From an uncultured delta proteobacterium (GTDB lineage Bacteria > Myxococcota_A > Polyangia > Haliangiales > Haliangiaceae): a DNA stretch of 64,000 nucleotides. The notes beneath the pieces are model-generated. The model did not search any database. It saw nothing but the letters and a program-made list of their open reading frames with translations, and was not told where the DNA came from. Of this stretch, positions 1-64,000 are shown in pieces (positions within the stretch are counted from its first letter, which is position 1; each line of letters starts with the position of its first letter). Where the stretch lies: positions 214,343 through 278,342 of the forward strand of contig CAVYYE010000009.1 in the NCBI GenBank assembly GCA_963772655.1, in the 5' to 3' direction. A program made the translations under genes and the position numbers.

Positions 1-28
1 GCTCGAGATCGCGTACGGCCCGCCCGGG

Positions 29-3000
29 ATGCGCAGCGGCGATCTCGGCGTGCGACCGCAAGCACACCAACTCGCAGCGGCGCACGACCTCATGCACTCG
101 GTCGATGCCCAGCTTCGCGACGGTCACCTCGAGGACGCGATGCGTGGGTACCGCGCCCTGCTCGCGGCGGGCGGACCGGATCAGCCGCTGTTGCTCGAGC
201 GCATCCTGTCGCTCGCGTCGGCGCGACCCGCGTGGTTCTTCGACGGCCTCGAGCTCGCGCGCCAGGCACTCGGTCGGTGGCCGAACTTTCCCCCGGCACA
301 CGCCGCGCTGGCCTCGATCACGCTCGCGCAGGGCGACGCGCGCGAGGCCGCGAGCCACCTCACGCAACTCGCCCAGCTCGCGAGCGCCGAGGGCGACGAC
401 GATCAGGCCGCGCTCGCCGCGCTCGCCGGGGCGCGCCTGCTCCGCGTGCTCGCGCCCACGAACGCGACCCAGCTCTACGAGCTCGCGCTCGAGCACGATC
501 CCGGATCGTCCGAAGCCGCCGACTCTCTCGCCGATCGCCTCGCCGACGAGCAGCGCTGGCCCGAGCTCGTGCGGTTGGTTCGCGCGCGCGCGGTGTCGAC
601 CACGGATCCCGAGCGCGCGGTCGCGTTGCGGCTGCGGCTCGCCGACGTGTTCGTGCACCAGCTCGGCGATCCGGCGAGCGCCCAGCAGGAGCTGACCGCC
701 GCCCGCGAGCTCGCCCCCGAGGATCCGGCGGTCCACGAGATGACCGCGACCGTGCTGGGAACGATCGATCCGCCGAAGGCGATCGAGGCGTGGCGCGAGG
801 TCGCGCGGCTCGCCGAGGCCAGAGGCGATCACCAGACCTGCGCGCGCGCGTGGGCGATCCTCGGCGACCTCCAGGCGACCGCCGGCGATGCCGGACCGGC
901 CGAAGCGGCCTGGCGGCGCGCGCTCGAGCTCGATCCACTGCAGGCCGATGCCCTGGCCGGGCTCGCCGATCACGCCGTCACCCGCGGCGATCACGCGGCC
1001 GCGGCCGAGCTGTTCGAACGCATGCGCGGGCTCGGCCTGCCGCAGCACGCGGCCGCACGCCACGAGCTGATGCTGGCGAAGAGTTACCTCGCACTCGATC
1101 GCAGCGACGACGCGCGCTCGAGTCTGCGCCGCGCGACCGTCGCCGGCGGCGAGACCGCTGCCGAAGCCCACGCGGTGCTCGCCCAGATCGCCGAGGCGAG
1201 CTACGACCGCGACCACGCCGCCGCCGAGCTCGACACCGCGATCTCCTCGCTCGTCGATCTCGCGAGTGACGACCTGAGCGGCGGCGATCGGCTGTACACG
1301 CGCGCCGCCGAGCTCGCGGTCGTCCGCGCGCACCTGTTCGATCGCAGCGGTCAGTTCGCGCTGGCCTCGGAGGATTACCAGCGCGCGCATGCCCTGGCCC
1401 ACGACCACGCCCCCGCGCTCGCGCGCGACGCGGCCAAGACGATGCTGTCGCGCGCCGGTGACGACGCCGCGGCCGAGCGCCGGTGGATCGACGCCCTGCT
1501 CGCGACCCGCCCGCCACCGGCCGAGCGCGCATCGCTGCTGGTCCGGCGCGCCGAGGTGCGCCGCCGCGAACGCACGCCGGATCTCGCGGCGGCACTCGCC
1601 GATCTCCACGAGGCGTTGAAGCTGCTCTCCGAGCTGGAGACCGCCGACGCCGAGGCCGCGGCGACCCGCCGGGCTGCCTACCAGCTCGAGGCCGACCTGC
1701 TCGCGAGCAGCGGCAATCGGCGCGCGCGCGCACAGGCGCTTTCGGCGCTCGCCAAACTCGCCGAGCGCGACGCCGATCGCGTCGAGGTCGAGACCGCCGC
1801 GGCCGCCGCGTGGCTCGCCGCCGACGAGCCGGCCGCCGCACTTCCGCACGGCGCGCGCGCACTGGTCTCGATCGACGAGTCCCGTGCGGGGGGAACCGAG
1901 GTGCCGGCCGCGTTGCACCACGACGTGTTGCGCACGCTCGGCGAAGCCGCGTGGCGACAGCGTGCGTGGCCGGACGTGATCCGCGCGTATCGCGACCTGA
2001 TCGCCGAACCGGGGCCGGATGCCGGTAAGGCCGGCTCCGATGACCCCGCGGTGTTCGCATCGTTCCGCTACCGACTCGCCGTCGCCGCCGACCGCACCTC
2101 CGATCCCGAGCTCGCGATCGACACGCTGCGTCCGCTCGTCACCGATACCGAGATCGCACGCGCGACGCCGCTCGACCTGCGAGGACAGGCGTTGCGGCTC
2201 TACGCCGACCTCGCGGAGCGCGCCGGCGACCTCGGTGGTGCCGCCGCCGCGCTCGAGGGGTTCTCGGGACTCGACGAGACGCGCGACGACCGCCACGCCA
2301 AGGACGATCACCACGCCACCGCCCGCGCCGACGCGATGTATCGCGCGGGCGAGCTGTTCCGGCGCGCGGGTCGGGAGGACGACGCGATCCGCTGTCTCGA
2401 GACCGCGCTCAAGATCTCCGACACCCACCTGCCCGCGCTCGACGCGCTCGAGGCGGCGTGGCGCGAACGCGGTGACCTCGAACGGGTGTCGGTGATCCTC
2501 GGGCGCAAGGTCGCCGCCACCGCGCGCCATCCGGCGCGGCAGAAGCCGCTGCTGTCGCGACTCGGCGATCTGCAGGACCAGCTCGGGCGGCCCGACGTCG
2601 CCCTCGCCACGCACCAGCGTGCCCTCGAGATCGATCCCGCGTGGCGCCCGTCGCTCCGCTACGTCACCGTGCGACTTCGCGACGGCGGCGAGCTCGAGGC
2701 CGCCGCACGCGGGCTCGCGCAGCTCGCCGGCGAGCTCCCCAACGATCAAGGTGTCGACCTCGCGATCGTGGCGGGCGAGCGCCAGATCGCGGCGATCGCG
2801 CTCGCGGAGCTCGTGGTCGCTGCCGACGACGAGCACTTCGAGGCGATTCGCGAGGACGCCAGAGCGGCGCTCGAGCGCACCGCGGCCGATGCTCCGAAAC
2901 GCGAGACCACCACCGGAGAGACGCCGATCACCGGCAGCTCGCTCGCCACCCTCGACGCGGCACTCGCACGACTGCGCGGAAACGCGGCCTCCGCGGCACC

Positions 3001-5806
3001 GACGCGCACCGAGGAAGACACCCAGAGCGGTCGCGTCAGTAACGCGACCGGTGGCGCGTTGTCGCTGCGCGATGCCGCGGCGCGCGCGCGCGCGGCGGGC
3101 AAGCTCGACGAGGCGTTCGCCGCGCTGGAAGCGGCCAACCACGTCAACCCCGGCGATCTCGGTCTCCTGCGCGAGCTCGTCGACCTGGCGCAACAGCTCG
3201 GAGATCGCGAAGCGGCGGCGCGCCACCTGACCGCGCTTGCGGGCGGGCTCGAAGGCACGCGCCGCGGCGACGCGCTGCTCGAGCTCGCGGGCATCTACTA
3301 CGACCAGCTCGACGATCTGGCGCGGGCGCGCCGGGCGATGCGCGACGCGATCACCGCGTTCGGTTCCGGCAACCGACACGACATCGCGTCGCGGATGCTC
3401 GCCACCGAGGCCGCGACCAACCTGGCATGGGATATCGCGATCGCCGCACTCGAGGGGATCCCCGACGATCACCGCGCCGCCGCGGACCTCCGCAGCCTGG
3501 TACTCGCGCTGTCGCGCGCGGGCCGCGACGCCGACGCGGTGACGGTACTCGAGAACGCCGGCGACCGGCTCTCCGACGACGAGCTCCTCTCCCACCTACG
3601 CACCCAGCGCGATCGCAAGGCCGCGCTGGACCGCGGGGATGACATTCCGACGCCCAGCCGGACGGTCACGCCGAGCGCGCCGCCTCTCGCACCGCGGCGT
3701 TCGCCGTCGACGCCTCCCGAGGTGTTCGAACGCCCGACGCACATCACGACGCCGCCGCCGCAACCCCGCGGCCGCCGCACGCCGACCACGCCCCCACCGT
3801 TCGAGCCCCTTCGCGCGCCGGCGGCGGCATCGCAACCGCTCCCGAGCGTCGACGACCCGGCGCCCGAGTCGCCCGAAGCTCGCGAGCCCGCACCGGTCGA
3901 GCCGTCCCCCCCGCTCGGTACCGAGGCCGAGGATCGCGAACACCACACCCCGACACTCGAGGGCATGGTGGCCCAGAAGCCGCTCGCGCGGATCCAGCTG
4001 GTCTCTCAGAGCGGAGAGCGTCGCGTCGTCCAGCCGACGCCGGCGCCGCCCGCCGACGACGAACCCGACGAGCGCGACGACACCCGGATCGAGGAGGTCC
4101 CGCTCGCCGCCCCCAAGCCCTCGGTCGTGATCGCGGGGACCGCGAGCGAGACCGCCAACGTGGTCGCGGCAGCCGCCGCCTCGGCCAATCGCGATCGCCT
4201 GCTGTCGGCGCGACGGGCGCATCCCGAGGACGCGTCGCTGCTGCTCGCACTGCTCGCGCACCTCGGCAATCGCGAGCCCCGGCTCCGCCACGACGTGCTC
4301 GAGGAGACCTCGCGTGACGGCACCGGACGCGCGCTCGCGATCGCGTTGCACGAGCTCGCCTTGCTCGCCCGCGAGGCCGGCGCGATGACCCGCGCGTCGT
4401 CGCTGTGGGCCCGCGCCTTCGAGGCCGACCCGACCTACGAACCCCTGTGGATGCACGTCGCCGACGTGCGCGTCGCCGAGAACGATCTCGCGAGTGCCCG
4501 CGCGCTCTACGAGAAGGTGGCGGCGTCCGAGGACTACGAGCCCGCGCGCCGCGCGTTCGCTGCCGACCGCGCCGAGGCGCTGGGGCGCGAGGACTCGACG
4601 GTGGCGGGTGAGGTCACGCCGCCGTGGCAAGCCGCGCTGCAGCGCGCACTCCGGCTCGCCGACTCCGAGGACTGGCAGCCGGCGATCGACGAGGCCGAGC
4701 GCGCCGTGACACTCGCGCAGGAAGCCGACAAGCCGGCGACGTCCGCGCTGCTGTTGCTCGAGCGCCTCTACCTCGAGGTCGGCGACGTGTCGGCGGCGTC
4801 GGAGGCGATCGGCCGCCAGCTGGTCGACGTCGAGGACGCCGGACAACGCGCGATCCTGTGGCGACGTCGCGCGCGGCTGTACCGCGACACGCTCGGTCGC
4901 GACGCCGAGGCCTATCGGTGCCTCAAGGAAGCGCACGCGTGCGCGCCCGCCGACCCGGAGATCGCGTACCAGCTCCGCACCGCCGCGATGGTGCGCGGCG
5001 AGTGGGCGCTCGCCGCGTCGCTCCTGTACCGCGAGATCGCGGCGGCCGCCAATCCGCGCGATCGCGGAGCGCTCCACCTCGAGCTCGCGCTGATCTACGA
5101 CGAGCGGCTCGACGACGAGACCCAGGCCCAGGTCAACTTCGAGCAAGCGCTCGCGTTCGATCCCACGATCCCCGCGGCCAAGCTGCCACTCGCTCGGCGC
5201 TACGAGGCCACCGGACGCCACCCCGACGCCGCGCGGCTGTATCGCGAGGCGGCCGAGTCGGTCCGCCCCGCCGAGCGCGCCGCGCTGATCGAAGCGGCCG
5301 AGCGTGCCGAAGCCATGCCGGCGACCGACCCCGATCACGATCTCGCCGCCCAGCTCCGTCGTCACCAGGTCGCCGGCGACGACGATGCCGCGCTCGCGGT
5401 CGCGCACCAGCTGTGGCGCGCCGAGCCGGGGCATCCCAAGGCCTACGCCGTGCTGATCGCGGCGCACCGCGCGGCCCACGATCTCGCCGCGATGACCGAC
5501 ATCACCGCGGTGCGCGCCAGCCAGACCGAGAGCCCCGACGAGCGCGCCACGATGTGGCTCGAGGTCGCGCGGCTCGCCGAGGAACACCAGGCGCTCGATC
5601 AGGCAGCGCGCGCCTACGACCTCGCGTTGATCGAGGACCCCGGACATGTCGGCGCGCTCGACGCGCGCGGCGCGCTCGCGTTCCGGCTCGGCGATTTCGC
5701 CACCGCCGATTCTGATCTACCGCGACCTCGCCGAGGGCGAGAGCGTGCTCGGCAAGGACGAGCTGTCGCTCCGGCGCTCCGTGATCTCCGAGCACCTCGG
5801 CCGTGA
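29..5806 (+). CDS. Giant TPR-repeat protein, N-terminal major part. The frame is open back to window position 2, so the gene probably starts upstream of the window. It contains a Pro-rich low-complexity linker at about 3640..3960.
   Basis: Long ORF with strong GC3 bias and repeated TPR-like helical hairpin motifs rich in A, L, R, E and D. The frame changes to ORF 5646..6683 near 5700 (see frameshift finding). Confidence 0.7.
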   Translation: MRSGDLGVRPQAHQLAAAHDLMHSVDAQLRDGHLEDAMRGYRALLAAGGPDQPLLLERILSLASARPAWFFDGLELARQALGRWPNFPPAHAALASITLAQGDAREAASHLTQLAQLASAEGDDDQAALAALAGARLLRVLAPTNATQLYELALEHDPGSSEAADSLADRLADEQRWPELVRLVRARAVSTTDPERAVALRLRLADVFVHQLGDPASAQQELTAARELAPEDPAVHEMTATVLGTIDPPKAIEAWREVARLAEARGDHQTCARAWAILGDLQATAGDAGPAEAAWRRALELDPLQADALAGLADHAVTRGDHAAAAELFERMRGLGLPQHAAARHELMLAKSYLALDRSDDARSSLRRATVAGGETAAEAHAVLAQIAEASYDRDHAAAELDTAISSLVDLASDDLSGGDRLYTRAAELAVVRAHLFDRSGQFALASEDYQRAHALAHDHAPALARDAAKTMLSRAGDDAAAERRWIDALLATRPPPAERASLLVRRAEVRRRERTPDLAAALADLHEALKLLSELETADAEAAATRRAAYQLEADLLASSGNRRARAQALSALAKLAERDADRVEVETAAAAAWLAADEPAAALPHGARALVSIDESRAGGTEVPAALHHDVLRTLGEAAWRQRAWPDVIRAYRDLIAEPGPDAGKAGSDDPAVFASFRYRLAVAADRTSDPELAIDTLRPLVTDTEIARATPLDLRGQALRLYADLAERAGDLGGAAAALEGFSGLDETRDDRHAKDDHHATARADAMYRAGELFRRAGREDDAIRCLETALKISDTHLPALDALEAAWRERGDLERVSVILGRKVAATARHPARQKPLLSRLGDLQDQLGRPDVALATHQRALEIDPAWRPSLRYVTVRLRDGGELEAAARGLAQLAGELPNDQGVDLAIVAGERQIAAIALAELVVAADDEHFEAIREDARAALERTAADAPKRETTTGETPITGSSLATLDAALARLRGNAASAAPTRTEEDTQSGRVSNATGGALSLRDAAARARAAGKLDEAFAALEAANHVNPGDLGLLRELVDLAQQLGDREAAARHLTALAGGLEGTRRGDALLELAGIYYDQLDDLARARRAMRDAITAFGSGNRHDIASRMLATEAATNLAWDIAIAALEGIPDDHRAAADLRSLVLALSRAGRDADAVTVLENAGDRLSDDELLSHLRTQRDRKAALDRGDDIPTPSRTVTPSAPPLAPRRSPSTPPEVFERPTHITTPPPQPRGRRTPTTPPPFEPLRAPAAASQPLPSVDDPAPESPEAREPAPVEPSPPLGTEAEDREHHTPTLEGMVAQKPLARIQLVSQSGERRVVQPTPAPPADDEPDERDDTRIEEVPLAAPKPSVVIAGTASETANVVAAAAASANRDRLLSARRAHPEDASLLLALLAHLGNREPRLRHDVLEETSRDGTGRALAIALHELALLAREAGAMTRASSLWARAFEADPTYEPLWMHVADVRVAENDLASARALYEKVAASEDYEPARRAFAADRAEALGREDSTVAGEVTPPWQAALQRALRLADSEDWQPAIDEAERAVTLAQEADKPATSALLLLERLYLEVGDVSAASEAIGRQLVDVEDAGQRAILWRRRARLYRDTLGRDAEAYRCLKEAHACAPADPEIAYQLRTAAMVRGEWALAASLLYREIAAAANPRDRGALHLELALIYDERLDDETQAQVNFEQALAFDPTIPAAKLPLARRYEATGRHPDAARLYREAAESVRPAERAALIEAAERAEAMPATDPDHDLAAQLRRHQVAGDDDAALAVAHQLWRAEPGHPKAYAVLIAAHRAAHDLAAMTDITAVRASQTESPDERATMWLEVARLAEEHQALDQAARAYDLALIEDPGHVGALDARGALAFRLGDFATADSDLPRPRRGRERARQGRAVAPALRDLRAPRP

Positions 5807-6683
5807 TGGCGAGGCGCTGGCCCACGCGAAGGCGGCGGCGGCAGCGGCTCCGACCCGCCGCGATCTCTTGATGCGCGTCCAGGATCTCGCGACCCGCACC
5901 AACGACCTCGAGACCGCCCTCGAGGCCGCGCGTGGTGTCCTCGATCTGATCCCGCTCGACGACGAGGAAGCCCAGCTCGCCACCCACTTCGCGCTCGTCG
6001 ATCTGCAGCGGCAGGCCGGGGATGTCGGCGCGGCGATCGGACAGCTCGAGCGCGTGCTGCGCGAGCACCCGATGCACGGCCCGGCGCTCGAGGCGCTCGC
6101 CGAGCTCCACATGACGCGTGGCGACTGGCCGGCCGCGGCCCGCCTGCTCTACCAGCTGGTGCCGCTGGCACCGTCGCCCGAGGATCGCGCGGAGCGTCTG
6201 TACCGGCTCGGCGAGACCGTACTCGTTCATCTCGGCGATACCGATCGCGCCGACGACGTGTTCCTGCGCGCGTCCGACCTCGATCCCGAGCACGTCCCGA
6301 CCCTGCGCCGGTTGCTCGACGTGTACTGGCGCGCCGACGATCCCGCCGCGCTGGTCGAGGTCGCGACCGAGCTCGCGGAGAAGGATGCCCTCGCCGCACG
6401 CGGCACCAACGGTCCGGGCCACGCCGCGGCGCTCGCGCACGCGATCATCGCGGCCGCGCTGGTCGGCGAGACCACGCTCGCCAAGAAGATCAACGTCGCC
6501 CTCGGCGACGAGGGGCCTCGGAAAATTGCCGAGGCGCTCGCGGAGCTCGAACCCCGCGAGGGTCGGCTCCAGCTCAAGTCGGCATCGACTGCGATCGCGG
6601 AGCTCGCCCGCCGGGGCCTGCTCGACCTGTCCAAGTTGCGGGCGGCCGCGGCGGGCACTCCCGTCGCTGGCATCCTCGAATAG
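5700..6683 (+). CDS. C-terminal continuation of the TPR-repeat protein in the +1 frame after an apparent single-base frameshift
   Basis: Frame-B translation from about 5700 (ILIYRDLAEGES...TPR-like) continues the same repeat architecture. The frame-A tail after 5700 is low-complexity Arg/Pro junk. Confidence 0.55.
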   Translation, partial: PPPILIYRDLAEGESVLGKDELSLRRSVISEHLGRDGEALAHAKAAAAAAPTRRDLLMRVQDLATRTNDLETALEAARGVLDLIPLDDEEAQLATHFALVDLQRQAGDVGAAIGQLERVLREHPMHGPALEALAELHMTRGDWPAAARLLYQLVPLAPSPEDRAERLYRLGETVLVHLGDTDRADDVFLRASDLDPEHVPTLRRLLDVYWRADDPAALVEVATELAEKDALAARGTNGPGHAAALAHAIIAAALVGETTLAKKINVALGDEGPRKIAEALAELEPREGRLQLKSASTAIAELARRGLLDLSKLRAAAAGTPVAGILE

Positions 6684-6720
6684 CGATCGCCCCGATCCCG
6701 GGTCGCTCGCCCCCGCGCTA

Positions 6721-6766
6721 GGCTCGATCTTCTGGCTCGATCTTCTGGCTCGATCTGGCTCGATCC
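6721..6766. repeat. Imperfect tandem repeat (GCTCGATCTTCTG x2 then truncated units) in the region upstream of clpB
   Basis: GGCTCGATCTTCTGGCTCGATCTTCTGGCTCGATCTGGCTCGATCC. Confidence 0.4.
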
Positions 6767-6897
6767 CGGGGCCGGAACCCTCCGCAATTCTCCTTGCCTG
6801 CCGTTGACGCGATTGTAAGCGTTGTTACGTTACGGCTCACATGTGGCACCAGTCTTGGACCACTACCAGTAAGAAGTAGGAGTAGGGAGAACCAGCC

Positions 6898-9497
6898 ATG
6901 AAGCTCGACAAGCTGACCGTCAAGGCCCAGGAAGCGATCGCCGCGTCGCGCGACGTCGCCGTGTCGCGAAACCATGCGGAGGTCACGCCGGAGCACTTGC
7001 TCGTCGCGTTACTCGAGCAAGAAGGTGGGGTCGTCCCGCGCATCCTCGGCAAGCTCGGCGCCGATCCGCGCGTCGTGCGGGCGGACCTCGACGAGGCACT
7101 CGCGAAGCTTCCGCGCGCGCATGGTGCTGCGCTCGATGTCGACGCAAACCGTGCGTTCAAGGACGCGTGGGCGGATGCGGTCCGCGAAGCCCACAACATG
7201 AAGGACGACTACACGTCCACCGAGCACTTCCTGCTCGCGCTCGCCAAGGGCAAGTCCGCCGCGGGCGACGCGCTCCGCAAGACCGGCGCCACCAAGGAGG
7301 CGATCCTGGAGGCGCTCGTCGCCGTACGCGGGAACCAGCGGGTCGACTCCGCCGATCCGGAGTCGAAGTACGAAGCACTCGAGCGCTACACCCGCGACCT
7401 CACGCAGCTGGCCTCCCAGAACAAGCTCGATCCGGTGATCGGGCGCGACGAGGAGATCCGCCGCACCATCCAGATCCTGTCGCGCCGCACCAAGAACAAC
7501 CCGGTGCTGGTCGGCGAGGCCGGCGTCGGCAAGACCGCCGTCGTCGAGGGCATCGCCCAGCGCATCGCCGAGGGCGACGTGCCCGAGTCGCTCCGCGACA
7601 AGCGCATCTGCTCGCTCGATCTCGGTGCACTGATCGCCGGTGCCAAGTATCGCGGCGAGTTCGAGGAGCGCCTGAAGGCCGTCCTCAAGGAGGTCGCGGC
7701 CGCCGAGGGCACGGTCATCATGTTCATCGACGAGCTCCACACGCTGGTCGGGGCCGGCGCCGCCGAGGGTGCGACCGACGCGGCGAACCTCCTCAAGCCG
7801 GCGCTCGCGCGCGGCGAGATGCGCTGCATCGGCGCGACGACGCTCGACGAGTACCGCAAGCACATCGAGAAGGACAAGGCGCTCGAGCGCCGGTTCCAGC
7901 CCGTCATCATCGACGAGCCGTCGGTCGAGGACACCATCGCGATCCTCCGCGGGCTCAAGGACAAGTACGAGGTCCATCACGGCATCCGGATCCGCGATGC
8001 CGGGCTGGTGGCCGCCGCCAAGCTCTCGCAGCGTTACATCCCGCAGCGCCAGCTGCCGGACAAGGCGATCGATCTGATCGACGAGGCCGCCTCGCGCCTC
8101 AAGATGGAGATCGAGAGCGTGCCCACGCCGATCGACAACATCGAGCGCAAGGTCACGACGCTCGAGGTCGAGCGCGCCGCGATGGAGCGCGAGGGTGACA
8201 AGCGCGCCAAGCAGCGCCTCAAGGAGCTCGAGCGAGAGATCGCCGGGCTCAAGGAGCAGGCGTCGGGCATGAAGGCGCAGTGGCAGCACGAGCGCGACCT
8301 GATCAAGGGTCTGCGCGGCGCCAAGGAGAAGCTCGAGGAGCTCAAGGCCGAGGCCGACAAGCTGCAGCGTCAGGGTGACTTCGCCCGCGCCTCGGAGCTG
8401 CGGTTCGGCTCGATCCCGCAGCTCGAAAAAGAAATCGTGGGCGACGCGGCGGCCGTCGACGAGCTGCGCGCCAAGGGTGGCTTCCTCCGCGAGGAGGTCA
8501 CGGAGGACGACATCGCCAGCGTGGTCGCCAAGTGGACCGGGATCCCCGTCGAGAAGATGCTCGAGGGCGAGGTCGAGCGCCTCACCAAGATGGAGGACCG
8601 GCTGCGCCAGCGCGTGGTCGGTCAGGACGCCGCGGTCACCGCGGTCGCCGCCGCGGTTCGCCGCGCGCGCGCCGGGCTCAAGGATCCCAACCGCCCGATC
8701 GGCAGCTTCTTGTTCCTCGGCCCGACCGGCGTCGGCAAGACCGAGCTCGCGCGTGCCCTCGCCGAGTTCTTGTTCGACGACGAGAGCGCGATGGTCCGGA
8801 TCGACATGTCCGAGTACCAGGAGAAGCACACGGTGTCGCGGCTGGTCGGAGCCCCTCCGGGCTACGTCGGCTACGACCAGGGCGGTCAGCTGACCGAGGC
8901 GATCCGTCGCCACCCGTACTCCGTGGTGCTGCTCGACGAGATGGAGAAGGCGCACGCCGACGTGTGGAGCGTCCTGTTGCAGGTGCTCGACGACGGACGG
9001 CTGACCGATGGCCAGGGCCGCACGGTCGACTTCAAGAACACCGTCGTGATCATGACGACCAACGTCGGCAGCCAGCACCTGCTCGAGCTGCGCACCGGGA
9101 ACCGGGAGTTCATCGAGAAGCGCACGCTCGAGGAGCTGCGCGGTACGTTCCGCCCCGAGTTCTTGAACCGGATCGACGAGATCATCTTCTTCGAGCCGCT
9201 CGACAAGGCCCAGCTGTCGCAGATCGTCACGATCCAGCTCCACCGGTTCGACCGCCTGCTCGCCGAGCGTCAGCTCACGTTGACCCTCACCGACCAGGCA
9301 GTCGCGAAGGTGGCCGAGGCTGGCTACGATCCGGTGTACGGCGCGCGTCCCCTCAAGCGTGCGCTACAGAAGCTCGTGATCGATCCCCTCGCACTCCGGC
9401 TGCTCGCCGGCGAGTTCCATCCCGGCGACGAGATCGTCGCGGACGTCGAGGGAGATAACGTCGCGTTCCGCAAACATGCGAAGGGAGCCGCCGCCTG

Positions 9498-9498
<1 letters not shown>
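6898..9498 (+). CDS. clpB: ATP-dependent chaperone/disaggregase ClpB
   Basis: 866 aa. N-terminal Clp_N repeats ([19 protein letters not shown]...), two AAA+ modules with Walker A motifs GEAGVGKTA and [12 protein letters not shown], a middle coiled-coil domain, and typical ClpB length. Confidence 0.95.
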
Positions 9499-10301
<803 letters not shown>

Positions 10302-10325
10302 AACCAAGTAGACTCCGAGGCTGGA

Positions 10326-12767
<2,442 letters not shown>

Positions 12768-12802
12768 TTAGAACCGATCCGAAACATCACAACGGGCCGA
12801 TT

Positions 12803-13088
12803 CCCTATTCGGTCGCCACTGATTGCTGCGCCGGATCGCTCGTGGACCGAGGCGTGGACGGCCGCCGATTCCGAGCCGCACGATTCTGTCAGGAATCGTG
12901 TACCGCCTTCGTACGGGCGCGCAGTGGAAGGCATTGCCTGCGCAGTTCGGCTCGGGCTCGATCTGCCACGCGCGATTCCAAGCATGGAGCGAGGCCGGCA
13001 TCTTCCCCGGCCCCGAACACAAGCAGTCGCGTCGCGATGTTCTCGCCCTTCATTCGCGCAGGCTACGGGTCCGCTCTGACGAATAGGG
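12803..13088. mobile_element. Degenerate IS5-family (IS4/IS5 superfamily) insertion-sequence remnant bounded by about 10-bp inverted repeats (TCCCTATTCG at 12803..12812 and CGAATAGGGA at 13080..13089)
   Basis: Inverted repeats flank an 87-aa transposase N-terminal (DUF4096-like) fragment, ILSGIVYRLRTGAQWKALPAQFGSGSICHARFQAWSEAGIF. No DDE catalytic domain follows. Confidence 0.5.
12823..13086 (+). pseudogene. Truncated transposase fragment (IS5-family OrfA-like N-terminal domain only)
   Basis: The conserved YRLRTGxQW...FGxxSxxxxRFxxWxxxGxF motif of IS5/IS4 transposase N-termini is present. The sequence ends after 87 aa. Confidence 0.5.
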
Positions 13089-13131
13089 AGTAGGGAAGCG
13101 GAACCGGGAACCTGAATTTCAGGATCCGTTC

Positions 13132-13927
13132 TTATTCGAAGGTCAGCCCGGTGACATCGACGCCTTCGACGACATAGGTGTTGTCGATCGACTCGATGCC
13201 GGTGAACGACACGGTGGCGTCGGCCGGATCGCCCTGCGTCGCGGCCGCGGCCCCGAGCACGTCCTCGAACCGGCGTTCGGGTACCGGGATGTTCTCGATC
13301 GGGAGCGACTCGTAGAGCGGCGTGGCGACACCATCCTCGACGGCGATCGACCGGCACCCAGTCGAGATCCCCGAAGTAGAACGTCGCGGTGTAGCGACCG
13401 ACCGGAAGCTTCGGGATCGTGAAGTAGCCGTGGTCGCTCGAGATCGCGGTGAACGCACGGGTACCGGTCGCCGGCGACGTCACCACGATCGTCGTCCCCG
13501 CGATCGGCTCCTCGCCGTCGAGGATCTGCCCCTCGATCGCACCGGTGCCCGCGGGGAGTCGATCTTCGAGCTCGGCGACCTCGCCATCGTGACGCTCCCC
13601 CACGGTCAGCCCGTCGTCATCGATGGGCTCGTCGGGGCCGTTGAGGACCACGTTTGGGTCCGAACCTTCGAAGTCGACCGTGTAGCCGATGGACGCGACG
13701 TCGATCGCCGGCGCGCGAGCAGCGCGAACTGCCGCCGCGAGCGTGCGGGCATCGCGGATCGCGCGCTGTCCCCGAACCGAGTGCTCTCCGGCCGCATTTG
13801 CAGTGCGGCGTTCGAAGCCACCCGCATTTGCAGTGCGGCTGGCGATCGAACCCGGGGAGCCCTTCGTGACGAGGTAGGCGGCGATCGCGGCGACGACGCT
13901 CCCGGCGATGGCGACGCGGTGCTGCAT
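13132..13927 (-). CDS. Secreted protein with a carboxypeptidase-regulatory-like (prealbumin-fold) domain, interrupted by an apparent frameshift near 13350
   Basis: Signal peptide MQHRVAIAGSVVAAIAAYLV. Motif SDHGYFTIPKLPVGRYTATFYFGDLDWVPVD is typical of CarboxypepD_reg. The C-terminal part continues in another frame (ORF 13132..13458: IAVEDGVATPLYESLPIENIPVPE...). Confidence 0.55.
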
Positions 13928-14063
13928 GACTTCGATCTACGTGCTGGACATCGATCGCGACAGCGCCGGCTCACAACACGCCGTGGCCGGTGTCGCGCCC
14001 GATTCGCGTCGCGTGTCGCAGGTCGCACTCGATGCGTGCGGTGAGCGATGCCGCGCGAACCGA

Positions 14064-15389
14064 CTACGACGACGGAACGAGCTTGTAGATCGACCCGGTG
14101 AGCTTCACGAGGTAGAGCTCGCCGTCCTGATCGACGCCGAACGACGAGATCTGCGACAGGTCGTTGTCCTTGTCGATCGCGGCCTTCCAGTCCCAGTGCT
14201 CGCGCACCCAGCCGGTACTCGCCGATGCCATGGCGGGGTTCTTCGTCCACACGAAGCTGCGCAGAAGGCCGGTGCAGTAGTCGGTGTAGAAGTAGCGACC
14301 GACCAGGTCCGGTAGCGCCTTGCCGCGATACACGAAGCCGCCGGTGATCGAGCAGCCCTCCCGGTGGCTGTACTCGATCGCGGGGGAGGTGAAACCGTCG
14401 CGCTTGCACGTCGTGGCTTGGTAGCAGTGGCTCCCCTCGACGACGTTCCACCCGAAGTTGCGCTTGGGCATGGTCATCTTGTTTCCCGCTTCACTGCTCG
14501 TCGGCGCGACCCACACGTACTCCCACAGGTTCTGGCCGACGTCGCCGATGTACATCCCGCCGCTCGCCGGGTCGAACGAGAACCGCCACGGGTTGCGGAC
14601 GCCCATGTGGACGATCTCGGGGGGCGGCTGATCGCTGGGATGGGCGTCGACGTCGAACCGCAGGATCTTGCCGAGCAGCGCGCGCGGGTTCTGTCCGTTG
14701 CCCCGTGGATCGCCCGCGGAGCCACCGTCTCCCATGCCGGTGTAGAGCTTGCCGTCGGGACCGAACACCAGATTGCCGCCGTTGTGGTTCGAGTACGGCT
14801 GGTGGATCTCGATCAACTCGTGGCGCGTCGTGGGATCGACGCGGTCGGGATCGCCGGTGACGCGGAACTCGACGATATGCGTATCGCGATCGGCGGCGGT
14901 GTAGTCGACGTAGAGCTTGCCGTTGCGCGCGAAGTCCGGGTGAAACGCGAGACCGAGCAGGCCCTCTTCCTCGCCCCGCGACAGGTCCCGGTCGACGACG
15001 AGGAACGGCTTCTCGGCGAGCTTTCCGTTCTCGAGGATCCGGATCCGGCCGGCGTGCTGCTCGAGCACGAACAACCGGTGGCGCGCGTCGCCGGGTGCAG
15101 CGACCAGCGCGACCGGCCGCGCGAGCCCGCGCACGACCTCGCGCAAGGCGACCTTCGCGGCGATCGCGGGAGGCACCGGGACCAGCGCATCGGTGCCGGG
15201 CGGTGGAACCCGCGCCCCCGCATGACTTGCCGGCACGTCGGGGGCGGTCGCGGGTGCTGCGGACCCGACCGGATCGGGGACCATGCCCGATCCCGGCGGC
15301 ACCGAGGTCACCGCGGTGTCGTGCTCGCGACGGCATCCACCGGCCGCCATCGCGAGCACGGCAGCGAGGGCGCACGATCGAGATGTCAT
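14064..15389 (-). CDS. PQQ-dependent sugar (glucose/sorbosone) dehydrogenase family lipoprotein
   Basis: Lipobox (AMAAGGC). GSDH beta-propeller motifs include LGLAFHPDFARNGKLYVDYT, HNGGNLVFGPDGKLY and GMGDGGSAGDP. Confidence 0.85.
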   Translation of the reverse strand: MTSRSCALAAVLAMAAGGCRREHDTAVTSVPPGSGMVPDPVGSAAPATAPDVPASHAGARVPPPGTDALVPVPPAIAAKVALREVVRGLARPVALVAAPGDARHRLFVLEQHAGRIRILENGKLAEKPFLVVDRDLSRGEEEGLLGLAFHPDFARNGKLYVDYTAADRDTHIVEFRVTGDPDRVDPTTRHELIEIHQPYSNHNGGNLVFGPDGKLYTGMGDGGSAGDPRGNGQNPRALLGKILRFDVDAHPSDQPPPEIVHMGVRNPWRFSFDPASGGMYIGDVGQNLWEYVWVAPTSSEAGNKMTMPKRNFGWNVVEGSHCYQATTCKRDGFTSPAIEYSHREGCSITGGFVYRGKALPDLVGRYFYTDYCTGLLRSFVWTKNPAMASASTGWVREHWDWKAAIDKDNDLSQISSFGVDQDGELYLVKLTGSIYKLVPSS

Positions 15390-15572
15390 TGGCTAGGTCG
15401 TGCCATGGACTAATCCGTTCGCGCCAGTCCAACTGCAGGAGACGGACACATCGCTTGGGGCTGCCGGCAAGTCGAGTTGCCGCGACGTCGAGTCCGCGGA
15501 CATCCCCCGATCGAGCGCCCCGCAAGATCCTGGATCGAGGGTGGTCGAACCAGGCTCGGTCACCCCGGACTC

Positions 15573-15588
15573 TGGCACGCCCCGTGCT
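15573..15588 (+). promoter_or_regulatory. Candidate sigma-54 promoter TGGCACGCCCCGTGCT upstream of the small ORF 15604..15915
   Basis: TGGCACG matches the -24 element perfectly and GC is at the correct -12 spacing. About 16 nt to the ATG, implying a near-leaderless transcript. Confidence 0.45.
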
Positions 15589-15603
15589 CCTTCTCGGTTC
15601 GTC

Positions 15604-15915
15604 ATGCAGGTCGCTCTCTCCATCAACCCCGGTTACGCAACTGCCAAGAACCGCTCGGATCTCAAGCACTACTTCGAGTACTCGAGCCAGGGGATCGATG
15701 TGGTCGAGGACGGCCTGCAGGAGATCTCGTTCGGCGAGTATCTCGTCGATCAGGGCGTGCTCGACCGCTACCAGCTGTTCCGCGCGCTCCAGATGCAGGA
15801 CCGACTTCCAGGCGTTCGTCTCGGCGAGGCCGCCGCGGCTCTCGGCTACGCGCCGATCGGTGCGATCGAGCGGCTGTTCCAGCGCTTCCAGCAGATCGAT
15901 ACGGTCGCGATCTAG
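15604..15915 (+). CDS. Small protein (103 aa) with a type II secretion ATPase GspE N-terminal-like (T2SSE_N/MshEN) domain
   Basis: FGEYLVDQGVLDRYQLFRALQMQDRLPGVRLGEAAAALGY resembles T2SSE_N. There is a strong sigma-54 -24/-12 motif immediately upstream. Confidence 0.5.
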   Translation: MQVALSINPGYATAKNRSDLKHYFEYSSQGIDVVEDGLQEISFGEYLVDQGVLDRYQLFRALQMQDRLPGVRLGEAAAALGYAPIGAIERLFQRFQQIDTVAI

Positions 15916-16925
15916 AGGGCTTCGATCGCGCGGATCACGCCGTCGGTGAACTGCTGGGTGTTCGCCGTGCCGCCGAGGTCCGCGGTTCGCGTGCGCTCGT
16001 CGGCGAGCGCTGCACGCACACCGGTGCGCAGCCGCTCGGCCGCCGCGCCCTGCCCCACGTGATCGAGGAGCAGCCCGGCGCTCAACATCAGCGCCGTCGG
16101 GTTCGCGACGCCCTTGCCCGCGATGTCGGGGGCCGTACCGTGGACCGCCTCGAAGATCGCGATCCCGGTGTCGCCGATGTTGGCCGCCGGCGCGACCCCG
16201 AGACCGCCGATCAACCCGGCCGTGAGATCGCTCAGGATGTCGCCGAACAGGTTCATCGTCACGATGACGTCGAACCGCTCCGGCGCCACCACCAGCTTCA
16301 TCGCCGTGGCATCGACGATCATGTCGTCGAACGCGATGTCGGTGTAGTGCTTCGCGACGTCGCGACCGGTGTCGAGGAACAGCCCATTCGACATCTTGAG
16401 GATGTTGGCCTTGTGCACCAGCGTGACCCGCTTGCGGCCGTGCGTGCGCGCGTACTCGAACGCGTACTTGATCACCCGCTCGCTACCGTGCCGCGTGATG
16501 ATCGCGATCGACTCGGCGGCGGTGCGCCGAGGGTCGACGTAGTGCTCGACGCCCGCGTACAGATCCTCGGTGTTCTCGCGCACGATCACGAGATCGACGC
16601 CGGTGTAGCGCGACGGCACGCCGGGGAGCGTCTTCGCCGGCCGAACGTTGGCGTAGAGATCGAAGTGCTGCCGGAGCGCCACGTTGACCGAGCGGAACCC
16701 GCTGCCGATCGGCGTCCCGAGCGGCCCCTTGAGCGCGAGCTTCGTGCGTTCGATCGATGCCAGCGTGTCCTTCGGCAACGGATCGCCGTGGCGCTCGGCG
16801 GCGGTCTGGCCGGCATCCGCGCGTTCCCACTCGAGCGTGCCTCCCGCCGCCGCCACGACCTTCACCGTCGCGGCCGAGATCTCGGGGCCGATGCCATCGC
16901 CTTCGATCAGGGTCGCCGCGGTCAT
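15912..16925 (-). CDS. Isocitrate/isopropylmalate dehydrogenase family enzyme (NAD-dependent IDH-like)
   Basis: MTAATLIEGDGIGPEI start, and motifs NVRP, VRENTEDLY, NLFGDILSD and GSAPDIAGKG-like. About 337 aa. Confidence 0.85.
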   Translation of the reverse strand: MTAATLIEGDGIGPEISAATVKVVAAAGGTLEWERADAGQTAAERHGDPLPKDTLASIERTKLALKGPLGTPIGSGFRSVNVALRQHFDLYANVRPAKTLPGVPSRYTGVDLVIVRENTEDLYAGVEHYVDPRRTAAESIAIITRHGSERVIKYAFEYARTHGRKRVTLVHKANILKMSNGLFLDTGRDVAKHYTDIAFDDMIVDATAMKLVVAPERFDVIVTMNLFGDILSDLTAGLIGGLGVAPAANIGDTGIAIFEAVHGTAPDIAGKGVANPTALMLSAGLLLDHVGQGAAAERLRTGVRAALADERTRTADLGGTANTQQFTDGVIRAIEAL

Positions 16926-17260
16926 CGGTCGCCCTCGCCTCGGGGCCCGATCTCGATGCGGTCGTCGATCACGCGCACCGCGTAGGTCGCGAGGCAGTAC
17001 ACGTCGGACTCCGGCGCCCGCCCCGTCGAGGTCGAGAACCGCCAGCCGTGGTTCGGACAGATCACGTGGCCACGAGACACGATGCCGTCGGCCAGGTCGC
17101 CCCCGGCGTGGGCGCATCGCCGCTGGGTCGCGAAGTAGCGCTCGCCGTCGAGCCCGAGGATCAGCTCGACCTCGCCGGCGCGCACGGCGATCACGTCGCC
17201 CGATCGGACGTCGCCGACGCGGGCGACCGCATGCCAGGCATCGAGTGCGGGTTGCGTCAT
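16922..17260 (-). CDS. Rieske [2Fe-2S] ferredoxin-domain protein
   Basis: CAHAGGDL...CPNHGWRF is the CxH...CxxH Rieske motif. The stop overlaps the start of the downstream IDH-family gene (ATGA). Confidence 0.85.
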   Translation of the reverse strand: MTQPALDAWHAVARVGDVRSGDVIAVRAGEVELILGLDGERYFATQRRCAHAGGDLADGIVSRGHVICPNHGWRFSTSTGRAPESDVYCLATYAVRVIDDRIEIGPRGEGDR

Positions 17261-17328
17261 CTCGCGGCGACTATGTCAGCGTTCGATCCACAACGAAAGC
17301 CCCGTCGCGAAAGCCGCCGTTCGAATGC

Positions 17329-17994
17329 TCAGTGATACCAGCCCAGCTCGACGAGCTTGGTGCCGAGAGCTTTCTCGAGTGCGCGCGTGAGTCCCTTCGC
17401 GGGAAGCGACGCCTGGTCCTCGGCGATCTGCGGGACGTCCTTGTGACAATCGATGACCACACCGCTCCTCCACACGCCCGAGAACCCGGGCGGCGGAGGC
17501 ACCGATCCCTCCGCGCATACCTTCGGTGGCGTCGTGGTCCACGACGCGGGGTACGACTCACTCTGGCAGAGCAGGTCGAGCTCCGCTGCCTCGACCTCCG
17601 TCCGACCATTCATGGGTGGAACCTCGACGCCAAACTCGTGTTCCTCGCTCAGCAGCACCCTGAAGTCGCTGCCGAGGATGACCTCGGTCGAGGCGATGTA
17701 GCGTTGCTCCATCTGGCCGTAGGCCGACGGGCCGACCACGTTCTCGACGATGGTCGCGTCATCGATCCACTCGCCGACGATGTGGAGGTTGGAGGGGAGC
17801 TCACCGGTGAAGGCCTCCGCGGCCGGAATCTCCTCGTGGTCTTCACTGGTCAGACGATAGAGCGTCGGTGATTCGTCCAGCAGCCCCCACTCGGCGAGCA
17901 CGGCCACGAGCTTGCGCGTGGTCTCCCACGTCGGCCTCCACGTCAGATCGGAGATGAACAGGCCATGCGCGTACTCCACACCCATGCCGCGCAT
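17329..17994 (-). CDS. Hypothetical cytoplasmic protein
   Basis: ORF with GC3 bias and no recognizable motif. The start was chosen at the MRGMGVEY Met. Confidence 0.45.
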   Translation of the reverse strand: MRGMGVEYAHGLFISDLTWRPTWETTRKLVAVLAEWGLLDESPTLYRLTSEDHEEIPAAEAFTGELPSNLHIVGEWIDDATIVENVVGPSAYGQMEQRYIASTEVILGSDFRVLLSEEHEFGVEVPPMNGRTEVEAAELDLLCQSESYPASWTTTPPKVCAEGSVPPPPGFSGVWRSGVVIDCHKDVPQIAEDQASLPAKGLTRALEKALGTKLVELGWYH

Positions 17995-18042
17995 CTTGGC
18001 TTCGCTGACATTTTCGCACAACACGCGGCGATCGGAACCACG

Positions 18043-19512
<1,470 letters not shown>

Positions 19513-19642
19513 GAAAAGTAGGGTAACGCGTCCTGTCCAACTGTCTAGACAGCGTCTAGTCCAATGGACGAGACGCGGGACGTAACCTCAATCAAGTTAT
19601 TGAAACTGCTTGTCCTGCGCGCTGGACTCCCGGGTTCGAGGC

Positions 19643-19658
19643 TGGCCCATCTCGTGCG
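19643..19658 (+). promoter_or_regulatory. Weaker sigma-54-like motif TGGCCCATCTCGTGCG upstream of the ECF sigma gene, with a 12-bp palindrome CTGTCTAGACAG (19541..19552) about 100 bp further upstream as a candidate UAS
   Basis: GG-N10-GC spacing is preserved, and a divergent sigma-54 EBP gene is adjacent. Confidence 0.3.
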
Positions 19659-19690
19659 TGTCTGATTGACGCAGGAGGGCTAATCAACAC

Positions 19691-20398
19691 ATGCGAACGG
19701 CACTGGAAGCGCAGCACGATCCTCTTCGAACGCGAGCGTACGTACGGTCGGTCGCGCTCAAATATGTCCGAGACGAACACGACGCCGAGGACGTCACCCA
19801 GGACGCGATGCTCCTCGCCCACCGGTACAAGGATTCGTTCCGGGGTGAGTCGAGGTATTCGACCTGGCTGTATCGCGTCACCGCCACCGCGGCGCTGATG
19901 TTCTTGCGCAAGCAACGCCGGTTGGCGCGCGAGATCCCGGCGAGTGGCACCGTGGACGAAGAAGGTGCGTGCCTGCTCGATCGGCAGGCGGCACCCGGCG
20001 ACTTGCAGAACGAGGTGATCGCGCGTGCGGAGGCCGGCACGATCGCAGCCGCCGTCGCCGAGCTCGGTTCGAAGTACCCCGCGGTGTTCTGGAAGCGTTA
20101 CGCGGAGGGTCGCACCGAGACCGAGATCGCGCGCGAGCTCGGGCTCAGCGTCGCGGCGGTGAAGACGCGGGCGTTCCGCGCACGGCAAGCGGCGATTTCC
20201 GCTCGTTCGCAGCAGCGAGCTAGGCCGCGGGCTGGTTCTTCGTCGCGAGTAGCTCGGCGAGCCGAACGCGCGTCTTCGCGAGTCGCTCGTCCCAGATCGC
20301 CGCCCATCGTTCGCTCGACGTGCAGGGTGGTTCACATCGTGATTTCGGTGAGGTGCGGACATCCTACATGGTGGCTGCACATCGGCATGATGCAGTGA
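19691..20398 (+). CDS. ECF (sigma-70 family) RNA polymerase sigma factor. The ORF has an implausible Arg/Ser-rich C-terminal tail, so the true stop is uncertain.
   Basis: Region 2 (DAEDVTQDAMLLAHRYKDSFRGESRYSTWLYRVT) and region 4 (TEIARELGLSVAAVKTRAFRARQ). AGGAGG RBS 12 nt upstream of the ATG. Confidence 0.75.
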   Translation: MRTALEAQHDPLRTRAYVRSVALKYVRDEHDAEDVTQDAMLLAHRYKDSFRGESRYSTWLYRVTATAALMFLRKQRRLAREIPASGTVDEEGACLLDRQAAPGDLQNEVIARAEAGTIAAAVAELGSKYPAVFWKRYAEGRTETEIARELGLSVAAVKTRAFRARQAAISARSQQRARPRAGSSSRVARRAERASSRVARPRSPPIVRSTCRVVHIVISVRCGHPTWWLHIGMMQ

Positions 20399-20538
20399 CG
20401 CTCGGCCACTGCAGACGATCGATTGCAGTGATCGTGCGCGAGTTGCGCACGAGCGAGATGTTGCGCGTGAACGCGAGCCGGATCGCGCCCTCGTGAGCGT
20501 GCACCGCATCTTGCTTGGAGGCGCCGCGGGGGTAACGC

Positions 20539-21825
20539 ATGTTCTCGCGCTTCGCTGCTGCTATCTGTCTCGCGATCGCCATCGGCGGTTGCGCGGGCGA
20601 GATCGATCAAGACGCCGCCGCCGGCGACAACCTGGACCACGACCGCGACGATGACGTCGGCGTGCGCGCGCGTGTGTGCGCGGACGGCACGACCACCAAG
20701 GGCATCGACGTCTCGAAGTGGCAGGGCACGATCGACTGGGCCCGGGTCAAGAACGCCGGCATCGCGTTCGCGTTCATCCGGGTCTCCGACGGCGCGAATT
20801 CGCACGACTCGAAGTTCGCCAGCAACTGGGCCAACGCCCGCGCTGCCGGCGTGATCCGCGGTGCCTATCAGTTCTTCCGGCCGGCGCAGTCGGTGACCGC
20901 GCAGGCCGACCTTCTCCTCGACGCGATCGGTGGCAGCTATACGCCCGGCGACCTGCCACCCGTGATCGACGTCGAGAGCAACGGCGGCCTGTCGCCGACC
21001 ACGGTGGCCTCGCGCGTGCGCCAGTGGGTCGACCGCGTGCAGGCGGCACTCGGCGTCACCCCGATCGTCTACACCGGCAAGTACTTCTGGCGCGACGAGG
21101 TCGGTTCGCCGGCGTCGTTCGAATCCAGCCCGCTGTGGATCGCGCAGTACACCTCGCTGTGTCCCGATCTCCCGGGACCGTGGTCGAAGTGGACGTTCTG
21201 GCAGTACACGTCCTCGGGGTCGGTGTCCGGGATCGCCGGTCACGTCGATACCAACCGGTTCAACGGCACGCTCGCCGACCTCCACGCGTTCGTCAACGCC
21301 ACACCACCGAGCCCGCTGGCGTTCTCGTGGGTGCGCAACCCCGACGCGACGTACCGGTTCTTCGCCGAGCCGGGCGACGGCGTGGCTCGCGTCGAGTTCC
21401 GCGTCGGCAACTACTACATCGGTACCGCGGACACGCCGAGCGGAAGCGGCTACGTCGACTACACGTTCAACTATGACGTTCCCGATCGCACGATCGAGGC
21501 GCGCGGGCTCGCCGCCGACAATACGGTCGCCGCGCTCGGCAACGGCATCATCGATTCGATCGCCGACACCGCCGTGTTCGTGCGTCAAACCGACGAGCAC
21601 GAGTACGAGATCGGGCTCGAGCGCGCCCCGGCCTCGTGGGCGACGCTCGAGGTCGTGGTCGATGGTTACTCCCTGCCCGATCTCGACACCGGTCTCACCC
21701 GGTCACCCCGCCTCGCGGTGCGCTACGAGTTCTCCGGGCTCGGCGATCGCGACCTCGCGATCCGGGCCCGCGACGCCGACGGCAATATCGTCGAGGGCTG
21801 GTCGCGCACCCTCGACGTGCGCTGA
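20539..21825 (+). CDS. GH25-family muramidase (lysozyme) lipoprotein with a C-terminal extension domain
   Basis: Lipobox AIGGC. GH25 motifs GIDVSKWQGTIDW and GIAFAFIRVSDG. Confidence 0.85.
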   Translation: MFSRFAAAICLAIAIGGCAGEIDQDAAAGDNLDHDRDDDVGVRARVCADGTTTKGIDVSKWQGTIDWARVKNAGIAFAFIRVSDGANSHDSKFASNWANARAAGVIRGAYQFFRPAQSVTAQADLLLDAIGGSYTPGDLPPVIDVESNGGLSPTTVASRVRQWVDRVQAALGVTPIVYTGKYFWRDEVGSPASFESSPLWIAQYTSLCPDLPGPWSKWTFWQYTSSGSVSGIAGHVDTNRFNGTLADLHAFVNATPPSPLAFSWVRNPDATYRFFAEPGDGVARVEFRVGNYYIGTADTPSGSGYVDYTFNYDVPDRTIEARGLAADNTVAALGNGIIDSIADTAVFVRQTDEHEYEIGLERAPASWATLEVVVDGYSLPDLDTGLTRSPRLAVRYEFSGLGDRDLAIRARDADGNIVEGWSRTLDVR

Positions 21826-21830
21826 GACTT

Positions 21831-21901
21831 CGCGAGCGGACGCCCAGCGGGAGGCAGGCCGCGGAAGCGACGTCGCGAGCGGACGCCTAGCGGGAGGCAG
21901 G
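21831..21901. repeat. Tandem direct repeat (two 28-bp near-identical units, CGCGAGCGGACGCC(C/T)AGCGGGAGGCAGG, period 43), related to the REP-like family
   Basis: Units at 21831..21858 and 21874..21901 differ by one base. They lie between convergent genes. Confidence 0.5.
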
Positions 21902-21907
21902 CGACAT

Positions 21908-22774
21908 CTACGCCGCCTCGGCGCGTGGATCGAGGTCGCGCGCCGAGAGCTCGCGGATCAGCGCCGGCTCGATCGGAAACTCCGCGAGTAACCCGCGCAG
22001 GCGTTCGCGCGCCCCGCGATCGAAGCGGTTGACCCGCTTGCCGAGGATCAGCTCGTTCTTCGCCGAGTGCTCCCAGCCGACGAGCTCGGTGACCGTGACC
22101 TTGTAGCCGTGCGCCTCGAGCACCAGCGACCGGATCACGTTGGTCAGGTGACTGCCGAACTCTCGGCGATGCATCGCGTGCGCGAACAATGCCGCGCACG
22201 CCGGCGCGACGCCCTGCGCGTGTTCGAGCTGGCGCGCGACCTCGGCCTGGCAACACGGCACGACGGCGACGTGGTCGGCGCCGCTCGCGATCGCCAGCGC
22301 GAGCGCGTCGTCGGTCGCGGTATCGCACGCGTGAAGGGCGGCGACGATCTGGGGGCGTCCCGGCAGGTCGGCGGCGGCGATCGCACCGGTCTTGACCGAG
22401 AACCGCTCGTGGCCGAACCGCGCCGCGCGCTTCGCGGCCTGCTCCGACAGCTCGGGGCGCATCTCGATCGCGAGCAACGAACCGCGACCGGCCGGCCCGA
22501 GCACGAGCTCGTAGAGCAACGCGCCGAGATACGACTTGCCGGCACCGCAGTCGACGACGAGCGGCTCGCCGGTGCGCGCCAGCGCGTCGTCGAGCGCGGG
22601 ACGTAGCAGGCCGACGAGGTGGCGGATCTGCTTGAGCTTGCGGCGCGCGTCGGCGTTGAGCTGGCCATCGCGCGTCAGCAGGTGGAGATCCTGGAGCAGC
22701 TCGATCGACATCCCCGCCGGGACGTCGGGGTCGTCGGTTGCTTGCTTGGAGCCCTTGGGGTCGCGTCTGGCCAC
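21908..22774 (-). CDS. Class I SAM-dependent methyltransferase
   Basis: Motif I VVDCGAGKSYLG. The length and acidic motifs downstream fit the Rossmann methyltransferase fold. Confidence 0.7.
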   Translation of the reverse strand: MARRDPKGSKQATDDPDVPAGMSIELLQDLHLLTRDGQLNADARRKLKQIRHLVGLLRPALDDALARTGEPLVVDCGAGKSYLGALLYELVLGPAGRGSLLAIEMRPELSEQAAKRAARFGHERFSVKTGAIAAADLPGRPQIVAALHACDTATDDALALAIASGADHVAVVPCCQAEVARQLEHAQGVAPACAALFAHAMHRREFGSHLTNVIRSLVLEAHGYKVTVTELVGWEHSAKNELILGKRVNRFDRGARERLRGLLAEFPIEPALIRELSARDLDPRAEAA

Positions 22775-22822
22775 GCGGCATTCTAGTCCACGACGATCGC
22801 GGACGCCGCTCGACCTGCGCGA

Positions 22823-23350
22823 TCACACCTCGGGCACCGGCGCCGGTTCGTCGTCCCACGCCGCCGCCCACCGCGCGCTGGCAGCGCCGTTGCCGCTCTC
22901 GCGTTCACCGATCATGCCCGGGTCGACCCGGTAGCGCTCGCCCGAGCCGGTGACCAGCGTGACCACGCCGGCGTCCGGAACCAGCCGCACGACCGTGGTG
23001 CCGACCAGCTCGGTCGCGAGCCAGCGAACGCCGAGCGAACGCGCCGGCGAGATCGCAACCGCCTTGGTTGCCCGACGTCGCATCCGCGCCCCACCCGACC
23101 GCTGGGTGTCCGCTCGCGAGGCCTCGGTCACCACCGCGATCACCGTGCCGGCGCGATCGATCGTCGCGACCACTTCGTGTGCCGTGCCCGCGCGATCGAT
23201 CGTCGCGAACGCCACCCGGTCGTCGGTGACCGCGATCGCGCGGACCTCGTCCACCGCCGCCAGCGTCTGGGCCAGCCGTGCCTGTGCCACGCCCGGATCG
23301 TCGGGTGCAGCCAGCTCGATCAGCAGCCGGATGATCGCGTAGAGGTGCAT
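22823..23350 (-). CDS. Hypothetical protein with an internal short tandem duplication (ATIDRAGTxxxVV x2)
   Basis: ORF with GC3 bias and no family recognized. Confidence 0.45.
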   Translation of the reverse strand: MHLYAIIRLLIELAAPDDPGVAQARLAQTLAAVDEVRAIAVTDDRVAFATIDRAGTAHEVVATIDRAGTVIAVVTEASRADTQRSGGARMRRRATKAVAISPARSLGVRWLATELVGTTVVRLVPDAGVVTLVTGSGERYRVDPGMIGERESGNGAASARWAAAWDDEPAPVPEV

Positions 23351-23498
23351 GCCTCCTGGTCAATTCAACTGACGGGCCAACCAGAACCCGCGTGGTTCAG
23401 GCGGGTTGCGCCGGGGCGTGGTCGTTCTCCCACACGCAAACGTCCCACGAGACACAAACCGTTTCCCCCTGCCGTGCTCGATTGCCGATAATGGAGGG

Positions 23499-23831
23499 AT
23501 GCGCGAAGTCGTACTGCGCGATGACAACACCCCGACAGACCGACGCCGACTGACGGTGACGGTGCTGGACGACGGATCGTTGCGCATCGCAGGGGCGGAT
23601 CGTGGCGACGGCGTGGAACGATCGTTTGGCGACGGCGTGCGCGACTACCAGTGGACCACCGACGTGGCACCCGCCGACCTCCCGCGCCTGATCACGGCGC
23701 TCGGCGGGGTCGACGGCTCGGACGTGCTCGACGTGATCGAGGCGAGCTGCCGCGATCGACCGAGCCGACTCGAAGCGACGATCCACGAGCTCGGACTGAC
23801 CACGAAGTTCTGGAGCCGGATGGGCGACTAG
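23499..23831 (+). CDS. Hypothetical small protein (about 110 aa)
   Basis: GGAGGG RBS directly before the ATG. Coding-like composition. Confidence 0.45.
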   Translation: MREVVLRDDNTPTDRRRLTVTVLDDGSLRIAGADRGDGVERSFGDGVRDYQWTTDVAPADLPRLITALGGVDGSDVLDVIEASCRDRPSRLEATIHELGLTTKFWSRMGD

Positions 23832-23833
23832 CC

Positions 23834-24220
23834 CTACTTGGGAGTCATCACGAACCACCGCACGAGCGGCTCGTCGATCGTGAGCCGCACGTCCATCACC
23901 GAGCGCACCTCGGGCGCGTGGTCGACCTGTTGCCACGCGTAGATCCGCCCGCGATAGATGCCGAAGTGTGGCGCGTCGAGCATCAGGCTCGCGGTGACAC
24001 ACGGCGCGGATCTCGACAGCTGCGCACCGGCCTCGTCCTCGAGCTCGAGCACCACGCGATGTGGCTCGCCACAGTCCAGGGGGTCCCACGACGTCAACAC
24101 GCGCGCGACCGGTGGAGTGTCGGGTAACGGCGCATCGACGCACGCGGCGAAACCGCACCAGAACGCCAGCGACAGGAGGGACACACCACCGAAACAAACG
24201 ACATGACTCGCGATCCGCAT
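23834..24220 (-). CDS. Hypothetical secreted protein or lipoprotein
   Basis: N-terminal signal peptide with a Cys after a hydrophobic stretch (LSLAFWCGFAAC). Confidence 0.45.
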   Translation of the reverse strand: MRIASHVVCFGGVSLLSLAFWCGFAACVDAPLPDTPPVARVLTSWDPLDCGEPHRVVLELEDEAGAQLSRSAPCVTASLMLDAPHFGIYRGRIYAWQQVDHAPEVRSVMDVRLTIDEPLVRWFVMTPK

Positions 24221-24349
24221 GCCTCGCGGACGGGGCAAGCCACGTGCCCGGCCAGGAGCGCGAAATCAGGAGTGCACGTTGTCCGTGTCCGGCCGGCTTC
24301 CGGACACGCTGTCCGACCGGCGGACGACACCCGGTGGTATATCCCGATC

Positions 24350-25198
24350 ATGCTCGAAGGAAACCGCGAGGCGATCGAGGCGTGGAACACGGTGCTGTTC
24401 GACAAGTTCGTGGCGTTCCGCCGCGTGCTGATCACGATGCTCGGGGTTCACGGCAGCCGCGCCATGGATCGACTCGGCCTCGGACCCTCGGCGCGCGTGG
24501 TCGATATCGGGTGCGGGTTCGGCGACACCACGATCGAGCTCGCGAAGCGGATCGGACCGGAGGGCCGCGCCACCGGGCTCGATGCCGCCGAGAACTTCAT
24601 CGCCAACGGCCGCCGCGAAGCGGAGGGCGTGTCCAACGCGACGTTCGAGGTCGCCGACATCGAAGAGCACGTGCCCGGTGGCCCGTACGACGCGGCGTTC
24701 TCCCGGATGGGCACGATGTTCTTCGCCAGCCCGGTGATCGCCCTCCGGAATATTCGCAAGGCGCTCGCCCCGGGCGCTCCGCTGTGCATGGCGGTGTGGC
24801 GGAAGAAGGAATCCAATCCGTGCTTTCACCTCGCCGAGAACGTGGTGCTCGACATCCTCGGCCACCCCGACAAGGGTGACAACGTGACCTGCGGTCCGGG
24901 ACCGTTCTCGATGGCGAGCGCGGACCTGGTCTCCGAACAGCTGCTGGCGGCCGGGTTCTCCGCCCCGGAGTTCTCGCGCTCCGACGCCCGGGTCGCGATC
25001 GGGGACGACCTCGAGGAGGCGATCCAGTTCTCGCTGACGCTCGGCCCGGCGGGCGAGATCGTGCGGCTCGCTGGCGACGACGGGGCACGGCGACGCATCG
25101 AGGTCGCGGCCGCGATCGCCGAGGTCCTCCAGCCGTTCGTTCGACCGGACGGCGTGATCATGGATTCGTCCGTCTGGATCGTGACGGCGCGGGCCTGA
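24350..25198 (+). CDS. Class I SAM-dependent methyltransferase (Methyltransf_11/25-like)
   Basis: Motif I VVDIGCGFGDTT, then acidic motif II and motif III spacing. Confidence 0.8.
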   Translation: MLEGNREAIEAWNTVLFDKFVAFRRVLITMLGVHGSRAMDRLGLGPSARVVDIGCGFGDTTIELAKRIGPEGRATGLDAAENFIANGRREAEGVSNATFEVADIEEHVPGGPYDAAFSRMGTMFFASPVIALRNIRKALAPGAPLCMAVWRKKESNPCFHLAENVVLDILGHPDKGDNVTCGPGPFSMASADLVSEQLLAAGFSAPEFSRSDARVAIGDDLEEAIQFSLTLGPAGEIVRLAGDDGARRRIEVAAAIAEVLQPFVRPDGVIMDSSVWIVTARA

Positions 25199-25209
25199 GC
25201 TGTGTCACG

Positions 25210-26553
25210 ATGGCCGCAGTGCTGCGCTGGCCGGGGAATGTAGTCCACTTCATCTGGCTGGTGATCGTCGTACTGTTGTGCGGCATCACGTACGGCATCG
25301 CGCGACTCGGCATCGCGCTGTTCGTGTGGGGCCCCCGTCGCCCGCGCGCGCTCGCGACGCTGCGGGGCTGGATGCTCCGGCAGGCGATGACCACGCTCGG
25401 CGCGACGTTCATCAAGCTCGGCCAGGTGATGAGCACGCGTCCCGATCTGTTCGAGCCGCAGATCATCGACCAGCTGCGGCGCCTGCAGGATCGCCTGCCC
25501 CCGTTCTCGTTCCGCCGGGTGCGCCAGACGGTCGAGGCCGACCTGGGCAAGCCACTCGAAGAGGTGTTCGCCGAGTTCGACGACAAGCCGGTCGCCGCCG
25601 CCAGCGTCGCGCAGGTCCACCGTGCGCGACTGCGAGACGGCGGTCGCGAGGTCGCGGTCAAGGTGCTGCGACCCGGGGTCCGCCGGCAGGTCCGGCGCGA
25701 CAAGGCGATCCTGCTCGGTGGTGCACGGGTGCTCGCGTTGCGTCCGAAGTGGCGCGCCAACGATCCGGTCGGGCACACCGAGCACTTCGTCGACGCGATC
25801 TACAATCAGACCGACCTGAGGACCGAGGCCGCCAACTACACCCGGTTCCGCGACAACTTCGCGGGCAGACCCGGGGTGTCGTTCCCCGAGGTGCTCCCCG
25901 ACTTCTCGAGCGAGCGCGTCCTGACCATGGAGTTCGTGCGCGGCCACAAGGTCGACGACCTGCCCGAGGGCATGACCGCCGACGAGAAGGCCAAGATCGC
26001 CGAGGTCGTGCGGGTGTCGATGTTCAAGATGTGCTTCGAGGACGGCTTCGTGCACGCCGACCTCCACCCCGGCAACATGGTGGTGCAGGACGACGGCACG
26101 CTGGTGATTTTCGACGCCGGGCTCGCGAAGTTGCTGCACGAGGACGTGCTGATCCAGTTCATCGACATGACCAAGTGCCTGTCGATGGGCACGCCCGACG
26201 ATCTGGTCAACCACCTCAAGCGCTTCCACACCTACGTCGGCGAGATCGACTGGGAGACGCTGCGGGCGGAGGTCGCGGAGTTCGCGACCAAGTTCCGCGC
26301 CAAGGACGTCGCCAAGCTCGAGTACGGCGAGCTGATCGGCGAGATGTTCGCGATCGGTCGCAAGTACAAGGTGCGGCCGGTGACCGACATGATGCTGGTG
26401 TTCGTCGCGCTGATCACCGCGCAGGGCATCGGCAAGATGCTCGAGCCCGAGCACAACGTGTTCGCCACGGTCGCCCAGTTCCTGCTCCCGATCTTGATGA
26501 AGCGCAACGAACACATCCCCGACACCGACCTCGCGAAGGCAGCTCGGGCATGA
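25210..26553 (+). CDS. ABC1/UbiB-family atypical protein kinase
   Basis: N-terminal TM segment, then ASVAQVHRARL...EVAVKVLRPG, HADLHPGN and IFDAGL motifs of the ADCK/UbiB kinase family. Confidence 0.85.
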   Translation: MAAVLRWPGNVVHFIWLVIVVLLCGITYGIARLGIALFVWGPRRPRALATLRGWMLRQAMTTLGATFIKLGQVMSTRPDLFEPQIIDQLRRLQDRLPPFSFRRVRQTVEADLGKPLEEVFAEFDDKPVAAASVAQVHRARLRDGGREVAVKVLRPGVRRQVRRDKAILLGGARVLALRPKWRANDPVGHTEHFVDAIYNQTDLRTEAANYTRFRDNFAGRPGVSFPEVLPDFSSERVLTMEFVRGHKVDDLPEGMTADEKAKIAEVVRVSMFKMCFEDGFVHADLHPGNMVVQDDGTLVIFDAGLAKLLHEDVLIQFIDMTKCLSMGTPDDLVNHLKRFHTYVGEIDWETLRAEVAEFATKFRAKDVAKLEYGELIGEMFAIGRKYKVRPVTDMMLVFVALITAQGIGKMLEPEHNVFATVAQFLLPILMKRNEHIPDTDLAKAARA

Positions 26554-27599
26554 TGCGGGGAATGCCGCCCCGACTGCTCGCACTCGCATTCCCTGCCCTG
26601 CTCGTTGCCTGCGGTGGTGCCCCGGCACCGGCACCGACCACGCCGCCCGCCACCGCGACGCCCGCGACCACGCCGGCGGCATCACCGGCCTACGACCCGA
26701 AGCTCGCCGCTCCGACCGGATTCGCGACCTGCGATCTCGTCACCGTGCACGGCGGCGTGGTGGTGGCCTACGCGATCGAGGGTGGTGCGTTGCGCGAGAC
26801 CGGGCGCACCAAGCTGGCCACCAACGACGACGACGAGCTGATGCTTGATCCCCACATCGGCCAAGGTGACTTCGCGAATCGCGATCACCTGTTCCTCACG
26901 ATCGGCGAGCGCGATGTCGCGCAGGTGACCGCCGGTGGAGTGGCCCACGTGACGGTTCCTCCGCCGAGCGCGTTCGATCGTCCCAAGCCCACCGACGGTG
27001 AAAACACGGATCCGGGCGCGCTCTCGGCGCCTCGCACCGGCCTCGTGATCAGCGAGGGGGCCGCGTGGTGGTCGCAGTGTCCATGGGGATTGGCCGCCGA
27101 CGGCTTCCAGTGCAGCTCGTACGTCCACGCCCGGCTGTGGCCGACGACAGCGCTCGAGCTCGACAAGCCGGCGTTGCCCGCGCATCACTTCGCGTGGCCG
27201 ACCGCGCCGGCCGGCTACCTGGCGAAACCGATCAAGGGGACCTATCGCTCGATCGCGTGCCAGCCACCGAAAGGCGCGACCGTGACCCTCGGAGCCAACC
27301 CCGACGACACCGACGAGGAGATCGATGGCACGCACTGGATCTCGACCGAGCCACCGCTGTTGCTCGTGATCTACGGTCACGCCGGGCTCGCCGACCTGAT
27401 TCCGGATCGCTGGACGCTTCACGCCGGCTGCACCGAAGCCCCGATCGCCAGCGGCACCACGGCGGAGCCGGGCCCGAACGGCCTGTGGCTCGGGCGCGTG
27501 GGTGAAGACGACGCGGCTCACCAGTTCGTGTATCGCGGCACCACCAAGCTCGGCGAGGTGCCGGCCGGCGTGACGGTGCTGTTCCGCCCGGCGAAGTGA
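26550..27599 (+). CDS. Hypothetical lipoprotein
   Basis: Lipobox LLVACGG followed by an Ala/Pro/Thr-rich linker. The ATG overlaps the upstream stop (ATGATG). Confidence 0.6.
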   Translation: MMRGMPPRLLALAFPALLVACGGAPAPAPTTPPATATPATTPAASPAYDPKLAAPTGFATCDLVTVHGGVVVAYAIEGGALRETGRTKLATNDDDELMLDPHIGQGDFANRDHLFLTIGERDVAQVTAGGVAHVTVPPPSAFDRPKPTDGENTDPGALSAPRTGLVISEGAAWWSQCPWGLAADGFQCSSYVHARLWPTTALELDKPALPAHHFAWPTAPAGYLAKPIKGTYRSIACQPPKGATVTLGANPDDTDEEIDGTHWISTEPPLLLVIYGHAGLADLIPDRWTLHAGCTEAPIASGTTAEPGPNGLWLGRVGEDDAAHQFVYRGTTKLGEVPAGVTVLFRPAK

Positions 27600-27707
27600 C
27601 GCGGTAGCGCGAGCTCGCGAGCGCGTTCCGTACAGGGAGCGCTTCGCCCGCCGATCATGCGACGGAGGCTGCAAGCGTACCGAGCGAGCGGTACGCCCGA
27701 CAGGCTC

Positions 27708-29282
<1,575 letters not shown>

Positions 29283-29360
29283 CTATCTTCTAGGATAACT
29301 TTATATATGGTTGGCTAGCACGGGATCCGCTAACTCCGCGAGCTCGCAGGAACCGCTGGG

Positions 29361-29376
29361 TGGTACGAGCGCTGCA
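29361..29376 (+). promoter_or_regulatory. Candidate sigma-54 (-24/-12) promoter for rtcB: TGGTACGAGCGCTGCA
   Basis: GG-N10-GC spacing is exact, and 12 of 14 defined consensus positions (TGGCACG-N4-TTGCW) match. It lies 17 nt upstream of the rtcB ATG, with the divergent RtcR activator gene adjacent. Confidence 0.5.
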
Positions 29377-29392
29377 ATTCGGTTCGTTCGCC

Positions 29393-30628
29393 ATGACGAA
29401 CTACCAGCTCCTCGACACCCCCAACGTTCCCATCAAGGCGTGGACGAACGGCGTGCCGTTCGAGGCCGAGGCCGCAGCGCAGCTGCGCCAGATCGCGTCG
29501 CTACCGTTCATCCACCAGTGGGTCGCGGTGATGCCCGACGTCCATGCCGGTATCGGTGCGACGGTCGGCTCGGTGATCGCGTGCCGTCGTGCGGTGATCC
29601 CGGCGGCGGTCGGCGTCGACATCGGCTGCGGCATGATGGCGGTCAAGACGTCGCTGCGTGCGGACCAGTTGCCGGACGACCTCCGGCCGCTGCGGCTCGC
29701 GATCGAGGCGGCGGTCCCGCACGGTCGTACCGATCGCGGCGCGTCCAACGATCGCGGTGCGCATCCGACCGATGCCGTGCCGGCGCGCGTCGCCGCGGCG
29801 TGGGCACAGCTCGAGCCGGGCTACGCCCGGATCGCGGCGGACCATCAGAGCGCGCAGAGCGCACGGCGCGTCCACCAGCTCGGTACGCTCGGCACGGGTA
29901 ACCACTTCATCGAGGTGTGTTTGGACGCGGAGCCTGCGACGAATGGAAATGTCTGGGTGATGCTGCACTCGGGCTCGCGCGGTATCGGCAACCGGATCGG
30001 CTCGTACTTCATCGAGCGCGCGAAGGCAGAGATGCGGCGCTGGTTCGTGAACCTGCCGGATGCGGCCCTCGCGTACCTGCCGCAGGGTAGCGAGCTGTTC
30101 GACGACTACCTGCACGCGGTCGCGTGGGCGCAGGACTACGCGCGCACCAACCGCGAGCTGATGATGCACGCGACGATCGAGGCCCTCCGCGGCGCCGGCT
30201 TGCCGGCGTTCACGGCGCACCTCGAGGCCGTGAACTGCCACCACAACTACGTGGCGTTCGAGCATCACTACGGCGAGAACGTGATCGTGACCCGCAAGGG
30301 CGCGGTCCGGGCGCGTGCGGGTGAGCTCGGCATCATCCCGGGCTCGATGGGCGCGAAGTCGTTCATCGTGCGCGGCAAGGGTAACGCCGAGTCGTTCTGC
30401 TCGTGTTCGCACGGCGCGGGCCGTACGATGTCGCGCACCAAGGCCAAGAAGGTGTTCACGCTCGACGACCACGCGAAGGCGACGGCGGGCGTGGAGTGCC
30501 GCAAGGATGCCGAGGTGCTCGACGAGACGCCCGGCGCGTACAAGGCGATCGACGACGTGATGGCGGCACAGGCCGACCTCGTCGACATCGTGTACACGCT
30601 CAAGCAGGTCGTTTGCGTGAAGGGATAG
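29393..30628 (+). CDS. rtcB: RNA-splicing ligase RtcB (3'-phosphate/2',3'-cyclic phosphate to 5'-OH RNA ligase)
   Basis: MTNYQLLDTPNVPIKAWTNGVPFEAEA, MPDVHAGIGATVGSV, GVDIGCGM, NHFIEVC, HSGSRGIGN, CHHNYV and HGAGR are all hallmark RtcB motifs. Confidence 0.95.
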   Translation: MTNYQLLDTPNVPIKAWTNGVPFEAEAAAQLRQIASLPFIHQWVAVMPDVHAGIGATVGSVIACRRAVIPAAVGVDIGCGMMAVKTSLRADQLPDDLRPLRLAIEAAVPHGRTDRGASNDRGAHPTDAVPARVAAAWAQLEPGYARIAADHQSAQSARRVHQLGTLGTGNHFIEVCLDAEPATNGNVWVMLHSGSRGIGNRIGSYFIERAKAEMRRWFVNLPDAALAYLPQGSELFDDYLHAVAWAQDYARTNRELMMHATIEALRGAGLPAFTAHLEAVNCHHNYVAFEHHYGENVIVTRKGAVRARAGELGIIPGSMGAKSFIVRGKGNAESFCSCSHGAGRTMSRTKAKKVFTLDDHAKATAGVECRKDAEVLDETPGAYKAIDDVMAAQADLVDIVYTLKQVVCVKG

Positions 30629-30730
30629 CCGTGCTAACCATCCCCGCCCTCGCGTGATCGCGGGTCGTCGTTCATCGACGACGGCTCTCGCAGATCACCG
30701 ACGGCGGCGCTGTTTTTCAGGAGTCATCCG

Positions 30731-33271
30731 ATGTCCAAGGCATCGATCGATCGTCGCGCGACCAAGCGGGCGAAGGAGGAAACTGTCATGAGCGAGACGC
30801 AGAAGCGGGACCTCGTACTGCCGCCCGGCAGCTACGCGTACATGCAGGACGTCACCAAGGGCGTCATCAAGACCTACACGGGTCCGACGGTGATCAACCC
30901 GACCGCGCAGGAGCGGCCGGTGATCTACGACGCCGAGGTCGGTGCGTTCTCGAGCGCCGCGTCGCTCGAGGATGCGATGCGGCTGTCGCCGATCGCGCCC
31001 GAGGGTTTCTACGTGATCCTGCGCAACCCGGCGAAGGGCAACAAGCATCCCGAGGAGGGCAGCGCGCAGCCGAGCGCCGACCAGGAGATTGGTCGCACGA
31101 TCATCGTGCCCGGTCCGGCGACGTTCGCGTTGTGGCCGGGCCAGGCGGCCGAGGTCGTCGAGGGCCACCACCTGCGTTCGAACCAGTACCTCCTGGTGCG
31201 CGTGTACAACGAGGAGGAGGCACAGCGGAACTGGAGCAAGGCGGTCGTCAAGCCGGCCGCCGAGTCGGCCGTCACCGAGCCCGCGGAGGTCATCGCGACG
31301 CCGCCCGATCTCACGGTCGGCAAGCAGCTGATCATCCGCGGCACGGAGGTGTCGTTCTACATCCCGCCGACCGGCGTCGAGGTCGTGCGCGAGGGCGAGA
31401 GCTACGCGCGCGAGGCGCTCACGCTCGAGCGGCTCGAGTACGCGATCCTCGTCGACGAGAACGGCAAGAAGCGCTACGAGGTCGGTCCGCAGGTGGTGTT
31501 CCCGCTGCCGACGGAGCGCTTCGTCGAGGCGTACGACGGCGGCCGGACCAGCAAGAAGTTCCGGGCGGTCGAGCTCAACGAGATCCAGGGCCTCCACATC
31601 AAGGTGATCGCGGACTACACCGAGCACGGCGTGGTCCACCACACCGGCGACGAGCTGTTCATCACCGGCAAGGACACGGCGATCTACTTCCCGCGCGAGG
31701 AGCACTCGGCGATCAAGTACGACGGCAAGGCCAAGCACTTCGCGACCGCGATCCCCGCGGGCGAGGCGCGCTACGTGATGGAGCGCCTGAGCGGCGAGAT
31801 CCGCACCGTGCGCGGTCCGGCGATGCTGTTGCCCGATCCTCGTCGTGAGGTGATCGTGCGGCGTGCGCTGTCCGCGCGCGAATGTGCCCTGTGGTACCCG
31901 GGCAACAACGACGCGCTGACCTACAACGCGAGCCTGCGGAGCCTGCTCCACCACGTGCCGACCACGCGGCGGGGCGCGGTGTCCGAGGGCGAGGTCGAGC
32001 GTGCCGGTCGGCGTGCGGCGAAGCACGGCGTCAACCTCCACATGGAGGCGAGCCGGGTGTCGGGCGATCAGGCACTGATCGCCGACGAGTTCTCGCGTGC
32101 GAGCACGTACACCCAGCCGCGGACGATCACGCTCGACACCAAGTACCAGGGTGCGCCGCAGATCGCGGTGTGGACCGGCTACGCCGTGCTGGTGACCTCG
32201 AAGACCGGTCGCCGGCGCGTCGAGGTCGGCCCGACGACGATCCTGCTCGACTACGACGAGACCCTCGAGGTGTTGTCGCTGTCGACCGGCATGCCGAAGT
32301 CGGCGGCCGAGCTGCTCGAGACGCCGTACCTGCGGATCGACAACAACCACGTCTCGGACGTGGTGACGGTCGAGACGTCGGATCACGTCCAGGCGCAGCT
32401 CCAGCTGACCTACCGCACCCGGTTCGAGGGCGATCCGCTCGCGTGGTTCACCGTCGAGAACTACGTCAAGCTGCTGTGCGACCACACGCGCTCGCTGCTC
32501 AAGGGCGAGATCCGGAAGCTGTCGATCGAGGCGTTCTACGCCGGTGCGACCGACCGCATTCGCGAGCTCGTGCTCGGAACGGGCGAGACCAAGGGCCTCG
32601 TGTTCGACAACGGCCTGCGGGTGATCGATGTCGACGTGGTCGGCGTGACGCTGACCGACGACACGATCCGCGCGCTGGTCGAGGAGGCGCAGCACGACGC
32701 CGTGCGCGATAGCGTGGTGCTGTCCGGTCTGAGCCGCGAGCTCGCGGTCACCAAGCAGCGCGAGCAGCTGAGCCGCGAGACCGCCGAGGTCCAGGCCGCG
32801 ACCAAGCTCAAGACCGACGAGCTCGCCCGCGAGGTCGCCGCCAGCGAGCTGGCCACCGCGCTCGCGCGGATCGCGAGCTCGCTGCGCGAGACCGGCGAGC
32901 GCCGCAAGCTGGTCGAGAGCGAGGTCGAGATCGACGCGCTCAAGACCGGTGCGCGGCTCGAGCGGGTCAAGCGCGAGCGCGATCAGGAGCTGGCGTTCGC
33001 CGCGCTCGAGCAGGACAAGCACGTCGAGCTGCTGCGCGTCGAGGCCGAGACCGCCGTCCAGCGGTTTTCCGCCGTGTCGGGCAACTTCAGCGAGGCCCTC
33101 CTCGCGCTCGGCCGGCACGAGACGCTGGTCAAGGTGGCGGAGGCGTGGAACACGCAGCGCATCGTCGAGGGCGAGTCGCTCGGCGACACCCTGTCGCGGC
33201 TGTTCCACAACACGCCGCTCAAGGTGCTGGTCGACCAGCTGGTCGTGCGCGGTAACGGCGCGGCCGACTGA
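30731..33271 (+). CDS. Major vault protein (MVP) homolog with vault-repeat domains, shoulder domain and cap-helix coiled coil. An alternative start at 30788 has an AGGAGG RBS.
   Basis: Recalled alignment to human MVP: [18 protein letters not shown] vs [41 protein letters not shown] vs [74 protein letters not shown] vs [51 protein letters not shown]; and a long Ala/Glu/Arg-rich coiled coil near the C-terminus. Confidence 0.88.
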   Translation: [846 protein letters not shown]

Positions 33272-33298
33272 GCGGGCGGTCCCGGCTCGCCCCGGTCA

Positions 33299-34489
33299 TC
33301 AGTGCTCGTCGGCACCGATGTCCGGGGCCGCTCCGGCGGGCCGGACGTCGCCGTCGATGTCGTCGGTGATGTCGATGATCGCGATCCCCTTGTCGATCGC
33401 GTCGCTGCCGTCCATCAAGCGATAGAACGTCGGATCCGAGATCGTGTCGAGCGACGTGGTCTGGAACTGCGGGTTGCCGGAGATGTTGCCGATGCCCGGA
33501 GGAAACGGCGTCGTCGTGTTGTCGAACAACGAATGATCGAACGTGCATAGGGGGTCGAGCGCGTTACCGGCCACGATGTTGTTGCTGGCCGAAAACCCCG
33601 CGCTGCACGACACCCCGGTGGTCGCGAGGGAGGTGTTGTTGGCGATCGTGTCGAACACGATCCGAGACCCCGGTCCCGCTCCCTGGACGGCCAGCCCGCC
33701 GACATTGGAGGTCGCCGTCCCGTTGCCGGCGATCACCGAGTTCGAGATGTCGACGACGGTATCGGAGGTCGACACCCCGCCGCCCTGGTTTCCCGCCACG
33801 ATGCAGTGCCGCATCACGAGCGAACCTTTCGACGTGGTGACCCCGAGGCCGGTGCTCGTGACCGCGGTGATGCGATCGAGCGAGAGGTTCGAGCTGGTCG
33901 TCGAGATCGCGTCGCCGTTGGCCTGCACGATCAGGTCCGCGATCGCGACCTGGGGGGCGCCGATCGACAGTGCTGGACCCGCCTCCGAGCGCACCAATCC
34001 CGCGCCGGGCTCCGCGACGATCGTGACGTCGCGCGAGATCAGGACCGCGGCGTTCGTCATCAGCACGCCCTCGACCTTGATCACCGGCTTGGTGGTGCCG
34101 AGGGCGGTCGTCAGCGAGTTACAGGGAAGGATCCGCGTGCAGCTCAGCCCGATGCCGTTGGCCGCGACGTACGCGACCTCGGACATGGCGGCGCACGCCC
34201 CGTCGACCAGACACGCATTGGAGGCGCACTCGGCGTGTGCGGCGCATGGGTGACAGGTGTCGTCGGTGCCGCACACGGGCGTGGTGCCGGTGCAAGCCCC
34301 CGGTAGCGCGGGCGTGCACTCGACGCAGCCGCGCAGCGGATCGCACACGCCCGGCGAGCACTCCTCGCCGCACGCGGTGTTCGTGGCATCGCCGCGCACG
34401 GGCTCCTCGAACCCCAGGATCTGGCGGCACCCGACGAGCACCACGAGCCAGACCATCCAGCGCATCTCGCGATCGTACACCACGGCCAT
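33299..34489 (-). CDS. Right-handed parallel beta-helix repeat lipoprotein with an N-terminal Cys-rich region
   Basis: Signal peptide and lipobox MRWMVWLVVLVGC. Cys-rich segment CGEECSPGVCDPLRGCVECT..., then repeated Gly/Asn/Thr-rich beta-helix rungs (IVAGNQGGGVS, VIAGNGTATSN). The upstream part of ORF 33299..35575 is an artefact. Confidence 0.7.
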   Translation of the reverse strand: MAVVYDREMRWMVWLVVLVGCRQILGFEEPVRGDATNTACGEECSPGVCDPLRGCVECTPALPGACTGTTPVCGTDDTCHPCAAHAECASNACLVDGACAAMSEVAYVAANGIGLSCTRILPCNSLTTALGTTKPVIKVEGVLMTNAAVLISRDVTIVAEPGAGLVRSEAGPALSIGAPQVAIADLIVQANGDAISTTSSNLSLDRITAVTSTGLGVTTSKGSLVMRHCIVAGNQGGGVSTSDTVVDISNSVIAGNGTATSNVGGLAVQGAGPGSRIVFDTIANNTSLATTGVSCSAGFSASNNIVAGNALDPLCTFDHSLFDNTTTPFPPGIGNISGNPQFQTTSLDTISDPTFYRLMDGSDAIDKGIAIIDITDDIDGDVRPAGAAPDIGADEH

Positions 34490-34564
34490 CGAGCCGGTGT
34501 CGTCCACCTCACATGCCGCGAAGCTCGACCGTCCGTGCTCGCGTGCATGCAGTACCATCCGGTC

Positions 34565-36088
34565 ATGAAGATCCTGGCTTTGATCGCGATCGTCGTCGGA
34601 TCGGTGGGTTGCGGGAATGTCGTCACGGACGACGACGGCTCGTTCGAGATCGCGACGGACGCGGGCGGCTTCGTGCGCGAAGGCGACATGCTCGAGCTCC
34701 CGATCACGGTCACGCGGAACAACCTCGGCGATCCGATCACGATCGAGGTCACCGGCCTGCCCGACGGCGTGACGGCCGAACCGACCGAGATCGAGGAGGA
34801 CGCCACCACCGGCACGCTCACCCTCGTCGCCGCGTCGCCGGCGACACAGGGAGTCGCCCAGATCACCGTCACCGGACACGTCGGCGACCAATCCAGCGAC
34901 GCCGCCGTACGGCTGCTCGTCGGCGGTCCGCCCGGCACCCCGGATCGGTCGTTCGCCGGCGACGGCACGTTCACGACGATCGTCCCGGGGATGGTGTTGA
35001 TCAGCCGCGCGCTCGCGCTCAGCGAGGCCGGCATCATCGTCACGGGCAGTACCGCGACGCAGGCGATCACCGCGCGGATCACCGACGCCGGGGAGCTCGA
35101 TCCCGGATTCGCCGGCAGTGGCTTCGTGTCGACCGGGGTGGGCATGTTCAGCGAGGGCATCGCCGTCACCACGCTCGCCGACAACAGCGTGCTCGTCGCG
35201 GGGATCGCCGGGACCGCCTCGACGAGTGACAACGACTTCGGCCTGTTCAAGTACAGCGCCGGCGGTGTGCTCGACACGACGTTCGGCAACAGTGGCGTGG
35301 CCAGCTTCGACCCGGGCAGCGGGTTCGGCGAGCTCCACACCCTCGTGGTCGATGGCGACGGTAGTCTGCTCGTGGGCGGCGTGCTGTTCGGGAGCAACCA
35401 GACGACGCGCGGTCTGCGGTTCTCGTCGACGGGGGTCCGCGACACCGGCTACGACATCACCGAGGCCAACGTGATCCTCGAGAGCTCGCTCCTGCAGCCC
35501 GACGGCAAGCTGGTGATGGCGGGAGGACTCAACAACGACTTCTGGCTCGCGCGCTACCTCCCGACCGGCGCGCACGACACCGGGTTCGGCACCGGCGGGA
35601 TCGTGACCACCGATCTCGGTGCGAACGACACGGCGTTCGGCTTGGTCCCGGCCGAGGGAGGCAAGTTGCTCGCGGTCGGCCTCACGTCCGTGGTGACGGG
35701 CGGTGCAACGATCAAGCGCATCGTGCTCGCGCGCTACAACGCCAACGGCAGCCTCGATCTCGCGTTCGGGGTCGGTGGCAAGGTCACCACCGACGTCGAC
35801 TTCGATACCCGCTCTCCCAACGCCGCGGTCGTCGACACCGAGGGGCGGATCCTCCTGGTCGGCGTGGTCGGCGGGCTGCCGAGCGTCGCGCGGCTCGATC
35901 CGGCGGGAACCCCCGACCCCACGTTCGGCGAGGGTGGTGTCGCGCGGGTCGACTTCGGGGTGTCCGGCACCACGACGCAGACCGGGGGCTACGGCATCGC
36001 GATCGATCCCGACGGCCGGATCCTATTCGCCGGGGAAGTCGGCCCGGCCGGTGGGCAGAACATGGCCGTCGGGCGCCTGTGGTTTTGA
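34565..36088 (+). CDS. Lipoprotein with delta-60-type beta-propeller repeats (DxTFGxxGxxxxD...DGKxxxxG)
   Basis: Lipobox IVVGSVGC. Repeated about 60-aa units such as DPGFAGSGFVST, DTTFGNSGVASFD, DTGFGTGGIVTTD, DLAFGVGGKVTTD and DPTFGEGGVARVD. Confidence 0.7.
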   Translation: MKILALIAIVVGSVGCGNVVTDDDGSFEIATDAGGFVREGDMLELPITVTRNNLGDPITIEVTGLPDGVTAEPTEIEEDATTGTLTLVAASPATQGVAQITVTGHVGDQSSDAAVRLLVGGPPGTPDRSFAGDGTFTTIVPGMVLISRALALSEAGIIVTGSTATQAITARITDAGELDPGFAGSGFVSTGVGMFSEGIAVTTLADNSVLVAGIAGTASTSDNDFGLFKYSAGGVLDTTFGNSGVASFDPGSGFGELHTLVVDGDGSLLVGGVLFGSNQTTRGLRFSSTGVRDTGYDITEANVILESSLLQPDGKLVMAGGLNNDFWLARYLPTGAHDTGFGTGGIVTTDLGANDTAFGLVPAEGGKLLAVGLTSVVTGGATIKRIVLARYNANGSLDLAFGVGGKVTTDVDFDTRSPNAAVVDTEGRILLVGVVGGLPSVARLDPAGTPDPTFGEGGVARVDFGVSGTTTQTGGYGIAIDPDGRILFAGEVGPAGGQNMAVGRLWF

Positions 36089-36158
36089 GGAAGGACTAAA
36101 GGCGGTTCACGGACGAGTTTGCTTGTGATCCGGCCGGTTTGATGGGACGAAGCCGGCC

Positions 36159-37391
36159 ATGCTCCACGATGCCGAGCCGCCGAAGGCCCCCGTCAAGAAC
36201 CTGTTCGAGCGCTGGATGCCGGCGCTCCCGTCGTTGCCGATCGCGGCGCGGCGGAAGACCGATGCCGAGGCGATCGTGCGCGAGCTGTTCTCGCACGCCG
36301 ACATCCAGATCGACGGCTCCCGGCCGTGGGACATCCAGGTGCGCGACGGGCGGTTCTACGAGCGCGTGCTGCGGGACGCCTCGATCGGGTTCGGTGAGGC
36401 GTACATGGACGACTGGTGGGCGGTCGACCAGCTCGACGTGACGATCGACAAGCTGTGCCGCGGCCAGCTCAAGGACAAGATCCGCGGCAGCTGGAAGCTC
36501 AAGGCGCTCACCGTCAAGGCGATGCTGCTCAACCTGCAGGCCAAGGCCCGTGCCGGCGCTTCGATCGAAGCGCACTACGACATCGGCAACGACCTCTACA
36601 CGCGGATGCTCGACGAGCGCATGGTCTACACCTGCGCGTACTACAAGGACGGCCGCGACATGTCGCTGACCGCCGCGCAGGAGGCCAAGCTGGATCTGGT
36701 CTGCCGCAAGGCCGGCCTCGAGCCCGGCATGCGCGTCCTCGACCTCGGCTGCGGCTGGGGCGGGCTCGCGAGCTGGGCGGCCGAGAAATACGGCTGCTCG
36801 GTGCTCGGCGTCACGCTGTCGAAGGATCAGGTCGCGCTCGGCAACGAGCTGTGGGGCCCGAGCGGCAAGAAGCTCGACGTCGAGCTCCGCCTCTGCGACT
36901 ACCGCGACGTCCAGGGCACGTTCGACCGCGTGCTCTCGGTCGGGATGATGGAGCACGTCGGTCCGAAGAACCACCGCGAGATGATGCGCGTCATCGACCG
37001 CAACCTCGTCGACGACGGTGTCGCGGTCGTCCACACGATCGCGAACAACCGCTCGCTCCGCCACGGCACGCCGTTCATCGAGAAGTACATCTTCCCGAAC
37101 GCGGTGGCGCCGTCGCTCGAGCAGATCGGTGCCGCGATCGGCGGCCTGTTCGTGATCGAGGATCTCCACAACATCGGCGAGCACTACGACCCGACGCTGA
37201 TGGCGTGGTGGGACAACTTCGACCGCCACTACGCGGAGCTGTCGCACAAGTACGATCGCCGCTTCTACCAGATGTGGAAGTTCTACCTGCAGGCGGCCGC
37301 CGGCGCCTCGCGGTCGCGCGACGGCCAGCTCTACCAGTTCGTGCTCACGAAGACGGGCCGCAAGCAGCCCGACTACGCGCGCTCGGTCTAG
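36159..37391 (+). CDS. cfa: Cyclopropane-fatty-acyl-phospholipid synthase family SAM-dependent methyltransferase
   Basis: YDIGNDLYTRMLDERMVYTCAYY, VLDLGCGWGG and HYDPTLMAWWDNFDRHY are CMAS family motifs. Confidence 0.85.
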   Translation: MLHDAEPPKAPVKNLFERWMPALPSLPIAARRKTDAEAIVRELFSHADIQIDGSRPWDIQVRDGRFYERVLRDASIGFGEAYMDDWWAVDQLDVTIDKLCRGQLKDKIRGSWKLKALTVKAMLLNLQAKARAGASIEAHYDIGNDLYTRMLDERMVYTCAYYKDGRDMSLTAAQEAKLDLVCRKAGLEPGMRVLDLGCGWGGLASWAAEKYGCSVLGVTLSKDQVALGNELWGPSGKKLDVELRLCDYRDVQGTFDRVLSVGMMEHVGPKNHREMMRVIDRNLVDDGVAVVHTIANNRSLRHGTPFIEKYIFPNAVAPSLEQIGAAIGGLFVIEDLHNIGEHYDPTLMAWWDNFDRHYAELSHKYDRRFYQMWKFYLQAAAGASRSRDGQLYQFVLTKTGRKQPDYARSV

Positions 37392-37461
37392 AAGCGCGGA
37401 ACTCGCGCCGTCGGGTGTGTCCTCGGTCGACGCTCGGCGGCGTTCGCTGACCAGGAACGCG

Positions 37462-38526
37462 CTAGGCAGCGCGGCGCTGCGGCTCGCTACCGACGAGGCC
37501 GAGGCGGACCTCCATCGGATCGTCGGCGTCGCGGTCCCAGGCGTGCGCGATGAACCGCGCCGAGTCGCCGAGGGCGTAGAGGTACGGCACCGAGAGGTGC
37601 GGCACGTTGTGGCGCTCGCACCACGCGGCCGTGATCTTCGCGGCGCGCGGCAGGTGCTGGTGCGGGATCTTGGGGAACAGGTGGTGCTCGACCTGGTAGT
37701 CGAGCCCGATGAACCACCACGAGATGAACCGCGGCAGCTCGAGGTCGCGCGTCGTCTCGAGCTGGTGGAGCCAGTCGTGGTTCTGCTCGGCCATGATCGG
37801 CAGGCCGATGTGGGCGGGCGCGAACACCAGGGCGAGAAACACGCCGACCAGCCCCCAGATCGCGACGTAGAGACCGATACCGAGCAGCGGGCCCCAGATC
37901 AGCGACGGGATCAGGAGCCACCCGGCGTAGTGGGCGACCATGCAGCCGACCTCGATCAGCCACGCCCGGGTCACGCGGTGCCGGCGGGGATAGTTCACGA
38001 GGTAGAGGATCGACGCGCGGCGCATGCCGATCGACATCAGGAGCGACATCGGCCAGAACGCCCACGACTGGAAGTGGCGCTGGAACCAGCGCTGGCCGGG
38101 GGTGCTGCGCTCGTGGTCGCCACGCGACGACACGAACGGGAACGGCTTGATGTCCGGATCGAGCCCTTCGACGTTGGGGTGACCGTGGTGGAGTTGGTCG
38201 TGCTTGTTACGCCAGTACAAGGCGCCCAGGCCCGAGAACAACGGGAACACCAGGTAGACCAGGATCGCGTTACGCGCCGGTGACTTGGAGAAGCTCCGGT
38301 GGCTGCCCTCGTGCCCCAGCATCGCCGCGGACGTACAGCACATCGCAGCGATCGGAATCGCGGGAATCGCCGCTACCCACCCGAACACCCCGATCGCGAC
38401 CAGACAGATCGCGGTCCCCGCAAACAGGACCGCTAGCGTGAGCCAGCTGCGGAGCTCGCGGTGCTCGAACACCCCGGCCGCACGAAGCTCGGCGCGCAGT
38501 GTCCCGAGCTCAGGTAGTGATTGCAT
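37462..38526 (-). CDS. Membrane fatty acid desaturase
   Basis: Multiple TM helices and three His boxes: HEGSH, HDQLHH and HHLFP. Confidence 0.85.
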   Translation of the reverse strand: MQSLPELGTLRAELRAAGVFEHRELRSWLTLAVLFAGTAICLVAIGVFGWVAAIPAIPIAAMCCTSAAMLGHEGSHRSFSKSPARNAILVYLVFPLFSGLGALYWRNKHDQLHHGHPNVEGLDPDIKPFPFVSSRGDHERSTPGQRWFQRHFQSWAFWPMSLLMSIGMRRASILYLVNYPRRHRVTRAWLIEVGCMVAHYAGWLLIPSLIWGPLLGIGLYVAIWGLVGVFLALVFAPAHIGLPIMAEQNHDWLHQLETTRDLELPRFISWWFIGLDYQVEHHLFPKIPHQHLPRAAKITAAWCERHNVPHLSVPYLYALGDSARFIAHAWDRDADDPMEVRLGLVGSEPQRRAA

Positions 38527-38648
38527 CGCCCGAACGGTCGTCGATCCGAGGGCCGAACGCGAGTCCTAAGCGCCGCGAAATCGCGGATATGACGGTTTGG
38601 TGACGATCCGTCATATCGGCCGATACGATCGGTCAGCGGCGGTCGGAA

Positions 38649-40559
38649 CTACTGAACGGCGGCCGGCTTGCGGATGACCAGGATGCCCTCGATCTGCTCG
38701 GGCTTGACCGCCCCGAACGCCGAGATCTCGTGCTCGTTGGAGTACTGGTTGTTCGACAGGCTCGCCACGTCCAGCCACAGGCTCGACATATCGAGCGACC
38801 CACCGGCTCCGTCGTACAGCGACTGGATCGACGTGGTCTTCGGGCCGGGCATCAGGGTCGCGACGCTGGTGTCGTTGCCGGTCAGGATGTCCTCGAACGG
38901 GATCCGCATCAGGAAGATGAACCCGGCGCGACCGCCGCTCGGCGTCCCCGCGGTGTCCCACGCGTGGGCGGCCTCGAGGGTGATCGAGCAGGCGACCAGC
39001 GGCGACGGCTGGCTCGAGATGCCGTAGTAGGTCGGGCTGAGCGCCGAGTACGTCCGATAGAAGTTCTCGTGCCGATCGATCATCGAGTAGAACCGCTTCA
39101 TCAGCGGGCACTGGTCCGGATCGATCGACGCGCTGGTGCAACCGGCGGGGTCGGCGAACACGCTGGTGAGGCCCATGTCCTTGTCGTTCAGCAGCGCCGG
39201 GTCCCACAGCGGGTTGGCCGTCTCGATGGCCTGGATGTCCTGCGGCGCGACCGTGTGGACGTTGCCGCTACCGTCGTCGAACTTGAGGTTGCCGGTGAAC
39301 TGACCGGTCGAGTTGACCTGCAGCGTGCCGGTGGTGCCGTCGACCAGCGTGGCCGGTCCGGGACGGAAGTACTCCCCGATGCCGTCGCCGTTGCGATCCT
39401 CGAGCAGCACGAGCGAGTTGTTGGGGTTGGTCAGGTACGACTCGTCCTCGGGCGCGTAATAGATCGTGCGCGCGGCGAGCTGGCGGTTGCGGAGCTGGCG
39501 ATACCCGAACCGATCGGCGTCCCACAGCTTGCACTCGTCGGTGAACGACGACGACGGGTGCTGGCAGTACTTCGCCATCCGGCGGAGGAACCGATCGGAC
39601 AGGTTCGACTCGACCCAGCTCGGGCGCAATCCGCCGAGGCCGCGGAAGTTGTACCACTCGTCCTTGTCCTTCTGCGGACAGGTATCGGCGTAGGTCGCGT
39701 AGCCCGCCTTGTGCGCGTCGAACCCGGGGAACGCGACGTGCGGGCGAACGTAGGTCTCGATGATGTACTTGGTCTCGCACACCGAGAACGGCCGCACGCC
39801 GTTGGTGTCGTGGTTGTTCTGGGCGACCAACGCACTGAAGATCTGGTCCTCGATGCTCGCGAGGGTGTCGAACTGATCCATGTCGAGGCCGTGGAACGGC
39901 GTCGTGTGACCGTCGGCCGGGGGCAGCACGTCGGGCATCGCGAAGAACACCATCGAGGCCAGCGCCTTCATGCGCGCCTCGTAGATGTCGGGGTGCTGGT
40001 GCTCGTACTCCTGGGACACCGCCGTCATGAACTGATCGGTCAGCGAACCCGACAGCCCGTAGTTCTTGAGGTGGTTGTAGTCGATCTCCTTGGTGATGCG
40101 ATCGAGGTTGGCGCGCGCCGCGGCGACGATGTCGGCCGACACGGTGGTGTTCTCGCCGAGCGCCGACAGCTTGGCGTGCAGCGTGGTCGGCGTGTGGTTC
40201 TCGAGGCGGATCTTGTACTCGGCCTCGCCGGTGCTCGCGGTGACCGTGACCTCGGGCTGCTTGGTCGTGTCGCTCTCGAACGTCTCGCCGGTGTCGAGGT
40301 TGGTGACGGTGATCTTCGAATCGTTGTCGGTGTCGTAGGCGAGCGAGACTTCGAAGTCGAGCGTGGAGCGAACGCTGAAGTTGCGAACGCCCGGGTGTCC
40401 GGTGGTCGAGAACTTGGGGATCGTGACCGGGACGTCCTCGACCGCCGGTGCATCCGACTTGCCGTCCGCGACGCTGCCCAGATCGGTGATGTCTTCTTGC
40501 GTGGCGCACGCCGTGATCTGCGGAAGCGCGGCGAGAAGAACGAGCGGCAAGATACGCAT
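38649..40559 (-). CDS. Large hypothetical lipoprotein (about 636 aa)
   Basis: Signal and lipobox MRILPLVLLAALPQITAC. Ser/Thr/Asn-rich secreted protein with no family recognized. GC3-biased frame. Confidence 0.6.
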   Translation of the reverse strand: MRILPLVLLAALPQITACATQEDITDLGSVADGKSDAPAVEDVPVTIPKFSTTGHPGVRNFSVRSTLDFEVSLAYDTDNDSKITVTNLDTGETFESDTTKQPEVTVTASTGEAEYKIRLENHTPTTLHAKLSALGENTTVSADIVAAARANLDRITKEIDYNHLKNYGLSGSLTDQFMTAVSQEYEHQHPDIYEARMKALASMVFFAMPDVLPPADGHTTPFHGLDMDQFDTLASIEDQIFSALVAQNNHDTNGVRPFSVCETKYIIETYVRPHVAFPGFDAHKAGYATYADTCPQKDKDEWYNFRGLGGLRPSWVESNLSDRFLRRMAKYCQHPSSSFTDECKLWDADRFGYRQLRNRQLAARTIYYAPEDESYLTNPNNSLVLLEDRNGDGIGEYFRPGPATLVDGTTGTLQVNSTGQFTGNLKFDDGSGNVHTVAPQDIQAIETANPLWDPALLNDKDMGLTSVFADPAGCTSASIDPDQCPLMKRFYSMIDRHENFYRTYSALSPTYYGISSQPSPLVACSITLEAAHAWDTAGTPSGGRAGFIFLMRIPFEDILTGNDTSVATLMPGPKTTSIQSLYDGAGGSLDMSSLWLDVASLSNNQYSNEHEISAFGAVKPEQIEGILVIRKPAAVQ

Positions 40560-40814
40560 GTTGCCCGCGCATTCAGCAATGAGCGCGCCACGTGGGGGTG
40601 TCCGGGATCGGGTGGGAAGCCTTTGAAACTGCACGAATTGTGAAGCGATCGATGGCATGCCGACCAGCCAGTGACGCACCTGGACAAGCCACCAGAACGG
40701 CTTGTCACGTTGCCAGTAGTGTCCGGGGACGCGCTCGAACGTGGTCGAACGCCGCGAGATCAGGAGACGTGCCTTCCGTCCGGTCGGGGCATGTCCCGTG
40801 CACGAGGCGCGCGC

Positions 40815-42548
40815 ATGCGTTCGCCTCGCTTACTCCCTCGTTACGCCTTCGCCGCGCGCATGTTGATCGGCGCGTCCCTGCTCGCCTCGACCACGATCGC
40901 GTGTGTCGCCGCCGATAACGGGACCGAAGAAGACCTCGGCGACATCGGGGACGGCAAGAGCGACTCGTTCGGGATCGTCGACCGCGCGTTCACGGTCGAC
41001 GCCGGGCACTACCGCCGGTTCCGGTTCACGGCGAACGCGGCGTTCCGCGTGGCCGTCACCCAGCCCGAGATGGCGATCGGCGACCGCTCCGACCTCACGC
41101 TGTCGTTGAAGAAGCCCGACGGCGACCACGCGACGGCCGATGCGACGCCCGAGCCCACGCTCGTGGTCGAGGAAGGCGGTGGCATCGACTCGTTCTCGCT
41201 GACGATCAAGAACGTCGGTGACAAGGACATCACCGGGCTGCTCAACGTTCGCCCGCTCGGCGGCTTCGGCGACCTGCCCAACCCCAACGCGGCGGAGCCG
41301 CCCGACGTCAGCTGGCTCCCGCCTGCCCCGGGCACCTGGCCACCATCGTACGTGATCTTCAACAACACCGGGTGCGGCCACGACTGCACGTCGGCCGACC
41401 TGTCGGCGCTCGCGCCGCGCAGCGTGATGATCAAGATGCTGATCGCCGCGATCGACAACGTGAAGGAAGGCGGCATCGTCCGGGTCTCGAACTACAACAT
41501 CTCGAGCTCGAACAGCGCCAAGCCAGTGGTCGACGCGCTGGTGCGCGCGATGACCGACAAGCACGCGACCGTGCGGATCGTGATGGACCAGGGGCAGAAC
41601 AACTCGGGCTCGCGGACCACGCTGCTCGCCCAGCAGGGCGCCGAGGTGCGATTCCTCGACGGCGTCCACTACACCAACAGCCTCGGCACCGACTCCGAGG
41701 GCATCATGCACTCGAAGATCGTGATCGTCGACGACGACGTGGTGTTCACCGGCTCGAACAACTTCTCGAGCACCGGCTTCATCACCAACGAAGAGAACAG
41801 CGTGGTGCTCCGCGCACCCGAGAACTCCGATCGCATCGCGTCGTTCGCGTGCGACATCGACACCATGTTCGCCGCCGGCGTCGCGCCCGGCGAGCCGCAG
41901 CGCACCGACGACGATCGCAAGGCCGACATCGTCAAGCTCGACAGCTGCAACGGCCCCGACGTGTGGTTCCCGCCGAGCGGCTACCTGTCGCACCACACCT
42001 CGTACACCTACAGCACCGTCACCGGTGCGATCCGCGGCGCCAACCGTTCGGTCGACATCGCGCCCGACATGATGGCCCACCCCGGTCTGGTCGCTGCACT
42101 GATCTCGCGCGGCAAGAAGGCCCAGACCGCCGGCGAGCCGTTCACGGTGCGGCTCGTGCTCGACGCCTCGGAGGAAGCGCTTCACAACCCGGCGTTCGGC
42201 GACTGCCTCGACGAGGCCGCGACCAAGTACGGCCTCGACTTCCAGATCCGCTACTGGCCGGGCACGCCCGACATCTGGCAGCTCATGCACCACAAGTTCA
42301 TGATCGTCGACGCCGAGGATCCCGGTGCGGCCGCGCTCTACAACGGTTCGGCGAACTACTCGGCCAAGGCGCTCAAGTACAGCTTCGAGAACGTCACCCG
42401 CTACACCAACACGGGCCACCGCGCGATCGTCGACGCCTTCACGGCGCGGTTCGCGCAGCTGTTCGCCCAGGCCAAGACCAAGGCGAGGCTGGTCAGCGAG
42501 GACCACGTCAGCGCGCCGAGCTGCCCGCTGAACATCGACACGCTGTAG
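40815..42548 (+). CDS. Phospholipase D-like (two HKD motifs) secreted lipoprotein, possibly a nuclease or phospholipase
   Basis: Lipobox LLASTTIAC. HKD motif 1 MHSKIVIVDDDVVFTGSNNFS and HKD motif 2 MHHKFMIVDAE...YNGSANYS. Confidence 0.8.
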   Translation: MRSPRLLPRYAFAARMLIGASLLASTTIACVAADNGTEEDLGDIGDGKSDSFGIVDRAFTVDAGHYRRFRFTANAAFRVAVTQPEMAIGDRSDLTLSLKKPDGDHATADATPEPTLVVEEGGGIDSFSLTIKNVGDKDITGLLNVRPLGGFGDLPNPNAAEPPDVSWLPPAPGTWPPSYVIFNNTGCGHDCTSADLSALAPRSVMIKMLIAAIDNVKEGGIVRVSNYNISSSNSAKPVVDALVRAMTDKHATVRIVMDQGQNNSGSRTTLLAQQGAEVRFLDGVHYTNSLGTDSEGIMHSKIVIVDDDVVFTGSNNFSSTGFITNEENSVVLRAPENSDRIASFACDIDTMFAAGVAPGEPQRTDDDRKADIVKLDSCNGPDVWFPPSGYLSHHTSYTYSTVTGAIRGANRSVDIAPDMMAHPGLVAALISRGKKAQTAGEPFTVRLVLDASEEALHNPAFGDCLDEAATKYGLDFQIRYWPGTPDIWQLMHHKFMIVDAEDPGAAALYNGSANYSAKALKYSFENVTRYTNTGHRAIVDAFTARFAQLFAQAKTKARLVSEDHVSAPSCPLNIDTL

Positions 42549-42565
42549 TCGCGATTATCTCTCGG

Positions 42566-42611
42566 CTTCGCTTCCGCGGCCTACCTCGCTGCGGGGTGTC
42601 CGCTCGCGAAG
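42566..42611. repeat. REP-like palindromic element (CTTCGC-TTCCGCGGCCTACCTC...-GCGAAG). A related copy lies at 51949..51991, and a related tandem repeat at 21831..21901.
   Basis: A 16-nt identical core TTCCGCGGCCTACCTC is shared with 51953..51968. Stem arms CTTCGC/GCGAAG. The motifs CGCTTCCGCGG and CTTCGCGAGCGGAC are shared with the 21.8 kb repeat in inverse orientation. Confidence 0.5.
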
Positions 42612-42703
42612 CCCTGTGCGGGCGGGGCGCACACGCAGCCGTGTACCCGCGTACAGTTCCCGGTCGGGTTGAACGAGCGGCCGACCTCTCTTACGGTGGT
42701 CGG

Positions 42704-42922
42704 ATGAAGCAACTCGTCATGCTGCTGGCGATCGTCCTCGGTACGTCCGCGACCACCGGGTGCATCATCCACACGCATCACCCCCGGGGGCGGGGCGTCG
42801 TCGTCAAGGAACGCCGGAGCTGCGGCCCGGCGCACCACTGGGATGGCCGGCGATGCGTGCACAACGGCAAGGCCAAGGGCCATCACAAGGACAAGCGCGG
42901 GCACGGGCACGGGCACGACTGA
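42704..42922 (+). CDS. Small His-rich lipoprotein (72 aa)
   Basis: MKQLVMLLAIVLGTSATTGC lipobox and a C-terminal KGHHKDKRGHGHGHD tail. Good GC3 bias. Confidence 0.5.
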   Translation: MKQLVMLLAIVLGTSATTGCIIHTHHPRGRGVVVKERRSCGPAHHWDGRRCVHNGKAKGHHKDKRGHGHGHD

Positions 42923-42942
42923 GCTCGCGAAGGCCCGCGCGC

Positions 42943-42978
42943 AAAAAAAACGGCGGCCACCGAGGGAGGTGACCGCCG
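42943..42978. terminator. Bidirectional intrinsic terminator: A8 tract followed by an 11-bp GC hairpin (CGGCGGCCACC...GGTGACCGCCG). On the minus strand it reads as hairpin plus U8, terminating gene 43003..44052.
   Basis: Perfect stem with one mismatch and a poly-A/T run, which is rare in a 70% GC genome. It lies between convergent genes. Confidence 0.55.
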
Positions 42979-43002
42979 TTGGCTCGCCGAGGCGAGCGTG
43001 AG

Positions 43003-44052
43003 CTATTCGCCGCGCGCGCCGACGAACGTCGCCGGGCCGAGCGGTGCGTCGGTGCCGCCATAGCCGAGCGTGCCGAGCCAGGTGCCGTTGTCGAGGCGAT
43101 CGACCTTGCGGTCGGCGTTGGTGTCGACCGCGGTCGCCTTGCCGTCGAGCACGAACTCGAGGGCCGAGCTGTCGATGCCCTCGAGCTGCGCGTACATCTG
43201 GTCGGCGGCGAGATCGAGGCCGCTGATGCAGGCGCCGGCCCACAGCGCCTGACCGCCGATGCCGATCGCGTCCGCCATCTGCTGGCCGACCGCCTGGCAG
43301 TCGACCATGTCGTTGAGCAGCTCGCCGAGGTTCGAGGCGTTCGAGTCGATCGCCGGAATCACGGCGGCGTCGAGCGCGAGGACGAGCACCTTGCCGTACG
43401 AGATCGGCAGCGTGTGGCGCCCGATGGTGAACGTGTTGGTCGCGTCGACGCTGACCGCCAGGCCGTCGGCGACGATGTCGTCCATCTGGTGGTCGGCGAA
43501 CTTCAGGTTGTACGGCTGACCGGCGACCTGGAGCTCGACGCCATCGGCGGTCATCGTGCCCTGGTACGTCTGGTCGTTCTGCACGACCACCAGCTTCTCC
43601 GACAGGCCGAAGTGCTTGGCGATGTCGGCGAGGTCCTGACCGACGGTGTCGAGGGTGTCGACGAACCCGGGGGCCAGCGAGGTCAACTGATCGTTGAGCG
43701 TGGGCGCGAGGACCGGCTCGGCAGCGACCAGCAGGTCCTTGAGCGTGCCGGGGCTCATCGACGCGATCGCCTGATCGAGGACCCACTTCATCGGGTCGTC
43801 GGGATCGTCGGTGGCGTCGATCAGACCGTTGACCGCGGAGCCCACCGCGCCCGGCATGTTCTCGGCGATGTCGAACGTGCTGTGGATCCGGTACGTGCCG
43901 GTGCCGTCGAGCGGCTCCGGCGGCGGCGGTGGCGGGGTCGGATCGCCACCCGTGCCTCCACCGCCCGGTCCAACATCGTCACCCTTGTCCGTGGCACACC
44001 CCGCGAGGGCCGCCGCCAACACCATCACTAGTCCGAGATCATGAATCTTCAT
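43003..44052 (-). CDS. Hypothetical lipoprotein with a Gly/Pro-rich linker
   Basis: MKIHDLGLVMVLAAALAGC lipobox, then a GGGGTGGDPTPPPPPPEP linker and a globular domain with no family recognized. Confidence 0.6.
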   Translation of the reverse strand: MKIHDLGLVMVLAAALAGCATDKGDDVGPGGGGTGGDPTPPPPPPEPLDGTGTYRIHSTFDIAENMPGAVGSAVNGLIDATDDPDDPMKWVLDQAIASMSPGTLKDLLVAAEPVLAPTLNDQLTSLAPGFVDTLDTVGQDLADIAKHFGLSEKLVVVQNDQTYQGTMTADGVELQVAGQPYNLKFADHQMDDIVADGLAVSVDATNTFTIGRHTLPISYGKVLVLALDAAVIPAIDSNASNLGELLNDMVDCQAVGQQMADAIGIGGQALWAGACISGLDLAADQMYAQLEGIDSSALEFVLDGKATAVDTNADRKVDRLDNGTWLGTLGYGGTDAPLGPATFVGARGE

Positions 44053-44250
44053 CGCGGGGCGAGTCGTGCCAAAGATGGTTCGGCGATACAAGCCTCTTTG
44101 ATTACAGATCCACGACAGTTTCGGACACGAGCTGGCGCGAGCCCCGTCAGGAGATCGGCCAGCTGCGCGGATCTGCAAGTGTCTGGCGCGAGTCGTGAAG
44201 TGACCGGCGTTCGGCGAAACGCGCGGCGAGGTTGCTAGGATGCCGGTGCT

Positions 44251-45777
44251 TTGGAGCGACTTGGCGAGATCGATATCTCGTGGGCGGCGATGGTGCTCGC
44301 CATCACGACCCTGATCGTCGCGCTGTTCGCGCGGCGCTTGTTGCCCGCGGGCCACACCAACCGCGGCCGGCTTCCGATCATCTTCCTTCTGCTGTCGCTC
44401 CTGCTCCGGGCGCTCGCGGTACCGATCGAGATGGGGGAGCACGACACCGTCGTGCTCGGCCTCAAGCTGGCGTCGGCGATCCTGCTCGCCGCCGGCATGA
44501 CCGGTGTGGTCGGCAAGCTGGTGTTCGACATCGTGCTCGCCCGGCTGCTCGTGGTGCCGACGATCCTGCGCGATCTCCTCTTGTTCGTCGCGTTCATCAT
44601 CACGGTGATGACGATCCTCCAGCAGAGCGGCGCCAGCCTGGTCTCGCTGGTCACCACGTCCGGCGTGCTGATCGCGGTGGTCGGTCTCGCGCTGCAGCAA
44701 CCGATCGCCAACACGTTCGCGGGGCTGTCGCTGCAGCTCGATCGCACGATCGGCGTCGGTGACTGGATCCAGATCGAGAACCAGATCGGACGGATCGTGA
44801 AGGTGTCGTTCCGGGCGACCACGATCTGGACGCGCGACGGCGATCTGATCTCGTTCCCCAACAACTACTTCATGACTCGTGCGGTCACCAACTACAGCCG
44901 GCCGCAGACCAACCACCGCATGCTGTGCAGCGTCGGTTTTCACTACCGGCACCCACCCAACGAGGTGAAGCGAGTGATCGCAGGAGCGGTCCGCGGCTGT
45001 CCCGGCGTGCTGGCGGAACCCGAACCCGAGATCGTGGTGCGCTCGTTCGCCGACTCGGCGGTCGAGTATGCGGTGGTCTACTGGATCGACGAGCTCGCGC
45101 GCGACATCCACATCGAGTCCGACGTCCGCACCCGCGTGTGGTACGCCGCACGCCGCGCGGGGATCGAGATCCCGTTCCCGCAGCGCACGGTGCAGCTCCA
45201 CGAGATCACCGAAGAGACCACCAAGCGCGATGCCGCCCGCGATCTCGACGACCGGCGCCGCGCGCTCGCCGGGGTCGAGCTGTTTCGCGATCTCGAGCCG
45301 GGAGACCTCGACCTGCTCGCCGAGGGCATGCACGAACGGATGTACGCGGGCGGCGAGCGAATCGTCCGTCAGGGCGATGCGGGTGACTCTCTGTTCCTGA
45401 TGGACGAGGGCGAGGTCGGCATCGTGCTCGAGGTCGACGGTGTGGAGCGTCAGGTCGCGAAGCTCGCCGCCGGCGACGTGCTCGGCGAGCTCTCGCTGAT
45501 GACCGGCGAGCGCCGCACCGCGACCTGCGTCGCCCTGAGCGACGTCTGCGCGTACGAGATCAGCCACGAGCTGTTCGATCGCCTGCTGAGGGAGAAGCCC
45601 GCGCTCGCCGAGATGTTCAGCACGATCCTGTCGGAACGCCAGCACGTGCTCGACGCGGAGCGCGGTGACCTGTCGGCGGAGGCCTCGGGCTCGCACCGGC
45701 GGGTCGAGAGCAAGCGACAGTTCCTCAAGCGGATCCAGACGTACTTCCGTCTCGGACGGCCCGGCGACAGCACGTGA
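44251..45777 (+). CDS. Mechanosensitive channel (MscS family) with a C-terminal cyclic-nucleotide-binding domain
   Basis: TM helices plus MscS beta-domain motifs (GDWIQIENQIGRIVKVSFRATTIWTRDGDLISFPNNYF). C-terminal cNMP-binding fold (FRDLEPGDLDLLAEG...GELSLMTGERRTATCVA). Confidence 0.85.
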   Translation: MERLGEIDISWAAMVLAITTLIVALFARRLLPAGHTNRGRLPIIFLLLSLLLRALAVPIEMGEHDTVVLGLKLASAILLAAGMTGVVGKLVFDIVLARLLVVPTILRDLLLFVAFIITVMTILQQSGASLVSLVTTSGVLIAVVGLALQQPIANTFAGLSLQLDRTIGVGDWIQIENQIGRIVKVSFRATTIWTRDGDLISFPNNYFMTRAVTNYSRPQTNHRMLCSVGFHYRHPPNEVKRVIAGAVRGCPGVLAEPEPEIVVRSFADSAVEYAVVYWIDELARDIHIESDVRTRVWYAARRAGIEIPFPQRTVQLHEITEETTKRDAARDLDDRRRALAGVELFRDLEPGDLDLLAEGMHERMYAGGERIVRQGDAGDSLFLMDEGEVGIVLEVDGVERQVAKLAAGDVLGELSLMTGERRTATCVALSDVCAYEISHELFDRLLREKPALAEMFSTILSERQHVLDAERGDLSAEASGSHRRVESKRQFLKRIQTYFRLGRPGDST

Positions 45778-46955
45778 TCGCCTATCTGACCGACGTCGAG
45801 GGGCGGTGGGACAAGCTGACGACGTTCGTCGACGGCAACCCGCACGTCGCGCTGATCGATGGCCGCCTGCAGCTCGCCGACGACGTGACGTTCGTGTTCG
45901 GTGGCGACGCGGTCGATCGGGGACCGCACGGGCGCCGGTTCGTCGCGCTGCTCGTCGAGGCCCATCGCACGTACGGCGATCGCGTGGTCCTGCTGGCGGG
46001 CAATCGCGACATCAACAAGCTGCGGCTCGCGAGCGAGCTCGCCGGGGCGCCCCACCCTCGCGCACCCGCCGAGGTCACGAGCGATCGCGCGAAGCTGCTC
46101 GCGTGGACGCTCGCCAACACGATGGGCGCCAGCAAAGCGTTCACGTATCGCGCCACCGAGCTCGCGGCGAGCGGAGCTCCGCACGATGCCGCGGCCGTGA
46201 CCGCGAGCTTCCTCGACGACGTCTCGCCCGATGGTCCGCTGCGTGCGTACCTGCGCGTCGCCCGGCTCGGCTACCGCCACGGGGCGACGTTGTTTCTCCA
46301 CGGCGGCATCACCTCCGATAACTTCCTGCGTGCTCCCGGTCGCGACCCCGCGCGCGACATCGATGGCTGGCTCGCGCGACTCGACGAGTTCTACCGCGAG
46401 CAACTCGCGGCGTTCGAGGCCGGCCGCCGGCCGTCGGAGCTGATCGCCTATCAAACGCCCCACCTGCCGAGCCGGCTCAACCAGGACAGCGTCGTCTACG
46501 CCCGCCCCACCGACGAGCACGGCAATCCGCATCTCCCTGCCGCCGACATCATCCAGCAGCTGCGCGCCGATGGCATCGGGCGACTCGTCGTCGGTCATAC
46601 GCCGAGCGGTGACTGTCCGGCGATCGTGCGCGACGGCGAGTTCGAGCTCGTGCTCGCCGACAACTCGTACGGCCGGATCGAGCGGGGCTCGCAGGTCGCG
46701 CTGTCCGATGCGACGACGGCCGTCCGCGGTGTCACCCGGCTCGACGACGGCAGCGAGGAGATTGTGCGGTTCGAAGCAGCTCGCGACGATGGGTCGCCGC
46801 TCGGCCGCCGGCTCGACAGCGGTCACCTCGTCAAGGCGCGCCTCGAGCGCGGTGACTATTTGCTGTTCCGAGGCCTGCCTCGTTACCAGGTCGAACAGTG
46901 TGCCGCGACCGAGACCGAGCTCGGCACGCTCGAAGCGCCCCACTCGCGCGCGTGA
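45774..46955 (+). CDS. Metallophosphoesterase (calcineurin-like/PPP-type phosphatase fold)
   Basis: GDAVDRGP and GNRD motifs. The start overlaps the stop of the upstream channel gene. Confidence 0.7.
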   Translation: MIAYLTDVEGRWDKLTTFVDGNPHVALIDGRLQLADDVTFVFGGDAVDRGPHGRRFVALLVEAHRTYGDRVVLLAGNRDINKLRLASELAGAPHPRAPAEVTSDRAKLLAWTLANTMGASKAFTYRATELAASGAPHDAAAVTASFLDDVSPDGPLRAYLRVARLGYRHGATLFLHGGITSDNFLRAPGRDPARDIDGWLARLDEFYREQLAAFEAGRRPSELIAYQTPHLPSRLNQDSVVYARPTDEHGNPHLPAADIIQQLRADGIGRLVVGHTPSGDCPAIVRDGEFELVLADNSYGRIERGSQVALSDATTAVRGVTRLDDGSEEIVRFEAARDDGSPLGRRLDSGHLVKARLERGDYLLFRGLPRYQVEQCAATETELGTLEAPHSRA

Positions 46956-47795
46956 CTATGGCGTGCGGAGATCGCGCTCGTCGACCCGCTGGAGGTCGGC
47001 CCACACCGGTCGATGATCGGAGCGACCGGCTTCGACCACACCCGCGGCGACGGCGACGAAGCGATCGTCGTACAGCACGTGATCGAGCTGGAACCGCAAC
47101 AGCAGCTTGCCGACCGGCCACTGCCAGGTCCGATGCTTGCCCGCGAACTGCGAGACCGCGTCGGTGTAGCCGCGTTGGACCGCGAGTCCGAGCGCGCGGC
47201 CGTCGCCCTCCTCGTTGAAGTCACCGGCGATGATGGTCGGAAGCTCTGGCTCGAGCCGCGCGAGATGCCACGCGAGCTCGTGCTCGCGGTTCTCGCGGGT
47301 CGAGAAGAAGCCGACCACCCAGCTACCGCCATCGCTGATCGGCGGATGCAGGTGCACGTCGAGGAGCTGGACCTTGCCGCCCGGCGCATCGATCACGATC
47401 CGCCACGCGAAGAACGGGCCCGCCGTGCTCGGTAGCTCCTCGATCGAGACGATCGGGTACTTCGAGAGCACGCCGAGACCGCCGGCCGGCCACCCCTTGG
47501 CGGCCCCGAAGCGTCGGAATGGATAGCCGCTCGCGGCGAACGCGCGCCGCCAGTCCGGCGTGGTCTCCTGGAGCAGCACGATGTCGGCGTGGGTCGCGGC
47601 GACGGCACGCACGCCGCGGGGATCACCGGCGAGGCCGAAGTTGACGTTGTAGCTGGCGACCCGCAGGACCTGCGGCGTGCGCGCGGGAATCGGTGTCGGA
47701 GATGGTGTCGAGGCCAGGGAGCCGAACGTCACCGGCGCCGGGTTCGAACACGCTGCCGCGGCCCCGACCACGACGATCACCACCAGCATCCTCAT
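46956..47795 (-). CDS. Endonuclease/exonuclease/phosphatase (EEP) family lipoprotein
   Basis: Lipobox GAAAAC. LRVASYNVN, LLQE, GDFN and SDHRPV motifs of the EEP fold. Confidence 0.8.
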   Translation of the reverse strand: MRMLVVIVVVGAAAACSNPAPVTFGSLASTPSPTPIPARTPQVLRVASYNVNFGLAGDPRGVRAVAATHADIVLLQETTPDWRRAFAASGYPFRRFGAAKGWPAGGLGVLSKYPIVSIEELPSTAGPFFAWRIVIDAPGGKVQLLDVHLHPPISDGGSWVVGFFSTRENREHELAWHLARLEPELPTIIAGDFNEEGDGRALGLAVQRGYTDAVSQFAGKHRTWQWPVGKLLLRFQLDHVLYDDRFVAVAAGVVEAGRSDHRPVWADLQRVDERDLRTP

Positions 47796-47866
47796 TCCCG
47801 ATGAGACGCGCGAGCGACAAACGGGGTTGCATCGTGCAACCCCGTGGTGGCGGCTGGCTGGCTCGT

Positions 47867-49925
47867 TCAGGGCGCGGTCAGCGTGTAGCTGTTCTTCGCG
47901 CCGTTGTAGCCGAACACGCGGACGCTGCCGCCCGCGGGCACCGTGACCTCCTCGGAGTCGTTGGTGCTGGTGCTGCTGCCGACCTTGCTACCCGACGCGT
48001 CGTACGCCTCCAGGTCGAGGTCGCCGTTGCTGTGCGTGAACTCGATGCGCACCGTGCCGCCGGCCGCGCTCGAGAACCAGTCCTCGTCGGCCGCGCAGAT
48101 CCGCAGGTCGGTCACCGTGCCGCTCGCGGCGACGGCCGCGGCCTGGGTGTCGTTGGGCTCCTTCGCGTCGGTGCACTCCATGCCGGGCAACTCGAGCGAG
48201 CAGTACTCGGTCGACTCGGAGGGCTTCGTGGTGTCGGCGGCGACATCACGCTGCGCGCACACCTCGTCCTCCTGCCACGGCCGCCAGTCGGCACCGCGGC
48301 CGATCGACTCGGCGTACGACTGCCACAGCTGGTAGCCGTCGTCGCGCGACTCGAACACCACCGGCGCGATGCAGGTGTGGTTGGCCTCGGCGGCCGCCGA
48401 GATCCTTCTGGGCCTTGTCCATGATGATCGCGTACATCGCCGACGTGCTGGAGTTCCAGCAGCAGGTCTTGCTCTTGGTGTAGTCGAGCTCGGCGAACAC
48501 GTAGTCCTCGAGGTTGCGGTACTGCGCGTCGACATCACCCTTGCTCATGCCGAGCTCGCGCCCGACGTCGTACAGCTGGTGGAACGCCTGCTCGCGCCGC
48601 TCGCGCGCCGCGCACGACGCCGGGTACTGCGCCAGGTGGTGGCGCGCGTCGTCGATCTGCACGAGCAGCTCGTCGCGCTTCTGCTCCGGCGGCACCTGCC
48701 CCAGGAGCTGCTCGAATCGCGCGGGACGCGCCGCGATCCGGGCGTAGTCCGTCGAGTTGATCCAGCTCGCCTCGTCGGAGGCCATCCAGGTGTTGGTCCA
48801 GTAGCCGCCCACGTTCTTGGTCACGCGCCAGCGCTTGATGCCGCCGCCGAGCTTGGCGTACGGCGTGCCGTCCGAGGCCTCGCCCTCACCACCGGTGTAC
48901 GCGCTGGTGAAGTAGCTCTTCGACGACTGACCGCTCTGCTGCTTGCCCTGGCGGCGAGGCATCGAGCCCGAGATCGTGGTGACGTCCTTGCTGCCACCAT
49001 CGAGCTCGCGCACTTCCTTGACCACGATCGTGTGGCCGATGCCGTTCTTCTGCCAGCGCTCCAGCAACGTGTCTCCCGGGCGCACCGCGTCGGGGACGAT
49101 GTTGTACGTGTTCGCCGTGTCGGCGACGTTCATCGAGCCGAGGTAGGCCAGCGTCATCAGCGCGAAGTAGCCGACGCGCTTGTTGAGGAAGATCTCGTCG
49201 ACGTAGGCGCCGAACTGCGCGCCCGGGGCGATCATGTCCTGGTTGTCCTCGCCGCCCGCGAGGTGCTTGGCGCGCAGCTTGGCGTCGTGCGGCCACGACG
49301 TCTGCCAGTCGCTGTTCGACTCGTCGCGGTAGCGAACCCCGAACTCGGGCGAGTTGGCGTAGCGCCCCGACTGCGTGCGCACGCCGTTGTGGCTGAAGTA
49401 GACGCGATTGCCGTGCTCGTCCTGGGTCTCCCAGAACAGCGGCAGCTCGTACCACGACGCGAACGCGATCCGCAGGAACATCGCCATCTCGGCGCACTCG
49501 AGCCGGGGCGACGGCAGCGTCTTGCCCCACGGCGTGCTCAGCTCGAACGTCGTGGAGTAGCCATCGAGTGCCGGGATCCAGTTGAACGACTCGATCCACT
49601 TCGAGAACTTCTGGTCCCAGTTGAGGCCGCTGTCGGCGGGCCACGCCATGCCGGCCTTGCGCGCGGCCGGCGTGTCCGTGTCTTCCCACTTGTTCCGCGC
49701 AGTCCACACCTGGGTGCGCGTCGTGTCGGTGTTCACCAGCAAGCCACGACGGAGCTCGGAGTCCTCCTTGCCGGGAGGCGGCGTCGGTCCGAGTGGACCG
49801 TCCATGCCCCATTCGTCATCGAGTGCCGACTGGGAATCGGTCGCGCAGCCGATCGTTCCGATCGTGCAACACAGGAGACAAGCGAGGATGGCGAGCTTGC
49901 GCATGCGCGGATGCAAAGCATCCAT
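47867..49925 (-). CDS. Large lipoprotein with a C-terminal pre-peptidase (PPC)-like domain, interrupted by an apparent frameshift near 48395
   Basis: Lipobox LLCCTIGTIGC. Real-looking frame over 48400..49925, then continuation in the ORF 47867..48538 frame (…ISAAAEANHTCIAPVVFESRDDGYQLWQ…TVRIEFTHSNGDLDLEAYDASG…YTLTAP). Confidence 0.55.
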
Positions 49926-50225
49926 CGTGCCGGCCGGAGTGCCTGCAACCTCGGTGGGTTACGGGTGTGTTCGGTCTCCCGACCAGCCGACTAGCCAGGC
50001 CACCAGACCTAGCAGTCGAAGGGATCGCCGAGAGGAAGTGCACGGGGCCGCGCAAACCGCGAACCGCGCTGAACAACTGCGGTGCGCGGGAACAATGACG
50101 ACGAGGCGGGTGTGGCCCGGGGCCCAACCGGACCACACCCTCGATCGAGTCACCACATCTCGATCGATCTCGCCGAAGACGGTTGTCGGGCGCCGTCCGA
50201 AGACGGTGGCGGAGCGCCCGCGAGA

Positions 50226-50450
50226 CTAGCCCTGGACGATCGTCGCGCCGTTGGCCGACACCACGCTGGTGCCGCGCTTGCGGTTCATCGTCAGCATCAT
50301 CAGCGGCAGGAGCAGGTTGCTCTGATCGCTGTTCTTGCTGGTCGACAGGCTCGACAGCGAGTCCTTGATCGAGGTCAGCGACTGGGTGAGCTCGGTGTTC
50401 TTGCTGGCGCCGCCGGAGACGGTCGCGAGGGTGTCAACGTCGAGGTGCTT
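50226..50450 (-). CDS. Small protein (75 aa) with a double-glycine leader-like N-terminus (MKHLDVDTLATVSGG) and a Ser/Thr/Asn/Leu-rich core. Candidate orphan bacteriocin/RiPP-type precursor.
   Basis: Very strong GC3 codon bias supports translation. The leader matches the L(-12), L(-7), V(-4), GG(-2,-1) double-glycine consensus. Confidence 0.45.
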   Translation of the reverse strand, partial: KHLDVDTLATVSGGASKNTELTQSLTSIKDSLSSLSTSKNSDQSNLLLPLMMLTMNRKRGTSVVSANGATIVQG

Positions 50451-50575
50451 CATGCCTCGGAGGATGTGCAGCGCGCGTGCCGCGTTTGCCGCCAATGCGT
50501 TCGCGAACTTCGGCGAACACCCCAGTAAACCGCACCGAGCAGATCGAGTCCGCGAGAACGCGCTATACCCGACGC

Positions 50576-51130
50576 ATGGTCCGCCTCGCGGTACTGACCG
50601 CGCTCGCTGGTTGCTGGACGGGATCGGCCCCGCCGCCCGCACCGCCACCGGCACCGAGCCCCCCGCCCCGCCCCGTCCCGCACCTCGAGGTCAGCTACGC
50701 GCAGACCATGTGCCTCGGGCGCTGCCCGGCGTTCGAGCTGGTCATCCGGCGCGGCGGCCGGGTCGAGTGGAACGGCCGGCGGTTCGTGGCCGTGCAGGGC
50801 CGGCGCACGCGCCACATCTCGCGGCGCGACCTCGAGGCGCTCGATCGCGCGATCGAGCGCGCCCGGTTCTTCGAGCGCGACGAGTACGGCCACTTCCCGA
50901 TCAAGCCGACCTGCACGACGTCCGGCGGCACCACGACGTGCACGGTCCACAGCATCAACATCTGCACCGATACCTCGCACACGATCATCACGGTCGAGCG
51001 TGGCGGCCGGCGATGGCGCATCGACGACGCGCACTGCTCGAACGAGGACGACGACCTCCTCGCGCTCGAGAAGATGATCGTCGATCGCGCGGGGGTCGCC
51101 GACTTGATCGGCGGCGACATCGACTACTGA
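50576..51130 (+). CDS. Hypothetical lipoprotein
   Basis: MVRLAVLTALAGC lipobox followed by a Pro/Ala linker. Cys-containing globular domain. Confidence 0.55.
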   Translation: MVRLAVLTALAGCWTGSAPPPAPPPAPSPPPRPVPHLEVSYAQTMCLGRCPAFELVIRRGGRVEWNGRRFVAVQGRRTRHISRRDLEALDRAIERARFFERDEYGHFPIKPTCTTSGGTTTCTVHSINICTDTSHTIITVERGGRRWRIDDAHCSNEDDDLLALEKMIVDRAGVADLIGGDIDY

Positions 51131-51149
51131 CGTCGGGTATCGTCCGGAC

Positions 51150-51938
51150 GTGAAAGCACTCCTCGCGCTCGTCGTGATCGCGGCATGCACGACGCCGTCG
51201 ATGGCCAAGCCTCGATGCGCGAAGCAGCCGACGACCGCACCGACTCCGAACGGCGTCAAGCAGCTCCAGTTCGCGGCCGCCGACAAGGTTCCGATCACCG
51301 CCGACCTCTACGCGCCGCATCCCGCGACCGCACCGTTCGTGATCCTGTTCCATCAGGCCGGCTACAGCCGTGGCGAGTACCGCACGGTCGCACCGCGCCT
51401 CAACGCGCTCGGCTGGAACGCGCTGGCGATCGACGCGCGGTCCGGACGTGCCACCGAGGGCGTCGGCAACGCGACCGCGTTCGCCGCCTGCAAGCTCGGC
51501 AAGGGCGGCAACTACCTCGATGCGATCGCCGATCTCGAGGCCGCCGTGACCTACGCGCACGAGCACCTCGCCAAGGGCAAGCTCGTGATCTGGGGCAGCT
51601 CGTACTCGGCGGGCCTGGTCCTGGCGATCGGCGCGAAGCTGCGCGTCGACGGCATCCTCGCGTTCTCCCCCGGCGAGTACTTCGCCAAGCTCGGCAAATC
51701 CAAGACCTGGGTCGCCGACGGGGCGCGCAAGCTGAAGGTGCCGACGTTCATCACCAGCGCGCGCGACGAGGCCTCGAACTGGGCCCCGATCGCGAAGGCG
51801 ATCACCGCCGTGAAGCCGATGACGTTCGTCCCGAAAACCGCCGGCCGGCATGGTTCGAGTGCGCTGTGGCCCACCCAGTCCGATGCCGACGCGTACTGGA
51901 AGGCGACGACGGCGTTCCTGCGCCAGTTCGAGCGCTAG
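51150..51938 (+). CDS. Secreted alpha/beta hydrolase (dienelactone hydrolase-like)
   Basis: Signal peptide. GSSYSAG nucleophile elbow (GxSxG) and a downstream Asp/His. Confidence 0.75.
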   Translation: MKALLALVVIAACTTPSMAKPRCAKQPTTAPTPNGVKQLQFAAADKVPITADLYAPHPATAPFVILFHQAGYSRGEYRTVAPRLNALGWNALAIDARSGRATEGVGNATAFAACKLGKGGNYLDAIADLEAAVTYAHEHLAKGKLVIWGSSYSAGLVLAIGAKLRVDGILAFSPGEYFAKLGKSKTWVADGARKLKVPTFITSARDEASNWAPIAKAITAVKPMTFVPKTAGRHGSSALWPTQSDADAYWKATTAFLRQFER

Positions 51939-51948
51939 TGTTTTTTGG

Positions 51949-51991
51949 ACTTCGGTTCCGCGGCCTACCTCACGGCTGCCGCCCGCGAAGT
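51949..51991. repeat. Second copy of the REP-like element, preceded by a T6 run, between convergent genes
   Basis: ACTTCGG-TTCCGCGGCCTACCTC-ACGGCTGCCGCC-CGCGAAGT. Confidence 0.5.
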
Positions 51992-53442
51992 CAGTCGACC
52001 CAGCGGATCGCGCCGAGCCGCTCGCCCCACGCGAGCACGCGCTCGGCGATCGCGTCGGCGTCGGCACGACGATCGAGCCTGGCCGGCAGGCCGCGCCGAT
52101 CCATCGCGGCGGCCAGCTCGGAATGCGAGGTCTGCCCGATCGCGCGCGCGCGTGCCTGGCGCTCGCGGAGGCCGCGGCGAGAGATCTTCAGTTGCGGAAC
52201 GGTCGGAGGCGGCAGCGGGTTGTCGATCCGCGCCGGATCGATGCACGCCGAAAGATCGCTCGCATGGGCCGCGCGCTCGTTGAGGGGCTCGAGGTTCCAG
52301 CGCTTGGTCGCGGTGGCGGCCACCGAGCAGTGCTCGAAGTCCTGATCGATCGCGCAACCGGCCCGCACGGTCGGGCCGATCACCATCGCCGGCACGCGGA
52401 ACCCGAGCCGCTGGAAGTCGGCGCGCTCGTCGACCGTCGTCGGCGGCGGCACGTGATCGAAGAACCCGCCGTGCTCGTCGTAGGTGATGACGAGCAGGCT
52501 GCGGCTCCACTGCGGGGACTGACCGAGCGCGTGCACGATGCTCGAGATCAGGGCCTGCCCGAGGCGGACATCGTGATCGGGATGATCGTCGTTGGCCCCG
52601 CCGCCGTAGAACGCCGGATCGACGATCGCGAACGGCGGCAGGCTGCCGGACGCCGCGTCCTCGAAGAACCGCTCGATCGTGCGCAGCCCGTCGACCTTGC
52701 CGTACGCCCCGGTCGCCCACGCGACGTCCGAGAAGTAGTTGATGCCGTCGATGTTGGCGTCGGCGAGGCGATCGAAGATCGAGGTGAAGCCGACGACCGG
52801 CAGGTTGGCCTTCGAACCGTTCGAGGTCGCGCCGTGCAGGAACAGCCGGTTCGGCCACGTCGGTCCGAGACACGCACAGAACCAGCGGTTGCAGATCGCG
52901 CTCTGGTCGGCGAGCGCGTAGGTCACTGGCAACTGCGAGCGCACGTGATAGCCCATGACGTCGGCCTCGGAGGAACCGGCGTGCGCGCGCACGAAGCCGT
53001 CGTTGGCGCCGTCGTCCCACTGCGCGTGCGAGGCATCCCAGTTGTGCGGCGGATCCTCGGGCGTGAAGTCGTCGAGCTTGTGCACGAAGATGTCGTGCCC
53101 CGAGGTCGAGGTGTTGTGCTCGAACCCGGTCAACCCGTCGACGTCGTCGCGGCCTTCCAGCTTGCGCAGCGACCCGAGGAAGTGGTCGAACGAACGGTTC
53201 TCCATGCACAGGACGACCATCGTCTCGACATGCGCGAGCAGCTGCTCCGCCGAGAGCTCCGACGGTGCGGCGCACGTGTTGGCCGCCGCGTCGCCGGAGC
53301 CAGTCGCCGACGCGTCGGCGGGGTCGGCGAGCGCATCCGGATCTGGCGGATCGAGATCGTGACCGCAACCGATCACGCCGGCCGCGGCGGACACACCGAG
53401 CCCTGCGAGAATCTGCCGGCGGCTCGGATCTCTGCGCCTCAT
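51991..53442 (-). CDS. Phosphoesterase family protein (non-hemolytic phospholipase C / acid phosphatase-type), Tat-secreted
   Basis: Twin-arginine signal SRRQILAGLGVSAAAGVIGC. ENRSFDHFLG and ITYDEHGGFFDH motifs of the PLC/phosphoesterase family. Confidence 0.8.
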   Translation of the reverse strand: MRRRDPSRRQILAGLGVSAAAGVIGCGHDLDPPDPDALADPADASATGSGDAAANTCAAPSELSAEQLLAHVETMVVLCMENRSFDHFLGSLRKLEGRDDVDGLTGFEHNTSTSGHDIFVHKLDDFTPEDPPHNWDASHAQWDDGANDGFVRAHAGSSEADVMGYHVRSQLPVTYALADQSAICNRWFCACLGPTWPNRLFLHGATSNGSKANLPVVGFTSIFDRLADANIDGINYFSDVAWATGAYGKVDGLRTIERFFEDAASGSLPPFAIVDPAFYGGGANDDHPDHDVRLGQALISSIVHALGQSPQWSRSLLVITYDEHGGFFDHVPPPTTVDERADFQRLGFRVPAMVIGPTVRAGCAIDQDFEHCSVAATATKRWNLEPLNERAAHASDLSACIDPARIDNPLPPPTVPQLKISRRGLRERQARARAIGQTSHSELAAAMDRRGLPARLDRRADADAIAERVLAWGERLGAIRWVD

Positions 53443-53535
53443 GCGAGGCCGAATCTGCCACAGACGTGCACGGAATTGACCCATTTCGAGGCTGGACACG
53501 GTCGGCGAATGCGTTAACTCTCGACTCTTCCATCG

Positions 53536-55998
53536 ATGTCGGATCGTCCCAGCCACCCCACCGCACGGGCCTACGTGGGGTGGCTCCGCCGGCACGCCGG
53601 TGCGATCGTGCTCGCGCATCTCGCCCTGCTCGGGATCGCGGTCTACCTGATCATCTACCGACTCCCGCTGTTCGCGGACTTCTCGTACCTGCTGCCGCAG
53701 GACGCGCCCGCGGTCAAGGATCTCCACCGACTCGAGGCGCGGCTCAAGGCCACCGACACCGTGCTGGTCGTCATTCGCGCTCCGACGTCCGAGCTCCGTG
53801 CCCAGGCGGCGACCGAGCTCGCGGGCGGGATCCGCAAGCTCCCGCGCGACCTCGTGAGCAGCGTCGTCGACGACGACTCCGAGCTTCGCGGCTTCTTGCG
53901 GGCGCACCGCCATCTGTTCGTGCCGCTGCCCGATCTCGAACGCGCACGAGATGCGTTGCGCGAACGCCTCCACGACGCCAAGCTCGAGGCCAACCCGCTC
54001 TACGTCGACCTCGACGATGACGCCGCGACCAAGGCGGCCGCCTCCAAGCACGAGCTCGAACAGCTGCGTTCGAAGCGACGCGATGCCGAACGCGTGCTCG
54101 ATCGATCTGGCTACGTCGATCGCACCGGAACGATCGCGATCATCGAGGTCCAGATCGCGTTCAGCCCGACCGACATGCAACGCGGCCACCGGTTGATCGA
54201 GGAGCTCCAGGCGATCCGGGATCGCGTCGTCGCCACGCATCCCGGCGTCACCGTGGGGCTCGCCGGCGGCAACATCACCGCGGTCGCCGAGCATGCCGCG
54301 ATCAGCAAGGGCATCGTGCTGTCCAGCCTGATCACCGGGCTCCTCGTCACGCTGCTGCTGGTGATGTTCTTCCGCAGTGCGACGCTGCTCGCGATGCTGG
54401 TCGGCACGATCGGCATCGCGACCGCGGCCGCATTCGGCGCCGCGTCGCTCACCGTCGGACACCTCAACGCCGCGACCGCGTTCCTCGGCGCGATCATCGC
54501 GGGCAACGGGGTCAACTACGGCATCCTCCTGATCGCGCGCTACCTCGAGGAACGACGAACACGCGAGGTCGACGACGCGATCGCGATCGCGATCGCGACC
54601 ACCTTGCGCCCGACCGCGGTGGCATCGCTCGGGGCGTCGATCGCGTACGGCTCGCTCGCCGCGACCAGCTTCAAGGGATTCGCCGACTTCGCGATCATCG
54701 GAGCGCTCGGAATCCAGGTGTGCTGGATCGCATCGTTCGTGCTGTTGCCGGCCCTGATCGTCCGTTGGGGACGCGACACGCGGATCTATCGCGGCGAGCC
54801 GTTCATCGGCCGTGTCCTCGACAAGGTGATCGGGTTCCGCAAGCCGCGCGTGGTGGTCACGGTGATCACGGTACTGTCGCTCGTCGCCGGTGTGGTGGTG
54901 TTCCGCTTCATCGCGGCGGACCCGTTCGAGTACGACATGAAGAAGCTGCGGTCCGAGGGCGAGGACGCCATCACCGCGCGCAACTGGATGAAGCTCGCCG
55001 ACGAGAACTTCGGCCGCGGCCATGCCGGCCCGACGTTCATCGCGGCCGACCGTCCCGAGCAGGTCCCGCAGATCGTGAAGGCGCTGCGCGCCGCCGATCC
55101 CGATCACGAGGTGATCGGAAAGATCATGTCGATGGCCGCACTGATTCCCGATCACCAGCGCGAAAAGCTCGCGGTGCTCGCCCAGATCCGCAACATGCTG
55201 GACGACGACGCGCTCGCCGATCTCGACGATCACGAGCGCGCCGAGCTCGCCGAGCTGCGACCGCCGAACAACCTCGGCGTGATCACGCCCGACGACCTAC
55301 CGAAACAGCTGCGCGACGCGCTGACCGAGAAGGACGGCCGGGTCGGACTCCTGATCGGGCTCAACATCGCCGACCAGCTCGACGACTGGAACGGTCACGA
55401 CCTGATGCGGTTCGCATCGATCGTCCGGAAGATCGATCTCCCGGACGGCGCCACGGTGACGACCTCCGGAACCAGCGTGATCTTCGCGGACATCATCGAG
55501 ACCATTCGCGACGATGGGCCGTTCGTCACCCTGATCGCGGCGATCGGGCTCGGCCTCATGGTGCTGCTGCTCGTCGGGTTCAATCGCTGCGCACTCGCCG
55601 TCGGGCTCGCGACGGGCGTCGGCACGTTGGGGATGATCGCCGCGTGCGCGGTGCTCGACATCAAGGTGACGTTCCTCGACTTCGTCGCGCTCCCGATCAC
55701 GCTCGGCCTCGGCATCGACTACGCGATCAACATCGCCCACCGCCACCACGGCGAGAGCATCGTCGTCCCGCTCTCGCTCAACAGCAGCGCGGTGTTCGTG
55801 TGCTCGCTGACCACGATCATCGGCTACGGATCGCTGCTCCTCAGCGACAACCTCGCGATCCGCGGGTTCGGCTCGGCATCGTTGATCGGTGAAATCACGT
55901 GCGTGTTGTCGGCGCTCGTGATCGTTCCGGCGGTGCTCGCCCATCGCTCCGCTCCCGCGACCGATCCGGCGACGCTGGTCTATCCCGACCCCCGCTAG
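53536..55998 (+). CDS. MMPL/RND-superfamily exporter (two sterol-sensing-like 6-TM bundles, HpnN-like)
   Basis: 820 aa with 12 TM segments in two repeats separated by periplasmic domains. RND/MMPL-like topology. Confidence 0.8.
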   Translation: MSDRPSHPTARAYVGWLRRHAGAIVLAHLALLGIAVYLIIYRLPLFADFSYLLPQDAPAVKDLHRLEARLKATDTVLVVIRAPTSELRAQAATELAGGIRKLPRDLVSSVVDDDSELRGFLRAHRHLFVPLPDLERARDALRERLHDAKLEANPLYVDLDDDAATKAAASKHELEQLRSKRRDAERVLDRSGYVDRTGTIAIIEVQIAFSPTDMQRGHRLIEELQAIRDRVVATHPGVTVGLAGGNITAVAEHAAISKGIVLSSLITGLLVTLLLVMFFRSATLLAMLVGTIGIATAAAFGAASLTVGHLNAATAFLGAIIAGNGVNYGILLIARYLEERRTREVDDAIAIAIATTLRPTAVASLGASIAYGSLAATSFKGFADFAIIGALGIQVCWIASFVLLPALIVRWGRDTRIYRGEPFIGRVLDKVIGFRKPRVVVTVITVLSLVAGVVVFRFIAADPFEYDMKKLRSEGEDAITARNWMKLADENFGRGHAGPTFIAADRPEQVPQIVKALRAADPDHEVIGKIMSMAALIPDHQREKLAVLAQIRNMLDDDALADLDDHERAELAELRPPNNLGVITPDDLPKQLRDALTEKDGRVGLLIGLNIADQLDDWNGHDLMRFASIVRKIDLPDGATVTTSGTSVIFADIIETIRDDGPFVTLIAAIGLGLMVLLLVGFNRCALAVGLATGVGTLGMIAACAVLDIKVTFLDFVALPITLGLGIDYAINIAHRHHGESIVVPLSLNSSAVFVCSLTTIIGYGSLLLSDNLAIRGFGSASLIGEITCVLSALVIVPAVLAHRSAPATDPATLVYPDPR

Positions 55999-56016
55999 CT
56001 GCGGTATCCACGTCAC

Positions 56017-57165
56017 GTGATCTCGCCATCGCGTGATGAGGTGCCGTCTCGAGTCCGGATCGGAACCCGTGTCGCGCCGTGGGTCGCGTGGCTCGTACCG
56101 CGCGTCTACCGTCCACCCACGCGCGAGCTATCGGACGAGCTCCCGGTCCCCGTCGATCACTGGACCGTGGTCGCCGACGGGCATCACAACCTGACCACCG
56201 ATCTCGCGTGGTGGCGCGGCGCGTACTACCTCGTGCACTCGCGATCGCCGTGGCACATGGCGAGCGCCGATAGCCGGATCGTGATCTGGCGCTCGACCGA
56301 CGCGCGCACGTGGGAACAGGTCGCCGAGATCGCGAATCCCGCCGGCGACATCCGCGATCCCAAGCTCGCCGTGATCGGCGATCGCCTGTTCCTCTACATC
56401 CTGCGCAACGAGCAACTGGTCGCGGAACCGTGCGGCACCTCGTTCACGGTGTCCGACGACGGTCGCACGTGGGCGCCGATCCGCCCGTGCGGTCCCGAGG
56501 GCTGGCTGTTCTGGCGCCCCAAGCAGCGCGACGACGGCCGCTGGCTCGTGCCCGCGTACTGGCGCGATCACGGTCGCTCGATCTTGCTCGAGAGCGAGGA
56601 CGGCGAGCGCTGGTCGCAGATCGCGCACATTCACGAGGGCGATCGCAACGACGAGACCGATCTCGAGCTCCTGCCCGGCGGGCGCGCGATCGTGACCGCG
56701 CGCCTCGAGATCTCCGACTCGATGTTCGGCGACGACGGCGCCTGTACGCTGGTCGCCGCCGCCGACCCGCCGTACACGACGTGGACCACCCATCGCTGCC
56801 CCGCGACCCGACTCGACGGCCCCAACCTGTTCTCGTACGACGGTGAGGTCTACGCGGTCGGCCGGCGCCACCGTCGCGCCCGCGGCCGCTTCAACCGCCG
56901 CGCCGGCATGCTCGGACGCAAGCGCACGGCGCTCTATCACGTCACCGCGCGGGGACTCGTGCACCTCCTCGATCTCCCGAGCTCGGGCGACACCGGCTAC
57001 CCCGGGGTGGTGCTGCGCGGCGACGAGCTGACGATCTGTTACTACACGAACGATCCCCAGACCGATCCGAGCTGGTTCGCCGGCATGTTCCTGCCGAGCG
57101 AGATCCGCGTCGCGCAGTTGTCGATGGTCGACGTCGCCAGGCTCGCGCGCACGCCCGGCTGGTGA
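56017..57165 (+). CDS. Hypothetical protein, possible BNR/sialidase-like beta-propeller. GTG start uncertain.
   Basis: Repeated W/D-containing strands (IVIWRSTDARTWEQV, TVSDDGRTWAPI, ESEDGERWSQI) reminiscent of exo-alpha-sialidase or BNR propellers. Confidence 0.45.
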   Translation: MISPSRDEVPSRVRIGTRVAPWVAWLVPRVYRPPTRELSDELPVPVDHWTVVADGHHNLTTDLAWWRGAYYLVHSRSPWHMASADSRIVIWRSTDARTWEQVAEIANPAGDIRDPKLAVIGDRLFLYILRNEQLVAEPCGTSFTVSDDGRTWAPIRPCGPEGWLFWRPKQRDDGRWLVPAYWRDHGRSILLESEDGERWSQIAHIHEGDRNDETDLELLPGGRAIVTARLEISDSMFGDDGACTLVAAADPPYTTWTTHRCPATRLDGPNLFSYDGEVYAVGRRHRRARGRFNRRAGMLGRKRTALYHVTARGLVHLLDLPSSGDTGYPGVVLRGDELTICYYTNDPQTDPSWFAGMFLPSEIRVAQLSMVDVARLARTPGW

Positions 57166-57214
57166 CCGCGGTCGCGGTGGTCAGCAGGTTGGCATCCTGC
57201 TACGCTCGTGCGCC

Positions 57215-57496
57215 GTGGTTCGGCTCGTCCTGATCTTGTCGGTGGCTCTGCTGGTCGGGAACGCGACCAGCCTGATCCCCGACTCCGACGACGTCGAATG
57301 TCCGGACGGCGGCAAGCAATGCCCACCGAGCTGCCCGACCTGCACGTGCGTGTGTCACTCGCTGAAGTCCGCGCCGGCCGTGTTTGTCGAGCTCGAACCG
57401 ATCACGTGGACGCGCCAGATCTCCGAGCTTCCGGCGCCCGACACCGGACCGGGTCGGCGCGCTCCCGCGCCTTCGACGCGGCCTCCGATCGCGTGA
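57215..57496 (+). CDS. Small secreted Cys-rich protein (93 aa; CPDGGKQCPPSCPTCTCVCH cluster) immediately upstream of the czcCBA-type operon. Candidate periplasmic metal-binding or sensor protein.
   Basis: GTG start and signal peptide MVRLVLILSVALLVG. GC3 of this frame is about 80% versus about 55% for the overlapping alternative frame. Confidence 0.5.
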   Translation: MVRLVLILSVALLVGNATSLIPDSDDVECPDGGKQCPPSCPTCTCVCHSLKSAPAVFVELEPITWTRQISELPAPDTGPGRRAPAPSTRPPIA

Positions 57497-57555
57497 GCTG
57501 ACTCCCCAACTGGATCAGCTCGACGCGGGCACCGCGAGGTGCCCGAGGAGGATAC

Positions 57556-58791
57556 ATGCATACGCTCATGACGGCGCTCGCCGTTGTCGGGACCGTGGGT
57601 CTCGCAACGTCGGTGCGTGCACGACCGCTCACCCTCGACCAGGCACTCGACCGCGCGACGCGTAGGCCGAGCGTTCGACTCGCGACGCTCGACGTCGCCT
57701 CGGCTCGCGCCGACGCGCGCGGCGCGGCACTCCCCACCCACGATCCCCAGCTCTCCGCTGGTGGCGGACCGCGTCTCGGCGCCGGTCGCCCCGAGCTCCA
57801 GATCGAGCTCGCGCTGTCCCAGACCTTCGAGCTCGGCGGCAAACGCTCCGCGCGCATCGAGGTCGCCGATGCCCGAACGCGGGCGATCGAGATCGCGCGC
57901 GATGCCGAGCTCCTCTCCGCACGCGTCGAGGCGTGGCGCGCCTTCGAGCACGTGCTGCTGGCGCGCGACCGAGTTGCCACGCGCCGCGAGGTCGAACACC
58001 TCGCGACCACGCTCGCCACCGCGATTCAGCGCGGCGCCGCCGCCGGGGGAACTACGGAGCTCCGCGCGAACGTCGCCGTTGCCGAAGCCGGGCGCGCCGC
58101 CAGCGAACGAACCGCCGCGCAGGCCGAGCTCGCCACGGCGCGCGCGCGCCTGGCCACCGCGATCGGCGCCGGCCCCGCAGAACCACTCGACGTCACGGGT
58201 GAGGTAGTGGATCCGCCTGCCCTCCGGGTTGCCATCGACCGGCTCGTCGAGCGTGCGCTGCGAACGCATCCGGCAGCCACGATCGCCGACCAGCGGCTCG
58301 CGGTCGCGCGTGCGCGCGTCACCGACGCGGATGCTCGTGGCGCTCCCGACCTCACCGTCGGGCTCGGCTATGCCTACGATCCCGACCCCGACGGCGCACA
58401 CGTCGTGGTCGGAACGCTTTCGATCCCGCTCGCGATCCGTAATCGCAACCAGGGCGAGCGCGCCGCCGCCCGCATCGGTGCCAAGCGCGCCGACCTCGAA
58501 CGCTCCTACACGCGCCTCGAGATCGAGCGGGCGGTGCGGCTCGCCGTCGGCAACTATCGACGTGCGCGTGCGGCGGTCGCGGGATTCGACCGCGGCGTCC
58601 TCGAGCAACTCGGCCGCAATCTCGCCGCGGCGCAGGATGCCTACTCGAAGGGAGGCCTCGACTTCGTCGAGCTCACCGCCACCAAACGCGAGCTGATCGC
58701 ATCGCGGATCGCCTACCTCGACGCGCGCCTCGCGCTGATCGACGCGTGGGCGGATCTCGCCGTCGCGACCGGGATGGAGGTGAGCCCATGA
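57556..58791 (+). CDS. TolC-family outer membrane efflux protein (CzcC-like)
   Basis: Signal peptide and two-repeat alpha-helical/beta-barrel OMF architecture. It sits in an operon with an MFP and an HME-RND pump. Confidence 0.85.
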   Translation: MHTLMTALAVVGTVGLATSVRARPLTLDQALDRATRRPSVRLATLDVASARADARGAALPTHDPQLSAGGGPRLGAGRPELQIELALSQTFELGGKRSARIEVADARTRAIEIARDAELLSARVEAWRAFEHVLLARDRVATRREVEHLATTLATAIQRGAAAGGTTELRANVAVAEAGRAASERTAAQAELATARARLATAIGAGPAEPLDVTGEVVDPPALRVAIDRLVERALRTHPAATIADQRLAVARARVTDADARGAPDLTVGLGYAYDPDPDGAHVVVGTLSIPLAIRNRNQGERAAARIGAKRADLERSYTRLEIERAVRLAVGNYRRARAAVAGFDRGVLEQLGRNLAAAQDAYSKGGLDFVELTATKRELIASRIAYLDARLALIDAWADLAVATGMEVSP

Positions 58792-59921
58792 GGTGGATGC
58801 TGTCGCTCGTCTGTGTCGTGGCGTGCGGCAAGCCCGCCTCCGACGCGGCTCCCGCGCGGACCGAGCCGGAGGACCCGTCGACGCCGCAGCGGGTCTCGGT
58901 CTCGGAGCGGGTCGCGAAGGATGCCGGCATCCAGGTCGCGGCCGTCGAGATGGGTACGCTGCCGGCCACCGTGGAGCTGATCGGTGAGGTCGCCGCGGAT
59001 CCCGATCGTCTGGCGAAAGTGCCGGTCCGCGTGAGTGGCCGGCTCGTCGAGGTGCGGTTCCAGGAAGGCCAACACGTGGACGCCGGTGACGTGCTCGCCT
59101 CGATCGAGTCGAGCCAGGTGGCGCGGGTCCGCGCCGAGCTGACCGCCACGCGCACGCGCGCGAATGCCGCGCACAAACGTGTCGAGCGCCTCGAGAAGCT
59201 GGTCGAGGGCGGCACCGCATCGGCACAGGATCTCGAGACCGCGCGCGCCGAGGTCGCGGTGCTCGATGCCGACGTCGCCGCCGCGCGTCAGACGCTCGCC
59301 AGTATCGGGGGCGGCGGTGGCGCGACCGCACGGCTCCAGATCCGCGCACCGTTCGCCGGCGTCGTCCTCGCGCGCGACGGCGTCGTCGGCCAACCCGTCG
59401 GCGCCGATCACGTTGTCGCCGACATCGTCGACCTCGACGAGGCCTACTTCCTGGCGCGGCTGTTCGAGCACGACCTGCCCCGCGTCCACGAGGGCGCAGC
59501 GGCGTACGTCCGGCTCGACGCCTATCCGGAGCTCGAGTTTCCGGGCAAGGTGGTCACGATCGGCCGCCAGGTCGATCCGGTCGCACGCGCGGTGATCGCG
59601 CGCATCGCGATCCGCGACCGCGAGGCGCGGCTCAAGATCGGACTGTTCGGAACAGCCGTCGTGGTGATTCCGGACCCGGCGACGATGCCGCGGCTGCCGA
59701 TCGTACCGATCAGCGCCGTCACGCGGATCGAGGACAAGCCGGTCGTGTTCGTCGAGGTCGCGCCGCGCACGTTCGAGGCGCGCCCCGTCGAGCTCGGTCA
59801 CCACGCGCGCGACAAGATCGAGATCGCGAAGGGACTCGCGGAGGGCGATCGCGTCGCCACGGCGGGCGTGTTCTCGCTCAAGAGCCTCGCCCTCAAGTCG
59901 ACCTACGGCGAGGAGGATTGA
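58788..59921 (+). CDS. RND efflux periplasmic adaptor (membrane fusion protein, CzcB-like)
   Basis: Lipobox-like LVCVVACG, biotinyl/lipoyl-like hairpin and beta-barrel MFP motifs. The start overlaps the upstream stop (ATGA). Confidence 0.85.
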   Translation: MRWMLSLVCVVACGKPASDAAPARTEPEDPSTPQRVSVSERVAKDAGIQVAAVEMGTLPATVELIGEVAADPDRLAKVPVRVSGRLVEVRFQEGQHVDAGDVLASIESSQVARVRAELTATRTRANAAHKRVERLEKLVEGGTASAQDLETARAEVAVLDADVAAARQTLASIGGGGGATARLQIRAPFAGVVLARDGVVGQPVGADHVVADIVDLDEAYFLARLFEHDLPRVHEGAAAYVRLDAYPELEFPGKVVTIGRQVDPVARAVIARIAIRDREARLKIGLFGTAVVVIPDPATMPRLPIVPISAVTRIEDKPVVFVEVAPRTFEARPVELGHHARDKIEIAKGLAEGDRVATAGVFSLKSLALKSTYGEED

Positions 59922-59922
59922 G

Positions 59923-62900
59923 ATGGCACTGATCCGGGCCATCCTGGCATGGTCGTTACGCAACCGGATGCTCGTGATCGTCGGGTTCCTCGCGCTGATC
60001 GCGTTCGGGGTCCGCGCCGCGCTCCGGCTTCCGATCGACGCGGTGCCGGACGTCACCAACGTCCAGATCCAGATCATCACGACCGCCCCGGCGCTGTCGC
60101 CGGTCGAGGTCGAACAGTACGTGTCCGTTCCCGTCGAACGTGCGATGGCCGGCATCCCGAAGGCCACCGAGATCCGCTCGATGTCGAAGTACGGCATCTC
60201 GGTCGTGACGATCGCGTTCGAGGATGGCACCGACATCTACTTCGCGCGCCAGCTCGTGGCCGAGCGCATGCGCGAGGCCGAGGACGCCGTACCCGAGGAG
60301 TACGGCACGCCGGAGCTCGGCCCGATCTCGACCGGGCTCGGCGAGATCTACCAGTTCGTCGTGCGAGGAGACGGCCACTCGCCGCGCGAGCTCAAGGAGA
60401 CGCTCGACTGGTACATCGCGCCGCAGTTACGCATGGTGCCCGGCGTCGTCGAGGTCAACAGTTTCGGCGGCGAGACCAAGCAATACGAGGTCGCGCTCGA
60501 TCCCCGGCGACTCCAGGCGTCGGGGATCAGCGTGTCCGACGTCGTCGCCGCGATCGACCGTGCGAATGGCAACGCCGGTGGTGGCTACCTCGAGCACGGC
60601 CCAGAGCAGCTGGTCGTCGGATCGGTCGGGCTGATCCGATCGATCGACGATCTCCGCAAGGTCGTCGTCGGATCCAGCGACGATGGCGTGCCGATCACGA
60701 TCGGCCGTGTGGCGAGCCGCATCGAGCTCGGTGCCGCGCTCCGGCGCGGTGCCGCATCGATCGACGGCCGGGGAGAAGTCACGATCGGTGTCGTGATGAT
60801 GCTGATGGGCGCGAACTCGCGCACCGTCACCGAGGCCGTGAAGGCGAAGATCGCCGAGCTCGCACCGTCGTTGCCGAAGGGGATCCGGATCGAGCCGTTC
60901 TACGACCGATCCGCGCTGGTCGACCGCACGATCCGCACGGTCGCGTCGAACCTCGCCGAAGGCGCGCTGCTCGTGGTGCTCGTGCTCGTGCTCCTGCTCG
61001 GCAACCTGCGTGCCGGCGCGATCGTGGCGCTCGTGATTCCGCTCGCGATGCTGGTCGCGTTGCTGCTCATGAACGCGGTAGGTGCGTCGGGAAACCTGAT
61101 GAGCCTCGGAGCGATCGACTTCGGCCTGATCGTGGATGGCGCGGTGATCGTGGTCGAAAATGCAGTGCGGAGGCTCGCCGAGCGACGGCGACTGGTGGGT
61201 CGAGAGCTGACGGGAGAGGAACGCACCGCGATCGTCGAGGCCGCGGCCTCGGAGATGGTGTCCGCGAGCTTGTTCGGGCAGCTCATCATCGCGATCGTCT
61301 ATCTGCCGATCCTCTGGCTCGGTGGCATCGAAGGAAAGCTCTTCCACCCGATGGCCACGACCGTCCTATTCGCGCTCGGCGGCGCGTTCCTCGCGACCAT
61401 CACCCTCGTACCGGTGCTGGCGAGCATGATCCTGCGTGGACACCACGAGAAGGAGACCTGGCTGATGCGGGCGGCCCACCGCGTGTATCACCCCGTACTC
61501 GACCGGGTGATGCGCCGGCGCACGTTCGCGCTCGCCGGTGGCGTGCTCGCACTCGCCGCGACCGTGGTCGTCGGTCGCCACATCGGCGCCGAGTTCGTGC
61601 CCAAGCTCGACGAAGGCGACGTGCTCGTCGAGGCGAGGCGGCTTCCGGGCGTCGCGCTGTCGGAATCGATCGCGACCGACCGGCGCCTGCAGAACGCACT
61701 CCTCGAGGTTCCGGAGGTCGAGCACGTGGTCTCGAAGACCGGGGCTCCCGATCTCGCGAACGACCCGATGGGCATCGAACAGACCGACGTCTACATCCAG
61801 CTGAAGCCGCTCGACCAGTGGCGGGAGGGGTACGTCAAGGCCGACGTCGCCGCCGCGGTGACCGAAGCACTCGAGACCAACGTACCGGAGCTATCGATCG
61901 GACTGTCCCAACCGATCGAGATGCGGACGAACGAGCTCGTCGCCGGCGTCAAGTCCGACATCGCGATCGAGATCTACGGCGACGACCTCCACCAGCTCCA
62001 GCGCCTCGCGCGAACAGTCGCCGCCGTGGTGCGCGAGGTGCCCGGGGCAGTCGACGTTCGTGCGGAACAGGGACAGGGCTTGTCGTACCTGCGGGTGATT
62101 CCGGATCGCGATGCACTCGCGCGACACGGCCTCACGATCGCCAACGTCAATGCCCTGACCGAGGCATTGGCAGTCGGCCACCGCGTGGGGGTCGTCCGCG
62201 AGGGGGATCGCCGGTTCGCGATCGCCGTCAAGCTCGACGGCATCGACGGTGATCTCGAGCGCGTGCGCAAGCTCCCCCTCCGCTCGGCCCGCGGCGAGAT
62301 CGTGCCCCTCGGCGACGTCGCGACCGTCGAGTCCGTGACCGGGCCGCTCGTGGTCAACCGCAACAAGCTATCTCGCCGGATCACCGTCGAGGCCAACGCG
62401 CGCGGTCGCGACCTGGTATCGGTCGTCGACGACGCGCGCGCTGCCGTCGCACGTGGCGTCCGGTTGCCGCCCGGATACCGGATCGAGTGGGGTGGCACGT
62501 TCGAGCACTTCCTCAGCGCCAAGGCGCGGCTGCAGATCGTGGTGCCGCTGGCGCTCCTGGCGATCTTGTTCCTGCTCTGGCGAGCCTTCGATCGCGCACG
62601 GCCGGCGCTGTTGATCTTCCTCAACATCCCGTTCGCGATCATCGGAGGGGTGCTCGCGCTCGCAGTTCGCGGGTTGCCGTTCTCGATCTCGGCGGGCGTC
62701 GGATTCATCGCGCTGTTCGGCGTGGCCGTTCTCAACGGGATCGTGCTCGTGTCGTTCGCGCGCCAGCTCGAGGCCCGAGGGCATACCCCCCACGACGCGA
62801 TCGCCGAGGCCGCGCGGCGTCGGCTTCGGCCGGTCCTGATGACGGCCCTGGTCGCGGCTCTCGGCTTCGTCCCGATGGCGCTATCGACCGCACCGGGCAG

Positions 62901-63063
62901 CGAGGTCCAGCGACCGCTGGCGACCGTCGTGATCGGAGGACTGATCAGCGCGACGCTGCTCACGTTGGTGTTGTTCCCCGCGGTGTACTCCCTCGCCCAT
63001 CGCCGCTCTCGCACGTCGCCGAGCATCCTCGCGAGACATCGCGACCCCGCGGAACCATCGTGA
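59923..63063 (+). CDS. czcA: Heavy-metal efflux RND pump, CzcA/CusA family
   Basis: 1046 aa. The TM4 signature GAIDFGLIVDGAVIVVEN (HME-RND A-x5-D-x6-E motif) and 12-TM RND topology. Confidence 0.93.
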   Translation: MALIRAILAWSLRNRMLVIVGFLALIAFGVRAALRLPIDAVPDVTNVQIQIITTAPALSPVEVEQYVSVPVERAMAGIPKATEIRSMSKYGISVVTIAFEDGTDIYFARQLVAERMREAEDAVPEEYGTPELGPISTGLGEIYQFVVRGDGHSPRELKETLDWYIAPQLRMVPGVVEVNSFGGETKQYEVALDPRRLQASGISVSDVVAAIDRANGNAGGGYLEHGPEQLVVGSVGLIRSIDDLRKVVVGSSDDGVPITIGRVASRIELGAALRRGAASIDGRGEVTIGVVMMLMGANSRTVTEAVKAKIAELAPSLPKGIRIEPFYDRSALVDRTIRTVASNLAEGALLVVLVLVLLLGNLRAGAIVALVIPLAMLVALLLMNAVGASGNLMSLGAIDFGLIVDGAVIVVENAVRRLAERRRLVGRELTGEERTAIVEAAASEMVSASLFGQLIIAIVYLPILWLGGIEGKLFHPMATTVLFALGGAFLATITLVPVLASMILRGHHEKETWLMRAAHRVYHPVLDRVMRRRTFALAGGVLALAATVVVGRHIGAEFVPKLDEGDVLVEARRLPGVALSESIATDRRLQNALLEVPEVEHVVSKTGAPDLANDPMGIEQTDVYIQLKPLDQWREGYVKADVAAAVTEALETNVPELSIGLSQPIEMRTNELVAGVKSDIAIEIYGDDLHQLQRLARTVAAVVREVPGAVDVRAEQGQGLSYLRVIPDRDALARHGLTIANVNALTEALAVGHRVGVVREGDRRFAIAVKLDGIDGDLERVRKLPLRSARGEIVPLGDVATVESVTGPLVVNRNKLSRRITVEANARGRDLVSVVDDARAAVARGVRLPPGYRIEWGGTFEHFLSAKARLQIVVPLALLAILFLLWRAFDRARPALLIFLNIPFAIIGGVLALAVRGLPFSISAGVGFIALFGVAVLNGIVLVSFARQLEARGHTPHDAIAEAARRRLRPVLMTALVAALGFVPMALSTAPGSEVQRPLATVVIGGLISATLLTLVLFPAVYSLAHRRSRTSPSILARHRDPAEPS

Positions 63064-63085
63064 GCCATCCCGGATGGCGCGTGAT

Positions 63086-63865
63086 TCACGAAGGCCCGGT
63101 ATACCGAGACAGCAGCGGCGTCTCGTTCGATCGCGGATCGGTCGACCACTTCTGGCGGAGCCGGAAGTACTCGCGCAACTCGTCCTCGTACTCGTTCGAG
63201 ATCGGGTGATGGTGCGGTCGCGTGGGTGCCCCCCGGAGGATTTCCTTCGTCAGACGTAGATCGACGAGGCGCTCGGCCCATCTCACGCCATCGACCCAGC
63301 GCGGCGGGATCAGGACGTGTCCGCCCGGCCGCCAGTTCGTGGTGTCCACCGCGAGGTAACGGATCACCCAACCTTCGTCGTCGATCACGAGATCCTCGAC
63401 GTGCCCGAGCTGCGCGTCGATCGAATGGAGCCGACAGCCGACGAGCTCGCGACTACTCCGCAGGTGAGGATCGACGTCGCTCGGTTGGTCGTTGCTCGGC
63501 TCGGTCGGCAAGGCCGATAGGCCGCGGCCCTCCCACAACCCGCGGGCCGCTCTGGCCTGGTTGTAGTAGTCGTCGAACCACGACGCCTGGTGCCGGGAGA
63601 GCGGGCTGTCGGGATCGACGGACGGACTGTCCTCCACCTGCTGGGTGGTGAGACCGGAGGAGATCGTGCCGAACAACGGATCGGGCTTGCCGAGCGTGTT
63701 CGGTGCCAACAGCACCTTGTGCGTGCCCGGCCACCCCTTCGTCTTGATGATCAGGTAGCGAACCACCCACCGTTCGTCGTCGAAGTAGACCCCCGCGACG
63801 TGACCGATCACGCCGTCGGTGGCCTCGATCTGATAGCCCGTGAGCCGGTCGAGTGTGAGCAGCAT
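63086..63865 (-). CDS. PRC-barrel domain protein (two PRC domains)
   Basis: LTGYQIEATDGVIGHVAGVYFDDERWVVRYLII and LVGCRLHSIDAQLGHVEDLVIDDEGWVIRYLAVD PRC-barrel motifs. Confidence 0.75.
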   Translation of the reverse strand: MLLTLDRLTGYQIEATDGVIGHVAGVYFDDERWVVRYLIIKTKGWPGTHKVLLAPNTLGKPDPLFGTISSGLTTQQVEDSPSVDPDSPLSRHQASWFDDYYNQARAARGLWEGRGLSALPTEPSNDQPSDVDPHLRSSRELVGCRLHSIDAQLGHVEDLVIDDEGWVIRYLAVDTTNWRPGGHVLIPPRWVDGVRWAERLVDLRLTKEILRGAPTRPHHHPISNEYEDELREYFRLRQKWSTDPRSNETPLLSRYTGPS

Positions 63866-64000
63866 TGGTGTTCTCCCGGAAGTGTTCTCACGTCCAGAAA
63901 TGCGACCCCCGTGCCGGCCAGCTCGGATACCTCCCTACTCGGATCGACCGTCCTCGCGCGCGCAGCTCCATCGTCGTCATCCGCGTTCGCGCAAGGATTT

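Follow-up and report, generated by a model that had tools for sequence, protein, structure and literature searches.

A predicted RtcR-activated sigma-54 promoter set against the rtcB start codon of an rtcB-MVP operon

Introduction

The site at 29361-29376 of the window (the whole 64-kb stretch of DNA analysed here) is very probably an RtcR-activated sigma-54 promoter of an rtcB-MVP RNA-repair operon, for which a near-leaderless mRNA is predicted. Control of rtcBA by RtcR and sigma-54 is established (PMC9650030, PMC7790460, PMC9879122), and sequence comparison places the site as an orthologue within this known promoter class; that much is expected. The sole unusual feature of this RtcR promoter is its closeness to the rtcB start codon. 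Sigma-54 promoters usually lie farther from the start codon. The layout is also compact, with a half-site array, a weak IHF-like site and the promoter all contained within the 110 bp that separate rtcR from rtcB.

The genes of the locus and the rtcB start codon

The genes on which the argument depends are the following.

27708-29282, minus strand: rtcR, 524 aa (Pfam RtcR 1.2e-69, Sigma54_activat 1.2e-47)
29393-30628, plus strand: rtcB, RNA 3'-phosphate/5'-OH ligase, 411 aa (Pfam RtcB 1.2e-131)
30731-33271, plus strand: major-vault-protein (MVP)-like gene, 846 aa (Pfam MVP_shoulder 8.7e-20, Vault_3 5.6e-10)
18043-19512, minus strand: second enhancer-binding protein, with REC, sigma-54 AAA+ and HTH_8 domains

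RtcR begins with a CARF-type RtcR domain, continues with an AAA+ domain and ends in a helix-turn-helix-like tail. Its GAFTGA motif is intact at residue 262, and the Walker A motif could be located too. Homologs that share 65-82% identity with it are numerous and are named RtcR by their sources; several belong to Kofleriaceae, and others are recorded as 'Deltaproteobacteria bacterium'. From these names the window is assigned to a Kofleriaceae-like myxobacterium. A second enhancer-binding protein at 18043-19512 implies that the organism uses sigma-54; no rpoN gene lies within the 64-kb window.

The target operon encodes RtcB and stands adjacent and divergent to rtcR, as is characteristic of the RtcR regulon. 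In E. coli rtcA is co-transcribed with rtcB; in the window no rtcA is found next to rtcB, the following gene being MVP-like. Since rtcA is not universal in RtcR operons, its lack does not exclude membership. On the other side of the locus, a 330-aa ORF after rtcR (26682-27674) has no Pfam match. A search of the window with Rfam at the gathering threshold returned no match, and hence no Y RNA or other known RNA tied to the operon.

The distance between promoter and gene depends on where rtcB begins. The RtcB N-terminus, MTNYQLLDT, aligns residue for residue with its clade homologs and with the MNYELLTT of E. coli, and in six of 13 clade rtcB loci there is no alternative in-frame start before the upstream stop. 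Because of these two observations ATG 29393 is, by sequence comparison, the true start of rtcB. The longest ORF begins instead at GTG 29360, which is the upstream edge of the promoter, and an ORF opened there runs through the promoter. An RtcB extended to this GTG is ruled out by the N-terminal homology and by the six relatives that lack an upstream in-frame start. Gene callers that prefer the longest ORF would over-extend rtcB by 11 codons, which bears on the annotation of starts in high-GC myxobacterial MAGs.

The sigma-54 motif and its expectation by chance

The promoter itself is described as follows.

29361-29376, plus strand: predicted sigma-54 (-24/-12) promoter of rtcB, TGGTACGAGCGCTGCA, with GG at 29362-63 and GC at 29374-75

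An initial annotation of this DNA had described the site as a near-consensus sigma-54 promoter with exact GG-N10-GC spacing, lying between divergent rtcR and rtcB genes. Both the spacing and the placement are borne out: GG and GC are exactly 10 nt apart, and the motif falls inside the 110-bp gap between 27708-29282 (-) and 29393-30628 (+). The same annotation scored 12 of 14 consensus positions as matching. Two mismatches to TGGCACG-N4-TTGCW are indeed present (C to T at 29364 and T to C at 29372), while the score itself needs revision to 10 of 12 defined core positions, or 11 of 13 when the purine after TGGCACG is counted. The -24 half (TGGTAC) is only moderately good, and it is degenerate in relatives (CGGCCC, TGGACC), so the intrinsic strength of the promoter may be low. 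A scan of 29150-29500 found no sigma-70-like promoter and no terminator.

By count alone, a two-mismatch match is unremarkable in the window. There are 11 matches with at most two mismatches, against 7.7 expected, and 23 with at most three, against 30 expected. When GG and GC are both required to be intact, eight matches with at most two mismatches occur where 3.8 are expected, a number reached in seven of 200 simulations. A narrower pattern, found once against 0.02 expected, carries little weight, as it was composed after the site had been seen. Since a two-mismatch match is not rare by count, the evidence must come from context and comparison.

Those counts are what speaks for the idea that TGGTACGAGCGCTGCA is a chance GG-N10-GC in G+C-rich DNA and that rtcB is transcribed from an unrecognised promoter of a non-sigma-54 type, given that matches at this level are not enriched. 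This explanation is nevertheless extremely improbable. In all 14 loci the aligned GG and TGCA stay unchanged amid neighbouring positions that vary, the adjoining regulator RtcR is a dedicated sigma-54 activator, and an experimentally known promoter of E. coli occupies the same position (PMC9650030).

Conservation across RtcR loci

Relatives of the locus were collected in several steps. A first scan of genomes, made with RtcR at full length, retrieved 80 loci, of which 76 encoded unrelated activators, the seed peptide IFLDEIGE being common to all enhancer-binding proteins, and the four true RtcR loci (L001-L004) have no adjacent rtcB. When metagenomes were scanned with a seed alignment restricted to the CARF domain, 80 RtcR loci were obtained, to which exact-protein look-ups added seven more close loci. 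All loci with rtcB next to and divergent from rtcR have a GG-N10-GC motif in the intervening region.

Fourteen loci could be aligned from the upstream box (the conserved core of the half-site array) to the start codon and are referred to here as the clade: the window, L081-L086, L162, L163 and L165-L169. The mean column identity of this alignment is 53%. Identity in 14 of 14 loci is confined essentially to the -24 GG and -12 TGCA of the promoter, the ATAA and TA of the box, and some of the start codon, with variable flanks; as the loci are related, this invariance does not amount to 14 independent observations. The divergent rtcR/rtcB layout of the window recurs in L082-L086, L162, L163, L168 and L169. 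Among the variants, a gene with leucine-rich repeats (LRR) is inserted in L081, L165 and L166, and rtcB is lacking in L167.

The short distance between promoter and gene is kept as well. In 12 of the 13 loci in which rtcB comes first, the gap between the -12 C and the ATG is 14 nt (three loci), 16 nt (seven) or 17 nt (two). L084 is the exception, with an insertion of 13-15 nt that carries AGGAGA. L167 has no rtcB, and its promoter leads straight to the MVP-like gene across a gap of 37 nt with an AGGAAGGA ribosome site. Judged from this alignment, the position and conservation of the rtcB motif are far beyond chance. The reading of the site as a sigma-54 promoter activated by RtcR, which the initial annotation had proposed, is thereby favoured, given an adjoining RtcR with GAFTGA, the invariant GG and TGCA, and a short gap to the ATG that has been retained.

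Beyond the clade, E. coli and most of some 70 more distantly related RtcR loci likewise have a sigma-54 motif upstream of rtcR. The distant loci have better-matching motifs (TGGCACG..TGCT and similar), gaps of 36-39 nt and clear GGAGGA or GGAAGGAGAA ribosome sites; those with such gaps are Acidobacteria-like in composition. Their wider gaps and ribosome sites indicate that the short leader is a trait of the clade and not of RtcR operons generally.

Several other features were seen in these loci. Between the RtcR box and rtcR, L081, L165 (1716-2993), L166 (1757-3004) and probably L001 (79-1191) have a gene for a protein of about 420 aa with faint matches to leucine-rich repeats; this gene is apparently co-transcribed with rtcR. 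In four Acidobacteria-like loci (L101, L121, L126 and L160) the sigma-54 motif is separated from rtcB by a leader of 147-162 nt. One segment of this leader, GGTTCGTGAGCGAA..GGGAGTCGCGAAC, is conserved, and a hairpin within it shows compensatory changes (GAGGCGCGGG/CCCGCGCCTC versus GGAGCGCAGGG/CCCTGCGCCTC); Rfam at the gathering threshold found only a tRNA in these four loci and no family for the leader. In two Verrucomicrobia loci (L003 3760-3850 and L004 1-60), the strand opposite rtcR carries a near-perfect sigma-54 motif, TGGCACGC.GCTAGCA, which is followed not directly by a gene, but by a conserved non-coding stretch, CTTCCGTYCTCCGACTCCATGCAGCGAC. No Rfam match at the gathering threshold was obtained for L001-L004.

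The predicted transcription start and leader

The start of transcription was predicted by a rule calibrated on the E. coli rtcBA promoter. The native promoter has been primed with ApC at -1/+1 (PMC9650030), and this ApC corresponds to the 11th and 12th nucleotides after the C of the -12 GC. Carried over to the window, the rule gives the following position.

29386-29390, plus strand: predicted transcription start; counting 12 nucleotides on from the -12 C leads to 29387, with G29386 and G29390 as the nearest purines

From the C of the -12 GC (29375) to the A of the rtcB ATG (29393) there is a gap of 17 nt, the figure that the initial annotation had also given for the distance from the -12 element. 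By the E. coli rule the rtcB leader is predicted to be 3-7 nt long and to lack a Shine-Dalgarno sequence. The annotation's proposal of a 5' UTR of about 5 nt is therefore sound as to a very short leader, while its single value gives way to this predicted range. No Shine-Dalgarno sequence occurs in the 20 nt before the ATG, and the 17-nt gap, aattcggttcgttcgcc, bears no resemblance to one.

Leaderless mRNAs have been defined as those with a 5' UTR of no more than 5 nt (PMC12754779), a threshold that the predicted rtcB UTR straddles. A leader of this length is neither a strict 5'-AUG nor able to carry a Shine-Dalgarno sequence, which makes the efficiency of translation uncertain.

The sigma-54 promoter might be real and yet not be the sole or main source of rtcB mRNA, if a second promoter farther upstream, in or past the box or inside rtcR, supplied a longer leader or if the start departed from the E. 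coli rule. An additional sigma-70-type promoter has been reported for the RNA-repair operon of Salmonella (PMC9879122), and, with gaps of 13-17 nt across the window, not every start can fall on the A of the ATG. A source of this kind is quite unlikely here. The region 29150-29500 holds no sigma-70-like site, and a longer leader would be no help, as the 20 nt before the ATG would still offer no Shine-Dalgarno sequence. A sigma-54 start that was irrelevant to rtcB would need no conservation, yet the spacing of 14-17 nt is tight across 12 loci. Initiation from the sigma-54 promoter close to the ATG is accordingly the preferred account of rtcB expression, with the exact start position predicted.

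A half-site array upstream of the promoter

Upstream of the promoter, G+C content falls to 0.52 at 29250-29349, compared with about 0.70 around it. Two elements are placed in or beside this patch.

29284-29318, no strand: candidate RtcR enhancer (upstream activating sequence, UAS), four half-sites with a 10-bp period (TATC 29284, GATAA 29294, TATA 29304, GCTA 29314)
29331-29343, plus strand: position of an IHF-like element, aligned with YAANNNNTTGATW of relatives; the window copy, TAACTCCGCGAGC, is weak

The initial annotation had noticed an AT-rich segment at 29300-29330 and suggested that it could be either an IHF site or the RtcR UAS. The low G+C content is real, but the core of it is at 29283-29318, about 15 nt to the left, where it aligns with the conserved half-site array; of the two suggestions, the alignment favours the UAS and not the IHF site. 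Across the clade the array has the consensus TATC-N6-GATAA-N5-TATC-N6-GATA. The pattern GATAA-N5-TAT[AC] occurs once in the 64-kb window, against 0.00 expected. Most of the distant RtcR loci, which number roughly 70, have a GATAA-N5-TATC-like box at a distance of 11-15 nt from the start of rtcR; in E. coli, GATATTTCATTATC lies 22 nt from the rtcR ATG.

The array is best read, from this comparison, as an RtcR enhancer, and we infer that RtcR binds it. In all 14 clade loci, 66-69 nt separate GATAA from the -24 GG. About 86 bp lie between the centre of the array and the predicted rtcB transcription start downstream of it; a sigma-54 UAS is expected about 70-150 bp upstream of the start. Where the LRR gene is inserted (L081, L165 and L166), the box stays with the rtcB promoter and heads the LRR-rtcR unit. 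If the assignment is right, TATC/GATA half-sites with a 10-bp period constitute a candidate RtcR recognition sequence that extends from E. coli to Myxococcota, Acidobacteria-like and Verrucomicrobia loci.

The box lies only 1-11 nt from the rtcR ATG and could thus be primarily a promoter or operator of rtcR. In its strongest form, the array would be nothing other than the sigma-70 promoter and autoregulatory operator of rtcR (or of LRR-rtcR), or the site of some other protein, and the rtcB enhancer would lie elsewhere. The distance from the box to rtcR is fixed at 11-15 nt across phyla, whereas that from the box to the sigma-54 motif varies by class (68 to 128-138 nt), and on the rtcR strand the first half-site yields -10 hexamers resembling TATTAT/TANNNT. 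Such an exclusive role is judged unlikely. The array is dyad-symmetric with a 10-bp period, as expected of an enhancer bound by a dimer, it is the sole conserved element upstream of the promoter in the clade alignment, and its distance from GG is held constant within the clade though the intervening sequence varies. The roles of rtcR operator and rtcB enhancer are, moreover, not exclusive. The candidate enhancer probably overlaps, or doubles as, a promoter or operator of rtcR, and its overlap with the rtcR start region makes autoregulation of rtcR likely.

A helical phasing of box and promoter across phyla was considered and rejected: the distances fall into classes of 68, 75, 78, 99, 113-116 and 128-138 nt, not all of which are multiples of a helical turn.

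An IHF site was likewise rejected as the identity of the AT-rich patch, which aligns with the dyad half-sites, while in the alignment the relatives' IHF-like YAANNNNTTGATW falls 30-40 nt farther downstream. At that position the window sequence keeps only TAA and GA of the element. Among the relatives, L082, L084 and L168 have the full TTGAT, and most others have three or four of the five positions. The window matches the IHF consensus exactly just once, with CAATAACTTGATT at 19590-19602 (-), immediately upstream of the start of the second enhancer-binding protein.

The MVP-like gene and the rtcB-MVP spacer

The MVP-like gene is presumed to be the second gene of the operon with rtcB. It has its own Shine-Dalgarno sequence, AGGAG, 7 nt before the ATG, and an MVP-like gene also follows rtcB in L082, L084, L163, L165, L166, L168 and L169. 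The linkage of rtcB and MVP in bacteria is attributed to Burroughs and Aravind 2016 (as cited in PMC13404743); the window likewise has rtcB followed by an MVP homolog, as in those bacterial RtcB-MVP neighbourhoods. Between the two genes lies a structured spacer.

30607-30712, plus strand: rtcB-MVP spacer, with a short hairpin, a long G+C-rich hairpin and a T run (CTGTTTTT)

The short hairpin spans the rtcB stop codon (GGATAG...CTAACC, also given as GGATAG..CTATCC). This layout is shared by five of eight clade loci (the window, L163, L165, L166 and L168) and is absent from L082, L084 and L169. The stem sequences of the long hairpin differ between loci and stay complementary. The spacer, for which Rfam has no match, resembles a terminator or attenuator in its sequence, and could also be a small RNA.

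Comparison with known systems

The closest point of reference is the rtcBA promoter of E. coli, which is activated by RtcR, depends on sigma-54 and has a UAS, with an IHF site between UAS and promoter (PMC9650030). E. coli and the window share a divergent rtcR, a GG-N10-GC -24/-12 motif, rtcB as first gene of the operon and a CARF-AAA+ activator with GAFTGA. They also share a GATA-N6-TATC unit beside the rtcR start, which in E. coli is part of GATATTTCATTATC. In the rtcR-rtcB spacer of E. coli MG1655, TGGCACGACGGTTGCA is followed by 39 nt before the ATG. The dimensions differ throughout: the intergenic region is 110 bp in the window and 188 bp in E. coli, the box lies 68 rather than 113 nt from GG, and the -12 C is separated from the ATG by 17 rather than 39 nt. 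The leader, predicted at 3-7 nt without a Shine-Dalgarno sequence in the window, is 28 nt in E. coli. The IHF-like element of the window is weak by comparison, and the operon partner is a major-vault-protein homolog instead of rtcA.

In Salmonella, an rsr-yrlBA-rtcBA operon is under the control of RtcR and sigma-54, with a divergent rtcR that has its own promoter (PMC9879122, PMC7790460). The window resembles it in combining a predicted RtcR-activated sigma-54 promoter and an RNA-repair operon with a relative of a eukaryotic RNP protein (Ro60 in Salmonella, MVP in the window). Unlike Salmonella, the window has no rsr and, as far as Rfam detects, no Y RNA, and rtcB comes first with the promoter abutting it.

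Systems with leaderless transcripts offer another parallel. Leaderless mRNAs of Deinococcus-Thermus have a -10 box adjoining the ORF (PMC12340547), and in myxobacteria a leaderless pexR has been proposed, with sigmaA promoters (PMC12754779). Like them, the window has a predicted promoter element whose spacing to the start codon is short and fixed, and no Shine-Dalgarno sequence precedes the ATG. The Deinococcus-Thermus and myxobacterial cases involve a sigma-70/sigmaA -10 box, whereas the window has a sigma-54 -12 box.

A proposed mechanism

These elements suggest the following sequence of events. Sigma-54 holoenzyme, on which the promoter is predicted to depend, would form a closed complex at the -24 GG and -12 TGCA. 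A signal of RNA damage would release the CARF domain of RtcR from auto-inhibition, allowing RtcR to assemble on the TATC/GATA half-sites at 29284-29318. RtcR would then contact the polymerase by DNA looping, and ATP hydrolysis would drive formation of the open complex. Transcription would begin at about 29386-29390 and produce an rtcB mRNA with 3-7 untranslated nucleotides and no Shine-Dalgarno sequence, and such an mRNA would have to be translated in a leaderless or near-leaderless mode.

Similar geometry elsewhere in the window

The closeness of a sigma-54-like motif to a start codon is not confined to rtcB. Six of the eight window motifs that have GG and GC intact and at most two mismatches are followed, 13-17 nt downstream, by an ATG that opens a long ORF; for bare GG-N10-GC the background frequency of such an ATG is 2.6% (33 of 1265). 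With one motif of three mismatches, the short-gap cases are these.

15573-15588, plus strand: motif, gap of 16 nt, 103-aa ORF
24234-24249, minus strand: motif, gap of 14 nt, 128-aa ORF
29361-29376, plus strand: motif, gap of 17 nt, rtcB
40575-40590, minus strand: motif, gap of 16 nt, 636-aa ORF
40787-40802, plus strand: motif with 3 mismatches, gap of 13 nt, PLD-like ORF
49917-49932, minus strand: motif, gap of 13 nt, 552-aa ORF
50467-50482, minus strand: motif, gap of 14 nt, 75-aa ORF

The ORFs that follow these motifs have high third-position GC. Four of them open with signal or lipoprotein peptides (for example MRILPLVLLAALPQITAC), by which their start codons are fixed independently. A motif at 63901 (-) has an ordinary gap of 36 nt and a GGGAGAA site. 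The clade loci contain three further short-gap cases at genes other than rtcB, two of which match independently called gene starts (L163 8780 and L169 7218). In about 1.1 Mb of unrelated loci the distribution of gaps peaks at 23-36 nt, and gaps of 11-16 nt are only scattered (Sorangium, Anaeromyxobacter, Desulfovibrio and others).

The sequences suggest that this genome commonly makes near-leaderless sigma-54 transcripts, rtcB being one instance of an apparent habit. A broader generalisation can be offered tentatively: this Kofleriaceae-like lineage may by default place its sigma-54 promoters right at start codons, leaving 13-17 nt between the -12 GC and the ATG, and so produce leaderless or near-leaderless mRNAs. 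Seven cases in the window and three in relatives display this abutting architecture. Should it hold, near-leaderless sigma-54 transcripts would bear on how enhancer-dependent transcription is coupled to the initiation of translation. In the literature searched (one library, in which absence is not proof of novelty), no description of sigma-54 promoters placed for leaderless transcripts was found.

The anti-Shine-Dalgarno sequence is carried at the 3' end of 16S rRNA. It is pure speculation that translation of RtcB independently of Shine-Dalgarno pairing would survive damage to that end or to the translation apparatus.

One of the short-gap ORFs deserves separate mention. The 75-aa ORF at 50226-50453 (-), which has no Pfam match, begins MKHLDVDTLATVSGG, and this opening resembles the double-glycine leader of a secreted peptide.

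Follow-up and report, generated by a model that had tools for sequence, protein, structure and literature searches.

An orphan gene for a double-glycine leader peptide in a myxobacterial genome belongs to a family with exporter-linked paralogues

Introduction

Is a 75-codon ORF with a double-glycine (GG) leader-like N-terminus, found in a 64-kb stretch of myxobacterial DNA (the window in the following, that is, the whole stretch that was analysed), an orphan precursor whose transporter is encoded at another site, or is it an unrelated small protein? A preliminary description of this DNA had offered both readings. We favour the first, since the GG motif is kept, paralogues are linked to an exporter of the PCAT type, and promoter and 3' RNA are common to orphans and exporter locus. 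The unannotated ORF thus becomes a member of a sizeable peptide family with a testable predicted export route.

Results

The precursor gene, its leader and the predicted mature peptide

The gene and its two parts are located as follows:

50226..50453, minus strand: precursor gene of 75 codons, ATG at 50453..50451, stop codon TAG at 50228..50226, full-length product 7.85 kDa
50409..50453, minus strand: 15-aa double-glycine leader MKHLDVDTLATVSGG, predicted cleavage after G15
50229..50408, minus strand: predicted 60-aa mature peptide, Ala16-Gly75, 6.33 kDa (6,327 Da), pI about 10

The 75-codon ORF is a real gene. Its GC1/GC2/GC3 values reach 0.49/0.45/0.97, the window as a whole having 68.8% GC, and the measured third-position value bears out the figure of more than 90% given before. 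The only other frame with a GC3 of 0.97 is the antisense frame, which has its third positions in common with the ORF and is interrupted by stop codons. As an in-frame upstream extension to the GTG at 50654 shows a GC3 of merely 0.735, the translation start is placed at 50453; the span 50226-50450 proposed earlier gave the peptide sequence exactly but ended 3 nt short and missed the ATG. An orthologue (P0002) is encoded on a 2.6-kb soil contig (L001) and is 84% identical with the same neighbouring genes. Both genes differ in 11 synonymous and 12 non-synonymous codons, which is compatible with moderate purifying selection. A k-mer/indexed homologue search with the window peptide returned nothing beyond the identical protein and P0002, and hmmsearch in all six frames detected no second family member in the 64-kb window.

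The leader carries L4, L9, V12, G14 and G15 at positions -12, -7, -4, -2 and -1, as the preliminary description had assigned them. In an alignment of 41 family sequences L9, V12, G14 and G15 (L-7, V-4, G-2 and G-1) are the only invariant columns, so the double-glycine leader goes beyond chance. All homologues retain the GG leader, and on this point the earlier reading stands. In the AF2 model, leader residues 6-12 form a short helix, with low confidence.

The mature peptide starts with a Ser/Thr-rich amphipathic helix, followed by an Asn/Ser linker, a conserved hydrophobic segment NLLLPxMMxxMNR and the tail SVVSAxGATxV, the invariant core residues being taken from the short subtype described below. 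The AF2 model from the family alignment shows helices at 17-42 and 44-59 and a disordered tail, at a low-confidence pLDDT of 61. Cys is absent and Ser/Thr make up 19 of the 60 residues, matching the composition described earlier. With a GRAVY of -0.23 the peptide is mildly amphipathic and not hydrophobic overall, and the hydrophobic segment alone is too short for spanning a membrane. Pfam and NCBIfam assigned no family to the window peptide and returned solely a weak, sub-threshold ESAT-6-like match. The NCBIfam bacteriocin-type signal model TIGR01847 (cut-off 15.7 bits) did not match it at E<=10, in a search whose speed filters may drop short matches. The long-type relative P0062 scores 17.5 bits on TIGR01847, which is above the cut-off, and has a weak match to the lactobin/cerein model of class IIb.

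An uncharacterised peptide family with two main subtypes

In order to place the peptide, an exhaustive HMMER search was run against 1.84 billion representatives, giving 44 proteins at E<=1e-3, and a profile search of a 90%-identity collection gave at least 360 clusters. All taxon-named hits of the family belong to Kofleriaceae or Myxococcales MAGs, which makes a Kofleriaceae-like myxobacterium the probable source of the window. Scans of GTDB species genomes found no relative. The family is uncharacterised: no Pfam or NCBIfam model describes its members, and a literature search found no description of it. Some members bear the source names 'bacteriocin' or 'bacteriocin-like', and the PGAP name 'bacteriocin' of a long-type member arose probably because this member passes TIGR01847.

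The leader nearly always has 15 residues and follows the pattern M-x-x-[LI]-x4-L-x-x-V-x-G-G. After the leader all members have an amphipathic helix rich in Ser/Thr (..LTQSLTSIQSSIxxL..), then a linker with many Asn residues, a hydrophobic segment rich in Met (LLLPMMMMAMNRR) and a variable tail, and the sequences include low-complexity stretches of poly-Asn and poly-Met. Two subtypes were distinguished, a long one (86-91 aa, tail ..PTVVAA..GPVINISTRVRRW) and a short one (75-78 aa, tail SVVSAxGATVV or similar) to which the window peptide belongs. A further short type ends right after poly-Met (..MMMMMMMMKR; L058 1..402, plus strand, and L130 5781, plus strand). It is encoded on the opposite strand about 2 kb from the end of the exporter cluster described next, so that the family has several members outside the array.

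Long-type paralogues are encoded with a PCAT exporter

The long-type paralogues lie in the same conserved locus in all five long contigs (L003, L005, L007, L011 and L013), which encodes:

PCAT, about 760 aa, Peptidase_C39 + ABC_membrane + ABC_tran
Membrane-fusion protein (MFP), about 600-700 aa
Outer-membrane factor (OMF), OEP family, divergent
Secreted protein 1, 352 aa, Receptor-L/LRR-like domain (E=1e-10)
Secreted protein 2, 534 aa, weak hint of an OMP beta-barrel
Three to five small ORFs, all GG-leader peptides, at least four types in fixed order

The two conserved secreted proteins are encoded between the OMF and the peptide genes (L003 6250..8969, with equivalents in L005, L011 and L013). 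Among the peptide types are a Gly-rich family member, one with ..DLSQVWGG, a Q/M-rich one with ..VTGGRI.., the long type and sometimes a Gly-rich class-II-like peptide; the Gly-rich neighbour weakly touches the ComC model. The gene nrdR lies convergently at the end of the locus and is adjacent in five of five genomes. The PCATs retain the oxyanion Gln and the catalytic Cys (QQLEWTDCGAASL; Q31 and C37) as well as H111 (NHFVV) and the Asp of IVDP, a Q/C/H/D set that was checked and found intact in all five contigs. The Cys segment QQLEWTDCGAASL aligns with the Cys motif of LahT (6MPZ) and PCAT1 (4RY2).

In the cluster loci the peptide array is closed, directly before the 3' element described below, by a small p106-like ORF that starts with MYDIDAIEAINFEQLVT.. 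and has a C-terminal membrane anchor (L003 10770..11090; also L016, L023, L024, L078 and L109). In L109 this ORF has its own sigma-54 motif 12 nt ahead of the ATG. Its product may be an immunity protein and is confined to cluster loci, a tblastn search finding no homologue in the window.

Short-type genes stand alone in different neighbourhoods

Short-type genes stand alone in every case examined, in at least six unrelated neighbourhoods, which include the following:

DUF6438 / peptide / lipoprotein: window, L001 and L134 (60%-identical, syntenic)
Aldo-keto reductase or other gene / peptide / different lipoprotein: L008 and L009
Divergent gene, N-terminus resembling PLP-dependent (cystathionine-lyase-type) enzymes: L062, L067, L084, L089 and L093
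Divergent AMP-binding enzyme: L072, L073 and L136
Downstream of TamB: L135

No PCAT was found within 10 kb on either side of the L135 gene, within 5.8 kb upstream and 10 kb downstream of the L136 gene, or within 10 kb downstream of the L134 gene, which lies at the start of its contig. As stated before for the window, it holds no C39 exporter: tblastn with five cluster proteins found no PCAT, MFP or OMF homologue, and LSGGQ and GSGKST motifs are absent from all frames of the 64 kb. As for modification enzymes, likewise stated to be missing from the window, a Pfam scan of ten neighbouring ORFs found no RiPP enzyme. There is no immunity gene in the window either: the peptide gene is followed directly by the 3' element and then by the lipoprotein gene of the 671-aa type, with no small membrane ORF. 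Protein accessions showed no orphan and cluster in the same MAG.

The neighbours were considered as partners and rejected. The MMPL transporter, DUF6438 protein, alpha/beta hydrolase and phosphoesterase of the window are not conserved beside other short-type genes, and the downstream 671-aa-type lipoprotein, which has no Pfam family, is syntenic only in the window, L001 and L134 and differs at other orphan loci. Since GG-leader genes are thus scattered off their exporter in myxobacterial genomes, mining that depends on a neighbouring PCAT would miss them.

A sigma-54-type promoter links orphans and cluster

Upstream of the peptide gene the following features were found:

50467..50481, minus strand: sigma-54-type -24/-12 promoter GGCACGCGCGCTGCA, 13 nt before the ATG
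50482..50575, minus strand: conserved upstream region, candidate enhancer-binding site, ending at the likely DUF6438 ATG
50499..50508: upstream palindrome GTTCGCGAAC
50525..50531: upstream motif GGTTTAC
50542..50551: upstream motif GGACTCGATC

The sigma-54 consensus is TGGCACG-N4-TTGCW. The window promoter (cGGCACG-CGCG-cTGCA, 50481..50467) has the -24 GG, the -12 GC and the canonical spacing of the sigma-54 pattern, and the window contains a single exact copy of the motif. The strict form GGCAC[AG]-N4-CTGCA was found ahead of 32-34 different GG-leader genes, including a p106-like ORF and comprising the long-type cluster gene and short-type orphans; all short-type genes examined carry it except the L008-L010 group, and the first cluster gene has the variant promoter TGGCACATCGCGTGCT. 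The strict motif usually lies 29-56 nt ahead of the ATG and is followed by an AAGGA ribosome-binding site. In the lineage of the window (window, L001, L002 and L134) this spacing is 12-13 nt, so that, given the usual distance from -12 to +1, a transcript with almost no 5' leader is predicted.

The divergent DUF6438 lipoprotein gene on the plus strand has its likely ATG at 50576. Between this ATG and the promoter (50482..50575) the window and L001 share long identical stretches, and conservation exceeds that of the coding sequence. Other loci have related blocks, conserved inverted repeats among them, at comparable distances (GGACTCGAT..GTTKAC and CGCGAAnT.CGCGA, in clusters GTCAAT-N5-ATTGAC), and these conserved blocks are candidate sites for an enhancer-binding protein. 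Two ORFs of the window carry GAFTGA, the motif of sigma-54 enhancer-binding proteins (about 18049..19497 and 27714..29282, both minus strand), which indicates that activators of this kind are in use in the organism. An FHA-sigma-54 activator is encoded 3 kb from an orphan peptide gene in L136. Sigma-54 control would tie secretion of the peptide to the enhancer-binding-protein networks of myxobacterial development and secondary metabolism.

A structured 3' RNA element follows the peptide genes

Two structures were found 3' of the stop codon:

About 50188..50219, minus strand: GC-rich UUCG-loop hairpin directly 3' of the stop, in the MFE fold, lineage-specific
50095..50178, minus strand: 84-nt conserved three-way-junction element of the 3' UTR, 29 pairs (RNAalifold)
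Stem P1 of the element: GGCGAG/CUCGUC
Stem P2: CGAUCGAG/CUCGAUCG, with an invariant GUGGUGA loop
Stem P3: GGGUGUGGUCCGG/CCGGGCCACACCC

The GC-rich hairpin noted previously does exist, but it is not the conserved 3' feature. Its sequence is not conserved in the 84%-identical L001 and it is absent in L134, where only 13 nt separate the stop codon from the 84-nt element; as a functional terminator it was rejected for these reasons. By contrast, the stretch 50095..50178 is nearly identical in L001, and the element follows every short-type gene examined, 12-47 nt beyond the stop, and in all cluster loci it also stands at the end of the array of small ORFs.

A covariance model built from ten copies found one strong copy in the window (103.6 bits, with antisense and background at 19 bits or less), an element in L005 that had not been part of the seed, and further copies in L134-L136. 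When metagenomes were scanned with a degenerate pattern taken from the element, at least 120 stretches were returned, and the model, applied to the first 80 of them, confirmed 36 copies in 30 loci. Upstream of the element these 30 loci show:

Family peptide(s) in the same orientation: 21 loci
Tail-anchored ORF immediately before (four clearly p106-like, nrdR convergent in several): 6 loci
Almost no sequence available: 2 loci
Neither peptide nor tail-anchored ORF: 1 locus

As 27 of the 30 loci found by the pattern belong to the peptide system, the element is not dispersed genome-wide. In the 36-copy alignment 96.6% of the cells are paired, compared to 34-46% when the partners are slid, and 12 of the 29 pairs show compensatory double changes that are spread over all three stems. 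The frequent G-U pairs fit the peptide-sense strand only. An assignment of the element to nrdR was rejected because of this strand preference and because orphan loci lack nrdR. Rfam gave no match at E<=1 over positions 49800..50700.

Many copies carry a T-run after P1, and tandem arrangements of two or three copies about 15-150 nt apart occur (L008 3678..3859, L010, L023 403..764, L047 13390..13818, L070 218..522 and L092 2229..2777). Because of these T-runs and tandem copies, a combined terminator and 3' stabiliser is the most economical role, and the 84-nt RNA most likely acts as one or the other. The invariant GUGGUGA loop hints at a more specific role. In many long-type genes (e.g. in L005, L011, L015, L109 and L110) the spacer between Shine-Dalgarno sequence and AUG, GGAUCACCAC or GGAUCGCCAC, is complementary to this loop; GGAUCACC also matches the 3' tail of the 16S rRNA. 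Among 34 genes compared for pairing of loop and 5' UTR, ten pair perfectly over at least 6 nt and about eight more with G-U wobble. For the window such pairing was rejected, as the match is absent in its 5' end and in those of the short type.

The element shares with intrinsic terminators and REP-like stabilisers its GC-rich sequence, its location 12-47 nt past the stop, the T-runs and the tandem copies. It differs from them in the three-way junction, in a 7-nt loop that is invariant, in the compensatory changes found in each of the three stems, in having one strong copy per 64-kb window and in being tied to the peptide system. The conserved sigma-54 promoter module and the structured 3' RNA motif absent from Rfam go beyond the original finding. 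Together they are portable cis-markers that link the orphans to the cluster and can be used for finding further members.

Discussion

Comparison with known double-glycine leader peptides

The closest comparison is the class IIa microcin V (CvaC, exported by the PCAT CvaB, the MFP CvaA and TolC). Like CvaC, the window precursor is small and, in the predicted reading, unmodified. Its leader MKHLDVDTLATVSGG has the same length of 15 aa and the same pattern as the microcin V leader MRTLTLNELDSVSGG, and its paralogues are encoded with a tripartite exporter of PCAT, MFP and OMF. In contrast to microcin V the core shows no sequence similarity and neither an exporter nor an immunity gene is nearby; further differences are the sigma-54 promoter, the conserved and structured RNA at the 3' end, the Kofleriaceae-like myxobacterial host, and a paralogue cluster that is conserved, nrdR-adjacent and made up of four peptide types. 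With 75 aa the precursor falls within the size range of class II microcins (<~150 aa, N-terminal 15-18-aa signal ending in GG, GA or GS), whereas the adjoining PCAT and MFP expected of this class are lacking at the window gene and present for the long type in five of five loci. For class II microcins an excerpt of a published study gives the signal pattern M-[KEQI]-x-[IL]-x9-G-[GAS] (PMC12219008), and the window leader appears to fit this expression as approximately read from that excerpt. In view of the missing adjoining PCAT/MFP, immunity gene and core similarity, we regard the peptide as working like a class II microcin and not as a proven member of the class. Its core resembles no described bacteriocin.

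Bacteroidetocins are characterised in the same excerpt as peptides of less than 100 aa with a 15-aa double-glycine signal and a need for a nearby PCAT (PMC12219008). The window peptide is like these, and like further GG-leader peptides from Gram-negative bacteria that are not Enterobacteriaceae, in size, signal and, at the family level, dependence on a PCAT. It differs in its unrelated core and in phylum, and while bacteroidetocin genes lie near a PCAT, the window subtype is always unlinked. With Gram-positive class II bacteriocins and ComC-type pheromones it has the hydrophobic residues at -4, -7 and -12 and the GG at -2/-1 in common; unlike them, it matches none of the corresponding models, contains no GxxxG or YGNGV core motifs, and implies a Gram-negative tripartite exporter.

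A model for expression and export

We consider it likely that the gene encodes an orphan microcin-like precursor that is secreted unmodified by a PCAT system encoded at another locus and shares the regulation of that system. Transcription would start at the sigma-54 promoter and require an enhancer-binding activator, and since similar promoters precede the peptide genes of the PCAT locus in related genomes, the orphan would presumably be switched on together with that locus. The resulting mRNA would be nearly leaderless, with the 84-nt three-stem RNA as its 3' end. The 15-residue leader would fold into an amphipathic helix that is recognised by the C39 domain of the distant PCAT, and the peptidase would cut the precursor after Gly15. 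The cationic 60-residue product would then pass through PCAT, MFP and OMF to the outside. Cleavage, export and biological role are what we infer from the context of the family, and by analogy with class II microcins antagonism of competitors would be the default role of the mature peptide.

The PCAT locus is syntenic and nrdR-adjacent in all genomes seen, which counts against a variable bacteriocin island, and it looks more like a core function. Given this fixed-order cluster, the orphans without an immunity gene and the modest hydrophobicity, a role other than that of a bacteriocin has to be weighed. It is possible, though clearly not our first choice, that the same GG/PCAT route serves a conserved sigma-54-controlled regulon of secreted peptides acting as signals or as building blocks of cell surface or matrix, with the 3' RNA as a specific regulatory element rather than a plain terminator. 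The four peptide types in constant order beside nrdR in five of five genomes would suit such a regulon, as would the Receptor-L/LRR-like and the weakly OMP beta-barrel-like secreted proteins of the cluster, the long-type tails with their beta-signal-like end ..VINISTRVRRW/F, the low complexity of poly-Asn and poly-Met, and an invariant P2 loop with complementarity to many long-type 5' UTRs. Against it, the orphans have no linked receptor, kinase or assembly machinery, the tail-anchored p106-like ORF at the end of the cluster resembles a typical immunity protein, and the window subtype has no beta-signal-like tail.

A more far-reaching version, which we put forward as speculative, would make the orphan a module of a core-genome peptide regulon of Kofleriaceae-like myxobacteria, with signalling, surface or matrix functions and with the 3' element as a new class of functional RNA. 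Unrelated GG-leader peptides would here share the sigma-54 promoter, the activator site and one nrdR-adjacent PCAT/MFP/OMF exporter, and the 3' element would control the fate of the peptide mRNAs, e.g. by binding a protein or the ribosome or by 5'-3' pairing. The GUGGUGA loop is complementary to the 3' tail of the 16S rRNA as well as to the long-type 5' UTRs.

The preferred reading, secretion of an unmodified peptide, departs from the preliminary description in one respect, as the latter had labelled the leader class II bacteriocin/RiPP and the RiPP half of this label found no support: no modification enzyme lies near orphans or clusters. Lanthipeptides and other RiPPs likewise have GG leaders, and a core with about one Ser or Thr in three residues could be dehydrated, glycosylated or similarly modified by enzymes encoded elsewhere before GG cleavage. 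We regard such a RiPP precursor as unlikely, for the core has no Cys, the window gene shows neither a nearby modification enzyme nor a class-specific core motif, and such enzymes were likewise missing from the window, the five PCAT loci and the orphan loci examined. Least probable of all is an intracellular small protein in which the N-terminal ..V.GG is no signal for cleavage or export, since the exporter-free window, the overall hydrophilic composition and the helical hairpin suggested by the weak ESAT-6-like match are opposed by a family whose sole invariant residues, the L, V and GG of the leader, keep a constant distance from Met1 and whose paralogues are embedded in PCAT loci among unrelated GG-leader peptides.

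Additional observations on neighbouring genes

Beyond nrdR a radical-SAM gene lies near the cluster, the only one nearby, which resembles the QueE type as judged on its N-terminal sequence. In L005 the region that separates the last peptide gene from its next neighbour (10248..11105) has a repetitive translation (..PAFSQHPRSP.., on the other strand ..GCWENAG..) and is probably a tandem DNA repeat rather than a gene. L008 and L009 have the peptide gene, the 3' element and the downstream lipoprotein gene in common (98% identical) and differ in their upstream genes, as if a rearrangement had its breakpoint immediately 5' of the promoter region. In the window the lipoprotein gene downstream of the peptide (47867..49925, minus strand) is broken into two by a frameshift near 48382..48420: the L134 orthologue of 671 aa aligns with its residues 1-488 in frame -3 (81% identity) and with residues 501-671 in frame -1 (77%), so that this copy is either a pseudogene or the result of an assembly error.
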